Below are positions 1 through 64,000 of a stretch of DNA of 64,000 nucleotides, in pieces. The first letter of the stretch is position 1. Every line of letters begins with the position of its first letter. The stretch covers positions 1,664,001 to 1,728,000 of the forward strand of contig CBDFJF010000002.1 in the NCBI GenBank assembly GCA_965248265.1, in the 5' to 3' direction. Below the pieces are notes generated by a model. The model saw only the letters and a program-made list of their open reading frames with translations, was not told the origin of the DNA and did no database searches. Made by a program: the position numbers and the translations under genes. Origin of the DNA: Candidatus Latescibacterota bacterium. Its GTDB lineage: Bacteria; Latescibacterota; UBA2968; UBA8231.

Positions 1-347
1 GCGGACGTGTTGGGTTCGAAAATGCCGAGGGACGAGTCCTGATGTGCTTCCATGATGATCAGGGTCCCGATGAAGACACGCCGCGGCTGTGAATCTTGTT
101 GCGAAAGACGCTTTTCACGGTAGACATTGAGCGTGGCACCCTTGTTGATATTCGATTCCAGCCCCCGGTCGATGTAGTACTGACGCTCACTGCTCGCTCC
201 CTCCACTGTGGCCCCATGATTGAATGCGTCAATGACATGAATGACGCGTGGTGCTTCCGCGTTCGCCGCCAAGCCGACAGCGATCAACCCCACTGTTGCC
301 AATGCTGCGAGGTGTCCCATTCGACAGGTGAAAGTGGGGATGGACAC
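1..347 (-). CDS. Exported protein, 3' end outside window; FlgT C-terminal-like beta domain
   Basis: Not in the ORF track. Manual translation from GTG347/ATG320 gives signal-like MGHLAALATVGLIAVGLAANA, then YYIDRGLESNINKGATLNVYR...VFIGTLIIMEAH, open to position 1. Confidence 0.6.
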   Translation of the reverse strand, partial: MSIPTFTCRMGHLAALATVGLIAVGLAANAEAPRVIHVIDAFNHGATVEGASSERQYYIDRGLESNINKGATLNVYREKRLSQQDSQPRRVFIGTLIIMEAHQDSSLGIFEPNTS

Positions 348-456
348 TGATCGAGTTTGACATGATCCTGATTCGTATCCAGTGGCGCTCATGGGACGTC
401 TCAGTCTACCGTAAAGCAAGGAGGAGATCCCCGCAGCGGGGAGCTGCCGCCAGACG

Positions 457-1341
457 CTACCTGCCAGCCGTTGCCTTGAGTGCGCCCCAGGAGGTGAACT
501 CGACCGCCGTTGGGTCTTCACTGAAGTCAGTTAGCCGTAAGACCTGGGTAAAAATCAACTCTTCAGCCCCCTCTATACCCTCAGGGGGTTGCGTGGTGGC
601 CTGTTGCACCATCGCTACCTGTCCGACCCGAGGCGCAAACCACGCCCACTGGTCGATTCTCTGCGCCAGGATCAGCGGTTCCTCGCCTTCCGCTTGCATG
701 TTGAGAAGTGCGTCAATTCCAACGTGCAGGCGAAGCGCATCGAAGGTTCCAGCTGGCACCGAAACCTGACCCCAGGCGTCGACTTCACCAACCATGTCGT
801 AGGTGCCCGTCATCCTAAGACCCAGTAATTCGATATCGACCGGAACCTGGATCGGGGCAAGGCTCTTTCCAAACGTGAGCGGGTAGAAATCTTGAAACTG
901 GTCTAAATCAGACCCCTCGGTGGGCGAGGAAATGAGGTCGCTCAACCCCGACGGCAGTTCGGCGCCACCTGTCCCGAGAAGAATCGGTTGCGAAGCGTTC
1001 TTGAAGTAATAGTAGACTTCCCCGACCTGGTCGTCCGTTGACTTCACGACGTAATCGGCCTCGGGATAATCACCTGCCTCCGGTGCCGAAGCCGGATCGA
1101 GCACATCCGACGCCACCATCGATGTGACCAACGGCTCTACCATGAAGTCTCCGGCGAGATCCAGCTGGTTGGCCTCTCCCACCTCGAGATCGATTCCCAG
1201 CTCGGTTAATGAAACTGGGAAGAAGTCCAGCCTCATCACAACATGGTCACCGATATGGGGTACGGCGTCAGCTGCGTCTATCGTCACCTGTGCATGTACC
1301 GTCGACCATGCCAATAGGAAAGCTGCGATGAATCGGATCAT
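457..1341 (-). CDS. Secreted hypothetical protein with C-terminal TAVxxxSWGxxK tail
   Basis: Signal peptide MIRFIAAFLLAWSTVHA (start refined to ATG1341); ends DPTAVEFTSWGALKATAGR. Confidence 0.8.
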   Translation of the reverse strand: MIRFIAAFLLAWSTVHAQVTIDAADAVPHIGDHVVMRLDFFPVSLTELGIDLEVGEANQLDLAGDFMVEPLVTSMVASDVLDPASAPEAGDYPEADYVVKSTDDQVGEVYYYFKNASQPILLGTGGAELPSGLSDLISSPTEGSDLDQFQDFYPLTFGKSLAPIQVPVDIELLGLRMTGTYDMVGEVDAWGQVSVPAGTFDALRLHVGIDALLNMQAEGEEPLILAQRIDQWAWFAPRVGQVAMVQQATTQPPEGIEGAEELIFTQVLRLTDFSEDPTAVEFTSWGALKATAGR

Positions 1342-1431
1342 TGGATGCCCCATTATCTTGTGAGCGTGCTCCCGATGGTCACTTTCGCTTGGCAATATAG
1401 TGGAAGCCACCGAAATATTCGGGGAGTTTTT

Positions 1432-2341
1432 TCAACACCCGGAGAATTCATTCAACTGGTGATCAGCCGATCTGGTATACTCCTCCAGTAACTTACTCCC
1501 ACGGTGATACGCCCAGCTGAGAGAATCAATTGAAAACACTGCTGAGAAGAGTCGAATGAGAGTGTCATTCTCTTGTTTTTCGGTCGAATCCGGAAAATAG
1601 CCAGCCCTGAATGACCGGTACCTCAGAGTTCATTCCCCACCAGTTCGAAATCCACGCCAACTGCATTTCAGGGACAAGTCCAGATTCCCCCATCTCCCAG
1701 TCGATTAGATAGATGTCTCCGTCGGGTTGAAAGATGCAGTGTTCGGGACCAATATCGAGCAGAATCAGGCCTATATCCCAATCGTCATCTTTCAAATCCA
1801 TGAAAGCCTCATAAACGCAGGCAACCTTTTTCGAATCAAACAGCTCAAGTTCGGATAATAACTTGAAGCCTTCCTGTGCTACCGAGGTCTGATAGTCAAT
1901 CCAGTTCATTGAGAATTGCTTTGTCGTCCGATTCGATACCCTCGTTCCAAATCCGCGAGTCTCGATTCTGTTGACTTTTCGCGCCACGGAGCCAATTCGC
2001 TTCCATAGATCGTTTACAGGAATTGGCAGCTTATCTCCGCTGGTTCCACCGATAAATTCTTCGACCATGTAGGCGAAATCGCCCTTTACTCCATTCGAGA
2101 TGACCTTTGGCACATTGATGCCATACTCAGCGCCCCACTCAATTTTGGCTTGTTCAGATATGAAATCCTGATCCGGATCTTCTCGTTCATTCAATCGGAT
2201 TACGAATTCACCTTGAGAGGAGTCAATGCGAAAGACTGTATTGATCTGGCCCCCGTCGAGGTTGGAGATCGAGATATTGGGACCGAATTCAGCCTCGGAA
2301 ATCGCTTTCGCAATCTCTTCGATTCGATTTATGTCAGACAT
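1432..2341 (-). pseudogene. Aminoglycoside phosphotransferase/choline-kinase-like protein with a frameshift near 1618
   Basis: GGQINTVFRI, FVIRLN, YMVEEFIGG and LIDWE kinase motifs; a helical APH-like C-terminus (SFRAGYFP...IRLFSAVFSIDSLSWAYHRG) continues in another frame to TGA at 1432. Confidence 0.65.
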
Positions 2342-2665
2342 GGGCAAAGCCATCCTGTCTCCGGCCAAGTACGAATCCAGTGTGACGTTGTGTAGTGAAA
2401 CTAGTGTATTGTCACGTGGGGTATTCCCATCGGCTGCCCTTACGGCGGAGGTCACCTGGGCAGCCTTAGTCAAAGCAACCGTGCGCGCTGAGGCAACTCG
2501 GTGGTAACGCATCACATTGAGCCCTAGCGCAATCCGTTCTTGACCGCCCAACGTCGAGAGGGAGGCAATGCTGCCTCACGGCATCGCCATCAAGTTTGGA
2601 ATGCAGGTCACGGATGTTTAACGTTCATTGAAGGCCCCTTTCAGCTGAACACCAGGGAGGCGATC

Positions 2666-3256
2666 ATGAGACTCCGCAATTGCGCAATGGCCCTAACTGT
2701 TCTTGCAACCACATCGTGGGCTGACGGTTTTGACGTCCAGGGTGGCGGTCCAGAGTCCAGGTTCGGCATCACTGCAATCGGGATCGATCCATTCAACCCG
2801 AGCGTGCTGTTCGCCGGAAACGACGACGGCGGACTCTACAAGAGCATGGACCGCGGCGAGAGCTGGAGTACTCTCTGGCCGATGGAGGCCAAAGACGACG
2901 GCCTGTATCTGCGCTATATACGACAGATCGCCATCCACCCTGTGAGTACGCGTGTTTACGTCTCTTCAGACAACCTGTATCTCAGTGACGACGGCGGAAC
3001 GACGTGGCGGACCGTACCGGGCAGGCTGCACGTGGTTATCGATCCGATCGATCCCGATATCGTGTACGCCACGGAGCCCGACGGCTTCTACCGAAGCACC
3101 GATGGCGGTATCAATTGGACGAAGATCCACGAGGGCGGTCCATCAGCCGTCGTCATCGATCCCTTGAATCCAAGCATTGTCTATTCAGCCATGCGGGCCA
3201 TCGAGCGCGACGTCCTCCGTTTTACGTTCGACGGGTCCAAGACTGCTGTAGGCTAG
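2666..3256 (+). pseudogene. BNR/Asp-box beta-propeller secreted protein, short and probably truncated
   Basis: RBS GGAGG and ATG2666, signal peptide, three Asp-boxes (SMDRGESW, SDDGGTTW, STDGGINW); only about 196 aa, with a TAG inside the C-terminal TAV..SWG motif. Confidence 0.6.
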
Positions 3257-3318
3257 ATCTCCTGGGGCGAAAGAATGGGCAAGTACACGCTTGATCGGGG
3301 AATGATACAAATCGTTTG

Positions 3319-6300
3319 ATGAAATACGCCGGAGCATTGTGCCTTCTCGCGTCCTGTCTGGTGTTGGTTGCCGCAGAGGTCGGTGCGCAGAACGGCATCC
3401 GCCTGCGCGAGCAGGGCACAAACAGTGATGAGGTCGAGCTCGAAATCGGAGAGAGGATAACGATCGAGATCCTCGCCGATTTGGGCAACGTTGGTGCTTC
3501 CGGGATCTCCGTCTTCATCACCGTCCCGAGAGACAACTTCCACATCGTCGACCAGAGGGAGGTCGACGAAGCCGCCGGGGATACGACCAGACAGGCCAAC
3601 GCCGGCACTCAGCCTTTCATAGCCGGACCCCTGTTCGAGGAAGCCGGGGAATCGCGTAATCTGCTCAACTCTCCCGATGACGTCGTCAACATCTCCGACG
3701 ATCTCAGGCTGTTAGAATACGCGGTCGTCTTCGGCGCCACTGGGGATCGGAGCCGAACCGGCTCCGGGGTCGTTGCCTCCTTCCAGCTGCAGGCCATCCG
3801 ACCGACCCAGCATTCGGAGATCAGAATCCTCACCAGCCCGATTTACGAGACGCGGATCACGCTTCCCGAGGGTGGTGAACGGCAATTCAAGTCGTCGCCG
3901 CAGGGAATGCAAATCAGCGTCCTCGGCCTCGAGCTGCTCGACATTCCCGATGTCATCCTGCTGCCGGGGGAGGCCGATTCGGTGCAGATCGGGTCCCTCA
4001 ACCAATACGTGTCGAATGTCCTGTCGGATATCGACTCGCTGCAGTGGTCGTTCTCTTCCCCGGTACCGAGTGACAGCCTCGAGATCGAGATCGATGCAAC
4101 CGACGAGAACACGGTCAAGGTCCGACCGCTCCTGGAGTGGTCCGGTAGTACTCGGGTTACGTGGACGGTAGTCGATTCCATCGCCGGGGCCCGATTCGTG
4201 GGTCCGACACCCTCAGCCAGCGAGTTCTCCGACATCATCGTCAACAACCCGCCCGAGTTCGTACGCGATCGTCTCGGCCGCCCCTTGGTCAGCGGACCGG
4301 ACGGGGTCAAGCGGGATACCGTGCGCTTCCGGGAAGACGAGCACATCTTCCTCAGCGAAGGCGGCTTGCTCGATTCCCGGTTGGCCTTCCGAGGGGTCGA
4401 TCTGGACTCGATGGTGGATGATCCCGATCTGTTTGACCCGGACGAGGGGCTGAGCTATCTCGTCAGTACCATCAATGTAGAGGTGGCGGAGGCGCGGGTC
4501 AGGGGCGACGACGACCAGGTGACTCATGACCTGCTGGTGTGGGCCTTACCCGATTTCTCCGGGGTCGATTCGCTACGGGTTCTCGTCCAGGACGAAGCGC
4601 GAGGGCTGGACTCCCTGCGCATCATCGTTGAGGTCGAACCGGTGGCGGATGCGCCGGAATTCATTCTCCCCACAAGCGAGCGCAATCTGCGCATCAGCCG
4701 GGGCAGCACGCGCACCTACCCGTTCGGCGACCTCGTCGAGGACCCGGACACGCCGCTCGACAGCCTTATGCTCACATGGGTGGACGATCCCGGGGGCCAT
4801 TTCTACGCCGACACGACTCGCAGCAGTGGCGAGCTACTCGTGCACATCAATGGGGATCCCCTCTTTATCGGCCAGGGCCAGGTGACGTTCGAGGTCACCG
4901 ATGGGGACAGTCTCAAAGGTACGATGGTTCTGTCCATCGAGTCCGCCGAGGCACTGCCACCCGACGTGTTCCCCTCGGAACTCCCGATCAAAATCACTCC
5001 GGGCGGTGGTCGCGTTCAGCAGAACCTGGACGATTTTGTCGAGGATCCTGACAACTCCGACAGCGAACTTACCTGGTCGGTTTTGCTCCCGCACACCAGT
5101 GACATCGACGTCGACGACGCGCGTCAGCTCAACGTCCAGGCGCCGCCTGACTTCGTCGGCTACGAGACCGTTCACTTGATCGTGTCCGACCCGTCGGACC
5201 AGTCCGACGTACTTGCTCTGAGGATCTACTCTTCTGACGGCCGGCCGGTGGTTGGTGGCATACCGGACGTCATCCTCGACCGTGGCGAGCAGAACAAGGA
5301 CATCGACCTGGACGACTACTCGTACGATTCGGACAACACGGAGCAGGAACTGACGTGGCGGGTTCTGGACGGTTTCGATCGCGACAACCTTCAGGTGGAG
5401 ATCGCGCCGCTGACGAACCTGGTCACCTACTTCGCCTCCGAAGACGCCGTATTCACCACCGAAACGGTCATTTTCCAGGTCATTGATCCCGACGACCGCT
5501 CCTGGCAGGACACCGTTCTCGTCACCGTCACCATGCCTGTGGTTGAGCCAGACCCGTTCCATATTCCGCCGCTGCAGGCGGAAGTGGGCCCAGTCCCCAC
5601 CGAATTGATCGATCTCGACGATCACCTGCAGATTTCCCCGCTCATATCGCGCGCCGGCATCACCTGGTCGATCCCAAGGCCGGGAAGGATTGGCACCGTC
5701 GTCCTCAAGGAGGGCACCTCCCGTGTGATTGCCTTCAGCGACAGTGCTGGTATCGACACGGTCGAATTCGTCGCTACCGACTCGCTCGGCAGGACACAAC
5801 GCGCGATCACGACGATACGCTATTTCGGCGAGCACGAGAGCCTGACCCTGCGGGCGATACCGGACATCACCTTCATCGCAGGAGTGGCGTCCGAGGAGCT
5901 GCAGCTGAACGACTACATCTCCGACAGGGCGACCCATCCGGATTCCCTGATCGAATGGCGCCGTGAAGTCCTGGGCGATCATGAAGGCTTCATCGTCCGG
6001 TTGAGCGAGGACAACAAGGTGCAAGCGTTGTCGGCAGACACGCTCACCGTCCAGGTCGTCTTCATCGCCTCGAACACGGCGACCGGGGTGACGGGACGGG
6101 ACACCATCAACGTGATCGCCCTGGACCCGGCGCTGGCCGTCAGCCCGCTCAAGGAGTTTCCGGAGATCGTGATCGCGGCCGGTAAGGTCGACACCACGAT
6201 CATCCTCAACGATTTCCTTCCAGATGGCTCAGAAGCCAGCACCACCAACTGGCAAGTGTCGGGTCAGATCATAACCGCGCCGTTCATCGAAACGTCGGCG

Positions 6301-7656
6301 CCGCACAGGTTGAGACTCAGCACGCTCAGCGAGCGCACTGGCGACGACACCCTGTCATTCACTGTCGATCTTGGCGGTGGCTTCAGCGGCGTCGGAGATT
6401 TGTTCGTCCGGGTGGTGGAGCCAATAGACGAAAGCACGTTCGCTGTGCGCGTGGTGCCGAATGCGCTCAATGTCGAGTTCCTCAGCTTGTTCGTGGTGTC
6501 GAGGGTCGAGTTGGCGAGTATACCGTCAGTCGTCTTTTCCTATGGCACCACGGACACGACCATCGCGGTCACCCAGATTGAGAGTGAGCTGGAGAACACG
6601 GGCGTCCTCATCTGGTCCGGCAGCGCCAATGTGCCACCGGGCACGGTCGGCGAGATAATCGTCGGTGCGCACGCCACGACTCAGTCCGGCACCAACGTCG
6701 TTGACGCTGCGTCCGTCGTCATCGGCACGGTGACAGCCGGCAAGGCGGTGGTGCTCAACCACGGAGGTACCGAGGTCGCCGTGCCGGCGGGTGCTGTCGA
6801 GCGCGACACCAGGATCCTCCTGCAGACCGAGTCCGAGGCGGCGCCCGAAGCACAGGATGGCGCGTCCGCGGACGGTCCACCAGAGCTGACCCTGCGCACG
6901 GTCGTCAACCTGTACCCGGTCGATCTGATCCTGGCGCGAGATATCACCCTGAGGTCCGGTTCGAAGCAGCACGACCAGGCTGACGGTCTGTACAGGTTTG
7001 AGAGTGGCGGTTGGGCCTATATCGGTGCGGCCACGCATGCCGTCAGTGTCGGTAGCTTCGGTCGCTATGCCATCATGCGCGACGGGCGCGCTCCTGCGAT
7101 CGAGATCACGACCGAGCCGAGTGCGGGCGGCCCGGAAATGAGCGCCACCGTCACGGATGGCGGCAGCGGTATCGATCCCGACGGGATCACAGTGAGTCTG
7201 GACGGCGAGCCGGTAGGGGGGGTCACTTTCAATCGGGGCGAGCTCCTGTGGGTGCCGCCTGCACCTGTCGGGGCAGGAATTCACGATCTCGAGATCACCG
7301 TCGTCGACCGCGCCGCGAACAGGACCGTCCGCCGGCTCAGCTTCAGGGTTGGAGGGAACACGCTCCCGACCGTTCTGGCGCTGGGAAACAACTACCCCAA
7401 CCCGTTCAATCCGGAGACCGTTATTCCGTTCACCGTGCCAGAGTCTCCTGAGCCCGTCAGAGTCCGGCTGGCCATCTACAACAGCGCGGGGCAGAAGGTC
7501 CGAGTACTGCTCGACGGGCAGATAGTAGGATCGGGCAAGCATGAAGTTGCGTGGGACGGTCGGGACGAACTAGGCAGGAAAGCGGCCACCGGCATCTACC
7601 TGTATCGCCTTGAGGGTGCCGCCATGCTTACCAAGCAGATGGCCCTGCTGAAATAG
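3319..7656 (+). CDS. Large secreted surface protein: cohesin-like N-terminus, about 8 cadherin/Ig-like repeats, C-terminal FlgD-Ig/T9SS-type sorting domain
   Basis: Signal peptide; repeated DLDDxVxDxDxxxxxLxW-like units; C-terminus NNYPNPFNPET...IYNSAGQKVR...WDGRD...GIYLYRL...MALLK. Confidence 0.85.
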   Translation: MKYAGALCLLASCLVLVAAEVGAQNGIRLREQGTNSDEVELEIGERITIEILADLGNVGASGISVFITVPRDNFHIVDQREVDEAAGDTTRQANAGTQPFIAGPLFEEAGESRNLLNSPDDVVNISDDLRLLEYAVVFGATGDRSRTGSGVVASFQLQAIRPTQHSEIRILTSPIYETRITLPEGGERQFKSSPQGMQISVLGLELLDIPDVILLPGEADSVQIGSLNQYVSNVLSDIDSLQWSFSSPVPSDSLEIEIDATDENTVKVRPLLEWSGSTRVTWTVVDSIAGARFVGPTPSASEFSDIIVNNPPEFVRDRLGRPLVSGPDGVKRDTVRFREDEHIFLSEGGLLDSRLAFRGVDLDSMVDDPDLFDPDEGLSYLVSTINVEVAEARVRGDDDQVTHDLLVWALPDFSGVDSLRVLVQDEARGLDSLRIIVEVEPVADAPEFILPTSERNLRISRGSTRTYPFGDLVEDPDTPLDSLMLTWVDDPGGHFYADTTRSSGELLVHINGDPLFIGQGQVTFEVTDGDSLKGTMVLSIESAEALPPDVFPSELPIKITPGGGRVQQNLDDFVEDPDNSDSELTWSVLLPHTSDIDVDDARQLNVQAPPDFVGYETVHLIVSDPSDQSDVLALRIYSSDGRPVVGGIPDVILDRGEQNKDIDLDDYSYDSDNTEQELTWRVLDGFDRDNLQVEIAPLTNLVTYFASEDAVFTTETVIFQVIDPDDRSWQDTVLVTVTMPVVEPDPFHIPPLQAEVGPVPTELIDLDDHLQISPLISRAGITWSIPRPGRIGTVVLKEGTSRVIAFSDSAGIDTVEFVATDSLGRTQRAITTIRYFGEHESLTLRAIPDITFIAGVASEELQLNDYISDRATHPDSLIEWRREVLGDHEGFIVRLSEDNKVQALSADTLTVQVVFIASNTATGVTGRDTINVIALDPALAVSPLKEFPEIVIAAGKVDTTIILNDFLPDGSEASTTNWQVSGQIITAPFIETSAPHRLRLSTLSERTGDDTLSFTVDLGGGFSGVGDLFVRVVEPIDESTFAVRVVPNALNVEFLSLFVVSRVELASIPSVVFSYGTTDTTIAVTQIESELENTGVLIWSGSANVPPGTVGEIIVGAHATTQSGTNVVDAASVVIGTVTAGKAVVLNHGGTEVAVPAGAVERDTRILLQTESEAAPEAQDGASADGPPELTLRTVVNLYPVDLILARDITLRSGSKQHDQADGLYRFESGGWAYIGAATHAVSVGSFGRYAIMRDGRAPAIEITTEPSAGGPEMSATVTDGGSGIDPDGITVSLDGEPVGGVTFNRGELLWVPPAPVGAGIHDLEITVVDRAANRTVRRLSFRVGGNTLPTVLALGNNYPNPFNPETVIPFTVPESPEPVRVRLAIYNSAGQKVRVLLDGQIVGSGKHEVAWDGRDELGRKAATGIYLYRLEGAAMLTKQMALLK

Positions 7657-7659
7657 CGA

Positions 7660-8415
7660 GTGACCGATAAGGAGCCGATGGGAATGCTCACAACCCGAAA
7701 CCAGCAATCTGTCTTTGCCCGCCTCGGCCTGGTGGCACTGGCGTGGATCGTGCTGCTGTCCTGCGGCGGTGGCTCCGGCACGGGCCCTGACGAGATCAAG
7801 GAACGCGAGAAACAACTCAAGGACCGGCTTCCCGTTGACTGGACCCGATACAATGACGGTGACCTCGGCGGAGCGATCGATTTTTTCACCGCAACGCTGG
7901 ATGAAGCGGATGGGCTCGAAGGCGTCGAGGCCGTCAGGGATGAGGTCAAGTCGGAGGCCCAGAACGGGATCGGCTGGTCGTTCATGAACCAGCAGCAACT
8001 CGACGACGCCGAGCAGGCGTTCTCCATCGCCACAACTCTCAACCCGCGCAACGCTGACGCCTGGGTGGGTTGGGCTGGGGTCTCCCTGGCGCAGGGGGAT
8101 TTCGGCGATGTCGTGCAGTTCGTCATCCAGGCTCTGGAAGCCGAGCCGGATTACAACTCCGCGACACGGGTGGACTCCGACGAACGCTCCCTCGGCCACG
8201 ACGACATCGACGAACGGCATGTCCGGTTGATGCTGTCAGAGGCGTATTTCCACCTCGGGCGCTACAGTGTTAACGATCAGCAAGACCCCAATAACGCCGC
8301 TGCCCAGTTGACCTTGGTACACCAGAGTTACCGTTTCCAGAACCCGGGCCAGCTGCTCGACAGCCTCAGCGTCGCCATGCTCAGCTTGCAGAAAACCGTC
8401 TCCGTCGGGATGTGA
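7660..8415 (+). CDS. TPR-containing lipoprotein
   Basis: Lipobox LLSC followed by GGGSGTG; TPR-like AQNGIGWS...AEQAFSIATTLNPRNADAWVG; starts 3 bp after the surface-protein gene. Confidence 0.75.
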   Translation: MTDKEPMGMLTTRNQQSVFARLGLVALAWIVLLSCGGGSGTGPDEIKEREKQLKDRLPVDWTRYNDGDLGGAIDFFTATLDEADGLEGVEAVRDEVKSEAQNGIGWSFMNQQQLDDAEQAFSIATTLNPRNADAWVGWAGVSLAQGDFGDVVQFVIQALEAEPDYNSATRVDSDERSLGHDDIDERHVRLMLSEAYFHLGRYSVNDQQDPNNAAAQLTLVHQSYRFQNPGQLLDSLSVAMLSLQKTVSVGM

Positions 8416-8436
8416 GGCACCGTCCCGTCTCGAGCA

Positions 8437-9669
8437 TCAGACTTGCCCGGTTCCTTCCCTCTCTTCACCCACCCTCGACCTCCGCAATAGCAACGCGTAA
8501 AGCGGCACCACCGGCAGCAACAAGAATGCCGAGCTCAGCAAAGCGGCACGCAGGCCCAACCGCTCGCCAACAGCTCCAGCGACTGGACCTCCAAAGACCT
8601 GGCCGATGGCGTCCATCTGGCTGTTGATGGAAAAGATCGTTGCGCGCACGTGCGGTTGGTCGATGTGTAGATTGAGCCAGGTGTTGTACAGAGGCTGTGA
8701 ACCTGCGTGCAAGGCCCTCTCTATACAATACAAGAGGAGCGCCAACCACCACTGGCCCGCCAGGGCTATGGCGGAAATACTGATCACGAGAAGCACGGAG
8801 ATCACCTGTAGAGCGCGCATCAGCGATTCCTTCGACACCATGTCCACGCGGCGACGTGTGACCTCGACCGCCAGCACCCCCAAAGCACGGGCGCAAGCAC
8901 TGGCCAGGCCGAACCAGATCACTGGTTGAAAATTTGCCGGGAGGCCGATAGCCAGCACGTGCGGTACCCAAAGCCGGTCGAAACCCTCACTGTGCAGGCC
9001 GTAGACGAAACTGACCGTCAACAGCAACCCGAAGCCTCGCTGGCGTCTTGTCAACGACCGGGCGGCCGCTACTGTGTGCCGAATCGTCCCCCAGGTTCGC
9101 CGCTCCTCCCGTGAAACGGGGACAAACCCTCGCTCTGGCATGAGGAACGACAAAACGATGGCCAGCAGCAGCATGCCGGCACCCCCTGCCGTAACCGCCG
9201 CTTGCACGCCGTACAGACCCACACCAACGCCAACCCCAATACCCGCGAAGGCTCCGATCTGATCCCATTGGGCTCCTCGTGTGAAAGCCTCAGCCGCCCG
9301 CGCCTCGCCCACTTCATCGACGATCCAGGCTTCGGTTGCGCCACTGCAGAATGTATATCCCAGCCCCCACATAACGTGTCCGAACAACACGGCTTCAAAG
9401 ACGGGAACAAAACCGACTATGACGAAACCGCAACCAGTCAGCGCAGTGCCAATCAGTATAGAGAGGCGTCGGCTCTTTACGTCGGCCAGAATTCCGGTAG
9501 GGATTTCAAAGAGAAAGCCTGACAGTTCGAGAGCCGTGCCCACAAGCACCATCTGTAGCGGGCCCAAGCCGACGACCTGAGCCTGGTAGAGCAGATTGAC
9601 CGTGAATATTGCTTGCAGAAACAGCGCGGAGAAGAATCGCAGAACCAGATACGAACTCCAGGCACTCAC
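8437..9669 (-). CDS. MFS transporter, TetA(P)-like subfamily
   Basis: About 12 hydrophobic segments; GLGPLQMVLVGTALE...FEIPTGILADVKSRRLS, SGATEAWIVDE and SEGFDRLW motifs. Confidence 0.85.
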   Translation of the reverse strand: MSAWSSYLVLRFFSALFLQAIFTVNLLYQAQVVGLGPLQMVLVGTALELSGFLFEIPTGILADVKSRRLSILIGTALTGCGFVIVGFVPVFEAVLFGHVMWGLGYTFCSGATEAWIVDEVGEARAAEAFTRGAQWDQIGAFAGIGVGVGVGLYGVQAAVTAGGAGMLLLAIVLSFLMPERGFVPVSREERRTWGTIRHTVAAARSLTRRQRGFGLLLTVSFVYGLHSEGFDRLWVPHVLAIGLPANFQPVIWFGLASACARALGVLAVEVTRRRVDMVSKESLMRALQVISVLLVISISAIALAGQWWLALLLYCIERALHAGSQPLYNTWLNLHIDQPHVRATIFSINSQMDAIGQVFGGPVAGAVGERLGLRAALLSSAFLLLPVVPLYALLLRRSRVGEEREGTGQV

Positions 9670-9930
9670 AGAGAAACCACCCCTCTATCAAAGGGGCAAC
9701 GGGAAACGGGCAACAATAGAAGAGACATGGAAAGTGGACCGGGATGGCTGTGGTATTGAGCAGCTCTGCCCACGAAGCTATTGGCAGCATTGGTACAATA
9801 GCCAGCGAAAAGCTACATCCGCAGGTCGAATTAGGCTGTGACACCGAGTTCACCTTTCTTGTTGAGCGTGGTTTCGCCCTCGGTGTGCCACACGTACCGC
9901 TTGCTGAATGAATAGGGAAGGGAGTGTTGC

Positions 9931-10821
9931 ATGCAGGCACAGCTGCCCATAAGAGTTCTAGGACGCACTGAACTACAGGTGACCCAGCTCGGTTTCGGCG
10001 CCATGGAGCTGCGTGGTGTGAGAGAAGAGGCCACGGAGCAACGGGCAGAAGCCGTCCTCAACGGAGTGTTGGATGCGGGCATCAACTTCATCGATACGGC
10101 TCCGGACTACGGCCTGAGTGAGGTTCGCATCGGCAGGTACATCAGCCACCGGCGGGATGAGTACCTACTGGCGACCAAATGCGGTTGCAACGTGGGCCCG
10201 GAAGGTGTCAGGTACGAGCCCCGGCACATTTGGACGGCAGAGCAGTTGCGCAAGAACATGGAGGAAAGCCTGCAGCGCATGAAAACCGATCACGTCGACC
10301 TGCTGCAGTTGCACAATGCAACGGTCGAAGATGTCGAGGAGGGCGGTCTCGTCGAGGTCCTGCAGGAATTGAGGCAGTCGGGCAAGACTCGGTTCGTCGG
10401 TGTCTCTACCGACGGGCCCGATCTATTACAGTTTGCCCGCAGGGGTGTTTTCGACACCTTTCAGATCCCTTATTCGGCCCTGGATCGTCGCTTTGAAGCC
10501 ATGATGCGAGAAGCTGCTGAGCTTGGTGCCGGCATCATCATCCGTGCCGGTGTCGCCAAGGGTCATCGGGGAGGCGCCGAGCGTCAGGACAAATGGGACC
10601 GTGCCCGCTTGCAGGAATTATCCGAAGGCATGAATCGGCACGAGTTCGTGTTGCGGTTTACGCTGACTAATCCGGACTGCCATACGACCATCGCTGGCAC
10701 GACCGATCCGGATCACCTCGCGGCCAACGTATCGGCGGCCAGCGCCGGCCCGCTCCCCGATGCGACCTACCAGCAGGCCAAGCAGCGCCTGGCCCAGATC
10801 GGGGAGAAGCCGGAGGACTGA
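9931..10821 (+). CDS. Aldo/keto reductase
   Basis: LGRTELQVTQLGFGA, GINFIDTAPDYG, LATKCG, SLQRMKTDHVDLLQLH. Confidence 0.92.
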   Translation: MQAQLPIRVLGRTELQVTQLGFGAMELRGVREEATEQRAEAVLNGVLDAGINFIDTAPDYGLSEVRIGRYISHRRDEYLLATKCGCNVGPEGVRYEPRHIWTAEQLRKNMEESLQRMKTDHVDLLQLHNATVEDVEEGGLVEVLQELRQSGKTRFVGVSTDGPDLLQFARRGVFDTFQIPYSALDRRFEAMMREAAELGAGIIIRAGVAKGHRGGAERQDKWDRARLQELSEGMNRHEFVLRFTLTNPDCHTTIAGTTDPDHLAANVSAASAGPLPDATYQQAKQRLAQIGEKPED

Positions 10822-11080
10822 TCCGGAGCCGTACTTCAATGGGAGCCTACATTCTATCGCCAGTTTGTAGATGGCGGGGCTCGCGTCAGAGCGCGATGAG
10901 GTGGTATCGTCCGCTATGTCAAGCCCAGCGACTCGTCTTCATGAGTCCCTCGAGGGGTTCGCCCATGATCTCCACGTCCGTCGCGGAAGGCTACCTCTTG
11001 ACACTGTTCAAAGCTCGGCCCACTACATGTGAGAATTGTGAAGAGGGTGGTTGCGTCACATGCGTGGAATGAGGGGGGAG

Positions 11081-12079
11081 ATGACTGAAGAGCCTATCAT
11101 CAGGGTCGAGTCTCTCGGACGTGTCTACCGGCACATACACCGAGAGCCCGGCCTCTGGGGTGCCGTCAAGTCTTTCGTCCATAAACAGACCGTGGAGATT
11201 GCGGCGGTGAAGGAGTTGGATTTCGAGATCGTTCCGGGGGAGTTCGTCGGCTTTATCGGTCCCAACGGTGCAGGCAAGACCACGACGATGAAGATGCTCT
11301 CCGGGGTGCTCCACCCTTCTGGTGGGCAGGCTCGTGTCCTCGGCTACACGCCACACGAGCGCCACCACGATTATCTGCGGCAGATCGCCTTCGTCATGGG
11401 GCAGAAAGGCACCTTGTTCTGGGAGCTGCCGGCGATGGAGATGTTCCTGCTGACACGCGACATGTACGAGATCCCTGTCGCTGATTTCGACCGGTCACTC
11501 GAGACGCTGACCCGTCTCCTGGATGCCGGCGAATTCCTCGACGTGCAGACCCGTCTGCTCAGTCTGGGGCAGCGGATGAAGTGCGAGCTGATAAACGCCT
11601 TGTTGCACATGCCCCGGGTGTTGTTCCTCGACGAGCCGACCATCGGACTCGACGTGGCAAGCCAGAGGGCGGTCCGCGAATTCTTCCGGCGCTACAATGA
11701 GGAGACGGGGGCCACGATCCTGCTCACCAGTCACTACCTCGAAGACATCAAGTCGCTCTGCCAACGCATCATCTTCATCGCCGATGGTGCGATCGTCTTC
11801 GACGGCCCCCTCGAGCAGATCATGGCGCGTTACGCGCCTAACGTGCACGTCTCCTTCGTCTGCGACGACGACGAGCACGTGGCGGAGGCCGAGTTGCGTC
11901 CACTGGGCGAACCCGAGATCGACGTCGAGAACGGCGCCGTGCGCCTGCGGGTCGCCCGCGACGAGGTGACCCAGGTGGCGCGGGAACTGTTGAACCGCTA
12001 CAGGTTATCCAACATCCTGGTCGAGGAGCCTTCGCTGGAAGAGGTCGTCACAGCGCTGGTAACCGGTGATGCTCGGTAA
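11081..12079 (+). CDS. ABC-2 type transporter ATP-binding protein
   Basis: Walker A GPNGAGKTT, signature LSLGQRM, Walker B LFLDEPT, H-loop TSHY; start refined to ATG11081. Confidence 0.93.
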   Translation: MTEEPIIRVESLGRVYRHIHREPGLWGAVKSFVHKQTVEIAAVKELDFEIVPGEFVGFIGPNGAGKTTTMKMLSGVLHPSGGQARVLGYTPHERHHDYLRQIAFVMGQKGTLFWELPAMEMFLLTRDMYEIPVADFDRSLETLTRLLDAGEFLDVQTRLLSLGQRMKCELINALLHMPRVLFLDEPTIGLDVASQRAVREFFRRYNEETGATILLTSHYLEDIKSLCQRIIFIADGAIVFDGPLEQIMARYAPNVHVSFVCDDDEHVAEAELRPLGEPEIDVENGAVRLRVARDEVTQVARELLNRYRLSNILVEEPSLEEVVTALVTGDAR

Positions 12080-12866
12080 GCTGCTCAAATACCGCCGGTT
12101 GATTCTGGTGGAGTCGCAGGGCGCCCTGGCCCACCGCTTCAGCGTATTCTGCTCGATCGCCGTCTTCATTTTTCCGGTGGTGGCCAAGGTCGTGTTCTGG
12201 AAGGCCGTGTACGGGGCCGGTGAGGGCGACATCGCCAGCTTCGACGTCACAGACATGGTCATGTATCTGCTGGTGTTCAACTTCGTCTTCGAAACGACCT
12301 GGGTCTACAAAGGGGGCCTGCGCCACGACATCCTGGGCGGCGGCCTCACGCGCTACCTCCTGATGCCGGCCAATTACGTGTTGGCCCGCTTTTTCGAGGA
12401 GTTCGGTACAAAGCCGCCGCGATGGGTCAGCTCCGCTTTTCTGTTCATCGTCCTGCTCCTGTTCTTTCGCCAGGATCTGCGCTTCGTCAGCGACCTGTGG
12501 GTCTACCCCGCCGGCGCGCTCGCCATGGGCATTGGGTTCGTCCTTGGATTCCTCCTCTGGATGCTCGTGGGGTTCGTCACTTTCTGGACGGAGAGCGACG
12601 TGCCGTTCATCGATCACGCTTACCGGCTGTTCAGCGGTTTCCTGGTACCCATAGTCTTCCTACCTGAATGGCTGGAGCACGTGGGCGCCGTGTTGCCCTT
12701 CCAGTACGTGATTTATTTCCCGGCCATGGTATTGATCGGCAAAGTCGAGCCCGCGGCCTTCGCGCACGGGATCGCCACGCAACTGGTGATGATCGCTGCT
12801 CTAGTCTTGGCCATCCATCTTGTGCTAAAACGCGGCGTGCGTCGATATGGAGCCTACGGTGGATAA
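12066..12866 (+). CDS. ABC-2 family transporter permease
   Basis: About 6 TM segments, DILGGGLTRYLLMP, FSGFLVPIVFLP, C-terminal GVRRYGAYGG; overlaps the ATPase gene. Confidence 0.88.
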   Translation: MMLGKLLKYRRLILVESQGALAHRFSVFCSIAVFIFPVVAKVVFWKAVYGAGEGDIASFDVTDMVMYLLVFNFVFETTWVYKGGLRHDILGGGLTRYLLMPANYVLARFFEEFGTKPPRWVSSAFLFIVLLLFFRQDLRFVSDLWVYPAGALAMGIGFVLGFLLWMLVGFVTFWTESDVPFIDHAYRLFSGFLVPIVFLPEWLEHVGAVLPFQYVIYFPAMVLIGKVEPAAFAHGIATQLVMIAALVLAIHLVLKRGVRRYGAYGG

Positions 12867-13656
12867 CATCCGACGTCACATCCGAGTCATCGGACGCTTG
12901 TGGCTGATCTCGGTTCAGCGAGGCCTGGCCTTCCGCTGGCAATTCATCACCGATCTACTCAACGAGGCTGTCGCTGTGGCGCTGGCTTTGTTGATGTTCG
13001 ACATCGCCTACGACCATGCGCCTGAGATCGGTGGATGGGATCAGTGGCGGACGATGGTGCTCGTGGGCGTGTTCCAGCTTTACTCAGTGCTGCTGGCCAC
13101 GTTTTTGAGACCGAATTTGGGAGAGATGACGCGGACGATCTACGATGGCGATCTCGATGGCCTGCTGCTGCGCCCGGTCTCGGCGCAGTTGCTGATCTCC
13201 CTGCGCCAGATCCAGGTCACGGGACTGCTGCGCGTCTTACCTGGAGTGGCCGTCATCATCTACGCGCTGCAGGCTCTCGAGTACACGCCGAGGTCGTTCG
13301 ATGTCGGCGTCGCCGCTGCCCTGTTGCTTTCCGGCATCGTGCTGGTCTACTCACTCTGGTTCATGTCGATGACGCTGGAGTTCTGGTTTCAAGGGCTGTG
13401 GAGTTGGCAGCAACTGGTCCCCAATGTCTTCGCCTTCGCCCAATACCCGGCAGGGGTCTACAAGGGGACGATGAAGCTGCTGTTCCTGACGGTCGTACCG
13501 GTCGTGCTCGTGGCGAATTTCCCAACGCAGGCGTTGGTGGGTGAGTGGTCGGTCTGGACAGCTATGTACAGCATGGGATTGGCCAGTCTGTTGTTGATAC
13601 TAAGCAGTCTGCAGTGGCGTCTGGCTCTGCGGCGCTACACCAGTGCCAGCTCGTAG
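12847..13656 (+). CDS. ABC-2 family transporter permease, second subunit
   Basis: IYDGDLDGLLLRPVS, AQYPAGVY, C-terminal ALRRYTSASS. Confidence 0.88.
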   Translation: MEPTVDNIRRHIRVIGRLWLISVQRGLAFRWQFITDLLNEAVAVALALLMFDIAYDHAPEIGGWDQWRTMVLVGVFQLYSVLLATFLRPNLGEMTRTIYDGDLDGLLLRPVSAQLLISLRQIQVTGLLRVLPGVAVIIYALQALEYTPRSFDVGVAAALLLSGIVLVYSLWFMSMTLEFWFQGLWSWQQLVPNVFAFAQYPAGVYKGTMKLLFLTVVPVVLVANFPTQALVGEWSVWTAMYSMGLASLLLILSSLQWRLALRRYTSASS

Positions 13657-13729
13657 GCTGGCCGGCGACAAGTACAAAAAAACCATCAGCGCCGGCATTC
13701 CCTGCGAACTCGCCGGGAGACGTCGTCTT

Positions 13730-14665
13730 CTATTCAGCAACGGTACCGTACTTGGTCTGTAGCTGGGAAGGAATCCGGGCGGCGACTTGGAGCTTGAGTT
13801 CGCCCGTGTCTTCGACAAACGGGCGGGCGAGGTATTTCGCCTTGCCACCGATGTGAAGGATGGCGGGATCCGTCTTTCGCGTGGGCAAGCGGATAACGTC
13901 ACCCGCTGTTAGTTGCTCTGCCTCGGCAACGGTCACGGAGGTGCGGCCGAGGACGGCTGTGGTGGGCAGGTCCATGGCACCCACGCGGAGGCGATTTGCA
14001 TGGCGGAGCTCCTCGCCCGTAGCGCCTTGCCGAGGCGGGATGCGGTTTTGTCCAGATTGGTCGAAACTGGCCAGAATCGGCTGTAGGGTCCGGTACGGAT
14101 AGCACATCGAAATCCGGCCCTTCGCATTGGTCGAGTTCACTCCGAAAGCGAGCATGAGGACGATCTCGTTGTCGGGGACGATCGTCATGAACTCGGGGTT
14201 GGTTTCGAGCTCGATATCGTGGACCTCACATTCCACGACGCTCTTCCAGATATCTTCCAGATCCCAGATGGCCTGCCTGATCGGACTGACGAATATGCCC
14301 ATCTCGGTCTGCGATATCTGTCTCGGCTCGACGTCAGAGCCGCACCCCTTGCCGCCGAAGGCTCGATCGACAACCCCGAAGACGATCGGCATCTGGAAGT
14401 CAATGATGACCTGACCGTCATACATATCCTTCGGACCGAGGTGAAACTGATACGCCACACCCGGGTTGGACAGCGACTGGATGAACTCGCGGTAGGTGGT
14501 CTGATCGACAAACTCGATGTCGACATCGACGATCGACCGCATCAGGTTGTTGAAGGAAATATTCAAGAGCCTGGCGAATTCCTCGTGCAGGTTCTGCACA
14601 AACCGCATCTGCGCCTTGTTCATCCTGGCCGGGTGCTTGAAATCGTATTCTATGATCCGACTCAT
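13730..14665 (-). CDS. fliM: FliM-like switch protein (middle and SpoA domains) lacking the N-terminal CheY-binding peptide
   Basis: YDFKHP, HEEFAR, VDQTTYREFIQSL, DRAFGGKG, ETNPEF, CYPYRTLQP, C-terminal SpoA-like domain; ATG14665 overlaps the fliG stop (ATGA). Confidence 0.85.
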   Translation of the reverse strand: MSRIIEYDFKHPARMNKAQMRFVQNLHEEFARLLNISFNNLMRSIVDVDIEFVDQTTYREFIQSLSNPGVAYQFHLGPKDMYDGQVIIDFQMPIVFGVVDRAFGGKGCGSDVEPRQISQTEMGIFVSPIRQAIWDLEDIWKSVVECEVHDIELETNPEFMTIVPDNEIVLMLAFGVNSTNAKGRISMCYPYRTLQPILASFDQSGQNRIPPRQGATGEELRHANRLRVGAMDLPTTAVLGRTSVTVAEAEQLTAGDVIRLPTRKTDPAILHIGGKAKYLARPFVEDTGELKLQVAARIPSQLQTKYGTVAE

Positions 14666-15753
14666 GACGCAGGGTCTCCGTTGTCTTCGTCCGCCCGCGG
14701 CTCTTCCTCTCGCCGGCATCCCAGCTTTCGAAGGACGGCGGCCATTTCAGCCGCCTGAGCATCCATCGCACGCAGGACGTTACGCTCGACCTCGGACGTG
14801 CTCGCTTTGAGGATCTTTGCAGTTACCTGGGTGCCGCCGATTTCTGACCTGCCGGCAACGGCATCTCTGAACGACTCCTCGAGGTTGCTTTCCAGGATCC
14901 TTATCGCGGCTGGTGTCGCTTCGTCAATCGAAGCAATACGGTAGGCGACATCCGATTGCAGTCGTTCCGGGAGCTCGGCGAGGATGGCTCCGGCCTGTGT
15001 GGGTTCGAGTTGGGACAGCAACAGAGCGATAGTCTGGGGGTGTTCGGACACGATCCCGGGTGCAATCTGAGCGGCCGGCACCTTATTGAGGATGGTGAAA
15101 CGCGGACGTGACAGGTCAGCCATCGGCTCTGTGACATGCCTGGCCATGCGCATGCCGCGCGCACGTCTTACGGTTTGGTACGCAAAGTCGACGCCGCCCG
15201 TACGGATCCACTCACGGGCCTCCAGCTGCTGCCCAAAGGTGGCCAGATGCTCCTTCTGCGCTTCAACGGAGACTTGCGGGGTGTCCGAAATCGCTTGCGA
15301 CAGCTCGCAGAGCTCCCCGTAGGGGAAGGTGTCCGGGCCGATGATCTCGGCGGTGACTTGGACGCCCAGCGAAACCAGGACCAGGGCTGCCCGGTGGAAA
15401 TCGGCTCTGCCGTCCTGCCCGTCTTCGAGGGCCATGCTGCGCAGCAGGTGGGCGGCCTCTTCCGGCTGTCGCCAGACCGCCTCGAACACGCTGTCCGCCA
15501 CAATCCAGGCGGGCGCCTGGCGGACCGGCACAGTGCCAGAGGGAGGCTCATCGGCGGTCGGGGCCGGCGCGCCCATCTCGGTGTGGGCCAATCTGGGTGG
15601 CGACTCCGGCAGGGGCGGCAAGCTGGAGAGGTTCTCAACCAAAGGGGGGCGCCACTCCGATACTTGCGGAGAGCCCCCACGTAAGCCGTCAACATCCCCG
15701 AATATCCTCACGTCGATACCATCGGCGGTCGCAGTGTTCATATCGTCCATCAC
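14662..15753 (-). CDS. fliG: FliG-like protein (N and M domains) with an N-terminal extension and no C-terminal torque domain
   Basis: RAALVLVSLG, GGVDFAY, EHPQTIALLLSQL, LPERLQSDVAYRIA, GG linker; ends where MFxF would begin. Confidence 0.8.
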   Translation of the reverse strand: MMDDMNTATADGIDVRIFGDVDGLRGGSPQVSEWRPPLVENLSSLPPLPESPPRLAHTEMGAPAPTADEPPSGTVPVRQAPAWIVADSVFEAVWRQPEEAAHLLRSMALEDGQDGRADFHRAALVLVSLGVQVTAEIIGPDTFPYGELCELSQAISDTPQVSVEAQKEHLATFGQQLEAREWIRTGGVDFAYQTVRRARGMRMARHVTEPMADLSRPRFTILNKVPAAQIAPGIVSEHPQTIALLLSQLEPTQAGAILAELPERLQSDVAYRIASIDEATPAAIRILESNLEESFRDAVAGRSEIGGTQVTAKILKASTSEVERNVLRAMDAQAAEMAAVLRKLGCRREEEPRADEDNGDPAS

Positions 15754-16019
15754 TTGGGTGGGAAAAGCCGGGTGACGCGCAAGGTGAGCTGCTCCTCGCG
15801 GACATCGATGTCACCCTCGCCGCAAAGCTGGTCGTTGATGCGATAGGCGTACTGCTGTCCGGCGAGCATGTCCACGGCGATCACATCGCCAGCGTGCAAA
15901 GCCCGGGCTCGCTCGAGCGGCATCAAAGCGCGGCCGAGCTCGACGACGAGATCGACCTCGACATCCAGCAGATGGTTGAGGTTGGTGTGCTGAAGCGTTG
16001 AAATGGCGGTGTCAGTCAT
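15750..16019 (-). CDS. Divergent FliN/SpoA-family protein
   Basis: LLDVEVDLVVELGR...LHAGDVIAV...INDQLCGEGDI; 4-bp overlaps with both neighbours. Confidence 0.75.
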   Translation of the reverse strand: MTDTAISTLQHTNLNHLLDVEVDLVVELGRALMPLERARALHAGDVIAVDMLAGQQYAYRINDQLCGEGDIDVREEQLTLRVTRLFPPK

Positions 16020-16312
16020 GAGACGATCTCAGTGAGCCGTACGCCGAAATTCTCATCGATTGTCACCACTTCACCGCGGGCGAACAGTTTGCCGTTGAGG
16101 CGGACATCGACCGGTTCGCCCATCATCGTATGGAGGCTCACGAGTGACTGCTCACCGATGTTGAGGGCCTCATCGAGGGTCATGCGATGGCGGCCGATCT
16201 CGACCGAGACCTCGACATCGACCTCGTCGATCCGCGAATCCTTGTGAACGCTCTTTGCGGATGGCCGGGTGTCCCCCTTCGGGGCTGCCTTTCTCTTCGT
16301 TTTCGTTGGCAT
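16016..16312 (-). CDS. fliN: Flagellar switch protein FliN-like
   Basis: VEVSVEIGR...GEPVDVRLNGKLFARGEVVTIDENFGVRLTEI; RBS AGGAG. Confidence 0.88.
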   Translation of the reverse strand: MPTKTKRKAAPKGDTRPSAKSVHKDSRIDEVDVEVSVEIGRHRMTLDEALNIGEQSLVSLHTMMGEPVDVRLNGKLFARGEVVTIDENFGVRLTEIVS

Positions 16313-16329
16313 TTCTCACTCCTGTTGAT

Positions 16330-16770
16330 TCATGAGCTTGAGGCGTAACCGCTCGACCGACGGGTCCCGACAGGGAATAGATTAGGCCGGATCCGGATGC
16401 CGCCGTGCTCCCTGACATCGTCCTCGGCGGCCGGCCACTCCGTCTGCGCAATGTCCCGACGCATTTCGTCTACAGTCTGCCTCAGGATCTGCACCTCACT
16501 GGCGAGACCCTTGATCATGAGCGCCACATCTTCCAGCGTCAGCGACGGTGGATCCTGTCGCAGCTGCTGTTCGATGCTGGTCCACAGTTCCTCCCGCGCG
16601 GCACCGCTGCGCAGGGAGGTTGCTGCTTCCCATGTGACCTGATGCGACTCGTACTCCGTTCGGCAGCTCTCGCACTCACTCAGGTGAGTTTCGAGCTCGA
16701 CTCGTTCGTCATGGGACAGTTGGTCGTCGACGTAGGCTGACAGATTGCGTTCGCACGAATAGCAGTTCAT
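16330..16770 (-). CDS. zf-HC2 (ZAS) anti-sigma factor, soluble, with a coiled-coil C-terminus
   Basis: MNC...LSAYVDDQL...ETHLSECESC (HxxxCxxC); no hydrophobic TM segment; heptad-like LEDVALMIKGLASEVQILRQTVDEMRRDI. Confidence 0.85.
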   Translation of the reverse strand: MNCYSCERNLSAYVDDQLSHDERVELETHLSECESCRTEYESHQVTWEAATSLRSGAAREELWTSIEQQLRQDPPSLTLEDVALMIKGLASEVQILRQTVDEMRRDIAQTEWPAAEDDVREHGGIRIRPNLFPVGTRRSSGYASSS

Positions 16771-16783
16771 CTCTCTTACGACC

Positions 16784-17347
16784 TCATGCATCGAGATAGG
16801 GTTTGATAGCATCACGCACGCGTTTGCGCGCCCGGTGGATCCGGACTTTTACCGCGTCCTCGCTGCACGAGAGGATTTCGCCGATCTCCCGGTAGGCCAT
16901 TCCGAGCTGTGTGCCCAGAACGAAGACGAGGCGCATGTTTTCAGGCAGAGCCGCGATAGCGGCCTCGGCTTTCTTGGCCATTTCCTTTTGTATGAGCTGA
17001 TCTTCCGGGTTGGCCCCTCGCGCCATGGGGATGCTCTTCTCGGCGACCGTCTCGAGAGAAGAGAATGCAGGCCGCCGCTTGCGTGCCTCGGCCATGCAAC
17101 GGTTCGCTGCGATGCGGTAGAGCCAGGTCCCAAAAGCAGCCTCCGCGCGGAACGAGCCGATGCTCTTGAATGCCTGGATGAAGACCTCCTGGGTCAGGTC
17201 TTCGGCATCCTGATCGTTAGGTGCCATGTGGGTGCACAGTGAGTACACACGGTCCCGGTACAACTCGAAGACCCTGCGAAAGGCGCGGTTGTCTCCCTGC
17301 TGGCAGGCGGCGATGAGGGCGATGTCGGCGTCGTTTGACAAATCCAC
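16784..17347 (-). CDS. ECF RNA polymerase sigma factor (sigma-70 group 4)
   Basis: Region 2 DAEDLTQEVF...FGTWLYRIAANRC; region 4 YREIGEIL...VKVRIHRAR. Confidence 0.93.
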   Translation of the reverse strand: MDLSNDADIALIAACQQGDNRAFRRVFELYRDRVYSLCTHMAPNDQDAEDLTQEVFIQAFKSIGSFRAEAAFGTWLYRIAANRCMAEARKRRPAFSSLETVAEKSIPMARGANPEDQLIQKEMAKKAEAAIAALPENMRLVFVLGTQLGMAYREIGEILSCSEDAVKVRIHRARKRVRDAIKPYLDA

Positions 17348-17377
17348 TGCTCAAGTCAGTCTGGCATTCACAGAGTT

Positions 17378-17405
17378 TAGACGCAGAAAATGGCTACAGG
17401 TAACA
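17378..17405 (-). promoter_or_regulatory. Putative ECF-type promoter TGTTAC-N16-CGTCTA upstream of the sigma gene
   Basis: Minus strand reads tgttac-ctgtagccattttctg-cgtcta, ending 30 bp before GTG17347; resembles the ECF -35/-10 pattern (AAC...CGT) with one mismatch in the -35. Confidence 0.5.
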
Positions 17406-17633
17406 GGAAAATATGGCAAATGTAAGAGGGGCCCCTATCGCTACGATCTCGTGGGAGATGGCTGGCAACTACGGATGCGCCAGCTCTCGGAAGCTGGCTA
17501 CGCTTTTCTCGGCGCTGAGTATTCTCATCACGATCATATCAGACTATCATTTGTACGGACCTCAGTGTCAATGCGATTCGCATGGTGCTGAGGGTAGGCC
17601 ACGCGTCCGTGGATAAGTGGAACGAGAGACTCG

Positions 17634-18461
17634 GTGAACGATCAAATGCCCCCGCGTTTTAGAATACCTGCCTCGGTGTGGATCCTGGTATTACTGACAC
17701 TTGGCACCGTGCCTGCCAAAGCGCAAGGTGATTCGGCGGATGTGGACTATGATCTATTCCTCGGCACCATGGTGGATGATCCGGACAGGGCCGGCTCAGC
17801 ACCGTATCACCTGTGGCAGGTAGTCAATGACTCCTCAATCCCAGTCCAGTTTTCAGCCGCGGTCGGGTCGGTCTGGTCAGATCTCAGTCAATTGGACGCA
17901 GATCCGGCCACGCCTATCAATCTGCGGTTGGGCCGAAAGAACCGACTCGAACTCGGCGGTCGGGTAGACGGGGCGCTCACGGCCGGCGATGTCACCGGGT
18001 TCACCGTGGGCATGAAGCATCAGATTCACCGCTACTTCGCCTGGGGAGTGAACGTGCAGAAGGAAGATCAAAACGAGCGGGTGGGAGAGAAAAGCAGCAG
18101 GGGTTACGGCGGATCTTTCGTGTTCATCGCGAATGAGAATCACTTCCTGGGAACACCCATAGGTATGAAGTACAAATTCGGGGTCGGGCTCGGTGACGCG
18201 ATCAGCGCACGCGGTGCCGCCCTGAGATTGGCGCTGGAAGGCCGCAGCGACGTATCTGAATCGACGGATATCATCGGTGGTCTCAACGGGCGCGCTGTCA
18301 GCAGGGACTTCACGGACAATCTTGGGGTAGACGGCTTGCTCGGGACAGAAACCAGGTTGAGTGGCCCTCTGGCTTTACGGATCCTGATCGGTTTCGGCCT
18401 TGCCGGTGACGCCAGCCAGGACAACGCGCGAGGCAGTCTGTTTTTGACCTACGAGCGATAG
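17634..18461 (+). CDS. Secreted hypothetical protein, possible outer-membrane beta-barrel
   Basis: Signal peptide ending AKA; alternating amphipathic strands; C-terminal GSLFLTYER. Confidence 0.55.
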   Translation: MNDQMPPRFRIPASVWILVLLTLGTVPAKAQGDSADVDYDLFLGTMVDDPDRAGSAPYHLWQVVNDSSIPVQFSAAVGSVWSDLSQLDADPATPINLRLGRKNRLELGGRVDGALTAGDVTGFTVGMKHQIHRYFAWGVNVQKEDQNERVGEKSSRGYGGSFVFIANENHFLGTPIGMKYKFGVGLGDAISARGAALRLALEGRSDVSESTDIIGGLNGRAVSRDFTDNLGVDGLLGTETRLSGPLALRILIGFGLAGDASQDNARGSLFLTYER

Positions 18462-18479
18462 ATCGCTTCACAGATTCTG

Positions 18480-18575
18480 GCCGCGCAAACTCATACACCG
18501 CCCTCAGTCCAATGGGCAACCATTCACCCATGATGAGCCCGAGGAAGAACGGACGGAGGGTACAGCCGGAGCCAG
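18480..18575 (-). pseudogene. Remnant of a membrane-protein gene 3' end (DUF6784/DUF6785-like)
   Basis: Minus strand encodes LRLY, then in a shifted frame LRPFFLGLIMGE; no upstream ORF. Confidence 0.35.
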
Positions 18576-18622
18576 CTTTCGCTCGGTCAGAGATGACTGC
18601 TACCTAGTGTTCACTTGTCGTG

Positions 18623-19087
18623 TCAGGACGAGGATTGGCTTTGCAGTAACTCGCCGATGCGCCGATTCGATGCGACCAGTTTCTGACGAAGACTCATCAT
18701 TACGTTGCGGTATAAACGAGTGGCTAACGAAGGGTCTTCCTGCATCAGTTTGAAGAAGGCGCGGCGGTTGATGCCCAGGACCGAGAGCGCTGTTTCGGCT
18801 ACGACCGTGGCCGATCGCGGCTCGCCCGTCAACATCCCAGCTTCGCCTACTGTGGTGATGGCCGATTCGCTCACAAGCGGCACATCGCGCTCAGTACGGA
18901 TTTCGACCGTTCCGGAAAGAAGAACAAACATCCGGTCGCTTTCAGCGCCGGCTCTGCAGAGGACGGTCCCCGGTTCATGGCTCTCTTGCTGGCAGATGCC
19001 GAGCAGTTGCTTTAGTTGACTCGGGGACAGGTCCGCGAATAGCGGCACCTTCTGCAAGGCCAGCAGCACAGCCGATTGCTTACCCAT
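18623..19087 (-). CDS. Stand-alone cyclic-nucleotide-binding domain protein
   Basis: LQKVPLFADL, MFVLLSGTVEI, VGEAGMLTGEPRSATVVAET; no HTH. Confidence 0.88.
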   Translation of the reverse strand: MGKQSAVLLALQKVPLFADLSPSQLKQLLGICQQESHEPGTVLCRAGAESDRMFVLLSGTVEIRTERDVPLVSESAITTVGEAGMLTGEPRSATVVAETALSVLGINRRAFFKLMQEDPSLATRLYRNVMMSLRQKLVASNRRIGELLQSQSSS

Positions 19088-19335
19088 TTTATCTACTCCA
19101 AAAAAATAGACCGAGGATTTTCATTGCCAGACGCTATGGATAGTGTCTCGTGATGATATTGATGCCGCTATACATTTCCAAGCGACATCCGGTCAGCTGC
19201 GGCTAAAAGTATAAACTATTCGCAAAAACGATAATGCGATGGTGACATTTCTTCCCGAATCGAGTGTTGCAGTATTATACGGATGCGTCCCGGACGGGCC
19301 GGGCGTATCTACTCATTACCCCAGGAGGTATCAAC

Positions 19336-19761
19336 GTGCGCAAATTATCTGTCCCTCTCGCCGTAGGCGCTGCCGTCCTTGCAGTTGCCTTCACAGGATG
19401 TGGTCAGGCCGGCATGTTTGCGGCCGCGAACCTGACTCAGGTCGAAATGTCTGAGCCCAACTTCAAAGTCGTGGCCACCGGTGTGTCCGGCGAGGCCGAG
19501 GCAGCGTATCTGATCGGCGTCAGTTTCTCCAATGGCCCACGGACCGGGTCGCTGTCGCTGCATCGCCTCAGTGGAACGGGCAAACTTTACAAGGAGGCGA
19601 TGGAGGACCTGTGGCAGGCATTCGAGGCGGAACACGGTGAGGTGGCGGGTCGGCGGTTAGCTCTTGCCAACGTGCGTTATGATGCTGCCACGCGAAACTT
19701 GCTGGTCTACAATGACGTCTCTTTGTCGATTCGGGCAGACGTGATCGAATTTACGGAGTGA
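19336..19761 (+). CDS. Lipoprotein, DUF6567-like
   Basis: RBS AGGAGG, GTG19336, lipobox FTGC, NLTQVEMSEPNFKVV...ALANV...ADVIEF. Confidence 0.7.
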   Translation: MRKLSVPLAVGAAVLAVAFTGCGQAGMFAAANLTQVEMSEPNFKVVATGVSGEAEAAYLIGVSFSNGPRTGSLSLHRLSGTGKLYKEAMEDLWQAFEAEHGEVAGRRLALANVRYDAATRNLLVYNDVSLSIRADVIEFTE

Positions 19762-19772
19762 GCACGGCCAAT

Positions 19773-20471
19773 CTACCGGTCAATCCACAGAGCCCGGTTG
19801 ACCAGGCGTTCGTCATGGAAGTGGGTTCGTTGAGTTCGACCAGCGACTGTGAATCCCCAGGATCGCACCTCGTCCTCAACTGATGCTACAGGCCGAGTGT
19901 CGTCCGTTTCCTCATTGTATGAACCGATTATCAAACGTCCACCGGGTGCGACCACGTCCGTGAGCAGGCGCTGGATGTAGTCCCGTTGCCGCGAAGGCGG
20001 AACATACTCGAGCCCTGTGCGCACGAAGTCGAACAGCATCGGAGGCCGCCAATAGAGGGCATTGCCCACGTGAATGCGATCCGCCCAGTGCGGGAGCCGG
20101 CGTCGCGCCAGGTCTGCCAGTTCCGGGGCAATGTCGAGACCGTAGGGGTCGATGTCGACGCTCTTCTCCCGTAGCCACTGCTGCATGCACTCCATCAGGT
20201 GGCCACTGGCGCATCCTACATCAAGGAATGAACCGTCCGTGGAGATGGCGTCACCGATCAAGCTGCGTGCGTGTTTCCAGTGCGCCTCATCACCGCTGTG
20301 CCCGGACTGAGACCGGGGATTGTCGGCGGCCAAATAGGCCGGAGTGATGACGGACTGGCCTGCGAGAAACCAGCCCGCCTCATCGATTTCGCCTGCTTCG
20401 AGTGCGGCATTGCTACGCGCCAGCAATTCGTGGCCCCGGTTTTTTGCGTACTCGATTGATTCCAGTGGCAT
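19773..20471 (-). CDS. Class I SAM-dependent methyltransferase
   Basis: Motif I FLDVGCASG, GLDIAPELADLAR, PGGRLII; RBS GGAGG before ATG20471. Confidence 0.88.
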   Translation of the reverse strand: MPLESIEYAKNRGHELLARSNAALEAGEIDEAGWFLAGQSVITPAYLAADNPRSQSGHSGDEAHWKHARSLIGDAISTDGSFLDVGCASGHLMECMQQWLREKSVDIDPYGLDIAPELADLARRRLPHWADRIHVGNALYWRPPMLFDFVRTGLEYVPPSRQRDYIQRLLTDVVAPGGRLIIGSYNEETDDTRPVASVEDEVRSWGFTVAGRTQRTHFHDERLVNRALWIDR

Positions 20472-20606
20472 CAATTCCTCCTGAGTGAAAGATGCGTTGG
20501 GAATGTAGCCAATGGCAAGCGCATCGCTCGACAATACGACGTCCAAGACATAGACTAACGGGACGGTGTTTTTCACGTTGGATCTTGCCCCGGGTTCGCT
20601 AACGTC

Positions 20607-22622
20607 ATGTCTCAATTCTATCTCGACGGTTTACCAACCGCGGGTCGTCCAGGTTTTCGCAGACTCCTGCTCTCCTTGTTGATTCCTTTCTCCGTGACCG
20701 TGACTGCCTTCGGACAGTCGGTTCCAGATCAGTATCTCGATGGAATCGTTCTCGATGAACCGCTGCCGTCGCAGTTTGTCACCGGCCAGACGTATTGGGT
20801 CAGGGGCAGCCTCGAGAATCAGGGGATTCCGGCCATGACGTTCGCCTTCGCTTCGGAACGAGGGGTCCTTGAGCACCGGATTGTCGTCGCCAATGGGCGT
20901 TTCGAGCACCCGCTGGTCTTCAAGCACGCTGATGCCGGCCAGCATGACTTCCGCATCACTTTCTTTCCCAGGGGACAGCAGTTCTTCACCTCGGAAATAT
21001 TCCGCGGGATCGAGATCGTCGAAGGGACAGGCGAGATTGATACGCCATCGGCCTATTACGACGGCTTCATGGACACTGCCTACTTCCGACCCAACGCGAT
21101 GCTCGTTGATGCTGTCGAGTATCCGCCCCTATTCGTCACGACTGGTGGAAGCGTGGAAAGCGTCCTGGTTCTGGTTCCGGACGGCCACGGTGGACGCCTG
21201 GAACGGGAGCTGTTGGACGACGGCATGGATGGGGATCTCCGGGCCGGAGACGGGATCTTCACGATGACGGGTGAGCCCCATCGTCCTCCGGACGTGGACA
21301 TAGGGCCGTTCGGCAGTATCACCCTTGTCGTCGTTTTTCAGGATGCAACAGGGACGGATTTTCAGTTTACTGCCGAATGCGGTCTGGTCGGCGGCGAATT
21401 ACCGATGGTCCAGAAACTGAGTGACGATGCCTATCGGACAGATCACGCGGTCAACCTCGTCGACGACGGAACCCTGTTCGTGTTGAGTCAGCCCTTTGTC
21501 GATCTTCGCGCGATCGCTACTCGTTTCTATGAATACTTCGACGACGACTACGATTTTCTCGCCGTCCGCTCGGCTCTCCCACTGAGCAACGGTGCGCACG
21601 GATTCAACCGCAGCGTTCGCAACGACGTCAGCGGCATCGGTGTCCCCCTGTTCGACGAAACCGCGGAATTCGGCAGCGACGGACGCCTGCAGAGCGCCAC
21701 CTTCATCAACTTTCGTCTGCTGGGGCCGTTGGTTCACGAGCTCGCTCACAACTGGGCAAACTTCCTCGTTCCCTTTGGTGGTCTGTTCTGGAATGGCCAC
21801 TGGGGGGTGTCCGATGTCCAGGGAGTACTGGGAGGCAACGCCACCTTCATCAGAGATCTGGGCAATGGGGAATACGCCGTCCCCAGCAACGCAGGATCAT
21901 CATCCTGGGGGGGCTTCTATTCGATGATCGAACTCTACCTGATGGGTCTGGTAGGGGCGGAGGAGGTGCCCCCACATCAGGTGCTGATCAATCCCAGCAT
22001 CGTTCGCTTCGACGACTTGCAGGGCCTTATCGTGGCCGCGGACCGACTGGATACCATCTCCATCGGAGAGGTCATCAACGCCCACGGCCAGCGGTCGCCC
22101 TCTCACGAGGATACGCCCAGGGAATACCGGATGGCGACGGTGGTTATTTCGGACCGTCCGCTCACACCCGTGGAACTGACCTACCACGACCGCCAGGCCG
22201 AGTGGTTCGGTTCGGACAACAACAGCATTCACGCCTTCGCCGCGGCAACGGGCTTTCGGGCGACCGTCGACACGCATCTGCCGCCGTCGATTACCGCTGT
22301 GCTCGACGATGGGTTCGCGACTGCAGCGGATGGGTTACCGGGAACGAGCCCCGAACTGGAGCAGAATTATCCCAATCCGTTCAACAGCAGCACCATATGG
22401 CGTTACAGGTTGAACTCGACAACCGTGGCGACGCTGGATATCTACGCGGCGAATGGACAACGGGTAAGGAGAATCCCTCAAGGTCGCAGGGCAGCCGGGT
22501 ACTACACAATCAACTGGGATGGGACCGACGACGACGGCCATTCGCTCGCGACCGGCGTCTACATAGCCCGCCTGGCAGCGGGTGATGTCGTGGTCAACCG
22601 GAAGCTGACACTGTTGCGCTAG
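20607..22622 (+). CDS. Secreted zinc metallopeptidase-like protein with a C-terminal FlgD-Ig/T9SS-type domain
   Basis: Signal peptide; HELAH followed by GHWG; LLDDGMDGDLRAGDGIFT repeat-type motif; QNYPNPFNSST...WDGTDDDG...KLTLLR. Confidence 0.8.
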   Translation: MSQFYLDGLPTAGRPGFRRLLLSLLIPFSVTVTAFGQSVPDQYLDGIVLDEPLPSQFVTGQTYWVRGSLENQGIPAMTFAFASERGVLEHRIVVANGRFEHPLVFKHADAGQHDFRITFFPRGQQFFTSEIFRGIEIVEGTGEIDTPSAYYDGFMDTAYFRPNAMLVDAVEYPPLFVTTGGSVESVLVLVPDGHGGRLERELLDDGMDGDLRAGDGIFTMTGEPHRPPDVDIGPFGSITLVVVFQDATGTDFQFTAECGLVGGELPMVQKLSDDAYRTDHAVNLVDDGTLFVLSQPFVDLRAIATRFYEYFDDDYDFLAVRSALPLSNGAHGFNRSVRNDVSGIGVPLFDETAEFGSDGRLQSATFINFRLLGPLVHELAHNWANFLVPFGGLFWNGHWGVSDVQGVLGGNATFIRDLGNGEYAVPSNAGSSSWGGFYSMIELYLMGLVGAEEVPPHQVLINPSIVRFDDLQGLIVAADRLDTISIGEVINAHGQRSPSHEDTPREYRMATVVISDRPLTPVELTYHDRQAEWFGSDNNSIHAFAAATGFRATVDTHLPPSITAVLDDGFATAADGLPGTSPELEQNYPNPFNSSTIWRYRLNSTTVATLDIYAANGQRVRRIPQGRRAAGYYTINWDGTDDDGHSLATGVYIARLAAGDVVVNRKLTLLR

Positions 22623-22702
22623 ATGCCAATCATCACTTGACGTCGTGCCACTGAGTTACCCGCTTCAAGCAAACGCCGGTGGAGACCCTCAAGCGCGTTC
22701 AA

Positions 22703-22891
22703 TCAGCCGTCGTATCGCTGGGGATGCTGGCGTAGTTCGCGCAGAAAATCGTCAACCATCTCCTCCAACCCAAAGGATGCTTTCCAGCCCCACTCTCCAA
22801 CTCCACGGCGCTGGATTTCTGAGCCGGTCCCGCCATCCAACAACAGGCACTCGTCCTTGTCAATGCGATCCATGACCTTGGTGGTGGGCAT
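22703..22891 (-). pseudogene. Chimeric scar: homocysteine S-methyltransferase N-terminus fused to an NAD-dependent epimerase-like C-terminus
   Basis: LLLDGGTGSEIQRRGV joined to EWGWKASFGLEEMVDDFL in a 62-aa ORF. Confidence 0.6.
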
Positions 22892-22895
22892 ATTG

Positions 22896-23978
22896 CTACT
22901 CCACTTCGGGCCCGATACGGATGGAGTGGGTCTTGATCAGGCAGTAGACGCGAACGCCGACCTCAAGTCCCAGCGCGGTAACCGCCTCCGGGGTCACCTT
23001 GGCTGCCAGCCGGCGTCCCACGTCCACGTAGACGAGCTCTTTCGAGGCCACGTCCGAGATCTCGAGCACGCGGCCCTCGAGGGTGTTGCGCGCGCTGATG
23101 CCTTCTACCCGCTCACGGGCGAGGATGATGTCGTCGGCCCGGATGCCGGCGAACAGTCGACTGCCGGCGGGACGGTCGCAGTACGGGATCTTGAGTTCCT
23201 GGCCCTCACTGCGAACTAGTGTGATTCCAGCCTCGGCATCGCACGACATTACTTCGACCGCCAACACGTTCTCGAAGCCTTCCCCGTCTTCAATCAACGG
23301 CAGGACTTCCGGTTCGTGGGCGATGCGGAAGAAATCGCCGTGGGCGACGGCCCGTCCTTGATCGAGGATGAGGACCTGGCCGGTCAGCTCGAGTATTTCG
23401 GCCACTGAATGGCTGACGTAGAGGATCGGAATCCCCAGGTCCGCGCGGATGTGGCGCAAGTATGGGATGATGCGGCTCTTCAGACCCTGGTCCAGTGACG
23501 CCAACGGCTCGTCCATCAGCAACAGGCGAGGCGACGCCAGCAGCGCTCTCCCCAAAGCAACGCGCTGGCGTTCACCGCCGGACAAATTGTGGGTCCGCCG
23601 TTCCAGGAGATTGCCGATTTCGAGAAGTTCGGCAATCAGATCAACTTCGAAGCGGCGTTCATTGGCGGGAATCAACGAATAGCCAAAGCGCAGATTGTCC
23701 ACGACCGAGAGATGGGGAAATAGCAGGTCGTCCTGGAAGACATAACCGATACGGCGCTGCTCAGGCGGCACGTCTATCTGTCGGTCCGAGGAAAACAGGA
23801 TATCGTCGTCCATGACGATCTGGCCTTCGTCCGGAGTCACGAGCCCGGCGACCATGTTCAGGATGGTGGTCTTGCCGGCGCCGGACGGACCGAAAATTGC
23901 CGTCGCCTCATAGGGACAGCGCACGTCCACATTCAGGATGAAGTCGTCGACTCGATGATTGATCCGCAGTTCGAGCAC
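22896..23978 (-). CDS. modC: Molybdate ABC transporter ATP-binding protein
   Basis: GPSGAGKTT, IGYVFQD, LSGGERQRVALGR, LLMDEP, TOBE domain ISARN...IKTHSI; GTG23978 with GGAGG RBS. Confidence 0.93.
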   Translation of the reverse strand: MLELRINHRVDDFILNVDVRCPYEATAIFGPSGAGKTTILNMVAGLVTPDEGQIVMDDDILFSSDRQIDVPPEQRRIGYVFQDDLLFPHLSVVDNLRFGYSLIPANERRFEVDLIAELLEIGNLLERRTHNLSGGERQRVALGRALLASPRLLLMDEPLASLDQGLKSRIIPYLRHIRADLGIPILYVSHSVAEILELTGQVLILDQGRAVAHGDFFRIAHEPEVLPLIEDGEGFENVLAVEVMSCDAEAGITLVRSEGQELKIPYCDRPAGSRLFAGIRADDIILARERVEGISARNTLEGRVLEISDVASKELVYVDVGRRLAAKVTPEAVTALGLEVGVRVYCLIKTHSIRIGPEVE

Positions 23979-23983
23979 GCTCG

Positions 23984-24661
23984 TCACCTCCTGCGGGCGC
24001 GGCGAGAAGCCCATTCGCTGGCTGCCAGCGCCAGCAGCGAGACGATGACGGACACGACCACTAACCGCAGCGCGGCAGCATCGCCGTCGGGTTGATTCAA
24101 GAAAGTGTAGATGGCCAGCGGAATGGTACGGGTCTGGCCTTCGATGTTCGACACGAAGATGATGGTGGCGCCGAACTCGCCCAGACTGCGGGCGAAGGTC
24201 AGCAGCGCGCCCGCGAGAACGCCCGGAGCAGCCAGTCGAAGGGTCACCATAAAGAAAGTCCGCACAGGGCCGCATCCAAGGGTACGGGCAACGCGCTCCA
24301 ATCGCGGATCGACGCTTTCTACTCCCAGCCTTACCGAGCGCAGCATCAGGGGAAAGCCGACGACGGCCGAGGCGAGGACGGCGCCCTTCCAATCAAACGC
24401 CAATCGCAAGCCGACCGATTCGAGAACCCCACCCAGCAGACCGTGCCGGCCGCATAGTACGAGTAACAGATATCCGGTTACGACTGGTGGCAGGACCAAC
24501 GGCAGATGACACAGACCATCGAGGACGATCTTGCCAGGAAAATCACGCCGTGCCAGCAGCCATCCCAGCAACACCCCTGGAGGCAGACTGCACAGAACAC
24601 AAAAAAAGGCCACGCGCAACGACAGCTCGATCACGGGCCAATGTTCAGCAGATGACATCAT
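23984..24661 (-). CDS. modB: Molybdate ABC transporter permease
   Basis: LPLVLPPVVTGY, FARSLGEFGAT, TRTIPLAIY; start refined to ATG24661. Confidence 0.95.
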   Translation of the reverse strand: MMSSAEHWPVIELSLRVAFFCVLCSLPPGVLLGWLLARRDFPGKIVLDGLCHLPLVLPPVVTGYLLLVLCGRHGLLGGVLESVGLRLAFDWKGAVLASAVVGFPLMLRSVRLGVESVDPRLERVARTLGCGPVRTFFMVTLRLAAPGVLAGALLTFARSLGEFGATIIFVSNIEGQTRTIPLAIYTFLNQPDGDAAALRLVVVSVIVSLLALAASEWASRRARRR

Positions 24662-25425
24662 CGTGGGGCCTGGGGTTGGGTCTGGCCGGCGGTGAGAAAG
24701 CGGTGGCGACGAAACACGGCGGCTGCCTTGACTGACTGGAAGTGTTTGAGCACGCGGCGGACGGTTTCGTTGTCCCGGTCGACGATGGCAGCAACCGGGT
24801 AGACGATCGGCTCGTGTGTGTGCGCGGGCAACGTCATCAGGACCTCGACCTTGGTGCTGATGGCGGCATCGGTGGTGTAGACGATTCCGGCCGCACACTC
24901 GCCGCGTTCGACATATACCAGAGCCGCGCGCGCATGGGGTGCGGGCGCGAGGCGATCGGCAAGTCCGGTGAGCCAATCCAGTTTTTCCAGAGACTGCCGG
25001 GCATATATGCCAACGGGTACGTGTGATGGATCACCCACAGCCAGGCGGCCAGTGAATGCGGCAGCAAAATCGAAACTCGGATCGCCTTCAGCTTCGAAGG
25101 TGTGATGCTCGGGTGCGATGACGACGAGACGGTTGGTCAGCAGGTCTGAACGGGTGTCCGTTGCGATCAGCCCTTTCTTGTGGAGGTAGTCCATCCATTG
25201 GGCACTGGCGCTGAAATAGATATCGGCAGGAGCGCCGGCGGCGATCTGCTTGGCCAGGGATGATGAACTGGCGAACGAAAGCCGCACATCGTTGTCCGGT
25301 AGGAGCTGCGTGACTTCCCGAAGCGCCGTGGTCAGGCTGGCGGCGGCGTACACCGTTTGAGTCCTGGCTGGAACAACCGCGATCAGGAGCAGGAGTGGCG
25401 CGACCCAGCGTGGAGCGCGTTGCAT
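24658..25425 (-). CDS. modA: Molybdate ABC transporter substrate-binding protein
   Basis: YAAASLT, FASSSSLAKQI...GAPADIYFSA, GDPSHVPVGIYA, GIVYTTDA. Confidence 0.95.
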   Translation of the reverse strand: MQRAPRWVAPLLLLIAVVPARTQTVYAAASLTTALREVTQLLPDNDVRLSFASSSSLAKQIAAGAPADIYFSASAQWMDYLHKKGLIATDTRSDLLTNRLVVIAPEHHTFEAEGDPSFDFAAAFTGRLAVGDPSHVPVGIYARQSLEKLDWLTGLADRLAPAPHARAALVYVERGECAAGIVYTTDAAISTKVEVLMTLPAHTHEPIVYPVAAIVDRDNETVRRVLKHFQSVKAAAVFRRHRFLTAGQTQPQAPR

Positions 25426-25639
25426 TGGGCCATTCCTTCGGAATTGGTGGGATCGGCATCCAAGCTTCAGACCTGCTCGCTGGACGCAGAATATAGGGTG
25501 AAATCGTGGCTTCCAGTGTATTCAATGTACAGACGAACGTATATTCTCAATCCGGAAATGCAATACCATAACAGAGGCTACTGACAAAGTCGCCATGGTC
25601 ACGGGAGCCAGCCGAGACCATCATCAGCGAGGGAGTTGA

Positions 25640-26626
25640 GTGAGCATGAAAAAGGTCGTCATCGTCGGCCCGGGTGGGCTCGGTGGACTGGTGGCAGCCC
25701 AATTGGGCCGCCGTACAGAATCCTGCGAGGTAACAGTTGTCACGCGCCCGGGAGCGCACGCCGAGGCCATTCGGCGAGAGGGCCTGCGTCTCAAAGGTCT
25801 GGATGAGTTCACGGTGCAACTGGATGTCGTCGACGATCCGGGACGGGTCGAGCATTGTGATGCCCTGATACTGGCGGTCAAGTCTCAAGACGCCGCAGCG
25901 GCGCTGGAACAGGTTGGCCATATCCAGGTCAATGACTTCGTCACCTCTCTACAGAACGGGACCATCAAAGATGACGTTCTGGCCGATGCCTTCGGCAGGG
26001 ACAAGACCATCGGTGTTGTCGCCATTCTGGCGGGTGAGCGCCCGCAGCCCGGCGTCATCAACTGGACCTACGACGGGGGCACGCAGTTCGGCGAGTTCGA
26101 CGGGACGCGCTCACAGCGTGTCGACTGGATCGTCGACTTGTTCAAGCAGTCCGGACTCACCGCCGAGGCGACGGAATCCATCGTCTCGGCCACCTGGTCG
26201 AAGATGGTGGGCTGGATCCCGATCGGCCTCTTCGCCACCCTGGCGCGGCGTAACAATGCACAGGTTTTGTCGGATCCGCTGCTGGCCAAGGAGTACACGG
26301 CCATCGTTCGTGAGTTGAGCGCACTCGCGCGCTCGCACGGTATAGCGTTGCAGACCATCGGGCCGTACCACGTCGACGAATGGACGCGGGGCAGCGCGCT
26401 GGAGGCTGTCGAGCGGGTGATGGCATCACCCCTGGCGGGAAGTCATTCCAGGCATTCCGCCTTTCAGGACGTGGAAAAGGGTTTGACGACCGAATTCAGC
26501 GCCAGCATCGGGCCATTGCTGGAGGATGCCAGGATCAGGGCAGTGCCATTGCCGAAGACCGAGGCGCTGTACGCGGCGTTGATGGGATTGGAAGAATCGC
26601 TCAAAGAGCAGGCAGAATCGTCCTGA
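25640..26626 (+). CDS. Ketopantoate reductase (PanE/ApbA) family oxidoreductase
   Basis: IVGPGGLGG, LAVKSQD, SLQNG, WSKM, SAFQDVEKG..TE. Confidence 0.85.
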   Translation: MSMKKVVIVGPGGLGGLVAAQLGRRTESCEVTVVTRPGAHAEAIRREGLRLKGLDEFTVQLDVVDDPGRVEHCDALILAVKSQDAAAALEQVGHIQVNDFVTSLQNGTIKDDVLADAFGRDKTIGVVAILAGERPQPGVINWTYDGGTQFGEFDGTRSQRVDWIVDLFKQSGLTAEATESIVSATWSKMVGWIPIGLFATLARRNNAQVLSDPLLAKEYTAIVRELSALARSHGIALQTIGPYHVDEWTRGSALEAVERVMASPLAGSHSRHSAFQDVEKGLTTEFSASIGPLLEDARIRAVPLPKTEALYAALMGLEESLKEQAESS

Positions 26627-26683
26627 CATGAGCCGCCTTACGGACAGGGTCTCTTTGTGACCAGTTGCAGGCACGACTGAAAG

Positions 26684-28870
26684 ATGTACTGGCAGCATAC
26701 CCCATACACCGTCCCACTGTTCCTGACCGGTGCTTTCTCCGCATTCCTGGCTCTGTACATGTGGCGGAGGCGACAGACACCGGAGACCATGTGGCTCGTC
26801 GACCTTTTCGCAGCCGTGGCCGCCTGGTCGCTGGGGTACGCCATGGAGATGGCCGCGGCCATGCGCGAAGCCAAGGAGTTCTGGGCGGCATTCCAGTACA
26901 TGGGTATCGTGGCCGTACCGGTTCTGTGGGTTGGCCTGGTCATCGAGTACACGGGACGCAGTCGCTGGTTGAGCAAGCCGACGATCGTAGCTCTCAGTGT
27001 TATTCCGCTGATAACCACCGTACTGGCATGGACCTACAGCTACCATGATCTGTTGCGTCGTGATGTACAGTTGGTACCCTGGGACACCTACAATGTCTTG
27101 ATCGTCGCGGAGTACGGACCGTGGTTCTGGATCCACGTAGCCTACTGCTACGTCCTGCTGGCGCTCGGCTCCATCCTTCTGTTGCCCGCGCTTTTTCGCT
27201 CACCTCACCTGTACCGTCGCCAGATCATTGTCATGCTCGCCGGGCTCGTGGCCCCGTGGTTGGCGAACGTGATATATCTGTTTGGGCTCAGTCCATTTCC
27301 CCATCTCGACCTGACTCCATTTTCATTCATCATTCTAGGCCTGGCTTGCGCACTCGGGCTCTTCCGCTACCAGTTGATCGACATCACCCCGATCGCTCGC
27401 CACCTCGTGGTCGAAGGGCTTCAAGACGGCGTCATTACTCTGGATCCACAGGATCGCATCGTCGACGTCAATCCGGTGGCACAGGTCCTCTTCGGTCGTT
27501 CGGCCGACCAGCTTATCGGCCGGCCGGCAGCCGACATCCTGGTCGGAATCAGCGGTCTTCAGTTTCCCCTGCGAGGCGATGACATGTCCGAGGAAGTCGT
27601 GTTCGAACGGGACGGAGAGTCATTGATCTACGAACTGAGGGTCACCGCCTTGCGAGATCGACAGCACGATCTGCCCGGACATGTCGTCGTCTGCCATGAC
27701 ATCACCGAGCGCAAACGGACAGACGCCGAAATCGTGCGCACTCAGCGACTGCGCGCTGCAGGAGAGCTCTCATTGGGTGTGAGCCACAACCTCAACAACA
27801 TCCTGACCGGCATTCTCGGGCCGGCGCAAAAGCTCAGAAAAGCCGCCGATGGGCAGGACACTGCGTCACAGCTCGACACCATCATTTCTTCAACATTACG
27901 GGCGCGGGATCTGATTCAACGACTGAGCCGCTCGGTCGAGGATGAGGAAGACGAACCGCGCCGCGTGGCCCTCGAAGGGGTCGTTGAAGAGGCCGTGGAG
28001 GCCGCACGCCCGCGTTGGCAGGATGAGCCACGTGCCAACGGCATTGAAATCGAGCTCGTCACCGATCTCGCCAGGGTGCCCCCCGTAGCAGCAGATCCCA
28101 CCGGACTTCACGACCTGATGTTGAATTTGATCTTCAACGCCGTTGACGCCATGCCAGACGGTGGTCAAATACGGATCGGCACGCGTTCTGCCAATGGCGC
28201 GGTGCGCCTTAGCGTCGCCGATAGCGGTACCGGCATGGACGAGACAACAAAGGCGCGCATCTTCGAGCCGTTCTTCACGACCAAAGCGGACGTGGGCACC
28301 GGACTAGGACTGTCCACGGCTTACGCGGCTGTCAATCGTTGGGGAGGGAGCGTCACGGCCGAGAGCACTCCCGGTAAGGGTACGACGTTCATCATCGAGC
28401 TGCCGGTGTGGAGCGGCCCTGATCCCGAGCCAGTTGTTGCACAGCCACAGCAATTCGGCAGGAAGCCCGGTTTACCGGCCAGGGTGCTCGTCGCTGAGGA
28501 TGAGGCCATCGTAAGGATGATGGTGATCGCAGACCTCACGGAACGGGGACACGAGGTGATTTCGGCAATCGATGGCTTGTCGGCGGTAGAGCAGTTCGGT
28601 TCGGGCCGCTTCGACGTCGCCATCATCGACATGGGTTTACCAGGTCTGCCTGGTGATGAGCTTGCCAGACGCTTGCGCAAACTCGATCCCTCGCTGGTCA
28701 CGGTGCTGATCTCAGGATGGAATCTGGGGGAAGGTGATTCTCGTCTGGAAGCGTTTGATTTTTACCTCCGCAAACCGTTCGGCCCGGACGAACTTGTGCG
28801 GGTCATCAACAGGGCGACGGACTTGCGGGGTACGAGGGATTCGGCACTGGACGACAGCAGCCCCGGTTGA
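26684..28870 (+). CDS. Hybrid sensor histidine kinase (HisKA_7TM, PAS, HisKA, HATPase, REC)
   Basis: Multi-TM N-terminus ending DLTP...LFRY; PAS; H-box SHNLNN; NAVDAM, DSGTGM, FEPFFTTK, GTGLGL; receiver AEDE...IDMGLP...KP. Confidence 0.93.
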   Translation: MYWQHTPYTVPLFLTGAFSAFLALYMWRRRQTPETMWLVDLFAAVAAWSLGYAMEMAAAMREAKEFWAAFQYMGIVAVPVLWVGLVIEYTGRSRWLSKPTIVALSVIPLITTVLAWTYSYHDLLRRDVQLVPWDTYNVLIVAEYGPWFWIHVAYCYVLLALGSILLLPALFRSPHLYRRQIIVMLAGLVAPWLANVIYLFGLSPFPHLDLTPFSFIILGLACALGLFRYQLIDITPIARHLVVEGLQDGVITLDPQDRIVDVNPVAQVLFGRSADQLIGRPAADILVGISGLQFPLRGDDMSEEVVFERDGESLIYELRVTALRDRQHDLPGHVVVCHDITERKRTDAEIVRTQRLRAAGELSLGVSHNLNNILTGILGPAQKLRKAADGQDTASQLDTIISSTLRARDLIQRLSRSVEDEEDEPRRVALEGVVEEAVEAARPRWQDEPRANGIEIELVTDLARVPPVAADPTGLHDLMLNLIFNAVDAMPDGGQIRIGTRSANGAVRLSVADSGTGMDETTKARIFEPFFTTKADVGTGLGLSTAYAAVNRWGGSVTAESTPGKGTTFIIELPVWSGPDPEPVVAQPQQFGRKPGLPARVLVAEDEAIVRMMVIADLTERGHEVISAIDGLSAVEQFGSGRFDVAIIDMGLPGLPGDELARRLRKLDPSLVTVLISGWNLGEGDSRLEAFDFYLRKPFGPDELVRVINRATDLRGTRDSALDDSSPG

Positions 28871-28873
28871 CGT

Positions 28874-29854
28874 TCAGCAGATCATGCCTTCCTTGGCCCT
28901 GATTCCGTGCTTGGGGGGATCAGCGCCAATCCAGCGTCCGTCTTGTGGTTCCGATGCCAGCTGATAGCGACTGTCAGAGGAAAGGCGGACGCGATCGGTC
29001 TGGTTGTCGGAACTGGAGTGCATGAGGTTCATGCAGAACACGAGCAGATCACCCATCCGGTATTCGGCCGTTAGCCACCGGCCACCCAGTTCTTTGCGGG
29101 TGGCGATGGCGTAGCGCGAATAATGACCGCTCCACGTGTTCGAAATGGTAGTGCGTTCCTGGTCATTCAGCTCTCGGCCCTCCGTTAATACGCGTTCTAC
29201 TGTCTGCGCTGCCTCAGGATCGTTCTCGCAGTAGGCGTCGACGTCTCGTTGCCCATACCCGGTCCGCAGCTCATCATTGAGATGGCTGTTCTCCAGGACC
29301 ATCAGGCCGCCCATGCCATACGGGATATCACTAAAAGGAACCCAGGCTGTGTATAGATTGTGGGTCCCTCGGCCCATGTAGACGATGTCGCAGTGAGGGT
29401 TCGTGGCCGTCGTGGTCCCCGGTCCCTTGGTGCGGAACCAGGTATGGTCGAAGTGGGCGACGTCACCGCCGAGGAAGTGTTCGAAAAACTGAATCATAAG
29501 TCCAGAGTACAGCACTCGATCCAGGGATGGGTTGTTCGCTGCCAGTTCAGGTGAAAAATTGATCGCCACGGATGGCTTCAAGACGCCTTCCGAAACCGGG
29601 TAGGCCGGATCCAGAGTTCCATTGTCGGCCAGTTGCTGAAGCAGATCCATACGAGCTTCGATTACTAGGTCACGATCGAGGTATCTCGGCACGAAGAGAT
29701 AGCCATCTGTCGTCATCCGCCGGCGTAATTCGTCGCAGTCATCGAGAGCATCGGTGGACACGTTCAGCTCGCCGAAGCACTGCGAGGACATATCGAGAGG
29801 CTCGCCCTTATAGTAGAGTTGGGGAACGGCGCGTTCAGATTCCATTTCAGTCAC
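28874..29854 (-). CDS. Phytanoyl-CoA dioxygenase (PhyH) family protein
   Basis: DGYLFV, PHCDIVYMGRG (HxD), TAWVP, GDLLVF...MHSS...RLSSDSRY. Confidence 0.88.
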   Translation of the reverse strand: MTEMESERAVPQLYYKGEPLDMSSQCFGELNVSTDALDDCDELRRRMTTDGYLFVPRYLDRDLVIEARMDLLQQLADNGTLDPAYPVSEGVLKPSVAINFSPELAANNPSLDRVLYSGLMIQFFEHFLGGDVAHFDHTWFRTKGPGTTTATNPHCDIVYMGRGTHNLYTAWVPFSDIPYGMGGLMVLENSHLNDELRTGYGQRDVDAYCENDPEAAQTVERVLTEGRELNDQERTTISNTWSGHYSRYAIATRKELGGRWLTAEYRMGDLLVFCMNLMHSSSDNQTDRVRLSSDSRYQLASEPQDGRWIGADPPKHGIRAKEGMIC

Positions 29855-29973
29855 GTGTGCGGGTGGGTGGCAGAGAAGACGGTCAAGACAGACCTTCTAA
29901 TAGTAAGTAAATCTTCAGCACTCTCAATTCATCACTTGAGGTGCTGACACTGACTGACAACCAGGAGAGCAGC

Positions 29974-30266
29974 ATGAAACGGGTCATGGTTCAATACAAA
30001 GTAAAAGCCGACAAGGCGGACGAGAACCGACAGCTGATCGAGGCCGTGTTCGCGGCCCTGAAACAGGCATCACTGCCGAACCTGCGTTACGCATCATTCG
30101 TCCAGGACGACGGTGTCAGCTTCGTGCATATCGCTTGGATGACGGCAGCAATCCCCTGGAAACCATCGATGCCTTCGACGCTTTCACGGCTGAAATCCGG
30201 GATCGGTGCGAGGTTCCGCCGGCCGTGACTCCTCTGGAGGTCGTCGGCTCCTACGAACTGCTGTGA
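29974..30266 (+). pseudogene. Small dimeric alpha/beta-barrel (ABM-like) protein with a frameshift near 30135
   Basis: MKRVMVQYKVK...DDGVSFVHIA, then in a shifted frame DDGSNPLETIDAFDAFTAEIRDRCEVPP...VVGSYELL* (TGA 30264-30266). Confidence 0.7.
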
Positions 30267-31223
30267 TCACACGCCGATGCCGAATTCCTTCTGAAAATCC
30301 GACCAGATTTGTGCTGGAATATCGGCGGTTGCCGCCTCGTAGGCTTCTTCGACCTGTTGCTGGTTGCAGGGGCCCGGCATGACGATCCCGTCGATCGGGG
30401 CCGCCAGGCAGAACTGAATGGCAAGGTGGCGGATGTTGACCTCTCGTTCCTGGCACCAGTCCCACATCTTCCGGGCAAGTTGTGCCGTGGGCAAGTTGTC
30501 AGAATAACCGGTTGCCGTTTCGAACACCTCGGGGACACCGGCCAACAGCCCCATTGCCAGAGGGCTCGCCAGGATCAAGCCCACTCCATGCTCTCGTGCC
30601 AGAGCGAACGTGCTTTGGGCGACCGTCTGGCTAAGCAGGCTGTAATCTAGGTAGGTAAGCAGGATCTCGATCTGGCCGGTCTCGATCGCCCGTCGCTGAA
30701 CCTGGGCTGAGCGGGCGCCGATGCCGATGTGTCGGATCAGCCCCTCCTGCTTCATCTTGAGCAGCTCATCGAGGGCATTCCCCGGTGCCAGCGGATCCAC
30801 GAAATCGTCCAGGGTCTCCACGTCGGAGGGTTCGTCGTAGCCGTGGATGAGGACTGCGTCCAGGTAGTCTGTTCTAAGCAGCTTCAGGCTGGCCTCGACG
30901 CTACGGCGGGTCTGCGGACCGGAGTGATCTGTGTGACGGTCTCCAGGTGCGTGGCTGCTCACCTTGGCCTGCAGGTAGACCTGCTCACGCTTCCCGCCCG
31001 AGAGGGCCTTGCCCCAGCGCTCCTCGGTCTGGCCCGGAAAGGTATCGGGCGCGTACTCGCCGGGGTAGGTGTCGAGGTAGTTGATGCCCAATTCCAGAGC
31101 CCGATGAATACCCGCGATGTTCTCGCCCTCAGAAACCTGATGCCACCAGGCGCCGCCAAGGCCGAGGGCCTTCGGGGTCATACCGGTACTTCCCAATTTT
31201 CGTGTTTCAAGCTGCGGCATCAT
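30267..31223 (-). CDS. Aldo/keto reductase
   Basis: LGSTGM...LGLGG, GINYLDT, SLKLLRTDYLDAVLIH, GLIRHIGIG. Confidence 0.9.
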   Translation of the reverse strand: MMPQLETRKLGSTGMTPKALGLGGAWWHQVSEGENIAGIHRALELGINYLDTYPGEYAPDTFPGQTEERWGKALSGGKREQVYLQAKVSSHAPGDRHTDHSGPQTRRSVEASLKLLRTDYLDAVLIHGYDEPSDVETLDDFVDPLAPGNALDELLKMKQEGLIRHIGIGARSAQVQRRAIETGQIEILLTYLDYSLLSQTVAQSTFALAREHGVGLILASPLAMGLLAGVPEVFETATGYSDNLPTAQLARKMWDWCQEREVNIRHLAIQFCLAAPIDGIVMPGPCNQQQVEEAYEAATADIPAQIWSDFQKEFGIGV

Positions 31224-31232
31224 TGCTCCCGC

Positions 31233-32363
31233 TCATTGGGCATACTGTCCGACCTGCCCGAAGAGCTGCTCGAAGCGGTCGACGTTGTCCCAGTTGATCT
31301 CGATTCCCAGACCGGGCCGGTCGGGTACCACCGTCCTGCCGCCTTTGATATCGAGGAGGCCATCGACGAGGGTGTCGTCGACGCTCAGTTCGTGCATCAC
31401 TTGATTACCGTCGGCCAGATTCGGGATCGCCGACAGGATTTGCAGTGCTGCAAGGGTGGATACGCCAGTCTCGCCGAGGCAGCCGTGCCGGTTGATCTTG
31501 AGGCTGGCGGCCGCGGCGATGCCTGCGGCCTTCTTCAGCGGCAGCAGTCCACCGGTTTCGTGAAAGCCGATGACGATAATATCGCAAGCATCGCGACGGA
31601 CTGCGTCGAGTACCTCTGTATCCGTGAATAGAGCTTGATCGAGAGCAATAGGGATATCCACCTGGCGACGAAGGTCGGCGGCGCCCGCGATGTCACCGGC
31701 CGGCAGGGGTTGCTCGACCCAATCGATATTGAACGGCGCCAACTGGCGGATCATGTTGACGGCCGTGTGGCGATCCCAGGCCTCGTTGGCATCGACCCGC
31801 AGCCGGGGTTCATCACCGACGGCCTCGCGCACCGCCCGCACCGCCGCCAGATCGTGGTCCGCACTGTGTCCGATCTTCAGGTAGAGGAGATCGAAACCAC
31901 GCTCCACGTAGCGGCTGGCATCCGCGGCCAGCGTGGCCGGATCGCCCCCCTGCAGGAAGCCGAACCAGTGGATGGACTCATGCATCTTCCCGCCAAAGAA
32001 ATTGTAGACCGGCTGCCCGAGCGCCTTGCCGCAGATGTCCCACAACGCCATTTCGATGCCGGCAAACGATTGATTGGCGAAGCGGCGTTGGTTGGTCCAG
32101 GCACCGCTGCGGTACATGTTCGCCAGCAGGTATTCGACCCGGAACGGATCCTCTCCCAGCAACAGGTGTTCGACCGAACGGATGGTGGCCTCGGAGGCAA
32201 CTGCTGAACGGGTGCCCAGGGCTTCACCGTAACCGACGATGCCGTCGTCCGTGTGCACCTCGAGCAGAACCGTGTTGAAGCCCTCGGGGGCACCGATGGC
32301 CCAGTGATAGCGGCCTCGTAAGGGTATGGCGAGCAGGCGGGTGTTGATCTTGGATATTTTCAT
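31233..32363 (-). CDS. Mandelate racemase/muconate lactonising enzyme (enolase superfamily)
   Basis: TDDGIVGYGE, EMALWDICGK, YLKIG, LRVDANE, WVEQP, IALDQ, PGLGIE; start ATG32363. Confidence 0.92.
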   Translation of the reverse strand: MKISKINTRLLAIPLRGRYHWAIGAPEGFNTVLLEVHTDDGIVGYGEALGTRSAVASEATIRSVEHLLLGEDPFRVEYLLANMYRSGAWTNQRRFANQSFAGIEMALWDICGKALGQPVYNFFGGKMHESIHWFGFLQGGDPATLAADASRYVERGFDLLYLKIGHSADHDLAAVRAVREAVGDEPRLRVDANEAWDRHTAVNMIRQLAPFNIDWVEQPLPAGDIAGAADLRRQVDIPIALDQALFTDTEVLDAVRRDACDIIVIGFHETGGLLPLKKAAGIAAAASLKINRHGCLGETGVSTLAALQILSAIPNLADGNQVMHELSVDDTLVDGLLDIKGGRTVVPDRPGLGIEINWDNVDRFEQLFGQVGQYAQ

Positions 32364-32500
32364 GGCGTCTGGAGTAAATAAAAGCCCTCGGGATAGCACT
32401 CGCCAACGGAGCAACTGAACTGACCACAGCGGGATTTGAGCGCCGCTAGAGAATGGACGAACTTTGCCTGCGGACACACCCGCCAAACCGAGAGGCAGCC

Positions 32501-33445
32501 ATGATACCCGAAGACATTCTAGCTCATAAGCCGCTGGTGCTGACTCAAGAGCAACGCGAGTTCTATTTCCAAAACGGCTATCTGCTGGCCGAGCGCATCG
32601 TTCCCGACGAATGGGTCGAGCGCCTGCTGCAGGTAACGGACGAAATGGTGGAGCGCTCGCGCGCCCTCGAAAAATCAGACGTCATCTTCGACCTGGAGCC
32701 CGGCCACACGGCGGAGGAGCCGCGTCTGCGGCGGCTGACGAGTCCGGTCGAGCATCATCCGGTGTACTGGGAATTCGCCTCGAAGTCCGTCCTCGTCGAT
32801 GTGGCGGCCGACCTGGTCGGTCCGGACGTCAAGTTTCATCACTCGAAGTTGAACTTCAAGTGGGCCAAGGGTGGAGAAGAGGTGAAATGGCACCAGGACA
32901 TCGGCTACTGGCCGCACACCAACTACTCGCCCTGCACGATGGGTGTTTACTTGCACGACGTCGGTGACGACCAGGGCCCTCTGGGTGTTGTCCCGGGCAG
33001 CCACAACGGGGATCTGTACAACCAATACAATGATGACGGGCAATGGACCGGGTGTCTGAATGAAGTGGATTCACGGCGCTTCGATCCGGCGCAGGCCGCG
33101 TACCTGCCGGGACCGGCCGGTTCGGTCACCGTCCATCACTGCCGCGCCATCCACGGCTCCAGGCCGAACCATTCCGATGTGGGTCGGCCGCTGCTGCTGA
33201 ACATCTACTCGTCGGCCGATGCCTTTACCTACACGGCGAACCCGCTGCCGAGCCGCTACGAAGGGGCGATTGTGCGCGGCAAGCCGGCGCTGTGGGCCCA
33301 CCACGACGAACGCCCCTGCCTGGTGCCGCCTGACTGGTCTGGTGGGTACACCTCACTCTACGCCATGCAGCAGGGAGAGCAGTGGGACGAGGATCAGCTG
33401 GAAACGGTCGCTCAGCAGACGGCGAAGATCCGGCAGGAAGAGTGA
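32501..33445 (+). CDS. PhyH family 2OG-Fe(II) dioxygenase
   Basis: FYFQNGYL, KLNFK, WHQD, PGSH, GSVTVHHCRAIHGS..N...R. Confidence 0.9.
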   Translation: MIPEDILAHKPLVLTQEQREFYFQNGYLLAERIVPDEWVERLLQVTDEMVERSRALEKSDVIFDLEPGHTAEEPRLRRLTSPVEHHPVYWEFASKSVLVDVAADLVGPDVKFHHSKLNFKWAKGGEEVKWHQDIGYWPHTNYSPCTMGVYLHDVGDDQGPLGVVPGSHNGDLYNQYNDDGQWTGCLNEVDSRRFDPAQAAYLPGPAGSVTVHHCRAIHGSRPNHSDVGRPLLLNIYSSADAFTYTANPLPSRYEGAIVRGKPALWAHHDERPCLVPPDWSGGYTSLYAMQQGEQWDEDQLETVAQQTAKIRQEE

Positions 33446-33496
33446 GCTTTGGTACGTGATGTTCGTGCGGACGAGCGGTCGCAGCGGTAGAGGACG

Positions 33497-34510
33497 CTAC
33501 TGGTGCGATCGTTCGCGGCGACACAGGATGATCTCGCTGCTGTCACCAAGTTCAGCAGTAAAACGCAGCCGCCGGGGATGCACGACTTCAGCACAAACCG
33601 CTGCTCCATCCACCCACGCCTGAGGGTAGTTGCACCAATCCGTGGGCACATTCACCTCGAAGGTCAGCTCCTTGCGGGTGACTCGCTCAGGCAGGTTTTC
33701 GAAGGTGACGCGGTAGCGCTGCTGGGTTGCTGACTCCTCCACCGTATCGATCGCGGCGTGGCGCCGGCACAGATGGTAGAAGACGACTTCCTCCGGCGCT
33801 GCGCACCAGACTTCATCTCCACCCTCGGAAAGTATCGTCTCGAAGCGCTGCCGCAGCTGGGCCTCGGAGCAGTCTTTGTTGATGTGGATGGGCTCTTCGA
33901 TCGGGCAGTGGCAGTAGTCGATGATCCAGGCACCGGCGGCGCGGGCGCCGTCGATGTTGCGGAAACGGTCGTGCCGGCTGTAGAGCGGTTCGTGCATTTC
34001 ATGAACCAGGGGCGTGCGTTCGAGCCAGTAGTTCTCGGCTTCGGGCCGGTTGATGCCGTCACTGACGCTCATGGCAGCCAGGTAGCCGAGCTCGCGACAG
34101 GCGCGCAAGACATGGCCGCTCATGTTACGGTTGCTGTTGGGCGCACAGTACAGGGTTATCGGCGTCTCGATCGCCTGTTCTAACACGTCGCGGGCGACGC
34201 GAATTTCCTGATCGACCATCTCGGGTGTGATGAAGAGATGACTCCAGGAATGATTGCCCACCCCCCAGCCCCGGTCCAGCAGTTCCTTTAATTGATCCGC
34301 GCCCATGTGCATCATGCCGTGGTAGCTCGAGCCTTCGAGGTTGCGCGCCTCGCCGAGCTGGCCGACGAGGACCTCGACATGCCCGGGAATACCGAACTCC
34401 TCGTGATACGGTATGACGAATCGCTCGAGATCGACGAGGGCCTCGTCGTAGGTAATGGAGTAGACCCAGCGTTTGCCGTGTTTCCAATTAGAGATACTGA
34501 TTGACGACAT
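33497..34510 (-). CDS. Polysaccharide deacetylase (NodB-like) family protein, copy 2
   Basis: SITYDE, GWGVGNHSWSH, WIIDYCH. Confidence 0.8.
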   Translation of the reverse strand: MSSISISNWKHGKRWVYSITYDEALVDLERFVIPYHEEFGIPGHVEVLVGQLGEARNLEGSSYHGMMHMGADQLKELLDRGWGVGNHSWSHLFITPEMVDQEIRVARDVLEQAIETPITLYCAPNSNRNMSGHVLRACRELGYLAAMSVSDGINRPEAENYWLERTPLVHEMHEPLYSRHDRFRNIDGARAAGAWIIDYCHCPIEEPIHINKDCSEAQLRQRFETILSEGGDEVWCAAPEEVVFYHLCRRHAAIDTVEESATQQRYRVTFENLPERVTRKELTFEVNVPTDWCNYPQAWVDGAAVCAEVVHPRRLRFTAELGDSSEIILCRRERSHQ

Positions 34511-34513
34511 GGC

Positions 34514-35506
34514 TTATTGGCCCCCGAAGCTCAGGTCGACGCCGTCACCGATATCGACGGTGGCGCGCAACACGCGGGGTCGCACCAGGGTGGCTGGGCG
34601 CGGTTCGCCGTTGACGAATACACGCGGGAACCGGCAGCTGGCGGCAGGCACGTCGGCCTCGAAGGTCAATTCGCGGCAGGCGACACGCTCCGGCATGGGA
34701 CCGAGGGTGACGCGATAGCTGCTGCCGTCATCCGTATCTGATGTCTCGATCGTAGCATGGCTCCGGCACCAGTGGTAGTACATGACCTCTTCCGGCAGGG
34801 CACACCAGACTTCGTCGCCACCCTCGCTCAAAATCGTCTCCAGGCGCGAGCGCAGCTGCACGTGGTTGCAGTCCTTGTTGGCGTGCATGGCCACTTCGAG
34901 CGGGCAGTGCAGGTAGTCGATGATCCAGCCCTTGCGGTCGCGGGCGGCGCGGATGTTGCGATAGGGATCGTAGACGTTGAAGAACGGTGGGCCAAAGTTG
35001 TCGTGCAGCGCCGTGCGCAACAGGTAGAAGGGGTCGAGAGAGGGATCGTTGACGCCATCCGTAATGCTCATGCCGGCCAGGAATCCGTGCTCGCGCAGGG
35101 CGGCGGCGACGTAGTCGGACAGGTTTTCATTGCCGTTGGGCGCGACGTAGAGAGGCACCGGCGCACCGATGGCTTCTTCGAGCACATCGCGGGCCACGCG
35201 GATCTCCCGATCTACCATCTCGGGCTTGATCCAATGGTGCGTCCAGGCGTGGCTGCCGACGCCCCAGCCTCGCGCCATCATCTCCTTGAGCTCGTCGGCG
35301 TTCATGTGGCGGAAGCCATTGAAGGTCGAGGTGCCGATGTTGCGGATCTCGCCGATCTGGCCCACTACAACTTCCAGGTGACCCGGGATCCCGAGGTCTT
35401 CATGATGTGGCACGGTGAAGCGGTGAAGGTCCGCCAGGGCCTCGTCGTAGGTGATGGAGTACACCCAGCGTTTGTCGTGCTTCCAGTCGCAGACGCGAAG
35501 TGCCAT
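34514..35506 (-). CDS. Polysaccharide deacetylase (NodB-like) family protein, copy 1
   Basis: SITYDE, GWGVGSHAWTH, WIIDYLH; colinear paralogue of the neighbour. Confidence 0.8.
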   Translation of the reverse strand: MALRVCDWKHDKRWVYSITYDEALADLHRFTVPHHEDLGIPGHLEVVVGQIGEIRNIGTSTFNGFRHMNADELKEMMARGWGVGSHAWTHHWIKPEMVDREIRVARDVLEEAIGAPVPLYVAPNGNENLSDYVAAALREHGFLAGMSITDGVNDPSLDPFYLLRTALHDNFGPPFFNVYDPYRNIRAARDRKGWIIDYLHCPLEVAMHANKDCNHVQLRSRLETILSEGGDEVWCALPEEVMYYHWCRSHATIETSDTDDGSSYRVTLGPMPERVACRELTFEADVPAASCRFPRVFVNGEPRPATLVRPRVLRATVDIGDGVDLSFGGQ

Positions 35507-37125
35507 CAGGAACCGACTCCTGCGGCGTGTCGCTTGGCCGCCGGGTCACCGGCAGCGGAAATCACGCCAGTATCGCCATCGACATGCAGTATGACGGGGG
35601 TGGCCAGTGGTCCCTCCACGACCTCGACCTGATGACCGCGACCTGCCAGATCATCCCGGATCCCTATGTCAACATTGTCGTTGAGTATCATCGAGCCGGG
35701 GGTGCCGAAGGTTTCCTGCCGGTTGGCGTTGGGGTCGAAGGAGTCCTCGTGGTGCGTGGTGGCGAAACGCGGCGCCGTCACCGCTTCTTCCGGCATCATG
35801 CCGAAGTCGATGTGGTCCACGAGCAGGTTGAGGGCCGCCTGGTCCTGGCCATCGCCCCCGGCCACACTGATGGCGAGAACCGGCCGATCGTCTTTGAGGA
35901 CCAGCGTCGGTGTCAGGGTGATGCGCGGCCTCTTGCCGGCCTGGATGCAGTTGGGGTGTCCGGGCGTGGTGTTGAGGCTGCGCAGACGATTGCCGTAGGT
36001 GACGCCCGCCCGACCGCCGCCGCCGCGGACATTGGCGCTGGGTGTGGCCGAGACCACGTTGCCCCAGCGGTCGGCGACGGCGCAGGTCGTGGTCCCGCCG
36101 ACGCCCGGCCGGAAAACGGCTTCTCCCTCGAGCAGCGCGCTCATCGTATTCGGGTCACCGGGTCTCGATTCCAACGAGGCCTCGGCCATGTCGATGAGGG
36201 GCCGGCGGATCTCGGTGTAGGTATCCGACAGCAGAGCTTCCATGGGTACGTCCACGAAGTCGGGGTCGCCGTAATAGGTGTCGCGGTCCGCCATGGCCAG
36301 CTTGAGCGCCTCGGTCAGCACGTGAAAGTAGTCCGCCGAGAACTGGGTCAATCCATTCAGGTCGAAGCCCGCTATCAGACGAAGAGCCTGGCATAGGTAG
36401 GGTCCCTGGGTCCAGGGGCCGCATTTATACACACGGTAGCCGCGGTAGTTGACGGAGACCGGGTCTTCGATCAGCGTCTCGTGAGCGGCGAGGTCGGCCC
36501 GGCGCAGGAAACCACCCTGCTCGATCCAGAAGGCTTCGATCTCATCGGCGATATCGCCAATCGCACTGGCCCGCCCGTAAAATCGATCGCTGGCGGCCTG
36601 CAGTTTATCCTCGCGGCTGCCCGTGGCCTGCTGCTCCGACTCGACCATGCGACGCAGCGTTTTCGCCAGGTTGGGTTGCCATTCCTCCCCACCCTCGTCC
36701 AGCAGTACCAGCGTCGCCTCAACGACCTCTTCGAAATTCCTGGTTCCGTAGCGTTGCAGCAGGGTGGTGACCAGATCCACGACAGATGGCACAGGGGCCA
36801 TCTTGATGTCGGGCGGGCCGGGAATGCCATTCGCCATGTACCATTCGATGGCCTGCTGCGAGCGGGGCGCTCGTCCCATGCCGCTGAGCGACTTCACTTC
36901 CTGTTTATTGGAGTCGTAGATGAGCACCGGTACCTCGCCGCCGATGCAGCAGGGTCCGTGATCGGTGACCTGAAGGGCGAGAATGGTGGCCGCGGCCGAG
37001 TCGGCGGCATTGCCGCCTCGCTCCAGGATGTCAATCCCCGCCTCCACCGCTCGCGCACCCCCCGCAGCCACGGCGCCGGTCTTGCTGGCGGCCTTCCATC
37101 CGATCTGTGTGTCTGAGTCAGGCAT
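35506..37125 (-). CDS. Gamma-glutamyltransferase family Ntn hydrolase
   Basis: GGNAADSA, LAMADRDTYYGDP, G-TTTCAVADRWGN (Thr nucleophile), PRITLTP, GGDGQ. Confidence 0.9.
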   Translation of the reverse strand: MPDSDTQIGWKAASKTGAVAAGGARAVEAGIDILERGGNAADSAAATILALQVTDHGPCCIGGEVPVLIYDSNKQEVKSLSGMGRAPRSQQAIEWYMANGIPGPPDIKMAPVPSVVDLVTTLLQRYGTRNFEEVVEATLVLLDEGGEEWQPNLAKTLRRMVESEQQATGSREDKLQAASDRFYGRASAIGDIADEIEAFWIEQGGFLRRADLAAHETLIEDPVSVNYRGYRVYKCGPWTQGPYLCQALRLIAGFDLNGLTQFSADYFHVLTEALKLAMADRDTYYGDPDFVDVPMEALLSDTYTEIRRPLIDMAEASLESRPGDPNTMSALLEGEAVFRPGVGGTTTCAVADRWGNVVSATPSANVRGGGGRAGVTYGNRLRSLNTTPGHPNCIQAGKRPRITLTPTLVLKDDRPVLAISVAGGDGQDQAALNLLVDHIDFGMMPEEAVTAPRFATTHHEDSFDPNANRQETFGTPGSMILNDNVDIGIRDDLAGRGHQVEVVEGPLATPVILHVDGDTGVISAAGDPAAKRHAAGVGS

Positions 37126-37460
37126 TAATCGTCGCAGTCCTAGGCGTGCAAGCGTTACGCCTCGACCCCGCGACCGCCTCCTGGAAGTCAGCCCACGTGG
37201 TGCTGTCGCCGACGGCGGTTTCGAAGCGGAAGATGCCGTAGCGCGTGGCCAGTTTCTCCTTGAAGGTATCCGGGCTTTCCACCCCGCAGGTCGCGTCTCG
37301 CATCAGGATGCAGCGATAGCCGGCGGTCACCATCGGGCGTCCTCCACCCTCGGAGGTGAGAATGCACATGTCGGTCGCGAACCCGGTGTAGATGATCGTG
37401 CTCACGCCACGCGCCTGAAGGTACTCATCGAGTCGAGCGGTGGTCGGGAAGTCAGCAATG
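37118..37460 (-). pseudogene. Isochorismatase/cysteine hydrolase family, 3' fragment
   Basis: LDEYLQARGVSTIIYTGFATDMCI (catalytic Cys motif), LMRDAT; the N-terminal catalytic Asp region is absent. Confidence 0.65.
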
Positions 37461-39001
37461 AGCGCCTCGATCAGCATCGCCTCGAGGTGCGGGAGCACGG
37501 CTACGTCTATTCGGTCAGGACCATCAAGGAGGCCGTGACGGCGATACGCGACGTGCCGATCGTCTTCAATCTCACTCTCGAAGAGCGGGAAATGCTCCCG
37601 GTGATGGGGGTGAGCGAAGGTGCCTTGGTTGCGGAAGCCCACAGGGGTCAGAGCTCATTCATGCGGGTGCTGAGTTTTGTAAAGACGGGCGCGGCTTTTA
37701 ATGCAGCCCAGTGGGCGTACTCGCCGCCGGGGAATTTTAATGACTTCGTCACCTATGACAACCTGGACACCAAGCTGTTCGGCACGATGCAGTTGGCTCA
37801 CGGCGCCACGCCCATAGTCGAGACCATGCACTCCTACCTGCACGACGACACTGGCGTTTCGGCGGTGCGGGACCTGTTCGGGTTGATGCAGGCGAACGAG
37901 GAGCTGTACTACGAGTACGAATCCGTCCGCGACATCGCGCTCTTGTACTCGGCTCAGTCGATGACAGGCGATCACGAATACCAGGAACATTACCTGGGCG
38001 CATTCCGGGCGCTGACGCACGATCACCAGCAGTTCAGCGTCATCCTCGATCACGACTTGACGATCGAGAAACTGGCCCGTTACAAGGTCCTTTTCCTGTC
38101 GCAGGCAGTCTGCCTGAGTCAGGCGCAAATGGCTGCCATTGCGGAATATGTGCGGCAGGGCGGCGGACTGGTGGCGACCGGGCAGACTTCCCTGCGCGAT
38201 GAGGAGGGAGAGGAAAGGGCCAACTTCGGGCTTGCCGATCTGTTCGGCGCCGATTTTTGCAGCATGATTCATCTCGAATGGGAACATGCCTATGGTCCAC
38301 GGATATACGCGCGAGTCACCGGCGAGGGGGGGATCATTTCGAGTCCGGCTGCAGGCAGGCTGATCGCCCACGACTACACCTTTGCCTTCTCGGAGGCCCA
38401 CCACGCCGAAGGGGTGCTGTATTCAGTGCCCGCGATCGAAAGTCGCCCTGAGGCGAAGGTGGTAGTAGACAGCGTGTGCGTCGACGAAGATCCGGCATGG
38501 ACGGCCCCCGACGTGTGCTTCATGCCGCCTTGCAACTTGAGGACAGCTGGGCCGGCCGCGACGGCGAAGAACCACGGAACGGGGAGGGTCGTCTACATGG
38601 CGCATTCGTTCGACAAGCTCTACGGGGCTCGCGGTTTCGCCGATGCACGGCAGTTGATCAACAGCGCCGTTGACTGGGTGTCCGGGAGGAAAGCAAGACC
38701 TTTTCGAGTCGACGGACCCACCGGATTGCTCTGCAATTTGACTGAAACGGATTGCAGACGGGCTCTCCATTTAGTCAACTACACCGGGAACATCAACGAG
38801 CACTCCGTGTACAAGGTCGATTGGGTGGCGCCGCTTGTTGATATTCCCGTCAGAATTGAACAACCGCAGGGCAGGAAGCTGACCAGCGCTTCTCTGCTGT
38901 CCTCGGGAGCGGCTGTACCCTGGCAGGAAGAGGGGGACGTCGGGGTAATGAACCTATCCGTCCTGGACGGCTACGAATGCCTGTTGCTCGCCTATGAATG
39001 A
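37450..39001 (+). pseudogene. Glycoside-hydrolase-like protein with a beta-galactosidase trimerisation (GATase1-like) domain, apparently 5'-truncated
   Basis: IALLYS...YKVLFL...CLS...EYVRQGGGLVATGQTSLRDEEG...FGLADLFG, LHLVNYTG; no convincing start; upstream sequence codes on the other strand. Confidence 0.6.
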
Positions 39002-39045
39002 GCAACCCCGGGAGAAAACCGCGGCGAGCTCGCAATCATCTCTAT

Positions 39046-39084
39046 TTAGGTGACGTCGATTCCCAGACCGGGCTGTTCGTCACG
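39046..39084 (-). pseudogene. Remnant of an enolase-superfamily gene 3' end
   Basis: RDEQPGLGIDVT* resembles the PGLGI/VE tails of the enolase genes at 31233 and 63820. Confidence 0.4.
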
Positions 39085-39103
39085 TGCTCTCGGCATGCGG
39101 CTA

Positions 39104-40930
39104 TCAAGGCGCTAACCTCCGGATTCGTGCCCCATATCGACTCCGCAGGCGTTTCGCCAAGTTAGGGTAAAAGCGCGCGGCAACAGCCAGCACCCTGGCG
39201 GCATCGCGCCGGTCGCCTCCCTCAAGATAGAGGTCGATGAGCTCCTCATAGCGGCCATAGTACTGAAAGGCAATCGGGTCGGCTTGGAGGCCGCTCTCGT
39301 AGGCTTTCAGTGCGCCAACTCTGTCGCCCTGCACGCGACGCATGCGCGCCAGGCTTATCCAGGCAATAACTCGATCGGGCAAGGCTTCGGTCACCCGTTC
39401 GAAAATCCGGCTGGCACCCGCGGCGTCCCGCTGCATCCCCAGGATCGAACCCAGGTTGAACAACGCCTCCCAATAGGTTGAATCCTGTGCGACGGCGCGC
39501 TCGTACGCCGGGCGTGCCTGCTTCAGGTCCCGATTTCTACTGTGTGCCGTGCCGATATTGAAGTGAATGAGTGGGTCGCCGGCCATGTCCATCCGGGTGA
39601 CGCCGTGGTTGGAGAGTGTTATCAGCAAGGCCAGTACGCCCACGTGCAGTGCGGCAGTTGGCCGGGGTTCGCTCCGCACTGCCTGGATGACACTGTATCC
39701 GCCGTAGGCGGCGTAGACCAGCAGCATTGGAATCAGTGGCACGCGGTAGCGCGCCATGATGAAGAAGGCTACAACTGAGAGGGCATAGACCATGGTGAAG
39801 GTGACGGGCAATGATATTCCCCGTTGCCGAACCGCCACGATCAATCCCAACACAGCTAACGGGCCGACCAGACCGAAGGGGAAGGCGACAAAATTCTTCC
39901 ATAGAGTAGTGGCGAGGATGGGCGAGTAGTTGCGCCAGAAGTAGATGTCCTGGTTGCGCCCGATCTCTTCCCCGTGCCAGAACAGGAATGCCTTGCGGGC
40001 AAGCAGCCTGGCGTAATCCAACGGTTGGGCGCGGATGTACTCCCAGGATTCCTGCATGAAAAAGTCTGATGCTGCCGACGGACGTTGGAGGTGTGCTTCC
40101 AGCCGCGGGCGTGCGAGCAGATCGTCCCATTCCCAACCGGGACGAATGTTCACGGCCTCGTCGTAGTCGGAATTATTGCCCACCCAAAAATTAATGCCTG
40201 CATTGGATGAAATGAGGACGCCGTCGCCGCCGATGAACACGTTGCGCAGGGTTACGGGCGTGATCACGAGAGCCACGCCAAAGAGAAAGGCCAGAGGCCA
40301 ACGGATTCGTTGAGCCAGAGTATACTGCCAGCGCGTGTCGAGCCAGACGAACGCCGCTGCAGCCAACACGAAGGTGAGGACCGTGGCGACGGTCAACGCC
40401 GACAGGCCGAACACGACTCCGGCCAGGGCGTATCTCGTAGCTGAGGGTTTGTCCTGGCAGCGCAATAACAAGACCAACCCAGCGAGATTTAGAAAGGTAG
40501 CCAGGGTAGCTGGCAGGAATTCGCCATCGAAGAAGATCAGCGGTCCATACAGCGTTCCGGCCATGGCAGCCACCGCGGCAATCATGGGTGTATGACGGAA
40601 CAACCGCCGACCGACGAACCAGATCAGGACGCAGGTAAGAGAGCCGATGACAATCTGAAAAAAACGCAGACTGTAGAAGACTTCGTCCGCGAACAGAACC
40701 CGGTGCAGGCCGAGCAGGTAAGAGTAGAGGGGTGGTTGCCAGAACGGGGGCTCGCCGACTCCAAACCAGTTGCCGTCAGCCAGTTTCGCAGCATGCTGCA
40801 GGTAGGTCAGTCCATCCACGGGTGGATGGTTGAACAGGGGACTGCCGTCGATCTGAAAGATGTAGAGTATGCGGACACCAAGTGCGAGGAGGAAGATCAT
40901 CCACGGGATGGTGCGCCTATGACGACTCAT
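39104..40930 (-). CDS. GT-C fold (ArnT/PMT-like) membrane glycosyltransferase with C-terminal TPRs
   Basis: VDGLTY, FWQPPLY, many TM segments, SNAGINFWVGNN, ARYRVPLIP, TPR-like HFNIG.../LFNLGSIL. Confidence 0.82.
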   Translation of the reverse strand: MSRHRRTIPWMIFLLALGVRILYIFQIDGSPLFNHPPVDGLTYLQHAAKLADGNWFGVGEPPFWQPPLYSYLLGLHRVLFADEVFYSLRFFQIVIGSLTCVLIWFVGRRLFRHTPMIAAVAAMAGTLYGPLIFFDGEFLPATLATFLNLAGLVLLLRCQDKPSATRYALAGVVFGLSALTVATVLTFVLAAAAFVWLDTRWQYTLAQRIRWPLAFLFGVALVITPVTLRNVFIGGDGVLISSNAGINFWVGNNSDYDEAVNIRPGWEWDDLLARPRLEAHLQRPSAASDFFMQESWEYIRAQPLDYARLLARKAFLFWHGEEIGRNQDIYFWRNYSPILATTLWKNFVAFPFGLVGPLAVLGLIVAVRQRGISLPVTFTMVYALSVVAFFIMARYRVPLIPMLLVYAAYGGYSVIQAVRSEPRPTAALHVGVLALLITLSNHGVTRMDMAGDPLIHFNIGTAHSRNRDLKQARPAYERAVAQDSTYWEALFNLGSILGMQRDAAGASRIFERVTEALPDRVIAWISLARMRRVQGDRVGALKAYESGLQADPIAFQYYGRYEELIDLYLEGGDRRDAARVLAVAARFYPNLAKRLRSRYGARIRRLAP

Positions 40931-41179
40931 GATTGCTTTGCTTTCATATTACATACACCACAGTCTCCCCGCTTCGCTACGATCGCGTGCTTTCATCCTA
41001 CACACAAAAACACCCAGTCATTTCAGCTCCCTTTCCGGCAGGCAAATGTAGGGAGAATGGGCGCTACCAGTAGAATCTGCCTAGCCATCCAGCCGAGCGA
41101 ACCACAACGTCAGGCATCCATTTCTAGTCGAGATGGCGAGTGGGTTTGCCCCAGGCGATCGCAGGAGTAGTTTTCGACC

Positions 41180-42928
41180 ATGTCAAAGACGGACGCCAAC
41201 ATGATCCGTGATTCGTGGCGCAGGGTCATGGTAGTGCTATGCTCTTCCGGCTTTCTACTTGCCTGCGGGGGCGAAGGTGCATCTCCGCCTGCGCCCGATG
41301 AATCGGCGGTCGAGTTCGTGGATGTGGCGCAGACCGCGGGTCTCGATTTCGAGCATTTCAACGGTCTCTCGGGCGAGTACTTCTACGTGGAAACGGCTGG
41401 CTCGGGCGGTGGATTCATCGACTACGACGGCGATGGCTGGCTGGATGTCTACCTCGTCAACGGCGCACAGCTCATCGGTCGTCCCCTCGAGCATCCTCCG
41501 GTCAATCAATTGTTTCGCAACAATTATCGCAACAACTATCGCAACAAGGCCGGCGAGTTTGACGATGTTACGGCTGGGTCCGGGGCTGGTGATGCCAGCT
41601 ATGGCACGGGGTGTGTTGCCGCCGACTACGACAATGATGGCGATCAGGATCTCTATGTGACAAACTTCGGAGCCAATGTGCTGTTGCAAAATGACGGTGG
41701 GCGCTTTCGCGACGTCACGACGCGGGAAGGGGTGGGCGACTCGCGCTGGAGCACGGCTGCCGGCTTTCTCGACTACGACGGCGATGGCGACCTGGATCTG
41801 TTGGCCGTCAACTATCTCGATTTCACCCTCGACAACAACATCGTCTGCAAGCATGGTCCGCACCGCTCCTACTGTGATCCCATGCAGTACAATCCGGTCG
41901 GCGACGTGCTGTATCGCAACGAAAGCGAACCATCAGGACATGCCGTTTTCGTCGACGTCAGTGACGAGGACGGCATCACGCTCGAAGGCCGTGGTTTGGG
42001 TATCGCCTTCTCCGACTACGATGACGACGGGGATACGGATGTGTACATCGCCAACGACAAGGACATGAACTTCCTGTATGAAAACCAGCAGGGGCAGTTC
42101 TCAGAAATGGGCCTGCAGTCGGGCACTCGGTACAATGCCGACGGTTTGGCAGAGGCAGGCATGGGGGTCGACTTCGGTGATATCGACAACGACGGGCATC
42201 CGGAGATATATGTGACCAATTTTTCGTATGAGACCAATACACTGTACGCGAATGACGGGCACGGGGAGTTTCGGGACGCTACCACAGCATTCGGTCTTGC
42301 TGAGGTGAGTTACCAACCACTCGGGTTTGGTTCCCGCTTCATGGACTACGATCACGACGGCTATCTGGACCTATTCGTCGCCAACGGCCATGTCCTCGAC
42401 AACATAGCCGAGATTCGACCGGAACTCCGCTACGCCCAGCCGAATCAGATGATGCGCAATCTGCGAGGCACCGGGTTCAAGGATGTTTCCGCATCACTCG
42501 GTACCTCGTTCGAGCATGCGGCCGTGAGTCGAGGGACCGCCGTCGGGGACTACGACAACGACGGTGATCTCGACATTCTGGTGACCAACACAGCCGACAA
42601 GCCGAATCTATTGCGGAACGACGGTGGCAACAGGGGTAACTGGTTGATCGTGGAATTGGCCGGTGCCGTTCACGGGGATGCCATCGGGGCTCGGGTCACG
42701 GCAGTGACCGGACAACGGCGTCAGCGGCGTGAGCGCCAAACTGGAGGCAGCTACCTGTCCAGCCATGACCCGCGCCTGCACTTCGGACTCGGGCGTGCGA
42801 CACAGGCTGATGTAGAGATCATCTGGCCCGGAGGGGAGACTCAGTTGCTGAACGATGTCGAAGTCAACCAGATTCTGCGCGTCCGGCAGCAGGTCTCAGC
42901 TGGAGTGCGAGACGATCGGGCAGGCTGA
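41180..42928 (+). CDS. CRTAC1/ASPIC-UnbV family lipoprotein with FG-GAP repeats
   Basis: Lipobox LLAC; DYDGDGWLDVY-type repeats; AIGARV...GGSYLSSHDPRLHFGLG. Confidence 0.9.
   Translation: MSKTDANMIRDSWRRVMVVLCSSGFLLACGGEGASPPAPDESAVEFVDVAQTAGLDFEHFNGLSGEYFYVETAGSGGGFIDYDGDGWLDVYLVNGAQLIGRPLEHPPVNQLFRNNYRNNYRNKAGEFDDVTAGSGAGDASYGTGCVAADYDNDGDQDLYVTNFGANVLLQNDGGRFRDVTTREGVGDSRWSTAAGFLDYDGDGDLDLLAVNYLDFTLDNNIVCKHGPHRSYCDPMQYNPVGDVLYRNESEPSGHAVFVDVSDEDGITLEGRGLGIAFSDYDDDGDTDVYIANDKDMNFLYENQQGQFSEMGLQSGTRYNADGLAEAGMGVDFGDIDNDGHPEIYVTNFSYETNTLYANDGHGEFRDATTAFGLAEVSYQPLGFGSRFMDYDHDGYLDLFVANGHVLDNIAEIRPELRYAQPNQMMRNLRGTGFKDVSASLGTSFEHAAVSRGTAVGDYDNDGDLDILVTNTADKPNLLRNDGGNRGNWLIVELAGAVHGDAIGARVTAVTGQRRQRRERQTGGSYLSSHDPRLHFGLGRATQADVEIIWPGGETQLLNDVEVNQILRVRQQVSAGVRDDRAG
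41515..41547 (+). repeat. In-frame 12-bp tandem repeat (about 2.75 copies) encoding RNNY-RNNY-RNK
   Basis: tcgcaacaatta tcgcaacaacta tcgcaacaa. Confidence 0.85.
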
Positions 42929-43112
42929 GCATGAGCATGGGATAGCTCATTATCGGTAGTCAACATGTAACTACAACGATGGGGCAGCGGATAGGGTGCC
43001 CGGATCAGCGCCTGAAATCCGGGTGCCACAGTCTGTACCGTGAAAAAGGGCCCTCGTCCTCACTATTGTACAGAGGCATCGCGGGAGCCGTCATCGCCGA
43101 GGTCTAGGAACA

Positions 43113-43985
43113 GTGGAAGACATGATCACATCCACAGATGATTTCGAGTTCACGGATCTTGATCTGGTGCAGTATCGGGAACAGGGATTCTGGACTGGTC
43201 CGAGGATATTCGACGATCATCAGGTTGAGGTTTTACGCGAGGAAGTGATGCGGACGGTAAGAGGTGAGAGAGACTTTGATTGTCAGTATTTCGGGTCAGC
43301 ACCGGTTTTTGAGCCGCAGAGCTTCGGACTGACTCATATCGTCAATGGCTGGTGGGTCAACGCTGCGCTTCGTGCGGTGGCGAACGCACCCGTGATTGGC
43401 TCGATCGCCTCGAAACTGTTGAATAGTGCGACTGTGCGATTGTTACATGACCAGGTTATCCATAAACCGGGTCAAGGATCGGCTGAACGGCCGGACACTG
43501 CTGGGAACGTGGGTTGGCATCAGGATGCCGCCCATTGGACGCGCGGCCGACTGAGTTTACCCAGGTCCACCATCTTTGCTTCGGCGTGGATCGCTCTACA
43601 GGATACCGATCTTGCCAACGGATGCATGCGCTTCGTCTCTGGCTCCCACAAATGGGGATTGGTCGAGGACGCCCACAGCTTCGTCGACAAGGACCTCGAC
43701 GGTCTGGCTGAGAAATATTCCAGTGGCGACGACAGGGACTGGGTGGAAAAACCATGTGTCTTGAAAGCCGGGCAGGTTAACTTCCACAGTGGATTGACGT
43801 TCCACGGATCGGGCCCGAATCGGACCGATGCGCCGCGTCTGTCCATCGCCCTGAACATGATGCCCGGCCCACCAAACTACAACGCCACTGAACGAGATCT
43901 TCTCGACGGCCAACCATGGCATCTCGTGAAGCACCCGGATCGGTCCGAGGAACTCTTCTACCCGAAAATCTACCCGCCGGACTAA
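43113..43985 (+). CDS. PhyH family 2OG-Fe(II) dioxygenase
   Basis: YREQGF, HDQVIHKP, VGWHQD, AWIAL...NGCMRFVSGSHKWG, FHSGLTFHGSGPN....R. Confidence 0.9.
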   Translation: MEDMITSTDDFEFTDLDLVQYREQGFWTGPRIFDDHQVEVLREEVMRTVRGERDFDCQYFGSAPVFEPQSFGLTHIVNGWWVNAALRAVANAPVIGSIASKLLNSATVRLLHDQVIHKPGQGSAERPDTAGNVGWHQDAAHWTRGRLSLPRSTIFASAWIALQDTDLANGCMRFVSGSHKWGLVEDAHSFVDKDLDGLAEKYSSGDDRDWVEKPCVLKAGQVNFHSGLTFHGSGPNRTDAPRLSIALNMMPGPPNYNATERDLLDGQPWHLVKHPDRSEELFYPKIYPPD

Positions 43986-44036
43986 GGAGGGCTATGGGAC
44001 ATGCCCTGGGAGTATGCCCGGATCTACTGATGTCTG

Positions 44037-44837
44037 TCAGTCGGCATCGGCGTCGCCAAGCTCTAAGAGGCTATCGTCTCCGATCGGCTCAAGAGGAGTG
44101 AAGTCGCGGTTGTTGTGATACCAGGCGCGCTCCGTGCCGGTGCAGGCGTTGCTGACGGCGTTGTAATTGAGGTACATGATGGCGCGGCGAGAGGGCGATT
44201 CGTTCGAGTAGGGAGATCCGTGGATGAGGTTGCAATGGATGAAGCAGACGGCACCAGCGACCTCGGAAAGGGATTCGATTCCGTTTTGTAAGCCGAGCCG
44301 TCTGACCGCCGCGCGGTCGAGATTGTAGACGGCAGCGCCGCTGGCATCGGCGTCGGGCTCAACAGAGTCGATGTATCCCTCTCTCTGAGTGCCTGGAACG
44401 ACCATGAGGGGGGCGACAATCGAGTGGTCGACGAACACGGCGGTCATGACGCAGCGGGGCTCCATCATGCCATCGAGTCGGAACCAGGGGCCGTAATCTT
44501 GATGGAAATCCCAGGATCCGCTAGTGCCAAAACCCTCCTTCGGATTGAGGCGGCTCTGATGCAGGTAGACCTCGTCGCGCAGCAGCTGGCGGACCGGGAG
44601 CAGTATGCGCGGCAGGCGCGTGAGGAGGCCGAAGGCTTCGGAAAACCGGTGACCACCGAAGACGAGCCTGATGGCGGATGACGGCTCTTTCTCGCGCACG
44701 ACCTCCGGGCCCTGTCGCGCCATGAGGTCAGTGACGTCACGCTGCAGTAGGGACACCTCTTTGCTATCGAGCAATTCCGGGAAGAGGAGATAGCCGCGCT
44801 CATCGAACTCGGCGATTTGAGCTCTGGTAAGTTTCAC
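44037..44837 (-). CDS. PhyH family dioxygenase, ectoine-hydroxylase-like
   Basis: FDERGYL, VYLHQSRLNPK, FHQDYGPWFRLDGM, CNLIHGS...RRA. Confidence 0.85.
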   Translation of the reverse strand: MKLTRAQIAEFDERGYLLFPELLDSKEVSLLQRDVTDLMARQGPEVVREKEPSSAIRLVFGGHRFSEAFGLLTRLPRILLPVRQLLRDEVYLHQSRLNPKEGFGTSGSWDFHQDYGPWFRLDGMMEPRCVMTAVFVDHSIVAPLMVVPGTQREGYIDSVEPDADASGAAVYNLDRAAVRRLGLQNGIESLSEVAGAVCFIHCNLIHGSPYSNESPSRRAIMYLNYNAVSNACTGTERAWYHNNRDFTPLEPIGDDSLLELGDADAD

Positions 44838-45045
44838 CCTGACTCTACTCTGCCGGATTTCTCTGGCATGTTCACATCCAGGATGATCAGATCGGGCGGA
44901 TTGGATTTGGCTGCCACAATCGCCTCGACCCCGTTCGTAGCCTCTATGATCGAGTGGCCCATCTGCTTGATGATTTCGGTGACGGTGAGACGGGTCATGG
45001 AGGAGTCGTCGGCCACCAGCACGAGTTTGCCGGGGCCAGAAGCGG
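44834..45045 (-). pseudogene. Response regulator receiver domain fragment
   Basis: VLVADDS...EATNGVEA...PDLIILDVNMPEKSG, then a stop; no good start and no C-terminal half (Thr/Lys) of the REC fold. Confidence 0.7.
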
Positions 45046-45047
45046 TG

Positions 45048-46367
45048 TTATTGCGCGTAGACCAATCCGGGAAGCCAGAGAGCGACCTGAGGCATGAACA
45101 GGACAATCGCCAGTCCGACCAGTTGGAGGAGGATGAAGGGCCACAGGCCTGCGAAGATATCCTGCAGGGTTATGTCAGGTGGGGCCACCCCCTTTAGGTA
45201 GAACGCCGCCGGTCCAAAAGGCGGCGACAGATAAGAAACCTGCATGTTCATGCAGAACAAGACACCGAACCAGACCGGGTCGTAACCAAGGCTCTCGATG
45301 ACGGGAACGAAGATCGGAACGGTTAGTAACAAGATGCCGACCCAGTCCATGAATAACCCCATGATGACGAGAATACCCATCATGATCAGGATTACACCAA
45401 CCGGGGCCATCTCCAGGCCCATGACAACGGATTTCACGAACAGCGTCCCGCCCATGAGATTGTAAACGCCGATCAGAGCTGTGGCCCCGAAGGTCAGCCA
45501 TAACAGCATGCCGCAGGTGTTCATGGTCTGCAATGCTGATTCGCGCACGACCGTCCAATTGAGTTCTCTGCGCACGAGCGCGGCGATCAGGGTTCCCACC
45601 ACGCCCATGCCGGCCGCCTCGCTGACCGAGGCGATACCGGCGTAAATGCTGCCGAGCACCCATCCCGCCACCGTCAACGGCAGGATCAGGTCCTTGAACA
45701 AGGCCAGCTTCTCCAGAATCGGCATCTCCCGTTCTTCGAGGGGAGCCGGTGGTCCTAACGTTGGATTGAGGCCGCAGCGTATGAGGATGTAGGTCAGATA
45801 AAGGCTGGCCAGCAGCAACCCGGGCACGATGGTGGCGATGAAAAGGTCGCCGATCGGGACATTGGCCGTGAGTCCGTAGATGATGAGGACGATGCTGGGC
45901 GGGATCATGGTGCCCAATGAGCCGCCGGCACAGATCGTGCCCACCGCCAGATTCTTGTCATAGCCCAGGCGCAGCATCTGGGGCAGGGCGATCATGCCAA
46001 GCAGGACGATCTCACCGCCGATGATGCCGGTCATGGCGGCCATGATCATCGCCACGATCAGAGTCTGCACCGCCAGGCCACCCCGCAGCCCACCGCCCCA
46101 TACGTGCATGGCCCGGTAGAGGTCCTTGGCGACACCGGTGCGCTCCATTAGCGAGGCCATCAGGATGAACATGGGTACCGCTACCAGCACGTACTCGCTC
46201 ATGAAGCTGTAGATGCGGCTGCCGATCAATCCCAGCACGACCGGACCGAACTTCAGCATACCCACGGTCACGGCGACGGCGCCCGTGACGAAGGCCAGGG
46301 GCAGGCCCATCACCAGCAAAACCGCGATGGCGAGTACGATGACGAGGGTGAGGAGGCCGATATCCAT
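45048..46367 (-). CDS. dctM: TRAP transporter large permease
   Basis: AVPMFILM, GGSLGTMIPPS, LSPPFG, WPFI...LWLP. Confidence 0.93.
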   Translation of the reverse strand: MDIGLLTLVIVLAIAVLLVMGLPLAFVTGAVAVTVGMLKFGPVVLGLIGSRIYSFMSEYVLVAVPMFILMASLMERTGVAKDLYRAMHVWGGGLRGGLAVQTLIVAMIMAAMTGIIGGEIVLLGMIALPQMLRLGYDKNLAVGTICAGGSLGTMIPPSIVLIIYGLTANVPIGDLFIATIVPGLLLASLYLTYILIRCGLNPTLGPPAPLEEREMPILEKLALFKDLILPLTVAGWVLGSIYAGIASVSEAAGMGVVGTLIAALVRRELNWTVVRESALQTMNTCGMLLWLTFGATALIGVYNLMGGTLFVKSVVMGLEMAPVGVILIMMGILVIMGLFMDWVGILLLTVPIFVPVIESLGYDPVWFGVLFCMNMQVSYLSPPFGPAAFYLKGVAPPDITLQDIFAGLWPFILLQLVGLAIVLFMPQVALWLPGLVYAQ

Positions 46368-46382
46368 GACCGCTGACTGCGC

Positions 46383-46898
46383 CTACAACCGGTTCCGCAC
46401 GGCGCGTCCCAGCTGTACGGCTGCCTGCAGAATCATCAGGGCGACGCCGAGGGCGAGCAGAGACTTGAGGGTGACCGGTATCGGCAGGTCGGACGCCGTG
46501 CCGGTCCGTTCCATAACCTTGAGCGATTTTTCTGCCTGCAGGGCCGCTCCGTACCCGAGAGCCAGGAGGAAGTAGAGGGCAATGATGGCGTTGATGATAC
46601 TGAGCCAGTAACGCACCCGCGCCGGGACCGAGTCAAAGACCAGGCTGATGCGGATGTGGTCGCGACGTTGCAGGGTGTAGGAGCCGCCGATGATGAAGGC
46701 GGCGGCCGTCAGAAAGATGCTGACCTCGTGGACCCAGGTCGTGGGCGCGTTGAAGAAATAGCGCAAGACGACTTCATAGAAGGTCAAGGCAACGGCCAGC
46801 AGGAAAACGAAACTGGCTTTCTCGCCCAGTGCGCGCGCGACGTGGTCCACCAAGCCTTTGCACGGCCGGGTGGAATCCGGTTTGATAGTCTCAGTCAC
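46383..46898 (-). CDS. dctQ: TRAP transporter small permease
   Basis: YEVVLRYFFNAPTTWVHE, HIRI; about 4 TM segments. Confidence 0.9.
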   Translation of the reverse strand: MTETIKPDSTRPCKGLVDHVARALGEKASFVFLLAVALTFYEVVLRYFFNAPTTWVHEVSIFLTAAAFIIGGSYTLQRRDHIRISLVFDSVPARVRYWLSIINAIIALYFLLALGYGAALQAEKSLKVMERTGTASDLPIPVTLKSLLALGVALMILQAAVQLGRAVRNRL

Positions 46899-46942
46899 TG
46901 ATAACCCTTGAAGCAGCGAGGCCGTTGATGGTGGTGGCGCAC

Positions 46943-47998
46943 CTATTCAAGCAAGCCCAGTTTCTTGAGAAAAATCATGTGGGAATCATAAATGCGTTGA
47001 GCCATCTCGCTGCGGGTGGCGAAAGTCTTGAGAACATCAGAGCCGATGAGGCGGAAACGATGGCGTTCTTCTTTGGTCCAGGTGACCAGCTCAGCACCCT
47101 GATCCCTGGCTGTCTGGGCCGCTTCGGCGTCGGCCAACGCCATCTGCTGGATCATGTTGCGGGCAAAGTCACGTACCGCCGTCTCGACGATGGCTTTGAG
47201 GTCGTCTGGCAGTTCATTCCAGCGTTCGACGTTGACACACACATCTCCCATCGGCAGCGAGTGGAATCCCGGGTAGATCTGGTAGGGCGCGATCTTGTGG
47301 TAGCCCAGGTCCACGTTCATGCCGAGGGTGCCCCAGTCGGTGGCGTCGATGACGCCGCGGTCGAGGGAGGTGTAGACCTCGCTGCCGGGTATGTTGACGG
47401 GGGCGGCGCCGATCTGCTTGAAAATCTCCTGGTTGAGGCCTTCGGGCACCCGCATCTTGACGCCCTTGAGGTCATCGACGGAGAGTATCGGTTTCTTCGA
47501 GGGAATCGATTCCATGCCGTGCCAGATGGAACCTATGTAATAGACGTCGAACCTACCGTAGAGCTCGCGCGCCAGTTCCCGGCCGCCACCGTACTCAAAC
47601 CACATCTGCATCTGATAGGAGTTTTCGTAGGCTCCCGGAAACTCCGACAACATGGCGAAGCCGGGATCCTTGCCGGCAAAGTATCCCGGGCCGCTCTGCT
47701 GGCCGTCGAGAATGCCCGAGCCAACGGCATCCAGAGTTTCGTTGTAGGCCACAATTGTTCCGACCGGTACCGGCTGGATCAGGAGCCTGCCACCCGTGAG
47801 CTTCCCGATATCAGCGCAGAACTCCTCAAACACCCCATGGTTGATCGAGCCGGCCTGCCACAGTGACTGCATCGTCCATCTGAATTCCTGAGCGGTGAGG
47901 CGCTCAGGGCCAACCGAAAGGAGAGTGGCAAGGCAGGCAATGAGGAAGGCACCGCTCACGTCCGTTTTTCCGTTACTCCTGAATCTGTCGAGGATCAT
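46943..47998 (-). CDS. dctP: TRAP transporter substrate-binding protein
   Basis: WTMQS, TGGRL, DLKGVKMRVP, EVYTSLDRGVIDA, WNELPDDLKA; start approximate. Confidence 0.9.
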   Translation of the reverse strand: MILDRFRSNGKTDVSGAFLIACLATLLSVGPERLTAQEFRWTMQSLWQAGSINHGVFEEFCADIGKLTGGRLLIQPVPVGTIVAYNETLDAVGSGILDGQQSGPGYFAGKDPGFAMLSEFPGAYENSYQMQMWFEYGGGRELARELYGRFDVYYIGSIWHGMESIPSKKPILSVDDLKGVKMRVPEGLNQEIFKQIGAAPVNIPGSEVYTSLDRGVIDATDWGTLGMNVDLGYHKIAPYQIYPGFHSLPMGDVCVNVERWNELPDDLKAIVETAVRDFARNMIQQMALADAEAAQTARDQGAELVTWTKEERHRFRLIGSDVLKTFATRSEMAQRIYDSHMIFLKKLGLLE

Positions 47999-48027
47999 GT
48001 TGGGGAACACTCCGTCAGTGGGGTGAA

Positions 48028-49494
48028 TCAATAGGGTGATTCGATGGTCGTCAACGGGCACCAGCGACTGGTCTGCAAATGGTTGATCAACATGCTCTGG
48101 GCGCGCGGGGTGGCTATCTGCTGCAATGCCAGTTCGGCATAGAAGCGCGCATAGCGATCCGGGTCCGAGAGCGCGGCGCAAATCGCGGGGACGGCGTCGT
48201 CAATGCGCTCATCCGTGTCCTCACTCATGGCAGCACCCAGTCGGGCGATGGCGAGCAGCCCATTCCAGCGCACCATGCGGTCTTCGTCGGCGACGGATTT
48301 GACCAATGCGTCGGCTGTCTTGTCCGTGAACACGCCGACCGTTCCCAGGGCCTCTGCCGCGTTGCGGCGCACGATGGCATCCGAATCCTCCATGGCAGCG
48401 GCCAAGGCATCCGCGCTCTCAGCTGCTGCCGGGCCGAGGTTGCCGAGGACGGCTGCCCCCGCGCAACGGGTGAGCGAGTCCGAATCTGGAGAGAGGAGAT
48501 CGATCATCGCCGGTACCGCCTCCTGCCCGACAGCGCACAACGCGTGCAGGGCGCTTACGTCGGCAGGATTGGCGCCCTTTGGATTGGCGGGACTGTGCTC
48601 AACGGTTGCCGTGGCAACTTGCCTCTTCAGTGTTTCGACCAATTCCGGAACAGCGCTCGCGCCGAGGGTGGCGATCTCATAAGCGGCAGTCAGGCTCCGC
48701 TCCTCCTCTTCATGCTCGAGGTCGCACAGCAGTGCCTGGCGGTCGGGGTCGCCCGTGGACCGATCACGCTTTGCCACGGAAGGCCTGCAGGTGAGCCAGT
48801 TCCAGACGCTCCTCTGTAGCGGAGCGGGTGATGACGAGTTCCAATCCAACTCACTGCAGTTCCAGGCTGGCGCCGTCGGTTCGCGCATGCGGGCGAACAT
48901 GAATTTGAGCATATAGCGCTTGCGATCGCTGTGATTGGTGGCCCGGCCATGCCAGGAGTCGAAGTTGACGATCGTGACCGTGCCCGCCGGGCCCGAGTGC
49001 AGGCACGCATTCTCGGTGGCTTTTTGAGGATCGGGGTCGGAAATCGAATTGTGGTGCTGGCGGCCCGGCATGGTCGACGTGGGCCCCATGTCATCGGTCA
49101 CATCCTGGGGATAGTAGAAAGCCATCACCCAGCGAAAGCGGTGATGACGCACGTTCCAGTCGTAGATATAGTCGTCCTTGTGCCAGTTCTGATCGCTGCT
49201 GCCAGGTTGGTGGAGGTGGCAGTAGCGGTGCGGATGCATGAAGTAACCCGGGCCGAGAAGGCTCGTTAACGCACCCCGCACGGCAGGGTGGTCGTAGATG
49301 GCGGCCAGTTCCGGGAGTTGGGGCAGAATGTTGTTTCCCGGATTACCGGTGGCGAATAATTGCTCGAGCCCACTGTACAGTCTTCCATGGATATCGTCAG
49401 GAAACTCAGCTCGCACCTGGATGGAGCCGTCGATGAGAAACTGACGGACGGAGGCATCGTCGAGGAGATGTGGGTTGATATCAGACGCATTCAT
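48028..49494 (-). CDS. PhyH-like dioxygenase fused to HEAT repeats
   Basis: WHKD, YYPQDVTDDMGPT, GTVTI...WHG..N....RYM; C-terminal VRRNAAEALG-type repeats. Confidence 0.8.
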   Translation of the reverse strand: MNASDINPHLLDDASVRQFLIDGSIQVRAEFPDDIHGRLYSGLEQLFATGNPGNNILPQLPELAAIYDHPAVRGALTSLLGPGYFMHPHRYCHLHQPGSSDQNWHKDDYIYDWNVRHHRFRWVMAFYYPQDVTDDMGPTSTMPGRQHHNSISDPDPQKATENACLHSGPAGTVTIVNFDSWHGRATNHSDRKRYMLKFMFARMREPTAPAWNCSELDWNSSSPAPLQRSVWNWLTCRPSVAKRDRSTGDPDRQALLCDLEHEEEERSLTAAYEIATLGASAVPELVETLKRQVATATVEHSPANPKGANPADVSALHALCAVGQEAVPAMIDLLSPDSDSLTRCAGAAVLGNLGPAAAESADALAAAMEDSDAIVRRNAAEALGTVGVFTDKTADALVKSVADEDRMVRWNGLLAIARLGAAMSEDTDERIDDAVPAICAALSDPDRYARFYAELALQQIATPRAQSMLINHLQTSRWCPLTTIESPY

Positions 49495-49501
49495 GACGAT
49501 C

Positions 49502-50233
49502 TCACAGGCCGGCCGGCGCCAGTATCAGCTCCGGAACGCGAGTTCGACTCGGAAGCGAGGCTACAAACAGGCAGGCGTCGGCTATGTCTTCCGGTTGCAG
49601 TGCCACCGCCATCATCTCGGGGGGGGTTGGCGCCGGCCTCTTCAGCACCAGGGGGGTGTCCGTGAGGCCGGGAAAGATGATGGAGGTGCGGATGCCGTTT
49701 TCCTGTTCCTCCGCGAAGGTACCGTGGGCAAGGCCGCTCATGCCGTGCTTGGTCGCCTGGTAGGAGACTCCGGAGGCATCCGGTTTCTGCACGCACACGG
49801 ACGACACGTAGATGATGAGGCCCCCATCCTGTTTGCGCATCACCGGTACCACGGCTTTGGTACAGTAAAAGGCGCCGGTCAGGTTGGTCGCCACCATCAT
49901 GTCCCAGGTATCGTCACTCAGCACATCCAGACTGCGCTGGGGGATGTTGGTGCCTGTTGCGTAGATGAGGATGTCAATGCGGCCGAGGGCGGTGACGGTG
50001 GTCGTTATCAGATCGTTCACGGCTTGCGAGTTACTGACATCTGTAACACACACGGTTGCCGAATCGCCGATGCGAGCGGCTACAGCCTTCAGTTCCTCCT
50101 CGTTGCGCGCGGCCAGGACGACTTGGGCACCTGCTTCAGCGAAAGAGAGGGCCGTCGCCCTGCCCATACCGCTGCTGCTGCCGACGATGACGGCGACTTT
50201 GTCATGCAGTGATTGATTCACCGATTGATTCAT
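49502..50233 (-). CDS. Short-chain dehydrogenase/reductase
   Basis: GSSSGMG, NLTG, YQATK (YxxxK), PGLTDTP. Confidence 0.92.
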   Translation of the reverse strand: MNQSVNQSLHDKVAVIVGSSSGMGRATALSFAEAGAQVVLAARNEEELKAVAARIGDSATVCVTDVSNSQAVNDLITTTVTALGRIDILIYATGTNIPQRSLDVLSDDTWDMMVATNLTGAFYCTKAVVPVMRKQDGGLIIYVSSVCVQKPDASGVSYQATKHGMSGLAHGTFAEEQENGIRTSIIFPGLTDTPLVLKRPAPTPPEMMAVALQPEDIADACLFVASLPSRTRVPELILAPAGL

Positions 50234-50329
50234 TTGGCTAACTCTCGTTGATTCATCCGTGTCCCGCAACACAACCGTGATTCTGGGTGCTGCTTTCGTG
50301 ACGTGGGAATCAATAGGTTCGTTTTCGCC

Positions 50330-50388
50330 ACTGTTGTCAACTGTAGTGAAATACTGTTGTAAACTGATTTGACTATTGTAGTAAACTG
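50330..50388. promoter_or_regulatory. Three phased 14-bp direct repeats, candidate operator array
   Basis: actgttgtcaactg (50330), actgttgtaaactg (50353), attgtagtaaactg (50375) in an AT-rich divergent intergenic region. Confidence 0.55.
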
Positions 50389-50418
50389 ATTGACAGCGTT
50401 CGCAAGGAGGGGCCCACC

Positions 50419-51468
50419 GTGAAGATCAGCGACATAAGAGCGATCGTGCCCATCGAGGCGAAGGCTCCCCAGGATTGGCGCGGGTGGTTCGCCCAGATCC
50501 TGGTCATGGTTGAAACCGAGGACGGACTGCGTGGGTACGGAATGGGGGGAGGTGGTGAGGCCGGCGCCCACGTCATCAATACGGCGCTGCACCATGAACT
50601 CGTAGGCGCCGATGCGACCGAAGTGGAAGAGCTCTGGCAGCGCATGTACTCATCGACGCTGGCCTACGGTCGCAAGGGCCTTGCCCTGATGGCGATCAGT
50701 GGCGTCGATCTGGCGCTGTGGGATCTGCGCGGCCGTCGCGAAGGGAGATCGATCGTTGACTTGCTCGGCGGTGCTTCGGGATCCCCTCTCCCGGCTTACA
50801 AGACCACCGGTCTGGACGGCATTCCATTGGATCTGAGTGAGGGATTTGCCGCTTACAAGGTAGGGGGCATGAGCCGGCTGGATGCGCGTGCCGACGTCGA
50901 TCGGATCGTCGAAGAGCTGAGTGAAGCACGGGACAAGGTCGGTTCCGGTTTACAATTGATGGCAGATGCCGGCATGGGCTGGAGGGATCCGGAAGTGGTA
51001 CTGACGTTGTGCGAGCGCCTGGCTCACCTGAACCTGGGCTGGTTGGAGGAACCGCTACCGGCGGATGATCTGGAGGGCTATGCGTGGTTGCGGGAGCATT
51101 CGCCCATTCCGATCGCGGCAGGGGAGCACGAGTTTACGGCAAGCGCCTTCGCCGAGTTGATGCGCCTGGGCTGTCACGACATCTACCAACCGGATGTGTC
51201 CTGGTGCGGTGGCCTGACCCAGGTCGTGGAGATCTACCAACTGGCTCGCGAGCACGGTGTCCGGGTCTGCCCGCATCGTGGGTCGGAACCGTGGGGTCTG
51301 CCGGCAATCGCCGCCCTCGACTCAGAACCGCTGGCCGAGAGTGGACGCCCATGGATGGAGTGGGTTGGGGGGAAGCCGACGATCATCGACGGGTTCGCGC
51401 ATACCACGGCGGCACCCGGATTCGACATCGCGATCGATGATCTAGCCTCCAGGTTCGAACCCGGATAG
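50419..51468 (+). CDS. Mandelate racemase family, acid-sugar (rhamnonate-like) dehydratase
   Basis: YGRKGLALMAISGVDLALWDL, LMADA, WLEEP, IAAGEHEFT, QPDVSWCGG, CPH. Confidence 0.88.
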   Translation: MKISDIRAIVPIEAKAPQDWRGWFAQILVMVETEDGLRGYGMGGGGEAGAHVINTALHHELVGADATEVEELWQRMYSSTLAYGRKGLALMAISGVDLALWDLRGRREGRSIVDLLGGASGSPLPAYKTTGLDGIPLDLSEGFAAYKVGGMSRLDARADVDRIVEELSEARDKVGSGLQLMADAGMGWRDPEVVLTLCERLAHLNLGWLEEPLPADDLEGYAWLREHSPIPIAAGEHEFTASAFAELMRLGCHDIYQPDVSWCGGLTQVVEIYQLAREHGVRVCPHRGSEPWGLPAIAALDSEPLAESGRPWMEWVGGKPTIIDGFAHTTAAPGFDIAIDDLASRFEPG

Positions 51469-51474
51469 GCCTCC

Positions 51475-52599
51475 TCAAACCGGCTTTCCCGCCCGAATTG
51501 TCTGGACCGGCTCCCAACATCCTCCGGGCCTCTGCTCGCCATCGACGTCCACGAGGGGCTCGGCTTCGCTGTTCCAACGCAACACCACAACGTCGGCGCA
51601 GGCGCCCACAGCCAGGGTGCCGACTTCCCCGCCCAGACCGAGAAACTGGGCCGATCGGGCAGTGGCACGTTCGAAGGCGTCCGTTTCCTCCATGCCGGCG
51701 GCGATGAGCTTCGACATCGTCCTCGGGAGATCATGCTGTGGATTGCTGCCGACATGTTTGTTGTACTGATCAGTGGAGACGGTGTCCGGTAAAAACCCCT
51801 CGGCGAACATGGCCTCGGCAACCGGGAAGCTGAATGACCGCATGCCATGGCCGGCATCGAAGAGGATGCCGCGCTCCCGTGCCTGCCAGACCGAGTCCAC
51901 GACGCGGCCGTCGGCAACCAGATTCTCGGTGAAGGAATTGAGGCAATAGGTGACCACGTCGCCGGTCCGCAGCAACTCCAGCTGCTGTGCCAAAGGCCAA
52001 TCCTCGTCCCACCGGGCCCCGTACAGGATCGGCCGGCCGCAGGCTTCGGCGGCCGCCAACCCCCGCCTCATGATTTCGCGGGGGTCGAGATCGCCGACTG
52101 CGGCCACAGCGGTGTTGAAGGCGATGCCCCAGACGGCGTCCCCGCCTTCTGAGACCGTTCTCGCGCAAGCGTCAACGTCGGCATCGTCAAGGGTCACGAA
52201 GCAGCCTTCCTCCTGGGATTCTCCGTACTTGCTCAACCCGAGAGCCATCAGAACCCGGGTGCGGCGGCCTTCGACTACATCACGCCGGTAGTCACTCCAG
52301 TTCAGCGCGCCCGCATCTCCCTGTGACATGACGGTGGTGACGCCGCGTGGCAGGAATTCGACATCCGGATCTACACCATAGCGAGAGCCCTCGAGTGCCG
52401 GGTGCGCGTGCAGGTCAACGAGGCCCGGCAGCAGTAAATCATCGGGGAAGTCCAGGGTCTCTCGAGCCGAGCCGGAGACATCGGCCCCTGCCGCGATGAT
52501 ACGATCGCCGCATATGCCGACGGCTCCCGGGCCGTCGAACTTGGAGGCCGCACAAAACATGCGGCCGGCGCGGATCAGTAAATCGAAATCAGCAGACAT
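51475..52599 (-). CDS. Amidohydrolase/deacetylase, dihydroorotase-like family
   Basis: PGLVDLHAH, GVTTVMSQGDAG, LRTGDVVT, FDAGHG..SFSF, PDTVSTD; RBS AAGGAG before ATG52599. Confidence 0.85.
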   Translation of the reverse strand: MSADFDLLIRAGRMFCAASKFDGPGAVGICGDRIIAAGADVSGSARETLDFPDDLLLPGLVDLHAHPALEGSRYGVDPDVEFLPRGVTTVMSQGDAGALNWSDYRRDVVEGRRTRVLMALGLSKYGESQEEGCFVTLDDADVDACARTVSEGGDAVWGIAFNTAVAAVGDLDPREIMRRGLAAAEACGRPILYGARWDEDWPLAQQLELLRTGDVVTYCLNSFTENLVADGRVVDSVWQARERGILFDAGHGMRSFSFPVAEAMFAEGFLPDTVSTDQYNKHVGSNPQHDLPRTMSKLIAAGMEETDAFERATARSAQFLGLGGEVGTLAVGACADVVVLRWNSEAEPLVDVDGEQRPGGCWEPVQTIRAGKPV

Positions 52600-52658
52600 G
52601 GTTCTCCTTCTGATTGTCTGAATGTCGCCGCATCCAACCAGGCCGATGCGCACTCGAT

Positions 52659-52674
52659 TGTTTATATATAAACA
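52659..52674. promoter_or_regulatory. Perfect 16-bp palindrome TGTTTATATATAAACA, candidate operator
   Basis: Exact inverted repeat, strongly AT-rich against a GC-rich background, about 60 bp upstream of the amidohydrolase start. Confidence 0.55.
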
Positions 52675-52917
52675 CCTTAGCGACAGCAGGCCCGAGGTTG
52701 CCGTGCGGGCAGCTACGGCTAATTTCAGCTGACGGGTCGCCAATCAGGCGGTCAATCAATGAAGCCACCGTCGGCCAATCATGATAACGAATAACACACG
52801 AACCGCTCAAGCGGACGACATGCTCGAGGTGTGTGACCTGGGGGGAGGGAGATCCAGCGTGAGGTCGAGGTCACTATAGGTAGTTGTCGAAAACGGCATG
52901 ACGGAAGGACGGGCTGT

Positions 52918-53718
52918 ATGAGATTGAAAAACGCGCTGTACGGGATAATGGAGAAATCAGAAGATCGCATCAGCAAAATCGCCGATGTGTTTCTGGTCTC
53001 TCTGATCGTGCTGAACGTAGCGGCTGTGATCCTGGAAACGGTTGCGTGGGTGCACGATCGCTACGCCGCAGAGCTCCACGTGTTCGACGTGTTCTCGGTT
53101 ACCATATTCACCGTGGAGTACCTTCTGCGGCTGTGGATCTGTACGCTAAACCCGAAATACAGTCATCCTCTGAAAGGTCGGTTGGCCTACGCAAGATCCG
53201 GCATGGCATTGATCGATCTGGTCGCCATCTTGCCATTCTATCTACCCTTCGTGGTCACGTTTGACCTGCGGGTCATGCGTCTGATCAGACTCATCAGGTT
53301 GCTTCGACTCCTGAAGGTGTTCCGATACTCCGAATCCATCAAGATTTTTGCCGATGTGTATCGCTTGAAGCGACAGGAACTGTCGATGGTATTCCTCGCC
53401 ATCATCTTCCTGTTGACCATCTCGTCCGCGGTGGTCTACCACCTGGAGCATGAGGCACAACCGGATGACTTCTCCAGCATTCCGGCTGCCATGTGGTGGG
53501 GCGTGGCGACGCTGACAACGGTAGGCTACGGAGATGTAACACCCATAACCGGTTTGGGGAGATTTTTCGGCGCCATCATCGCCCTGCTCGGGGTCGGCCT
53601 GTTTGCGTTGCCGGCCGGCATTCTGGGCTCGGGTTTCATTACCGCCATGCGTCGCAAAGACGGCGGATCTTTCAAGTGCCCTCACTGCCACAAGGACATC
53701 GCACGCGGAGGTGGGTGA
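52918..53718 (+). CDS. Voltage-gated potassium channel (6TM)
   Basis: S4 RVMRLIRLIRLLRLLK, pore WWGVATLTTVGYGD, C-terminal CPHC. Confidence 0.93.
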   Translation: MRLKNALYGIMEKSEDRISKIADVFLVSLIVLNVAAVILETVAWVHDRYAAELHVFDVFSVTIFTVEYLLRLWICTLNPKYSHPLKGRLAYARSGMALIDLVAILPFYLPFVVTFDLRVMRLIRLIRLLRLLKVFRYSESIKIFADVYRLKRQELSMVFLAIIFLLTISSAVVYHLEHEAQPDDFSSIPAAMWWGVATLTTVGYGDVTPITGLGRFFGAIIALLGVGLFALPAGILGSGFITAMRRKDGGSFKCPHCHKDIARGGG

Positions 53719-53728
53719 CGATTACCAA

Positions 53729-53758
53729 TTACAGTAAATCACTTTACAGTAAATCACT
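53729..53758 (+). repeat. Perfect 15-bp tandem duplication
   Basis: ttacagtaaatcact x2, between convergent genes and including the stop codon at 53754. Confidence 0.9.
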
Positions 53759-55028
53759 GCGCTGTGCTGAGGTCCACGGCGACGATTTCGGCCTCGTCAC
53801 GAACGTAGAGTACGCCGTCTGCAAGGGAGGGCACGGTCCAACAGCGACCCTTCATCAGTGGCACATTGGCTTTCTCGACGAAACCAGTTGGGGTGGCCTC
53901 GACCAGTCCGAGGTTGCCCTGCTCACCGAGCACGATGAGGTGCCCCGCGGCTGCGATCAGCGTGCCTTTGGCATAACCGCGAGACTTCCATCTCTCTTCG
54001 CCATTGCCGGCATCGATGCACTTGAGGATGGAGTTGTCGAAGCCGTAGAGATGGCCGTCGACATGGATTGAGGTGCCGAAGTGGTTCTTCAGCTTCGAGT
54101 TCTTCCAGACTTCATCGACACCGTTGGCACTGACTCGCACGACGGCGCCCTTGTCTCCGGATGAGACAAAGATGCGGTCAGGCGGCATGAATACGGGAGT
54201 TGCAGCACTGACGTCCCAACGGGTTTTCCATGGGAAGCGCCATCGCTCGTTGCCATCGTCGGCGGCGAGTCCAACCAGGGCATAGGCGTTGATGAAGGCA
54301 ATCTGGCGCTCTCCATCCACCGCATAGGCGATGGGCGAGGAGTAGCTCATCTTGTCGTCGAGGGCCGTCCACAGGGTGCGCCCTGTAGTCTTGTCCAGGG
54401 CCACAGCTGTCGCATTCGCTGTGCGGTCGATGACCATGTCGACGAGCATGTTGCCGTCCACTCCGCCAACCTCGACCAGGAGAAGCTGCCCCTCCACCAG
54501 CGGGGAGGTGCTGAAACCCCATTTTGGAACGTCGCTACCGAACTCCTCGGCCAGGTCCTTCTGCCAGTGCTCCTCGCCGGTGGATGCTTGCAGTGCGAAG
54601 AGCCGGCCTTCGGCACCCAGCACGTACACGACATCGCCGTCAACGGTCGGCGTTGACCGCGGACCGTCTCCGCCCTGGGTTTCCTTGTAGTATCCCCCAG
54701 TGCGTAGACGCCACAGTTCCTCACCACTGGCTGCGTCCAGACAGACGGCGAATTCACCACCCGTCGAGTCGGCGAACATGGTGAACAGGCGTCCATCGGC
54801 CACTGACACCGCTGAGAACCCCTTTCCCAATGGCTGACTCCATGAGACCTTCAATCCGGCGTCCGGCCACTGCAGCAGGAGGTCCGTTTCTGCCGAAACA
54901 CCATCGCGGCCCGGGCCCAGCCACTGAGGCCAGTCCAGGGCAGTTCCCGGCATGGCGCTGAGCAAGGCCATCGCACAGAGGAGGCCAGTCAATCGTTTCT
55001 TGGCGAATTCCGTCATCTGTAAATCCAT
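53754..55028 (-). CDS. PQQ-like beta-propeller repeat protein (BamB-like fold)
   Basis: Signal peptide; DWPQWLGPGRDG, GPRSTPTVDG, SYSSP, CWTVPSLADGVLYVRD. Confidence 0.88.
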   Translation of the reverse strand: MDLQMTEFAKKRLTGLLCAMALLSAMPGTALDWPQWLGPGRDGVSAETDLLLQWPDAGLKVSWSQPLGKGFSAVSVADGRLFTMFADSTGGEFAVCLDAASGEELWRLRTGGYYKETQGGDGPRSTPTVDGDVVYVLGAEGRLFALQASTGEEHWQKDLAEEFGSDVPKWGFSTSPLVEGQLLLVEVGGVDGNMLVDMVIDRTANATAVALDKTTGRTLWTALDDKMSYSSPIAYAVDGERQIAFINAYALVGLAADDGNERWRFPWKTRWDVSAATPVFMPPDRIFVSSGDKGAVVRVSANGVDEVWKNSKLKNHFGTSIHVDGHLYGFDNSILKCIDAGNGEERWKSRGYAKGTLIAAAGHLIVLGEQGNLGLVEATPTGFVEKANVPLMKGRCWTVPSLADGVLYVRDEAEIVAVDLSTAQ

Positions 55029-55043
55029 TATAGTTCCATGCTT

Positions 55044-55646
55044 TCAAGCGGCTCGTTCGCGCACGAACTCTTCGAGGCAGAAGCGCGGGCAGACACTCTC
55101 TTCGATGTAGTCGATCAGGTGCGTGGCCAGGCCCCGAATCCTCTTTTCCACAGAGGCGTCGAGACAGTTGCCGTCCTCGTCAAACAGATCCTGGACACCA
55201 GCAACGGAAACCGGGCCTGGAAGTACGATGGAGCCAATGTGCGAGCACACACTGCGGAGGTGTTCGAGAGCCTTGATCGCGCCGATCTGTCCGGCGGCGA
55301 CTCCCAGCAGGGCGACGGGTTTACCGGCCAGGCCCGAAGGAAAACCGAGATTCTCGATTACGAGCTTGATGACACTGGAGTAGGAACCGTGATATTCGGG
55401 GGTCGCCAGGACAACGCCGGTGGCATTGCGGATGGTTTCGGCGAATCGTTCAGCTTCCGGTGAGTCTGTTCCACTGCCCGGCATGGGAAGCGCCACGCCG
55501 GTTGGGTCGACGATGTCTACCTGAAACGACTCGTTGGCCGACAACTCGTCCGCGACAAGGGCCAACGCCTTGGCAGTGTAGTTTCCAGGTCTGACGCTGC
55601 CCTGCACAAGGGCAACGCGGATCTCTCCGGGAGTTTGGTCAGGCAC
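55044..55646 (-). CDS. NADPH-dependent FMN reductase
   Basis: GSVRPGNYT, ATPEYHGSYSSVIK, GKPVALL. Confidence 0.9.
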   Translation of the reverse strand: MPDQTPGEIRVALVQGSVRPGNYTAKALALVADELSANESFQVDIVDPTGVALPMPGSGTDSPEAERFAETIRNATGVVLATPEYHGSYSSVIKLVIENLGFPSGLAGKPVALLGVAAGQIGAIKALEHLRSVCSHIGSIVLPGPVSVAGVQDLFDEDGNCLDASVEKRIRGLATHLIDYIEESVCPRFCLEEFVRERAA

Positions 55647-55766
55647 GGAAGAACTCCTTTCTCAAGCGGTGGAAAATGGGTTTCGGCGCTCTTTCGCGCC
55701 AAATAGCACCTGTATAACTTCAATAAGCCTATTGAAATCGCAAAATCAGCACTGCCGTCTCATCTT

Positions 55767-56408
55767 ATGGAATACAACGAGAAAATGCTCGCCGCCAAGG
55801 CGAAGCTGCTGGAACGCTTCAAGGCCAGAAAGCCCCGGCAGGTCGATCCCACTCAGGAGCGGTTGCCTCCTGGCCAGCACCTGACAACCGGTTTTCCGGT
55901 TCTCGATCTGGGAGTGCGACCAAAGTTCCATGAACCACGCTGGCGTTTTGAAGTTAAGGGAGAAGTGGAGCGCGAGCTGGCATTGAGTTGGGAGCAGTTC
56001 CGCCAGCTGCCTCGAGTGGAACAGGTGTCGGATTTTCACTGCGTCACCACCTGGTCGAAATTCGACGTGGCTTGGGGTGGGGTGCGGTTCGTCGACGTGG
56101 CGGCGCTGACACAACCGACACACAAGGCGCGGTTCGTCGTCGCCGAGGGGTCCGACTACTACACAACCAACCTGCCTCTGGACGATTGTCTCCGCGAAGA
56201 CGTGATTCTGGCTGACGAACTGTTCGGGGAGCCCCTGTCGCGGGAGCACGGGGGCCCCATGCGTTTGATCGTGCCACATCTCTACGCGTGGAAATCGGCC
56301 AAGTTCCTGCGCCGGCTCAAGTTCTCACCAGTGGACGAGCTCGGGTACTGGGAAGAGCGCGGGTATCACCGCCGGGGCGATCCCTGGAACGAAGAGCGCC
56401 ACGGGTAG
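55767..56408 (+). CDS. Sulfite-oxidase-like molybdopterin oxidoreductase
   Basis: RLPPGQ, DFHCVTTWS (Mo-ligating Cys), HGGPMRLIVPHLYAWKSAK, GYWEERGYH. Confidence 0.9.
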   Translation: MEYNEKMLAAKAKLLERFKARKPRQVDPTQERLPPGQHLTTGFPVLDLGVRPKFHEPRWRFEVKGEVERELALSWEQFRQLPRVEQVSDFHCVTTWSKFDVAWGGVRFVDVAALTQPTHKARFVVAEGSDYYTTNLPLDDCLREDVILADELFGEPLSREHGGPMRLIVPHLYAWKSAKFLRRLKFSPVDELGYWEERGYHRRGDPWNEERHG

Positions 56409-56434
56409 GCCTGCACATTACCGAGAGGGAGCCG

Positions 56435-57409
56435 ATGTCGACCGGTACCAACCAGGCGTCCATGCCCGTTTGCGATCCTCACTTTCACCTGTGGGATCTG
56501 CCCAACCGCCCGAACAGCAATGTGGGTAAGGACGTTGAGGAGCGCCTCCCGACGTACCTGGGCTCCGATTACCATGCCGAGATGAAGACGTTGCCGGCCG
56601 GACTGCGAGTGGTTTCGCGGGTACACGTAGAGACCATCGTGGGACAGATGGAGGGGCACGTATTTGCGGATGCGGTCGACGAGACGCGGTGGGTGCGCGC
56701 TCAACTGGAGCCGACGGCGGTGGAGTGTCCGTTCGGCCAGGTGGCCTACGTCCATATGGCGAAAGCGCCGGAGCAAACCACACGGGTGCTGCAGGAGCAC
56801 GTCGAGGCTTCCGGTGGCAGGTTATGCGGAGTTCGCATGATTTTGAATCATCATCCGGAAAACCCCGCGCTGACTTGGCCACAGGTGGAAAGTGGTGAGC
56901 TGGTGCGCACCGACAATTTTCGCGCGAGTCTTGCCCTGCTCGACAACCTCGATTTGACCTTTGACCTGTCCTGTCATCCACATCAGGTTCCCGATGCGGC
57001 CGCGGTGCTGGGGGACTTTCCGAAATTGCGCGTCGTCACCAACCACGTAGGATTCCTGCACGATGGTGAGGAGGAGGCGCACGAGCGGCTGTGGCGTGAA
57101 GGCATGACGGCGTTGGCCGAGCTGCCAAACGTCTTCATGAAGCTGTCCATGCTGTGGTTCGGTTGTGAGGGTTATCACCAGGATGAGGCAAAGGCAGCGA
57201 AGATGCGCGATATTGTTCTCGAACTCATCGACCTGTTCGGTGTTGACCGTTGCATGTTCGCCAGCAACTATCCGGTAGACAAGGTCATGGGGATCCCGGT
57301 CGCCAAGTTGTATGAAGATTTTCTGAGTTGGACTGGGGATCGGTCAGACGTGGACCGGGCCGCGCTTTTCCACGACACCGCGGTGAAGGCATACCGCCTG
57401 GACTCATGA
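56435..57409 (+). CDS. Amidohydrolase_2 family (sugar-lactonase-like)
   Basis: DPHFHLWD, GVRMIL, NHVG, KLS, RCMFASNYP, LFHDTAVKAY. Confidence 0.88.
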   Translation: MSTGTNQASMPVCDPHFHLWDLPNRPNSNVGKDVEERLPTYLGSDYHAEMKTLPAGLRVVSRVHVETIVGQMEGHVFADAVDETRWVRAQLEPTAVECPFGQVAYVHMAKAPEQTTRVLQEHVEASGGRLCGVRMILNHHPENPALTWPQVESGELVRTDNFRASLALLDNLDLTFDLSCHPHQVPDAAAVLGDFPKLRVVTNHVGFLHDGEEEAHERLWREGMTALAELPNVFMKLSMLWFGCEGYHQDEAKAAKMRDIVLELIDLFGVDRCMFASNYPVDKVMGIPVAKLYEDFLSWTGDRSDVDRAALFHDTAVKAYRLDS

Positions 57410-58827
57410 TGAACATGGATCACCAACCAAAAAGCCCACACGAGAAGGCCCTGGCAGTCAATCTCGATCAGCGACGCTATGGGACCTTTGCCGAAATAGG
57501 TGCAGGTCAAGAGGTCGTGCGCTGGTTCTTCCTCGTCGGGGGTGCGTCCGGCACGATCTCGAAGAGCATCTCCGCCTACGACATGACCGTTTCCGATGCG
57601 ATTTACGGTGAATGCGAGCGCTACGTATGTCGCGAGCGGTTGGAGTCGATGCTGCAGTACGAATACGATCTGTGCATCGAGCGGCTGGCCAAAGGCAGGG
57701 GTGACAACACGGGGTTCTTCGCCTTCGCCGACACGGTGTCGGCGCAGAGCTTCTCAGGCAACAAAGAGTGTCACGGCTGGATGGGCGTCCGTTTCCAATC
57801 CCATCCACGCGATGACGTCAGCCAGATCATCATGCACGTGCGCATGTGGGACTCCGAGAACTCGGCGCAGCAGGAAGCCCTCGGTATCGTCGGTGTCAAT
57901 CTCATCTTCGGGGCACTGAACCTGTTCCACGAGCCGGATCAGCTCATCGAATCGCTGCTGGACAGCCTGTCGACGGAGCGCATCGAGATCGACCTGATCG
58001 AGTTCAGTGGCATTGAGTTTCGTCACGTGGACAACCGCCTGATGGCTCTTCGATTGGTACAGCTGGGATTAACGAATGCCGCCATGTTCAGCGGCGAGGG
58101 GCAGGTGCTACAGCCTTCGGAAGTGCTGCGCAAGAAATCCGTCATCGTCGAACGCGGCCGCTTTCGCCCGGTGACCCTCGTCAACCTGGACATGCTGGAG
58201 TCGACGATCGACCAGTTGACGAACCAGGAGGAGATCAACGGCGATGAGATCGTGACCCTACTGGAAGTCACCATGCATAACCTGATGGCCGACGGCGAGA
58301 TCGACTTCCGGGATTTTCTCAGCCGGGCCGATGTGCTGGCGGCCACCGGCCACACGGTGTTGATCTCGAATTACTTCGAATACTTCCGCCTTGTCGGTTA
58401 TCTGACTCGGTACACGAACCGATCGATCGCCATCGTCATGGGGGCGGGTGGACTCGCCGAACTCTTCAACGAGCTTCACTACCAGCATCTGGAGGGGGGA
58501 ATGTTGGAAGCCTTCGGACGTCTGTTCAAGAGCGACGTCAAGGTGTTCGTTTACCCGATGCGGGTGCCGGAGAGTGGTGAGCTGATCACGGTGAGCAATT
58601 TCAAACCGCCGGCAGCATTGGCGGCACTCTTCGAGTACCTGGTGTCGAGCGGGGTTATCATGCAACTGGAGAAGTATCGCGACGATATCCTGCACATCTA
58701 TTCACACGACGTGCTGGACTTGATCAAGAAGGGTGACGATCAGTGGCAGGGGATGGTGCCGCCAAAGGTGGCGGCAGCCATTCAAGATCAGGGTCTGTTC
58801 GGCCACGGACACACCGGCAGGCGCTGA
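57406..58827 (+). CDS. Conserved uncharacterised soluble protein with a degenerate nucleotidyltransferase-like C-terminal half
   Basis: YGTFAEIGAGQEV, GGASGTISKSISAYDM, HGWMGVRFQ, ERGRFRPVT, C-terminal WQGMVPPKVAAAI; no signal peptide or TM segment. Confidence 0.7.
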   Translation: MMNMDHQPKSPHEKALAVNLDQRRYGTFAEIGAGQEVVRWFFLVGGASGTISKSISAYDMTVSDAIYGECERYVCRERLESMLQYEYDLCIERLAKGRGDNTGFFAFADTVSAQSFSGNKECHGWMGVRFQSHPRDDVSQIIMHVRMWDSENSAQQEALGIVGVNLIFGALNLFHEPDQLIESLLDSLSTERIEIDLIEFSGIEFRHVDNRLMALRLVQLGLTNAAMFSGEGQVLQPSEVLRKKSVIVERGRFRPVTLVNLDMLESTIDQLTNQEEINGDEIVTLLEVTMHNLMADGEIDFRDFLSRADVLAATGHTVLISNYFEYFRLVGYLTRYTNRSIAIVMGAGGLAELFNELHYQHLEGGMLEAFGRLFKSDVKVFVYPMRVPESGELITVSNFKPPAALAALFEYLVSSGVIMQLEKYRDDILHIYSHDVLDLIKKGDDQWQGMVPPKVAAAIQDQGLFGHGHTGRR

Positions 58828-58838
58828 GTGCCATGAGA

Positions 58839-59714
58839 TTATTCGAGGCCGTACAGCTGTACGGCGTTGTCGTGCAGCAGCCGGCGCTGGTCGGTGTCGC
58901 TGCGGGATGAGATAATCGCTCTCAACGCCCCAAACCATGCGGCCAGAGGCGCCCCGAGTGTGCATACCGGCCAATCGGAAGCGGCGATGACGCGCTCCGG
59001 GTCGAACACGTCCAGACAGTGATTGACCGTAGGCGCCAGGTCATCCGCTGACCAGGGATCGGAAACCCTGGCAACGATGCCGCTGATCTTGCAGACGACA
59101 TGCGGCCGCTGTCCCAAGGCTTCCATGTCCTGCATCCATTGTTCCCGGCCATGAGAGTCGCCATCGATCCCGGCGACGATGGCAGGATCGGCATTGCCGC
59201 AGTGGTCAACGATGAAGCGAGTGCCGGGGCAGCGATCGGTAAGCTCGACCCCGTCAGCCAGCTCGTCGGGGCGCATGCAGATGTCGAAGCTCAAGCTGAG
59301 CTCACCCAACAGCTGCACATCCCGGACGAAAGCGTCGTCGAGGCAGGCGCCCTTCTCCGTTTCCGGCGGATGGAGAACGCGACGCACTCCCTTTATGCGG
59401 TCATTGTCTGCAAAACCTCGCACGTACTCCTCGAAGCCCTCACTGCCGGGGTCGCCGGAGACGACGGCGCCCTCCATCGGATTGTCGACGCGGTCGCACA
59501 TGTCAATGACGAACTCGACTTCGCGGCTCCGGTCACGGGGCGCCACGTCCACTTCCATGTACACGGTTTTTGCCACTTCCAATCCGTCGACGGCTGCCAG
59601 ATAGTCGTCCATGGTATGGTTCTTGTTGAGTGGGCTGGCACCCTCTAACCAGGGCAACTCGAATTGCTCAATGTCCCACTGGTGCTGATGGGTGTCGATG
59701 ATGGGTATGGCCAC
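58839..59714 (-). CDS. Amidohydrolase_2 family (L-fuconolactonase-like)
   Basis: IDTHQHQWD, KGVRRVL, SFDIC, DHCG, CKISG, SDWPV. Confidence 0.9.
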   Translation of the reverse strand: MAIPIIDTHQHQWDIEQFELPWLEGASPLNKNHTMDDYLAAVDGLEVAKTVYMEVDVAPRDRSREVEFVIDMCDRVDNPMEGAVVSGDPGSEGFEEYVRGFADNDRIKGVRRVLHPPETEKGACLDDAFVRDVQLLGELSLSFDICMRPDELADGVELTDRCPGTRFIVDHCGNADPAIVAGIDGDSHGREQWMQDMEALGQRPHVVCKISGIVARVSDPWSADDLAPTVNHCLDVFDPERVIAASDWPVCTLGAPLAAWFGALRAIISSRSDTDQRRLLHDNAVQLYGLE

Positions 59715-59953
59715 GCTCAGCGCTCCGGATTACCTGGGTTTTTGAGGGGGTTTTTCCTATCGAAGGCGAGCTAATATGCGGGCGCCGTGCCGGTTCCGCC
59801 AATCCCAGCCGTCCATTGGGCAGCCGGTAGTGAATTGTTTACCATATTTCTACTGGTTGTTTTTAGTGCTCCAATGAGAAAAAGGGCACGGAGAGTAGAC
59901 GCTTCAGCTCGTTGTGGCACACAGTGATGTGGTGAAAAATCAGGTGAGTCCGG

Positions 59954-60433
59954 ATGTGCAGTCGCGATCAACGGGTGCTGGTGTTGTCGTTGACCTTGGC
60001 GCTGTGGGGTGTCTGCAGCTTGGTTGCATGCACCAAGTCAGACTGGTGGGATGATGGGCCGTTGCTGGTGCAGGTAAAGGGCGACGACTACGAATGGCAC
60101 ATCACCTATGCGGGTCCAGACCGGAAACTGAACACCAGCGACGACATCGTAGACATGAAAGATGTTCACGTGCCGGTGGCGACGCCTGTCCGGATCCAGT
60201 TGAGGAGTGAAGACTACGTGTACCTGCTGGCATTGCCTGAGCTCGAGCTGAAGCAGATTGCCGTACCCGACATGGAATTCAGCATCGATTTTCAGTTCGA
60301 TGCGGCCGGAGCCTACGAGCTGGAGGGTAACCAGCTGTGTGGCTTCCGCCATGAGACGCTGATGGGCAAGGTGTTCGTTCAGTCCAGTGATCAGTTCCGC
60401 GCATGGCTGCAGGAGCGGCGCAAGCCTGACTGA
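59954..60433 (+). CDS. Lipoprotein with a cytochrome c oxidase subunit II-like cupredoxin domain, degenerate CuA site
   Basis: Lipobox LVAC; YEWHITY, VPVATPVRIQLRSED, AVPDM, NQLCGFRHETLMG. Confidence 0.75.
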   Translation: MCSRDQRVLVLSLTLALWGVCSLVACTKSDWWDDGPLLVQVKGDDYEWHITYAGPDRKLNTSDDIVDMKDVHVPVATPVRIQLRSEDYVYLLALPELELKQIAVPDMEFSIDFQFDAAGAYELEGNQLCGFRHETLMGKVFVQSSDQFRAWLQERRKPD

Positions 60434-60453
60434 CAGAGATAAACCAACGGAGG

Positions 60454-62397
60454 ATGCGGAATATGAAACGGTCAACTGTCTGTATCGCGTTGACGGCGGG
60501 TGCCATACTGTGTGGCCTGACAGCAGTCAACGGCGAAATCAGAAGGCGCGTGCCTGAGCCGGTTGGAATAGTGGAACCGCCATGGGTGGAGACACGCAGG
60601 GCCGAGCAGCTGGGGACGGCCGAATCCTTCAAGGCCTTCGTCGGCTTCCGTTTTGAGGACCGGTACGAAAACAGTGGGATCGACTGGTCAAACCATACTA
60701 CCGACGACACCGGCAAACGCTATAAGGCGTCGCATTATGATCACGGCAACGGCGTAGCGGTAGCCGATGTGGATGGCGACGGCAAACTCGATCTGTACTA
60801 CACAACCCAGGCCGGCCCCAACAAGCTGCTTCGCAACCTCGGCAAAGGGCGCTACGAGAAGATGCCGGGTTCGGAGAACCTGGAGCTCGGGGAGTACGTC
60901 GGCGTGACGGCTTCCTTCGCCGACATCGACAACGACGGCGATCCCGAGCTCTACACGACGACGACGCGGGGCGGCAACTACCTGTTCGAGAACGACGGCA
61001 AGGGCTGCTTCAGCGACATCACCAGGGGCTCGGGGCTCGAATACAACGGCCATTCATCCAGTGCCGTGATCTTCGACTACGATCGTGACGGATTGCTCGA
61101 TCTGTACCTGTGCAACGTAGGTGTATTTACCATAGAAGAGTTGATCACGGCTTCGACCGACCCAGTGAATCCTGACCAGGGGACTGAGTACCAGTACTGG
61201 GAGGCCAGAAAAGACGCCTTCGCCGGGCATCTAAAGCCCGAGCGTACGGAGCGCAGTATCCTCTACCACAACAATGGCGGCGGGAAGTTTACCGACGTCA
61301 CCGACGAGACCGGACTGATCGACACCAGCTGGTCGGGGGACGCCACTCCCATTGACGCCAATGACGATGGCTGGCCGGATCTCTACATCCTCGACATGCA
61401 GGGACACGACGAGTACTTCGAGAACGTGAACGGTGAGAGATTCGTGCTCAAGAGCAGGGAGGTGTTTCCGAAGACGCCGTGGGGATCGATGGGGGTCAAG
61501 GTTTTCGACTACGACAACGATGGCGCCCTGGATCTCTATGTCAGCGACATGCACTCAGACATGAGCGAAGAGGTTTTACCATGGGACGAAAAGCTGAAGG
61601 CGAACATGCAGTACCCGGAAGAATTCCTGCGCAGCGGCGGCAACAGCATCTTCGGCAACGCCTTCTATCGCAAGCAGGGGTCGGGTCAGTATGAAGAGAT
61701 ATCCGATGCCATTTGGGCTGAGAACTACTGGCCCTGGGGCTTGAGTGTCGGGGACGTCAACGCCGACGGTTACGATGACGTCTTCCTGGCCTCGAGCATG
61801 AACTATCCGCTCCGCCACGGGATCAATTCCCTGTTGATCAACGATGCGGGTGAGACCTTTCTCGACGCAGAATACATTCTGCGTGTCGAGCCGCGCCGCG
61901 ACAATCTGACGGCCATTCCCTGGTTTGTCGTCGACTGCGACGGAGCCGATGCTGACCACATACACTGCGAACAATTCTCCGGGATTGTCGAGGTCTGGTC
62001 ATCGGTCGGCTCGCGCTCGTCTGTTATCTTCGACCACGACGATGATGGTGACCTCGATATCCTCACCAACGAGTTCAACTCCGTTCCGGTCGTGTTGGTG
62101 AGCGACCTGTCCGCGAAGAAGGATATTCGTTTTCTGAAGGTGAAACTCGTCGGTACCGAATCGAATCGCAGTGGCATCGGCGCCGTCGTCGAAGTCGAAG
62201 CAGGCGGGAAGCGATACAAGAAGGTCAACGACGGCCAGTCAGGGTACCTGTCACAGAGTGATTTTCCCCTGTATTTCGGGCTCGGCGAAGCGGGCTCCGT
62301 CGACCGTATCACTGTGCAGTGGCCATCGGGGAATAAGCAGACCGTGCAGGGTCCGATCGACACGAACAAACTTCACGAGATCACTGAAGGAAGCTAG
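60454..62397 (+). CDS. CRTAC1/ASPIC-UnbV family protein with FG-GAP repeats
   Basis: DVDGDGKLDLY-type repeats; SNRSGIGAVV...SGYLSQS...YFGLG...WPSG. Confidence 0.9.
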   Translation: MRNMKRSTVCIALTAGAILCGLTAVNGEIRRRVPEPVGIVEPPWVETRRAEQLGTAESFKAFVGFRFEDRYENSGIDWSNHTTDDTGKRYKASHYDHGNGVAVADVDGDGKLDLYYTTQAGPNKLLRNLGKGRYEKMPGSENLELGEYVGVTASFADIDNDGDPELYTTTTRGGNYLFENDGKGCFSDITRGSGLEYNGHSSSAVIFDYDRDGLLDLYLCNVGVFTIEELITASTDPVNPDQGTEYQYWEARKDAFAGHLKPERTERSILYHNNGGGKFTDVTDETGLIDTSWSGDATPIDANDDGWPDLYILDMQGHDEYFENVNGERFVLKSREVFPKTPWGSMGVKVFDYDNDGALDLYVSDMHSDMSEEVLPWDEKLKANMQYPEEFLRSGGNSIFGNAFYRKQGSGQYEEISDAIWAENYWPWGLSVGDVNADGYDDVFLASSMNYPLRHGINSLLINDAGETFLDAEYILRVEPRRDNLTAIPWFVVDCDGADADHIHCEQFSGIVEVWSSVGSRSSVIFDHDDDGDLDILTNEFNSVPVVLVSDLSAKKDIRFLKVKLVGTESNRSGIGAVVEVEAGGKRYKKVNDGQSGYLSQSDFPLYFGLGEAGSVDRITVQWPSGNKQTVQGPIDTNKLHEITEGS

Positions 62398-62406
62398 TGT
62401 CCCGTC

Positions 62407-63531
62407 TCAGTCGACCCCATCGCGGCGCCAGCGCTCCAACGGGTGTTCGCGCGGCGTGAGTGGCATCTCCACGCGCCGTCCGAGTCGGTGTGATTCCCAG
62501 GTCGCCTGAATCATCTCGAGACAGGCGCGGCCGTCGCGGCCGCTGGCGAACGGCTTCTGTTGGCTTTCGATGGCCTCAATCAGATCACTGAGCATCCGGC
62601 ATTGGAGCAGCAGCCGCACCGAGCCGCGATCCCGAGGCGCCCCATTTTCGTCAAGATCCTCCGCGTCCACGTGCACCCGTCGCCAGGGCTCATCAGGGGG
62701 ATGATGGGACCCTTCGTGGATGAACATGGAGGTGCCGACGCTGCCGCGCAGGGCAATCCGACCTTGTGTGCCGATCAGATCAATCCCGTAATCGTCGTCG
62801 TTCACCCCCTCCTGAGCTAAAAACTCGACCTCACCGTGGATGCCGCTGGCGAACCGAATTTGGGCGAAAGAGCGCTCTCCCAGGACCAGGCCGGCATCAC
62901 GGTCCCTGGGATTCACTTCCTGCGTGTGTTTGACGTCGGAGACGGCTGATTCGCTACCGTCCAGCTGTACCAGGTGGGCGTGGATCCATTCGACATCACC
63001 CCCAAACAGGCGAGTCCAGTCGTAGAGATGGGTACCCATCTCCATGAGGGCGTTGCCTGCCAGACGTCCGCCTTTGTCAGAGGCCCGAAGCCGCACCAAT
63101 TGGCCGATGTCGCCGGCAGCAATGCGCTCCAGCGCATGCTGGTTGTAGGGGCTTCCGCGCTTGATATGATTGATGGCGAAGCGGACGTCGTGATGCGTGC
63201 AGGCATCGACCATCTCGTCAGCCTGCACCAGGTCCAACGCGATCGGCTTCTCGCAGAACACGTGGATGCCGCGTTTGGCGGCAGCCAGCACCGAGGCGTG
63301 ATGCTGGGGTGCCTGGGTGGAGATGATGACGATGTCGGGTTCGGTCTCATCCAGCATGCGCTCGTAGTCATCGTGGACAGGAACACCGAAACGGTCGTTC
63401 CAGGACCGGGCGTTGTCCGGGTTGATCTCGGCTCCGGAGACGAGATCACAGGACTCCTGCACGTTCACGGCTTCGGCATGGTGGTGTCCCATGCCTCCAA
63501 GGCCGATGATGGCGACGCGATAATGGTTCAT
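62407..63531 (-). CDS. Gfo/Idh/MocA family oxidoreductase
   Basis: VAIIGLGGMG, HVFCEKP, MEMGTHLYD. Confidence 0.92.
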   Translation of the reverse strand: MNHYRVAIIGLGGMGHHHAEAVNVQESCDLVSGAEINPDNARSWNDRFGVPVHDDYERMLDETEPDIVIISTQAPQHHASVLAAAKRGIHVFCEKPIALDLVQADEMVDACTHHDVRFAINHIKRGSPYNQHALERIAAGDIGQLVRLRASDKGGRLAGNALMEMGTHLYDWTRLFGGDVEWIHAHLVQLDGSESAVSDVKHTQEVNPRDRDAGLVLGERSFAQIRFASGIHGEVEFLAQEGVNDDDYGIDLIGTQGRIALRGSVGTSMFIHEGSHHPPDEPWRRVHVDAEDLDENGAPRDRGSVRLLLQCRMLSDLIEAIESQQKPFASGRDGRACLEMIQATWESHRLGRRVEMPLTPREHPLERWRRDGVD

Positions 63532-63625
63532 GCGGCGAATTTATCGGACTCGTCAAAGGTGGGCGTCATGGCTATATTTGAGCCCCGTAAAGAAACTCTG
63601 CCACACATTCTTCAAGGAGTTACCC

Positions 63626-63823
63626 GTGTTCACACTAGCGAAACTGCTTCCGATCAGACAACTGTTGGCCGAACAGGTTCCGGCGATCACGGCATCATTC
63701 ATCATCGCCGAAGTGTTCTACAAGTTCCACTCCTTCACACTGGAATGCCTGGCCTTTCTGGCCACCTGGTCGATTCTGGACGGACTCATCAACCTGGTGA
63801 AGGGTCGCTCCAATAACAGCTAG
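63626..63823 (+). CDS. Small membrane protein, hypothetical
   Basis: RBS AAGGAG, GTG63626; two hydrophobic segments flanking IAEVFYKFHSFTLECLAFLATW. Confidence 0.65.
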   Translation: MFTLAKLLPIRQLLAEQVPAITASFIIAEVFYKFHSFTLECLAFLATWSILDGLINLVKGRSNNS

Positions 63824-64000
63824 AACAGATACGATTCAACGACGTCCTCTTTGATTTCCACACCAAGCCCGGGTTCCTCACGGACGGTCAGATAGCCGTT
63901 CTCCTGTACCCACGGGTTGCCGATCATGTCGTGCTGCAGCGGTGATTCGTGGGGTTTGAAGTCCATACCAGCACTGTGTGGAGTGCAAGCCAGCAAGTGC
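63820..64000 (-). CDS. Mandelate racemase/enolase superfamily, 3' end only (5' part outside window)
   Basis: Manual translation HLLACTPH...ENGYLTVREEPGLGVEIKEDVVESYLF*. Confidence 0.75.
   Translation of the reverse strand, partial: HLLACTPHSAGMDFKPHESPLQHDMIGNPWVQENGYLTVREEPGLGVEIKEDVVESYLF

Follow-up and report, generated by a model that had tools for sequence, protein, structure and literature searches.

Motor brakes and clutches such as the YcgR-type brake and the EpsE clutch, and checkpoints such as FlgM/sigma-28 and FlgS/FlgR, make use of a PilZ protein, a glycosyltransferase, a secreted anti-sigma or a stand-alone kinase; in Campylobacter, the FlgS kinase senses MS/C-ring formation. 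Zinc-finger (ZAS) anti-sigma factors are classically described as responding to thiol or redox stress. In the locus described here, from a member of the Latescibacterota, paralogues of the flagellar switch proteins FliG, FliM and FliN stand behind an ECF sigma factor and a ZAS anti-sigma, which suggests that switch proteins have been reused for regulation and not for flagellar rotation, and the linkage recurs across this little-studied phylum. The window, meaning the whole 64,000-nucleotide stretch that was analysed, covers 1.664-1.728 Mb of contig 2. The six module genes are tightly packed on the minus strand and are listed below with their promoter; domain calls are from Pfam, while equivalog and superfamily scores given later are from NCBIfam.

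17377..17405, minus strand: ECF-type promoter, with -35 TGTTACC (17399-17405), 16-nt spacer and -10 GTCTAA (17377-17382)
16784-17347, minus strand: ECF (group 4) sigma-70 family sigma factor, 187 aa, GTG start; Sigma70_r2 5e-18, Sigma70_r4_2 1e-12
16330..16770, minus strand: soluble zinc-finger (ZAS) anti-sigma, 146 aa from ATG 16770; zf-HC2 (PF13490) 6.4e-10
16016..16312, minus strand: FliN1, SpoA-domain protein, 98 aa; FliMN_C 3.7e-21
15750..16019, minus strand: FliN2, divergent SpoA-domain protein, 89 aa; FliMN_C 1.2e-13
14662..15753, minus strand: FliG'; FliG_N (PF14842) 1.3e-14 at residues 121-209, FliG_M (PF14841) 1.3e-22
13730..14665, minus strand: FliM', 311 aa from ATG 14665 (ORF 13730-14719); FliM (PF02154) 2.4e-44, FliMN_C (PF01052) 3.8e-10

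The ORF list and Pfam matches bear out the six co-oriented genes named in the initial annotation, together with its three 4-bp start/stop overlaps: those at 16016-19 and 15750-53 are given by the ORF ends, and the FliG'/FliM' overlap at 14662-65 was read directly in the sequence as ATGA, a GGAG lying 9-13 nt ahead of the FliM' ATG. Given these overlaps, the conserved promoter and no terminator-like site in 13300-17700, the module is predicted to be one operon. It also lacks flagellar neighbours, as had been claimed. Within ~5 kb lie genes for an MFS transporter, an aldo-keto reductase, a convergent ABC-2 transporter, a cNMP-binding protein, a DUF6567 protein, a methyltransferase, one protein without a Pfam match and one with a FlgD_ig tail, so the switch genes are not found inside a flagellar operon beside fliF, fliH, fliI or export genes. 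Genome-wide matches to FliG_C, FlhA, FliMN_C, FliM, FliG_M, FliF and flagellin include none in the window outside the module. One complete flagellar set is present elsewhere in the genome, in a cluster at 4.09-4.12 Mb of contig 2 that holds the canonical FliM, FliN and sigma-28 genes; several canonical FliG copies and many FliG/FliM/FliN paralogues are also found. The module is thus not the organism's main switch. Nor does the genome encode a second motor, since FlhA, full-length FliF and MotA each occur once.

The sigma factor comprises sigma-2 and sigma-4 regions only and scores 106.8 bits against the superfamily model TIGR02937 (cut-off 42.9), reaching no equivalog; its orthologues in linked loci show 46-70% identity. 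The adjoining anti-sigma ORF was first called as 16330-16815, with GTG 16815 a possible start, but ATG 16770 is the probable one because orthologues begin at MNC. Its CxxC ... HxxxCxxC motifs are followed by a fifth helix, also conserved, and by the tail IRxRxN.F at the C-terminus, and C3, C6, H29, C33 and C36, as well as L84, G88, L89 and A90, are invariant in 16 orthologues. A maximum 19-residue hydropathy of 0.96 indicates that the protein has no membrane segment.

The ECF start codon follows the promoter by ~30 nt. In 15 of 16 orthologous loci, a regular expression found the motif ahead of the ECF gene with identical spacing, the consensus being TGT(T/A)ACC-N16-(G/A/T)TC(T/C)AA; the sixteenth, L108, has a 17-nt-spacer variant when read by eye. 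The end coordinate of the initial annotation, 17405, is the first base of this conserved -35 box. With a conserved -35/-10 pair upstream of the sigma gene itself, the arrangement is that of an ECF autoregulatory promoter, presumably used by the operon's own sigma factor. Across the whole genome the operon promoter is the top PWM match, and the core motif is matched four times against an expectation of 7.7. The operon's own promoter is the sole strict match in two of five relatives, and strict-match counts in the five are not above those of a reversed-pattern control. One tempting extra match was rejected, as it lies inside coding sequence conserved in genomes without the ECF module. Motif matching finds the promoter on no flagellar or other gene and, as judged by this means only, the C-ring module is the likely output of the ECF sigma.

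A ZAS orthologue is found in 19 of 168 genomes of the phylum, one copy each, and is flanked by an ECF gene and C-ring paralogues in all 19. Among 79 FliM-like loci of a separate collection, 15 show this linkage, with two different gene orders. The six genes form a conserved unit, as module synteny recurs in relatives at 31-69% protein identity, and the flanks of relatives' modules hold nothing conserved beyond the six genes. Within ECF-linked modules, only FliG_M, FliM and FliN are universal.

FliG' opens with a proline-rich N-terminal extension (~100 aa, W..P motif conserved) and continues with FliG_N and FliG_M, the latter carrying an EHPQ motif that is invariant in alignments. It has no Pfam match to FliG_C (PF01706), stopping exactly where aligned relatives run on into an MFxF motif and FliG_C, and there is no space for this domain between the end of FliG' and the start of FliM'. 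FliM' has the middle domain with GGxG (G104, G105 and G107, invariant) and a C-terminal SpoA domain, and has six residues ahead of its conserved YDF core. Comparison of N-termini found no LSQxEIDxLL-like CheY-binding peptide in FliM'; the peptide is present in the genome's canonical FliM and in many relatives' module FliMs. SpoA domains are kept in FliN1, FliN2 and FliM', as their FliMN_C matches attest. For this locus, then, the earlier picture of retained assembly interfaces alongside a missing torque domain and CheY peptide stands. All four proteins score below their equivalog cut-offs: FliG' at 131.7 bits against TIGR00207 (226.7), FliM' at 190.9 against TIGR01397 (219.6), and FliN1 and FliN2 at 77.1 and 46.6 against TIGR02480 (84.05). 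FliN1 is 54-67% identical to its type A orthologues and FliN2 35-51% identical to its orthologues, while FliM' falls in a starred 24-row tree clade with other ECF-linked FliMs and kinase-type modules, apart from canonical FliMs.

The further claim, that only motility-specific parts had been lost, does not extend to the family. FliG_C is present in all ten relatives' module FliGs tested, three of which (the ECF-linked L074, L076 and L149) lack FliG_N, and in many module FliMs the CheY peptide is retained or a receiver domain is fused on. The two losses are lineage-specific trimming and not family-wide. Among ECF-linked relatives, the Arg aligned to that of T. maritima MSKRAA is replaced by E, Q, P or T, and it is kept in canonical copies. 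With FliG_C absent here and this Arg replaced in relatives, the module probably cannot make torque.

Such trimming might instead mark a duplicated switch operon in decay, from which a deletion took FliG_C and the FliM N-terminus. This would fit the long terminal branch of FliM' (0.94; the median is 0.15, and the genome's canonical FliM has 0.045), the sub-cut-off scores, and the fact that FliG' alone lacks FliG_C among 11 module FliGs examined by Pfam. However, every frame is intact, stops and starts are coupled and the promoter is preserved. The same truncated tail is found in P0002, a 68%-identical relative FliG that matches FliG' at 75% identity over FliG_N+M versus 46% in the N-terminal extension. 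Contigs of an independent study span the truncation junction without indels, and over 2689 nt the trimmed form in this second strain differs by 78 substitutions and no indels. Compared with a strain showing ~3% nucleotide differences, FliM' has a dN/dS of 0.23 (19 synonymous versus 15 non-synonymous differences, binomial p = 4e-5). These data indicate that the trimmed form is real and under selection, in line with the initial annotation's view of a repurposed module, and decay, already disfavoured, is very improbable.

We tentatively favour a reading in which the module encodes an ECF-autoregulated accessory switch complex, unable to make torque, that acts on or at the flagellar motor. The cytoplasmic zinc-finger anti-sigma would hold the ECF sigma until some cue releases it; the sigma would then read its own TGTTACC-N16-GTCTAA promoter, and all six products would rise together. 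FliM', FliG' and the two FliN could assemble via the retained FliG_M(EHPQ)-FliM(GGxG) and SpoA interfaces, and the retained, well-conserved FliG_N would most likely dock the complex at the cell's single MS ring. To our knowledge, FliG_N is the only known MS-ring anchor. Because the units of this lineage have neither the FliG_C that faces the stator nor the peptide that docks CheY, the subunits added would be torque-dead and chemotaxis-blind, and their incorporation may conditionally tune the motor down or uncouple it. Docking at FliF cannot be universal for the family, since FliG_N is absent in L074, L076 and L149.

A tie to flagella is seen in the distribution of FliM-like genes: FlhA is matched in 61 of 67 genomes with a FliM match, and any FliM match occurs in only 6 of 103 FlhA-negative genomes (five of the six being drafts), although this co-occurrence is among related genomes, which are not independent, and a duplication origin followed by co-loss could also give it. 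In genus g14, FlhA is found in 4 of 31 species and FliM in the same four, and a long FlhA match is present in 16 of the 19 genomes that have the ZAS orthologue. The description of the system as a non-motility one is thereby made doubtful. That description belonged to the idea of a motility-independent cytoplasmic scaffold, wherein FliM'/FliG'/FliN would control the ECF sigma by binding or releasing the anti-sigma; a flagellum-independent device should outlive flagellar loss more often than these counts allow. The closed genome G107, with no FlhA or full FlhB and no hook-to-FlhA segment, yet with intact module ORFs, is what such a scaffold would predict, but it cuts both ways, given the frameshift in its ECF gene and the long branch of its FliM'.

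The sister modules lend the scaffold a parallel, as it would resemble the control of a fused histidine kinase. In the same genome, FliG N+M is fused to HisKA-HATPase_c-REC and adjoins a sigma-54 activator; the fusion is whole in L106, and L078 has HisKA only, on a 752-aa ORF. Other sister modules have FGE-sulfatase domains fused to FliN or FliG, and in type B loci the FliM' that immediately follows the anti-sigma carries a fused receiver domain, which passes the Pfam cut-off in 3/7 and is weak in 2/7. The sister modules are homologous FliM'/FliN/FliN/FliG' sets of the same FliM clade, each adjoining a transcription regulator, and their fusions of FliG N+M to a histidine kinase bear out a signalling role for the module family. 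Sister modules with a histidine kinase in place of FliG_C, or with FGE-sulfatase domains, are sensor-like in architecture and difficult to accommodate in a rotor, which counts against action at the motor. So do the ~60 conserved anti-sigma residues beyond the sigma-binding domain, because pure transcriptional control needs none of them; a scaffold that touches the anti-sigma could use the extra helix and tail, and would also suit the short list of universal parts and the placement of FliM' apart from canonical FliMs. Against it, the CheY peptide, its presumed input, is gone in this lineage, and motif matching detects no sigma target beyond the operon itself. We consider the scaffold unlikely on balance, and a strong rival nonetheless.

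A third possibility is a motor-state or assembly checkpoint, in which the module would dock at the basal body and report its state to the ECF sigma via the anti-sigma, by analogy with FlgM/sigma-28 or the FlgS kinase, the sigma's true targets having been missed. Phyletic nesting within flagellated genomes, the FliG_N retained and conserved both here and in the kinase fusions, the strict ECF/ZAS linkage and the extra conserved anti-sigma segments are all compatible with such reporting. It is hard to reconcile with a promoter motif carried by no flagellar gene, with the three ECF-linked relatives that lack FliG_N, and with the sigma-28 gene already in the flagellar cluster, and we judge it rather improbable.

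The locus can be set beside known systems part by part. Like SigR-RsrA and SigE-ChrR, it has an ECF gene followed by a zf-HC2 HxxxCxxC anti-sigma without a membrane segment, and an ECF-type promoter that is presumably autoregulatory; it differs in the anti-sigma's conserved fifth helix and C-terminal tail, and in its cargo of C-ring paralogues. A passage search of PMC7826278, on the re-classification of ECF sigma factors, finds no mention of FliG, FliM or FliN in its main text. Sister modules carry their output or input domain as a covalent fusion, whereas the window's operon has a separate sigma/anti-sigma pair, with both end domains absent. With the C-ring (T. maritima FliG 1LKV and 4FHR; 8UMD-series entries) the module shares FliG_N, the FliG_M EHPQ, the FliM GGxG and three SpoA domains. 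It departs from the C-ring in having no FliG_C, no CheY-binding peptide, a ~100-aa FliG' extension and two distinct FliN, and also in its place behind an ECF/anti-sigma pair, its sub-equivalog NCBIfam scores and the separate canonical copies in the genome. The likeness to motor brakes, clutches and checkpoints is in the role that the motor and checkpoint readings propose, namely a conditional, regulator-driven change of motor output, or basal-body state coupled to transcription; in the module, however, the proposed agents are paralogues of the rotor/switch proteins themselves.

The operon comprises six close-packed ORFs on the minus strand of the window (13730-17347). Pfam bears out the gene identities that the initial annotation had read from the sequence, with domains of an ECF sigma factor, zf-HC2, two SpoA domains, FliG_N with FliG_M, and FliM.

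17377-17405, minus strand: ECF promoter motif (motif match)
16784-17347, minus strand: ECF sigma factor (Pfam; passes the NCBIfam ECF superfamily model)
16330-16815, minus strand: zf-HC2 anti-sigma factor (Pfam)
16016-16312, minus strand: SpoA/FliN protein, FliN1 (Pfam)
15750-16019, minus strand: SpoA/FliN protein, FliN2 (Pfam)
14662-15753, minus strand: FliG', with FliG_N and FliG_M, FliG_C absent (Pfam)
13730-14719, minus strand: FliM' ORF, with middle and SpoA domains (Pfam)

All of the switch proteins score under the NCBIfam equivalog cut-offs, with FliG at 131.7 against 226.7, FliM at 190.9 against 219.6, and the FliN pair at 77.1 and 46.6 against 84.05. The stop/start overlaps that had been described are there, the FliG'/FliM' junction reading CCT GCG TCA TGA GTC with GGAG upstream, and no terminator-like site was found in window positions 13300-17700. 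The flanks are non-flagellar, as first read: the genes beside the operon include those for transporters, a reductase and a cNMP-binding protein. A 671-aa secreted protein at window 20607-22622 carries a FlgD_ig-type tail (NYPNPFN), a typical sorting tail of this group of phyla that is unrelated to the operon. No hydrophobic segment was found in the anti-sigma factor, and comparison with 15 orthologues places its start most likely at the ATG at 16770.

Whether the gene order is shared had been posed as a synteny check, and we see that the order ECF-anti-sigma-FliN-FliN-FliG-FliM does recur in relatives, at 31-69% identity for the six protein queries. An alignment of FliM' was scanned against contigs representing one genome per species, yielding 79 loci, eight of which have the window order (type A) and seven of which have the order ECF-anti-sigma-FliM(-FliM)-FliN-FliG (type B). 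A search with the anti-sigma alignment was positive in 19 of the 168 genomes of the phylum, in single copy each, across 12 of 49 genera and three families. All 19 anti-sigma genes lie between the ECF gene and C-ring paralogues, in ten type A loci (including the window's own and one fragmented locus) and nine type B loci. Conservation stops at the six genes: of ten neighbouring proteins in the window, not one has a conserved counterpart at the linked loci. Several module-bearing contigs among L074-L152 bear titles naming Gemmatimonadetes, Gemmatimonas phototrophica, Planctomycetota or Chloroflexi; two that are apparently from the window's own family (JABJJN010000029.1 and CAITNQ010000546.1) point to labelling inconsistencies.

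In a rapid LG+G4 tree built from 82 FliM core sequences, for which the program warns of long-branch joins, the window FliM' groups with other ECF-linked copies in a starred clade of five rows. This clade is nested in a starred 24-row clade of module proteins, separate from the canonical FliMs. The terminal branch of FliM' measures 0.94, and that of the canonical FliM of the same genome 0.045.

The motif TGT(T/A)ACC, 16 nt, (G/A/T)TC(T/C)AA lies upstream of the ECF gene in 15 of 16 loci, the sixteenth having a 17-nt variant. The operon's own promoter is the top position weight matrix (PWM) match in the whole genome, and is the only strict match in two of five relatives (G019 and G079). PWM and regular-expression scans of the genome gave no excess that would indicate a larger regulon, with 4 core-motif matches against 7.7 expected and 2 strict matches against 3.3, nor did the strict pattern exceed a reversed-pattern control in the five relatives. 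A site before a 252-aa sigma gene was considered as a further target and rejected; it is inside that gene's coding sequence, which is conserved whether or not a genome has the system. The motif-level evidence suggests that the operon is the main or only target of its sigma factor, which would make the C-ring paralogues themselves the output. Two other matches were seen. One, in genome G100, is a candidate promoter upstream of a 404-aa coiled-coil protein; the other, the second-best match to the promoter model (23.8 bits; contig 1:771364-771394, minus strand, of the window's genome), is just upstream of a short ECF-like ORF (AELVRQAL, ELVRRY) that has no NCBIfam match and could be an ECF relative or a degenerate ECF gene.

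The separate flagellar set that the initial annotation had proposed to look for is present in this 7.32-Mb, two-contig genome, in which the window occupies contig 2:1664001-1728000. A complete-looking cluster on contig 2 (4.09-4.12 Mb) holds FlgB/C, FliE, FliF, FliH, FliI, hook genes, MotA, FliN, the export gate including FlhA, a sigma-28-like gene, and a canonical FliM that starts with LSQDEIDALL. There is no fliG between fliF and the next gene of this main operon (contig 2:4115953-4116108). Instead, four near-identical canonical FliG genes of ~350 aa are scattered singly in unrelated contexts (contig 1:265586-266641, 710486-711529 and 1502012-1503193; contig 2:750807-751862), and one or two further full-length copies are more divergent (contig 1:384404-385618 and 1704317-1705429). 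All of these retain a Lys/Arg/acidic-pair/Arg pattern that aligns with the torque helix of T. maritima FliG. Genome-wide there are 12 matches to FliG_C, 11 to FliG_M, 8 to FliM, 15 to FliMN_C and 10 to flagellin. Since canonical switch copies lie elsewhere, and the whole genome has a single FlhA, a single full FliF and, by tblastn, a single MotA, which counts against a second motor, the window operon is neither the sole switch set nor a piece of another motor. The genome also has stand-alone FliG_C-like ORFs, 93 and 247 aa long, the longer with two FliG_C-like stretches, and a solo FliM (contig 1:652067-652312, contig 1:778633-779103 and contig 2:3293180-3294214); the solo FliM is very divergent (tree branch 1.67) and has a DDDLQDLL-type N-terminus.

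The proposal that only motility-specific parts have been lost holds for the window proteins, in that both FliG_C and the CheY-binding peptide are gone, but this trimming is lineage-specific. In the alignment, FliG' stops exactly where all relatives run on with an MFxF motif and about 90 further residues, and Pfam finds FliG_C in all ten of the relatives' module FliGs tested, three of which (L074, L076 and L149) lack FliG_N instead. The relatives' module FliMs often start with an LSQ(D/E)EID-type peptide. A frameshifted FliG_C remnant was rejected, as there is no room for one in the roughly 20 codons from the truncation point to the start of FliM'. Nor is the trimmed form an assembly artefact, because contigs from two sequencing runs of one sample in a different study (X5 and X6) span window 13712-16400 with 78 substitutions and no gaps; a further run (X1), near-identical to the window, probably represents the sample from which the window came. 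Among the 40 of these 78 differences that are listed, 34 fall in FliM' (19 synonymous, 15 non-synonymous), and for these 34 the dN/dS is 0.23 (p = 4e-5 against neutrality). The initial annotation had named a ratio near 1, together with a gene order found in no relative, as the mark of a decaying flagellar remnant, and decay is very unlikely. A 360-aa protein from another metagenome (P0002, 68% identical to FliG') has the same FliG_N and FliG_M architecture and the same LGCRRE tail, with 75% identity in FliG_N and FliG_M and 46% in the N-terminal extension. Both losses are lineage-specific, but real and selected. Every module FliG, whether linked to an ECF gene or not, has an N-terminal proline-rich extension of ~100 residues (window 15460-15753 in FliG'), and so do the ones that lack FliG_N; its conserved motif, resembling W-x-P followed by (A/V)-x-x-(L/M)-P-P-L-P, is absent from the canonical FliG copies.

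Across the phylum, FlhA matches occur in 65 of 168 genomes (only a weak stretch of ~90 residues in G125 and G162) and FliM matches, counted at 1e-10, in 67. An FlhA match is present in 61 of the 67 FliM-positive genomes, a co-occurrence that is a pattern and not a statistic, because related genomes are not independent samples. In genus g14, FlhA and FliM are found in the same 4 of 31 species, and more than one FliM per genome is seen only in four families of one class. A long FlhA match is present in 16 of the 19 anti-sigma-positive genomes, the exceptions being G162, G081 and G107. Of the six FliM-positive genomes without FlhA, five are drafts of 60-91% completeness and the sixth is the closed, 8.4-Mb genome G107, which lacks FlhA and a full FlhB genome-wide. 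At contig 1:4513000-4523000 (L184-L185) of G107, flgB, fliE, fliF, fliH, fliI and fliJ are followed directly by the sigma-28-like gene fliA, and the hook-to-FlhA segment between fliJ and fliA, with hook, motA, fliM/N and export-gate genes, is missing. Several C-ring paralogue modules remain there, and the FliM', FliN and FliG' ORFs are intact; the FliM' branch is long, and the ECF gene and fliA are frameshifted. Because fliA of the same assembly is also affected, indel errors in the assembly are possible, and G107 is ambiguous as a test of independence from the flagellum.

Taken together, these data are consistent with an operon under autoregulation by its ECF sigma factor, whose products include accessory switch proteins that cannot make torque. 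Because loss of flagella goes with loss of the paralogues, and because FliG_N is kept and conserved in this lineage, we tentatively favour action at the cell's single motor, to which the operon would here supply torque-dead, CheY-blind subunits.

An orphan FliN-FliN-FliG-FliM module elsewhere in the window's genome (contig 2:272854-275574) has no ECF/anti-sigma pair; its FliG has all three domains, with Glu for the torque-helix Arg, and its FliM lacks the CheY peptide. A further module (contig 1:357620-364676; L183:1620-8676) encodes a sigma-54 activator (REC-AAA+-HTH), FliM', FliN, a fusion of FliN to an FGE-sulfatase (formylglycine-generating-enzyme-like) domain, and a 1031-aa hybrid kinase (FliG_N, FliG_M, HisKA, HATPase_c, REC) in which the kinase replaces FliG_C. 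The FliG-kinase fusion recurs in L106 (1030 aa) and L078. FGE-sulfatase is also found at the N-terminus of a full-length FliG (about 690 aa) in five relatives (L132, L140, L123, L137 and L139), and at the C-terminus of a FliN (L075:2906-3913). In type B loci, the first FliM', directly after the anti-sigma gene, carries one or two N-terminal receiver (CheY-like) domains and then a CheY-binding-type peptide; the receiver clears the Pfam cut-off in L132, L134 and L140 and gives a weak match in L125 and L144, and L135 and L142 have none. The kinase and FGE-sulfatase architectures are difficult to accommodate in a rotor, and indicate a signalling use of the module family.

These kinase and receiver fusions, together with the variable loss of FliG_N or FliG_C and an extra conserved helix in the anti-sigma factor, keep two rivals close to action at the motor: a free scaffold that controls the anti-sigma factor, which we consider rather unlikely, and a motor-state checkpoint, which seems less probable again. 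A complex prediction for FliM', FliN1 and FliN2 with the anti-sigma factor as partner scored 0.00 and weighs neither way. It is possible, if doubtful, that the Latescibacterota switch complex has been turned into a general-purpose allosteric signalling device, the window operon being a trimmed member of a class of C-ring-derived transducers with no role in torque. The FliM, FliN and FliG(M) paralogues would then take CheY-type phospho-input through the FliM N-terminal peptide or a fused receiver, and would pass output to transcription through a partner at or beside the FliG end, either a fused histidine kinase acting on a sigma-54 activator or a soluble anti-sigma factor holding an ECF sigma factor.

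A full-text search of the open literature turned up no account of an association between C-ring paralogues and ECF sigma factors, nor of FliG-kinase fusions. In the main text of the ECF re-classification paper (PMC7826278), FliG, FliM and FliN are nowhere mentioned. The operon assigns a cargo to an ECF group without a described function. If the modules act on the motor, a rotary machine would be tuned by regulating how many defective or alternative rotor subunits it receives; should they act elsewhere, they would represent a switch-derived scaffold for signal transduction, of a new class. In both cases, they make it possible to test concretely how a conformational switch complex gets rewired. 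FliG, FliM and FliN are textbook motor parts, serving torque, switching and export; here they are the conserved cargo of an ECF sigma/anti-sigma pair, and their counterparts at sister loci form fusions with histidine kinases, receivers and FGE-sulfatase domains.

Follow-up and report, generated by a model that had tools for sequence, protein, structure and literature searches.

FliG normally depends on FliF, both to fold its N-terminal domain and to be placed on the motor; in rings, the ARM_C part of FliG stacks on the FliG_M domain of the neighboring subunit, and FliG_M binds FliM. According to the available text of PMC7355467, FliG_N and the FliF C-tail fold together into a FliG_M-shaped domain, and engineered FliF-FliG fusions formed C rings in cells that were motile, which makes a direct link in cis compatible with the fold. 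In Campylobacter jejuni, FliF and FliG are both required to activate the histidine kinase and the sigma54 activator of the FlgS/FlgR system (excerpted text of PMC3760246). Our search of the literature found no published description of a FliG that carries a FliF tail of its own and lacks the torque subdomain.

We describe here such a protein, which we call FliGx, encoded in a 64 kb window of a Latescibacterota genome (the window being the whole stretch of DNA that was analyzed). In FliGx, helices resembling the end of FliF precede FliG_N, FliG_M and ARM_C, the torque subdomain is absent, and the gene lies in an operon with further switch proteins and a sigma/anti-sigma pair (Table 1). We consider it to be a rotor paralogue working in a self-contained, C-ring-like and torque-less scaffold with a probably regulatory role, and we give this explanation as a whole a probability of roughly two in three.

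Table 1. Features of the FliGx operon, with the parts of FliGx listed under the gene. Residue numbers are those of FliGx.
Feature	Coordinates in the window	Strand	Residues or length	Basis
Weak sigma-70-like promoter match upstream of the sigma gene	17543..17571	(-)		10/12 hexamer matches
ECF-type sigma-70 factor, first gene of the operon	16784..17347	(-)		Pfam Sigma70_r2 and Sigma70_r4_2
Anti-sigma factor	16330..16815	(-)		Pfam zf-HC2 at 18-52
FliN paralogue b, SpoA domain only	16016..16312	(-)	98 aa	Pfam FliMN_C, 75 bits
FliN paralogue a, SpoA domain only	15750..16019	(-)	89 aa	Pfam FliMN_C, 51 bits
FliGx (FliF-C-like helices, FliG_N, FliG_M and ARM_C, without torque subdomain)	14662..15753	(-)	363 aa	
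N-terminal motif RxFG...W.PP...PLPPPPR	15589..15714	(-)	14-55	Common to the fused-FliG family
Pro-rich linker, poorly conserved	15514..15588	(-)	56-80	pLDDT 51-54
Two helices homologous to the FliF C-terminal tail	15418..15513	(-)	81-112	Profile comparisons and pLDDT
FliG_N domain	15109..15396	(-)	120-215	Pfam PF14842
FliG_M domain with EHPQ(237-240)...R272	14854..15108	(-)	216-300	Pfam PF14841
Gly-Gly linker (306-307) and ARM_C, stopping at the MFxF hinge position	14722..14853	(-)	301-344	Alignment A1
Short acidic/polar tail replacing the torque subdomain	14665..14721	(-)	345-363	Alignment A1
FliM paralogue	13730..14665	(-)	311 aa from the ATG at 14665	Pfam FliM and FliMN_C

Pfam recognizes FliG_N at residues 121-209 (55 bits, cut-off 25) and FliG_M at 228-297 (80 bits), with no match of FliGx to FliG_C (PF01706). 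The stretch AVWRQPEEAAHLLRSMALED covers residues 92-111, the motif RAALVLVSLG residues 121-130, and MDAQAAEMAAVLRKL residues 330-344. In A1, an alignment of 51 sequences, E237, H238, P239, Q240 and R272 fall in invariant columns, those of the FliM-binding EHPQ...R motif. The end of the protein is also seen there: FliGx finishes as VLRKL followed by GCRREEEPRADEDNGDPAS, at the place where its relatives have VRNLMFVFxD and continue for another 100 residues or so. FliGx thus stops at the MFxF hinge and lacks the C-alpha1-6 subdomain, including the stator-contact helix; this subdomain is the only part lost, and ARM_C, the other half of the C-terminal domain, is retained. A torque-domain HMM that gave 141 bits on a paralogous locus used as control (L022) detected none in the six frames of the whole window (best score -4), which rules out a frameshifted or displaced torque domain for FliGx. 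The sequence-only reading had proposed a FliG without torque domain, ending where MFxF would start and leaving no room for a frameshifted FliG-C, and it is borne out on all of these points by the missing Pfam match, the HMM scan of all frames and the end point in A1; the stop codon TGA of FliGx indeed overlaps the fliM ATG, sharing the four letters ATGA with it.

Against the NCBIfam model TIGR00207, FliGx obtains 131.7 bits over model positions 13-234 of 338, below the equivalog cut-off of 226.7, compared with 345.5 bits for a stand-alone FliG paralogue and 270.8 for the FliG of cluster B. A mis-called N-terminus was also considered, and was ruled out: the first 55 residues are kept in P0002, the orthologue described below, and the FliGx start codon (GTG/ATG) shares letters with the fliN stop ahead of it (GTGA). 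The RxFG...W.PP...PLPPPPR motif is present as well in L025, L027, L028, P0111, P0123 and P0128.

The segment ahead of FliG_N bears the mark of FliF. When the last 45 residues of the genome's own FliF were compared by blastp with 50,082 ORFs, the best match other than FliF itself was this segment of FliGx (E 0.066, 39% identity over 33 residues), and an HMM of 24 FliF tails from other genomes matched only FliF and FliGx in the genome (E 0.076). These E-values, obtained with a single sequence and with a FliF-only profile, are modest, and it is the family profile that gives a strong signal: with hhalign, 16 N-terminal extensions of fused FliGs matched 25 FliF tails with a probability of 98% and an E-value of 3.1e-13, over 36 columns extending to the FliF C-terminus, whereas E was 0.024 for the reversed control and 0.029 at best among 30 column shuffles. 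At the level of these profiles, the FliGx segment resembles FliF-C beyond chance, in agreement with the earlier claim that a FliF-C-like helix is fused before FliG-N.

Structure predictions point to a compact arrangement of this segment with FliG_N. In the AlphaFold2 model of full-length FliGx, residues 81-112 have pLDDT values of 96/94/90 and contain helices at 89-95 and 97-109; residues 31-50 reach 79-84, helices occupy 308-343, and residues 345-363 stay below 50. The top Foldseek matches of FliGx are Salmonella FliG in C-ring structures (8wo5, 9n49 and 8umd, E about 2e-7). In a shorter construct of 149 residues (pTM 0.71), the FliF-like segment has pLDDT 92-95, and the model aligns with FliG_C domains from residue 18-20, with the FliF-like helices within, to residue 116-118. 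Over 18-118, it aligns to 4fhr_B, 1qc7_B and 8umx_B at Z 8.5-9.6, the extremes being the FliG_C domain 4fhr_B (Z 9.6, rmsd 2.5 A, 86 residues aligned) and the FliG_M domain 8umx_B (Z 8.5); the FliG_N chains of solved FliF:FliG complexes span only 43/49 to 113/117 of the model (5tdy_B, Z 6.7; 5wuj_B, Z 6.5). When FliG_N (113-215) and the FliF-like peptide (70-112) were given as separate chains, the complex prediction scored 0.38 versus 0.32 for the control, a difference that speaks neither for nor against binding. The monomer models predict that the FliF-like helices and FliG_N form a single FliG_M/FliG_C-like domain in cis, a packing judged from AlphaFold2 confidence and alignment ranges. That the segment would pack on FliG_N had been anticipated by the sequence-only reading, and the models, with pLDDT 90-96 and the joint alignment as one domain, agree with it; they also fit the FliG_M-shaped FliF_C:FliG_N co-fold as far as it is described in the available text of PMC7355467.

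Alternatively, the helices could work in trans and bind the FliG_N of another molecule, be it a neighbor in a domain swap or the flagellar FliG, for which FliGx would then act as a decoy keeping it off FliF. The closeness of the segment to the organism's own FliF tail would suit this idea, as would the domain-swap polymerization for which the FliG family is known (Baker et al. 2016, by its title as cited in PMC8956890). However, the gap between helix 2 and FliG_N is of only about eight residues, the monomer model puts the helices on their own chain with pLDDT above 90 and pTM 0.71, and engineered direct FliF-FliG fusions function in cis according to the same available text of PMC7355467, so that we find action in trans very improbable.

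FliGx is translationally coupled within an operon of six genes, in the order ECF sigma, anti-sigma, FliN, FliN, FliG and FliM. The sigma factor is a clear member of its family (106.8 bits against the NCBIfam model TIGR02937 sigma70-ECF, cut-off 42.9). Inspecting the translation of the anti-sigma factor by eye, we saw no membrane segment. The switch proteins all fall short of their NCBIfam models: FliN b scores 77.1 bits and FliN a 46.6 bits against fliN (cut-off 84.05), and FliM scores 191 bits against TIGR01397 (cut-off 219.6), over model positions 32-308. The flagellar FliM and the cluster FliMs of genomes G095 and G042 carry the N-terminal CheY-P-binding motif LSQxEIDxLL, which this FliM lacks, also in its longer upstream ORF. 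As a whole, the operon has no obvious input, such as the CheY box of FliM, and no output domain. Promoter matches upstream of the sigma gene are not above chance (two sites versus 1.7 expected).

The FliGx gene is not beside flagellar genes, and fliF is about 2.4 Mb away, on contig C2. The genome encodes one FlhA, one full-length FliF (plus a partial FliF copy) and nine FliG paralogues, with no fliG beside fliF. Furthermore, FliF is present in all ten other genomes that contain a fused FliG, and FliGx may therefore still act at the flagellum or on its behalf. FliGx and its FliM and FliN could enter the flagellar C ring or compete for it, as a brake, a clutch or an assembly regulator deployed upon release of the ECF sigma factor. 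The gene counts above, the restriction of fused-FliG clusters to FliF-bearing genomes (10/10), and the retention in FliGx of the parts that make ring contacts, namely the FliM-binding motifs and ARM_C, speak for such a modulator of the motor. Yet the cluster has a FliM and two FliN of its own and looks like a complete, separate set; the fused helices would, in the model, fill the groove by which FliG docks on the MS ring; and a FliM without CheY-P box could not join in switching. We regard a modulator as improbable, and favor a scaffold separate from the motor.

The gene order sigma, zf-HC2 anti-sigma, FliN, FliN, fused FliG and FliM is also found in the Latescibacterota genomes G157, G161, G093 and G095 and, as a variant, in G042, which amounts to 5 of the 19 loci scanned (L084, L086, L087, L089 and the variant L095). 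In these five other genomes, the sigma orthologue (E 1e-54 to 1e-87) comes first and the anti-sigma orthologue (E 1e-33 to 1e-40) follows it. The FliG of all five is full-length, and the syntenic FliG orthologues of four other genera, which are 33-36% identical to FliGx, have kept the torque domain, so that the truncation of FliGx is a derived state of its lineage. The ancestral module may use the torque domain, and the FliGx copy may have lost function.

Pushed further, this would make FliGx a functionless remnant, part of a duplicated switch module in decay that is losing the torque domain of FliG, the CheY box of FliM and the FGE domain of FliN. Decay would account for the full-length state of the syntenic orthologues in G157, G161, G093 and G095, for the disappearance of both the input and the output parts from the operon, and for the fact that FliGx, FliM and both FliN score under the NCBIfam equivalog cut-offs. 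A contig of a second strain, obtained in another study and spanning positions 13712-17400, gives arguments on both sides. Over these 3.7 kb it is 3% divergent, with 115 substitutions and not a single indel. Among the 40 of 116 differences listed, eight fall in the final 54 codons of FliGx and six of them are nonsynonymous, which suggests that ARM_C and the tail are under weaker constraint and is in line with decay. However, the absence of any indel at such divergence speaks against a remnant, and FliM has 17 silent against 13 changed codons among the same listed differences. The six ORFs are, moreover, all intact and joined by stop/start overlaps.

The only close orthologue, P0002, argues in the same direction. 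It is 68% identical to FliGx, is built alike and also ends in LGCRRE, and the check on close orthologues that accompanied the sequence-only reading thus finds the truncated form again. Conservation between the two proteins follows the domains: the FliF-like segment is 72% identical, equal to FliG_N, and FliF-like helices, FliG_N and FliG_M together range over 72-81%, against 40-42% for the linker (residues 41-80, 42%) and the tail (345-363, 40%); residues 1-40 are at 52%. Another candidate relative, P0003, joins AP_endonuc_2 to P0002-like sequence; it lies on a contig of 2.4 kb and was not retained, being probably a chimera of the assembly. No relative was found in metagenome contigs with FliGx as query. 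The overlaps, P0002, the conservation of the domains and the indel-free second strain indicate that FliGx is a real gene and not debris.

Truncation at the hinge is also not confined to this lineage. The fused FliGs sharing the N-terminal motif number 16, from 11 genomes, and among the best 150 representatives drawn from 1.84 billion proteins, 40 carry the fusion motif and 11 of those 40 stop at the hinge. On the tree, the torque-less state requires seven changes, at least five of which are forced by well-supported branches; torque-less fused FliGs hence recur in this phylogeny, with at least five independent changes. FliGx itself groups with a distant torque-less protein, P0123 (SH-aLRT 88). 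This pairing, and the 11 torque-less forms among 40 fused representative clusters, also speak against decay, and we hold the remnant explanation to be unlikely. Across 168 Latescibacterota genomes, P0123 has no close orthologue (best match 48% identity, to canonical FliGs). The other searches led back to ordinary FliG: residues 1-118 reached a best score of 0.75 in the protein atlas, with FliG_N clusters and under the lead level, and a homologue search for longer family proteins returned 57, mostly canonical FliG.

What takes the place of the torque domain elsewhere in the family is informative. In sister clusters, it is replaced by a histidine kinase, or else FGE-sulfatase or receiver domains are added to the switch proteins. 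The histidine-kinase fusions join FliG at the very MFxF hinge where FliGx stops; in cluster C of the same genome, a FliF'-FliG(N,M,ARM_C) protein is fused to HisKA-HATPase-REC and lies beside a sigma54 response regulator. The counterpart of FliN a has an FGE-sulfatase domain in G095, G094 and cluster C, and some relatives have a receiver domain fused to FliM.

With its fused FliF tail, its lost torque part and its sigma/anti-sigma operon, FliGx looks like a piece of the motor reused off the flagellum. In the scaffold explanation that we favor, the last two helices of FliF would have been fused through a Pro-rich linker ahead of FliG_N, completing the FliF_C:FliG_N split domain inside one chain. 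FliGx, FliM and the two FliN would then most likely build a C-ring-like assembly, one that could nucleate without the FliF ring and would receive no torque from MotA/B, serving as a scaffold and not as a motor part. We infer the assembly with FliM and FliN and the link to the anti-sigma factor, along with independence from the MS ring and the lack of stator contact, which follow from the known biology of FliG. A regulatory role of the operon is a guess, prompted by its own sigma/anti-sigma pair and by the sister clusters that mount a histidine kinase, a receiver or an FGE-sulfatase on the same scaffold. A broader proposal, which we put forward tentatively and think rather doubtful as it stands, is that the Latescibacterota switch complex has become a free-standing cytoplasmic signaling device. 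FliG capped by a FliF tail would free the ring or array from the membrane ring; a histidine kinase or a sigma/anti-sigma pair, in place of the stators, would sense the cooperative FliM/FliN/FliG switch at the MFxF hinge; and the FliGx operon would be the minimal core, with FliGx as nothing but a scaffold, the assembly state of which would control the presumably soluble anti-sigma factor.

A natural FliG that brings a FliF peptide along repeats in evolution what the classic FliF-FliG fusions did in the laboratory, and FliGx suggests a route by which the C ring could be uncoupled from the flagellum. The family also offers natural constructs for structures of membrane-free FliG rings, for example the domain of residues 75-215 and a FliG stopping at the MFxF hinge. 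Its relatives with a kinase at the hinge or a receiver on FliM suggest that the switch complex also serves gene regulation, a use not described before. Were this true, the motor's ultrasensitive switch would have found a second life as a signaling amplifier, something that can be tested with a handful of proteins.

FliGx has to be compared first with the flagellar FliG described by TIGR00207, with which it shares FliG_N, FliG_M, the EHPQ...R motif, the Gly-Gly linker and ARM_C. It differs from it by the lack of the C-alpha1-6 torque subdomain, by an N-terminal extension of 119 residues, by a score below the equivalog cut-off, by the lack of a fliF neighborhood and, in the model, by a FliF-binding groove that is already occupied. 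A FliG-like helical fold in a non-flagellar protein has a precedent in the N-terminal domain of MgtE (MgtE_N), which matches the FliG_M of FliGx weakly (E 0.0078, below the cut-off) and appears among the weak Foldseek hits; MgtE, however, lacks FliG_N, FliF-like helices and FliM/FliN partners alike.

The arrangement of helices in FliGx is like that of the FliF_C:FliG_N split domain of 5TDY and 5WUJ (Lynch et al. 2017, as relayed in the available parts of PMC8956890 and PMC7355467), but both halves belong here to one polypeptide, and the FliF part comes without any membrane or ring-building region. The same C-terminus-to-N-terminus join exists in the engineered or spontaneous FliF-FliG fusions of Salmonella and Vibrio (PMC7355467, PMC6079021 and PMC10941966). 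As far as the available text of these sources goes, those fusions unite an entire FliF ring protein with an entire FliG and still drive a flagellum, whereas FliGx has only about 32 residues of FliF and no torque subdomain. Lastly, the C. jejuni checkpoint, as outlined in the excerpted text of PMC3760246, and cluster C are alike in linking rotor proteins to the control of transcription. The C. jejuni system has its kinase on a separate polypeptide and relies on the genuine flagellar rotor; the FliGx operon has no kinase, and an ECF sigma/anti-sigma pair instead.

FliGx, the 363-residue FliG paralogue of the window, has lost the subdomain that contacts the stators, with the break falling precisely at the MFxF hinge; this conclusion is firmly supported. 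Pfam recognizes FliG_N (residues 121-209) and FliG_M (228-297) in the protein and finds no match to FliG_C. An alignment of 51 sequences set FliGx beside its orthologue, fused paralogues (those with a FliF-like N-terminal extension) and canonical FliGs of Latescibacterota. In it, FliGx retains the invariant EHPQ (237-240), R272, the Gly-Gly pair (306-307) and ARM_C, and then ends with '...VLRKL GCRREEEPRADEDNGDPAS' at the point where 'VRNLMFVFxD' stands in the other rows, followed there by roughly 100 more residues. The sequence-only reading had described a FliG without a torque domain, and the peptides it quoted are indeed found at residues 92-111, 121-130 and 330-344. Its suggestion to look for a frameshifted FliG-C in other frames returned nothing: an HMM of the torque subdomain (the part of FliG_C after the hinge), built from 46 rows of the alignment, scored at best -4 when all six reading frames of the window were searched, versus 141 bits on its positive control, the paralogous locus L022. 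Since, in addition, the gene shares bases with both neighbours (its start with the fliN stop upstream, its stop with the fliM start downstream, as ATGA), the truncation is real and clean, and a frameshifted torque domain is ruled out. At the other end of the protein, residues 14-55 (window 15589-15714) carry RxFG...W.PP...PLPPPPR, an N-terminal motif that is conserved among the fused FliGs and has no family match; AlphaFold2 gives a pLDDT of about 80 to residues 31-50 within it.

The likeness of the segment preceding FliG_N to the FliF tail is modest at the level of single sequences. The source genome encodes one full-length FliF (505 aa, C2:4116108-4117625), ending in '...PETPHDIILSRVQQMVRERPEDAAKLIRTMLVEDTA'. 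When its last 45 residues were compared by blastp with all 50,082 genomic ORFs that reach 50 aa, the best non-self match was FliGx 79-111 (E 0.066, 39% over 33 residues, ungapped), and a kinase-fused FliG paralogue ranked fourth; an HMM built from 24 FliF tails, all taken from other genomes, retrieves in this genome only FliF (4e-29) and FliGx 84-112 (E 0.076). The family-level signal is strong. The motif lies ahead of FliG_N in 15 more FliG paralogues from 11 genomes, and hhalign matches the 16 N-extensions to 25 FliF tails with 98% probability (E 3.1e-13, 36 columns, extending to the FliF C-terminus), versus an E of 0.024 with the FliF alignment reversed and 0.029 for the best of 30 column shuffles. 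The FliF-C-like helix claimed earlier is thus borne out, and these profile comparisons firmly support reading FliGx as a natural fusion of a FliF tail to FliG.

Modelled with the 51-row alignment, FliGx reaches a mean AlphaFold2 pLDDT of 78; it stands at 96, 94 and 90 across 81-110, where helices span 89-95 and 97-109, and drops under 50 in residues 1-14, in 57-63 and in the tail. The top Foldseek matches are Salmonella FliG in C-ring structures (8wo5, 9n49 and 8umd, E ~2e-7). We regard as most telling the VIA-align comparison of a second model, predicted for residues 69-217 from 16 fused sequences (mean pLDDT 86, pTM 0.71, 92-95 in the FliF-like part). Positions 18-20 to 116-118 of this model, which include the FliF-like helices, align as one domain with C-terminal domains of FliG (4fhr_B, Z 9.6, 86 residues at an rmsd of 2.5 A; 1qc7_B, Z 9.4). 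This stretch of the model also matches the middle domain of Salmonella FliG (8umx_B, Z 8.5, 22% identity), and FliG_N chains from solved FliF:FliG complexes match only from model residue 43 or 49 on (5wuj_B, Z 6.5; 5tdy_B, Z 6.7). Such a pattern is what the literature would lead us to expect from a cis version of the FliF:FliG interface. One of the main rivals is that the FliF-like helices act in trans; judged by alignment ranges, the predicted helices and FliG_N form one domain. A FliF_C:FliG_N fold completed in cis within FliGx is a firmly supported prediction.

FliGx belongs to an operon of six genes lying head to tail on the minus strand, overlapping or with tiny gaps, and with no terminator-like site within it. 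FliGx, the operon FliM and both FliN paralogues (FliNa and FliNb) miss their NCBIfam equivalog cut-offs, which are reached by the flagellar FliM and a stand-alone FliG. The operon FliM begins right at the FliM domain and lacks the LSQxEIDxLL peptide, present in the flagellar FliM of the genome and in the cluster FliMs of two others (G095, G042). Just upstream of the operon are a small cyclic-nucleotide-binding protein (18623-19087, minus strand; Pfam cNMP_binding) and a 275-aa ORF without Pfam match (17634-18461, plus strand). A 671-aa ORF (20607-22622, plus strand) ends, by reading of its translation, in what may be a type IX secretion C-terminal sorting domain.

Switch-protein genes of the window, of the source genome (contigs C1 and C2) and of related loci (L-numbers)
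Feature	Location	Strand	Remark
ECF sigma factor	16784-17347	-	operon gene
zf-HC2 anti-sigma factor	16330-16815	-	no membrane segment noticed by reading the sequence
FliNb	16016-16312	-	NCBIfam 77.1 vs cut-off 84.05
FliNa	15750-16019	-	NCBIfam 46.6 vs cut-off 84.05
FliGx	14662-15753	-	NCBIfam 131.7 vs cut-off 226.7
FliM	13730-14665	-	NCBIfam 191 vs cut-off 219.6
Cluster A	in the window		FliGx, torque subdomain absent
Cluster B	C2:272854-275667		fused FliG full length
Cluster C	C1:357620-363151 (L023:5620-12676)		torque subdomain replaced by HisKA-HATPase-REC at the same hinge
Stand-alone FliGs	C1:710486-711529, C1:265586-266641, C1:1502012-1503193, C2:750807-751862, C1:384404-385618, C1:1704317-1705429		full length
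REC/FGE variants	L095:2732-4222, L095:5620-7686 (G042); L091:6068-8209 (G039); L097:379-2460 (G044)		

Another main rival is that the operon is a decaying copy, and here the comparison with close relatives has to be weighed. A contig from a second study spans 13712-17400 with 115 substitutions and no indel; among the 40 differences listed, 13 codons of FliM are changed and 17 silent, and in the last 54 codons of FliGx six are changed and two silent. Among 5.8 billion clustered proteins, FliGx has two close relatives only. P0002 (360 aa, 68% identity) has the same N-terminus and the same 'LGCRRE...' end; identity reaches 72% in both the FliF-like helices and FliG_N and 81% in FliG_M, and is lower in the Pro-rich linker (42%) and the tail (40%). 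P0003 (446 aa, on a 2.4 kb metagenome contig) was rejected, as it joins a xylose-isomerase-like (AP_endonuc_2) N-part to near-P0002 sequence beginning within the FliF-like helix ('EDAAHLLRSM...') and is probably an assembly chimera.

The gene order sigma factor, anti-sigma factor, FliN, FliN, fused FliG, FliM recurs in four other Latescibacterota genomes (G157, G161, G093, G095), with a variant in G042 that has a REC-FliM and an FGE-sulfatase inside FliG. This type makes up 5 of 19 scanned loci, and its FliG is full length in all five. The question of whether orthologues are full-length FliGs, raised by the sequence-only reading, thus has a divided answer: the close orthologue P0002 ends as FliGx does, and the operon FliGs of these five genomes do not. 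In the REC/FGE variants, the receiver domain sits on the N-terminus of the FliM paralogue and FGE-sulfatase domains lie between the FliG N-terminal motif and the FliF-like helices; adjoining the G039 cluster are a small MotA_ExbB-like ORF, a Reg_prop/Y_Y_Y-SpoIIE protein and a FliG_C-only protein.

A further main rival makes FliGx a torque-less modulator of the real motor, to be weighed with the flagellar complement of the source genome. Its 7.3 Mb hold one FlhA, one full-length FliF and nine FliG paralogues, several FliG matches per genome being common across this genome family. The flagellar cluster has fliH after fliF and no fliG, and six full-length FliGs stand alone amid unrelated metabolic or housekeeping genes (L107-L112). 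A partial FliF paralogue (C1:81594-82226, 71% identical to FliF residues 227-439, open frame of 368 aa) and a FliM fragment (C1:92988-93380) are also present. Three FliGs carry the FliF-like extension, each with its own FliM and two FliN (clusters A to C). Cluster C comprises a sigma54 response regulator, FliM, FliN, a FliN-FGE-sulfatase fusion and a 1031-aa protein in which FliF-like helix, FliG_N, FliG_M and ARM_C are followed by HisKA-HATPase-REC from the MFxF position. Kinase-type clusters also occur in G150, G098 and G094, with response-regulator-PP2C (REC-SpoIIE phosphatase) genes close by, and all 10 other genomes with a confirmed fused FliG have a FliF match. That the FliGx operon is a member of a conserved and diversified family of switch-protein clusters, apart from flagellar genes, is firmly supported.

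FliGx is not the only torque-less fused FliG. A profile that spans the FliF-like segment and FliG_N matched 5,015 proteins among 1.84 billion representatives (E <=0.001), and a local HMM (E <=0.01) found the FliF-like segment in 40 of the best 150. Full-length proteins account for 21 of these and a kinase fusion for one; 11, including FliGx, stop 94-128 residues past EHPQ, which puts their ends at the hinge or close to it, and have short polar tails; seven are fragments or have no recognisable EHPQ. Some truncated representatives may be sequencing artefacts, such as P0173, which is very near a full-length protein. On a quick maximum-likelihood tree of 55 rows, from which fragments and P0200 (no EHPQ anchor) were left out, the torque-less state requires seven changes, of which well-supported branches force at least five; the pair formed by FliGx and P0002 (support 100) groups with the distant torque-less P0123 (support 88).

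According to PMC7355467, the co-folded domain is the means by which FliF templates the FliG ring, stators are contacted mainly by the charged helix of FliG_C, and ARM_C stacks on FliG_M. On these grounds, FliGx should not need the MS ring and probably cannot use it, and it should receive no torque; polymerisation with FliM and FliN could still take place. A possible regulatory role is suggested only by the genes next to FliGx and by the signalling domains that sister scaffolds carry. Full-text searches, limited to papers outside paywalls, turned up FliF-FliG fusions made by engineering and the FlgS/FlgR checkpoint of Campylobacter; natural FliG paralogues capped with a FliF tail, torque-less FliGs, FliG-kinase fusions and sigma-linked switch operons were not described in them.
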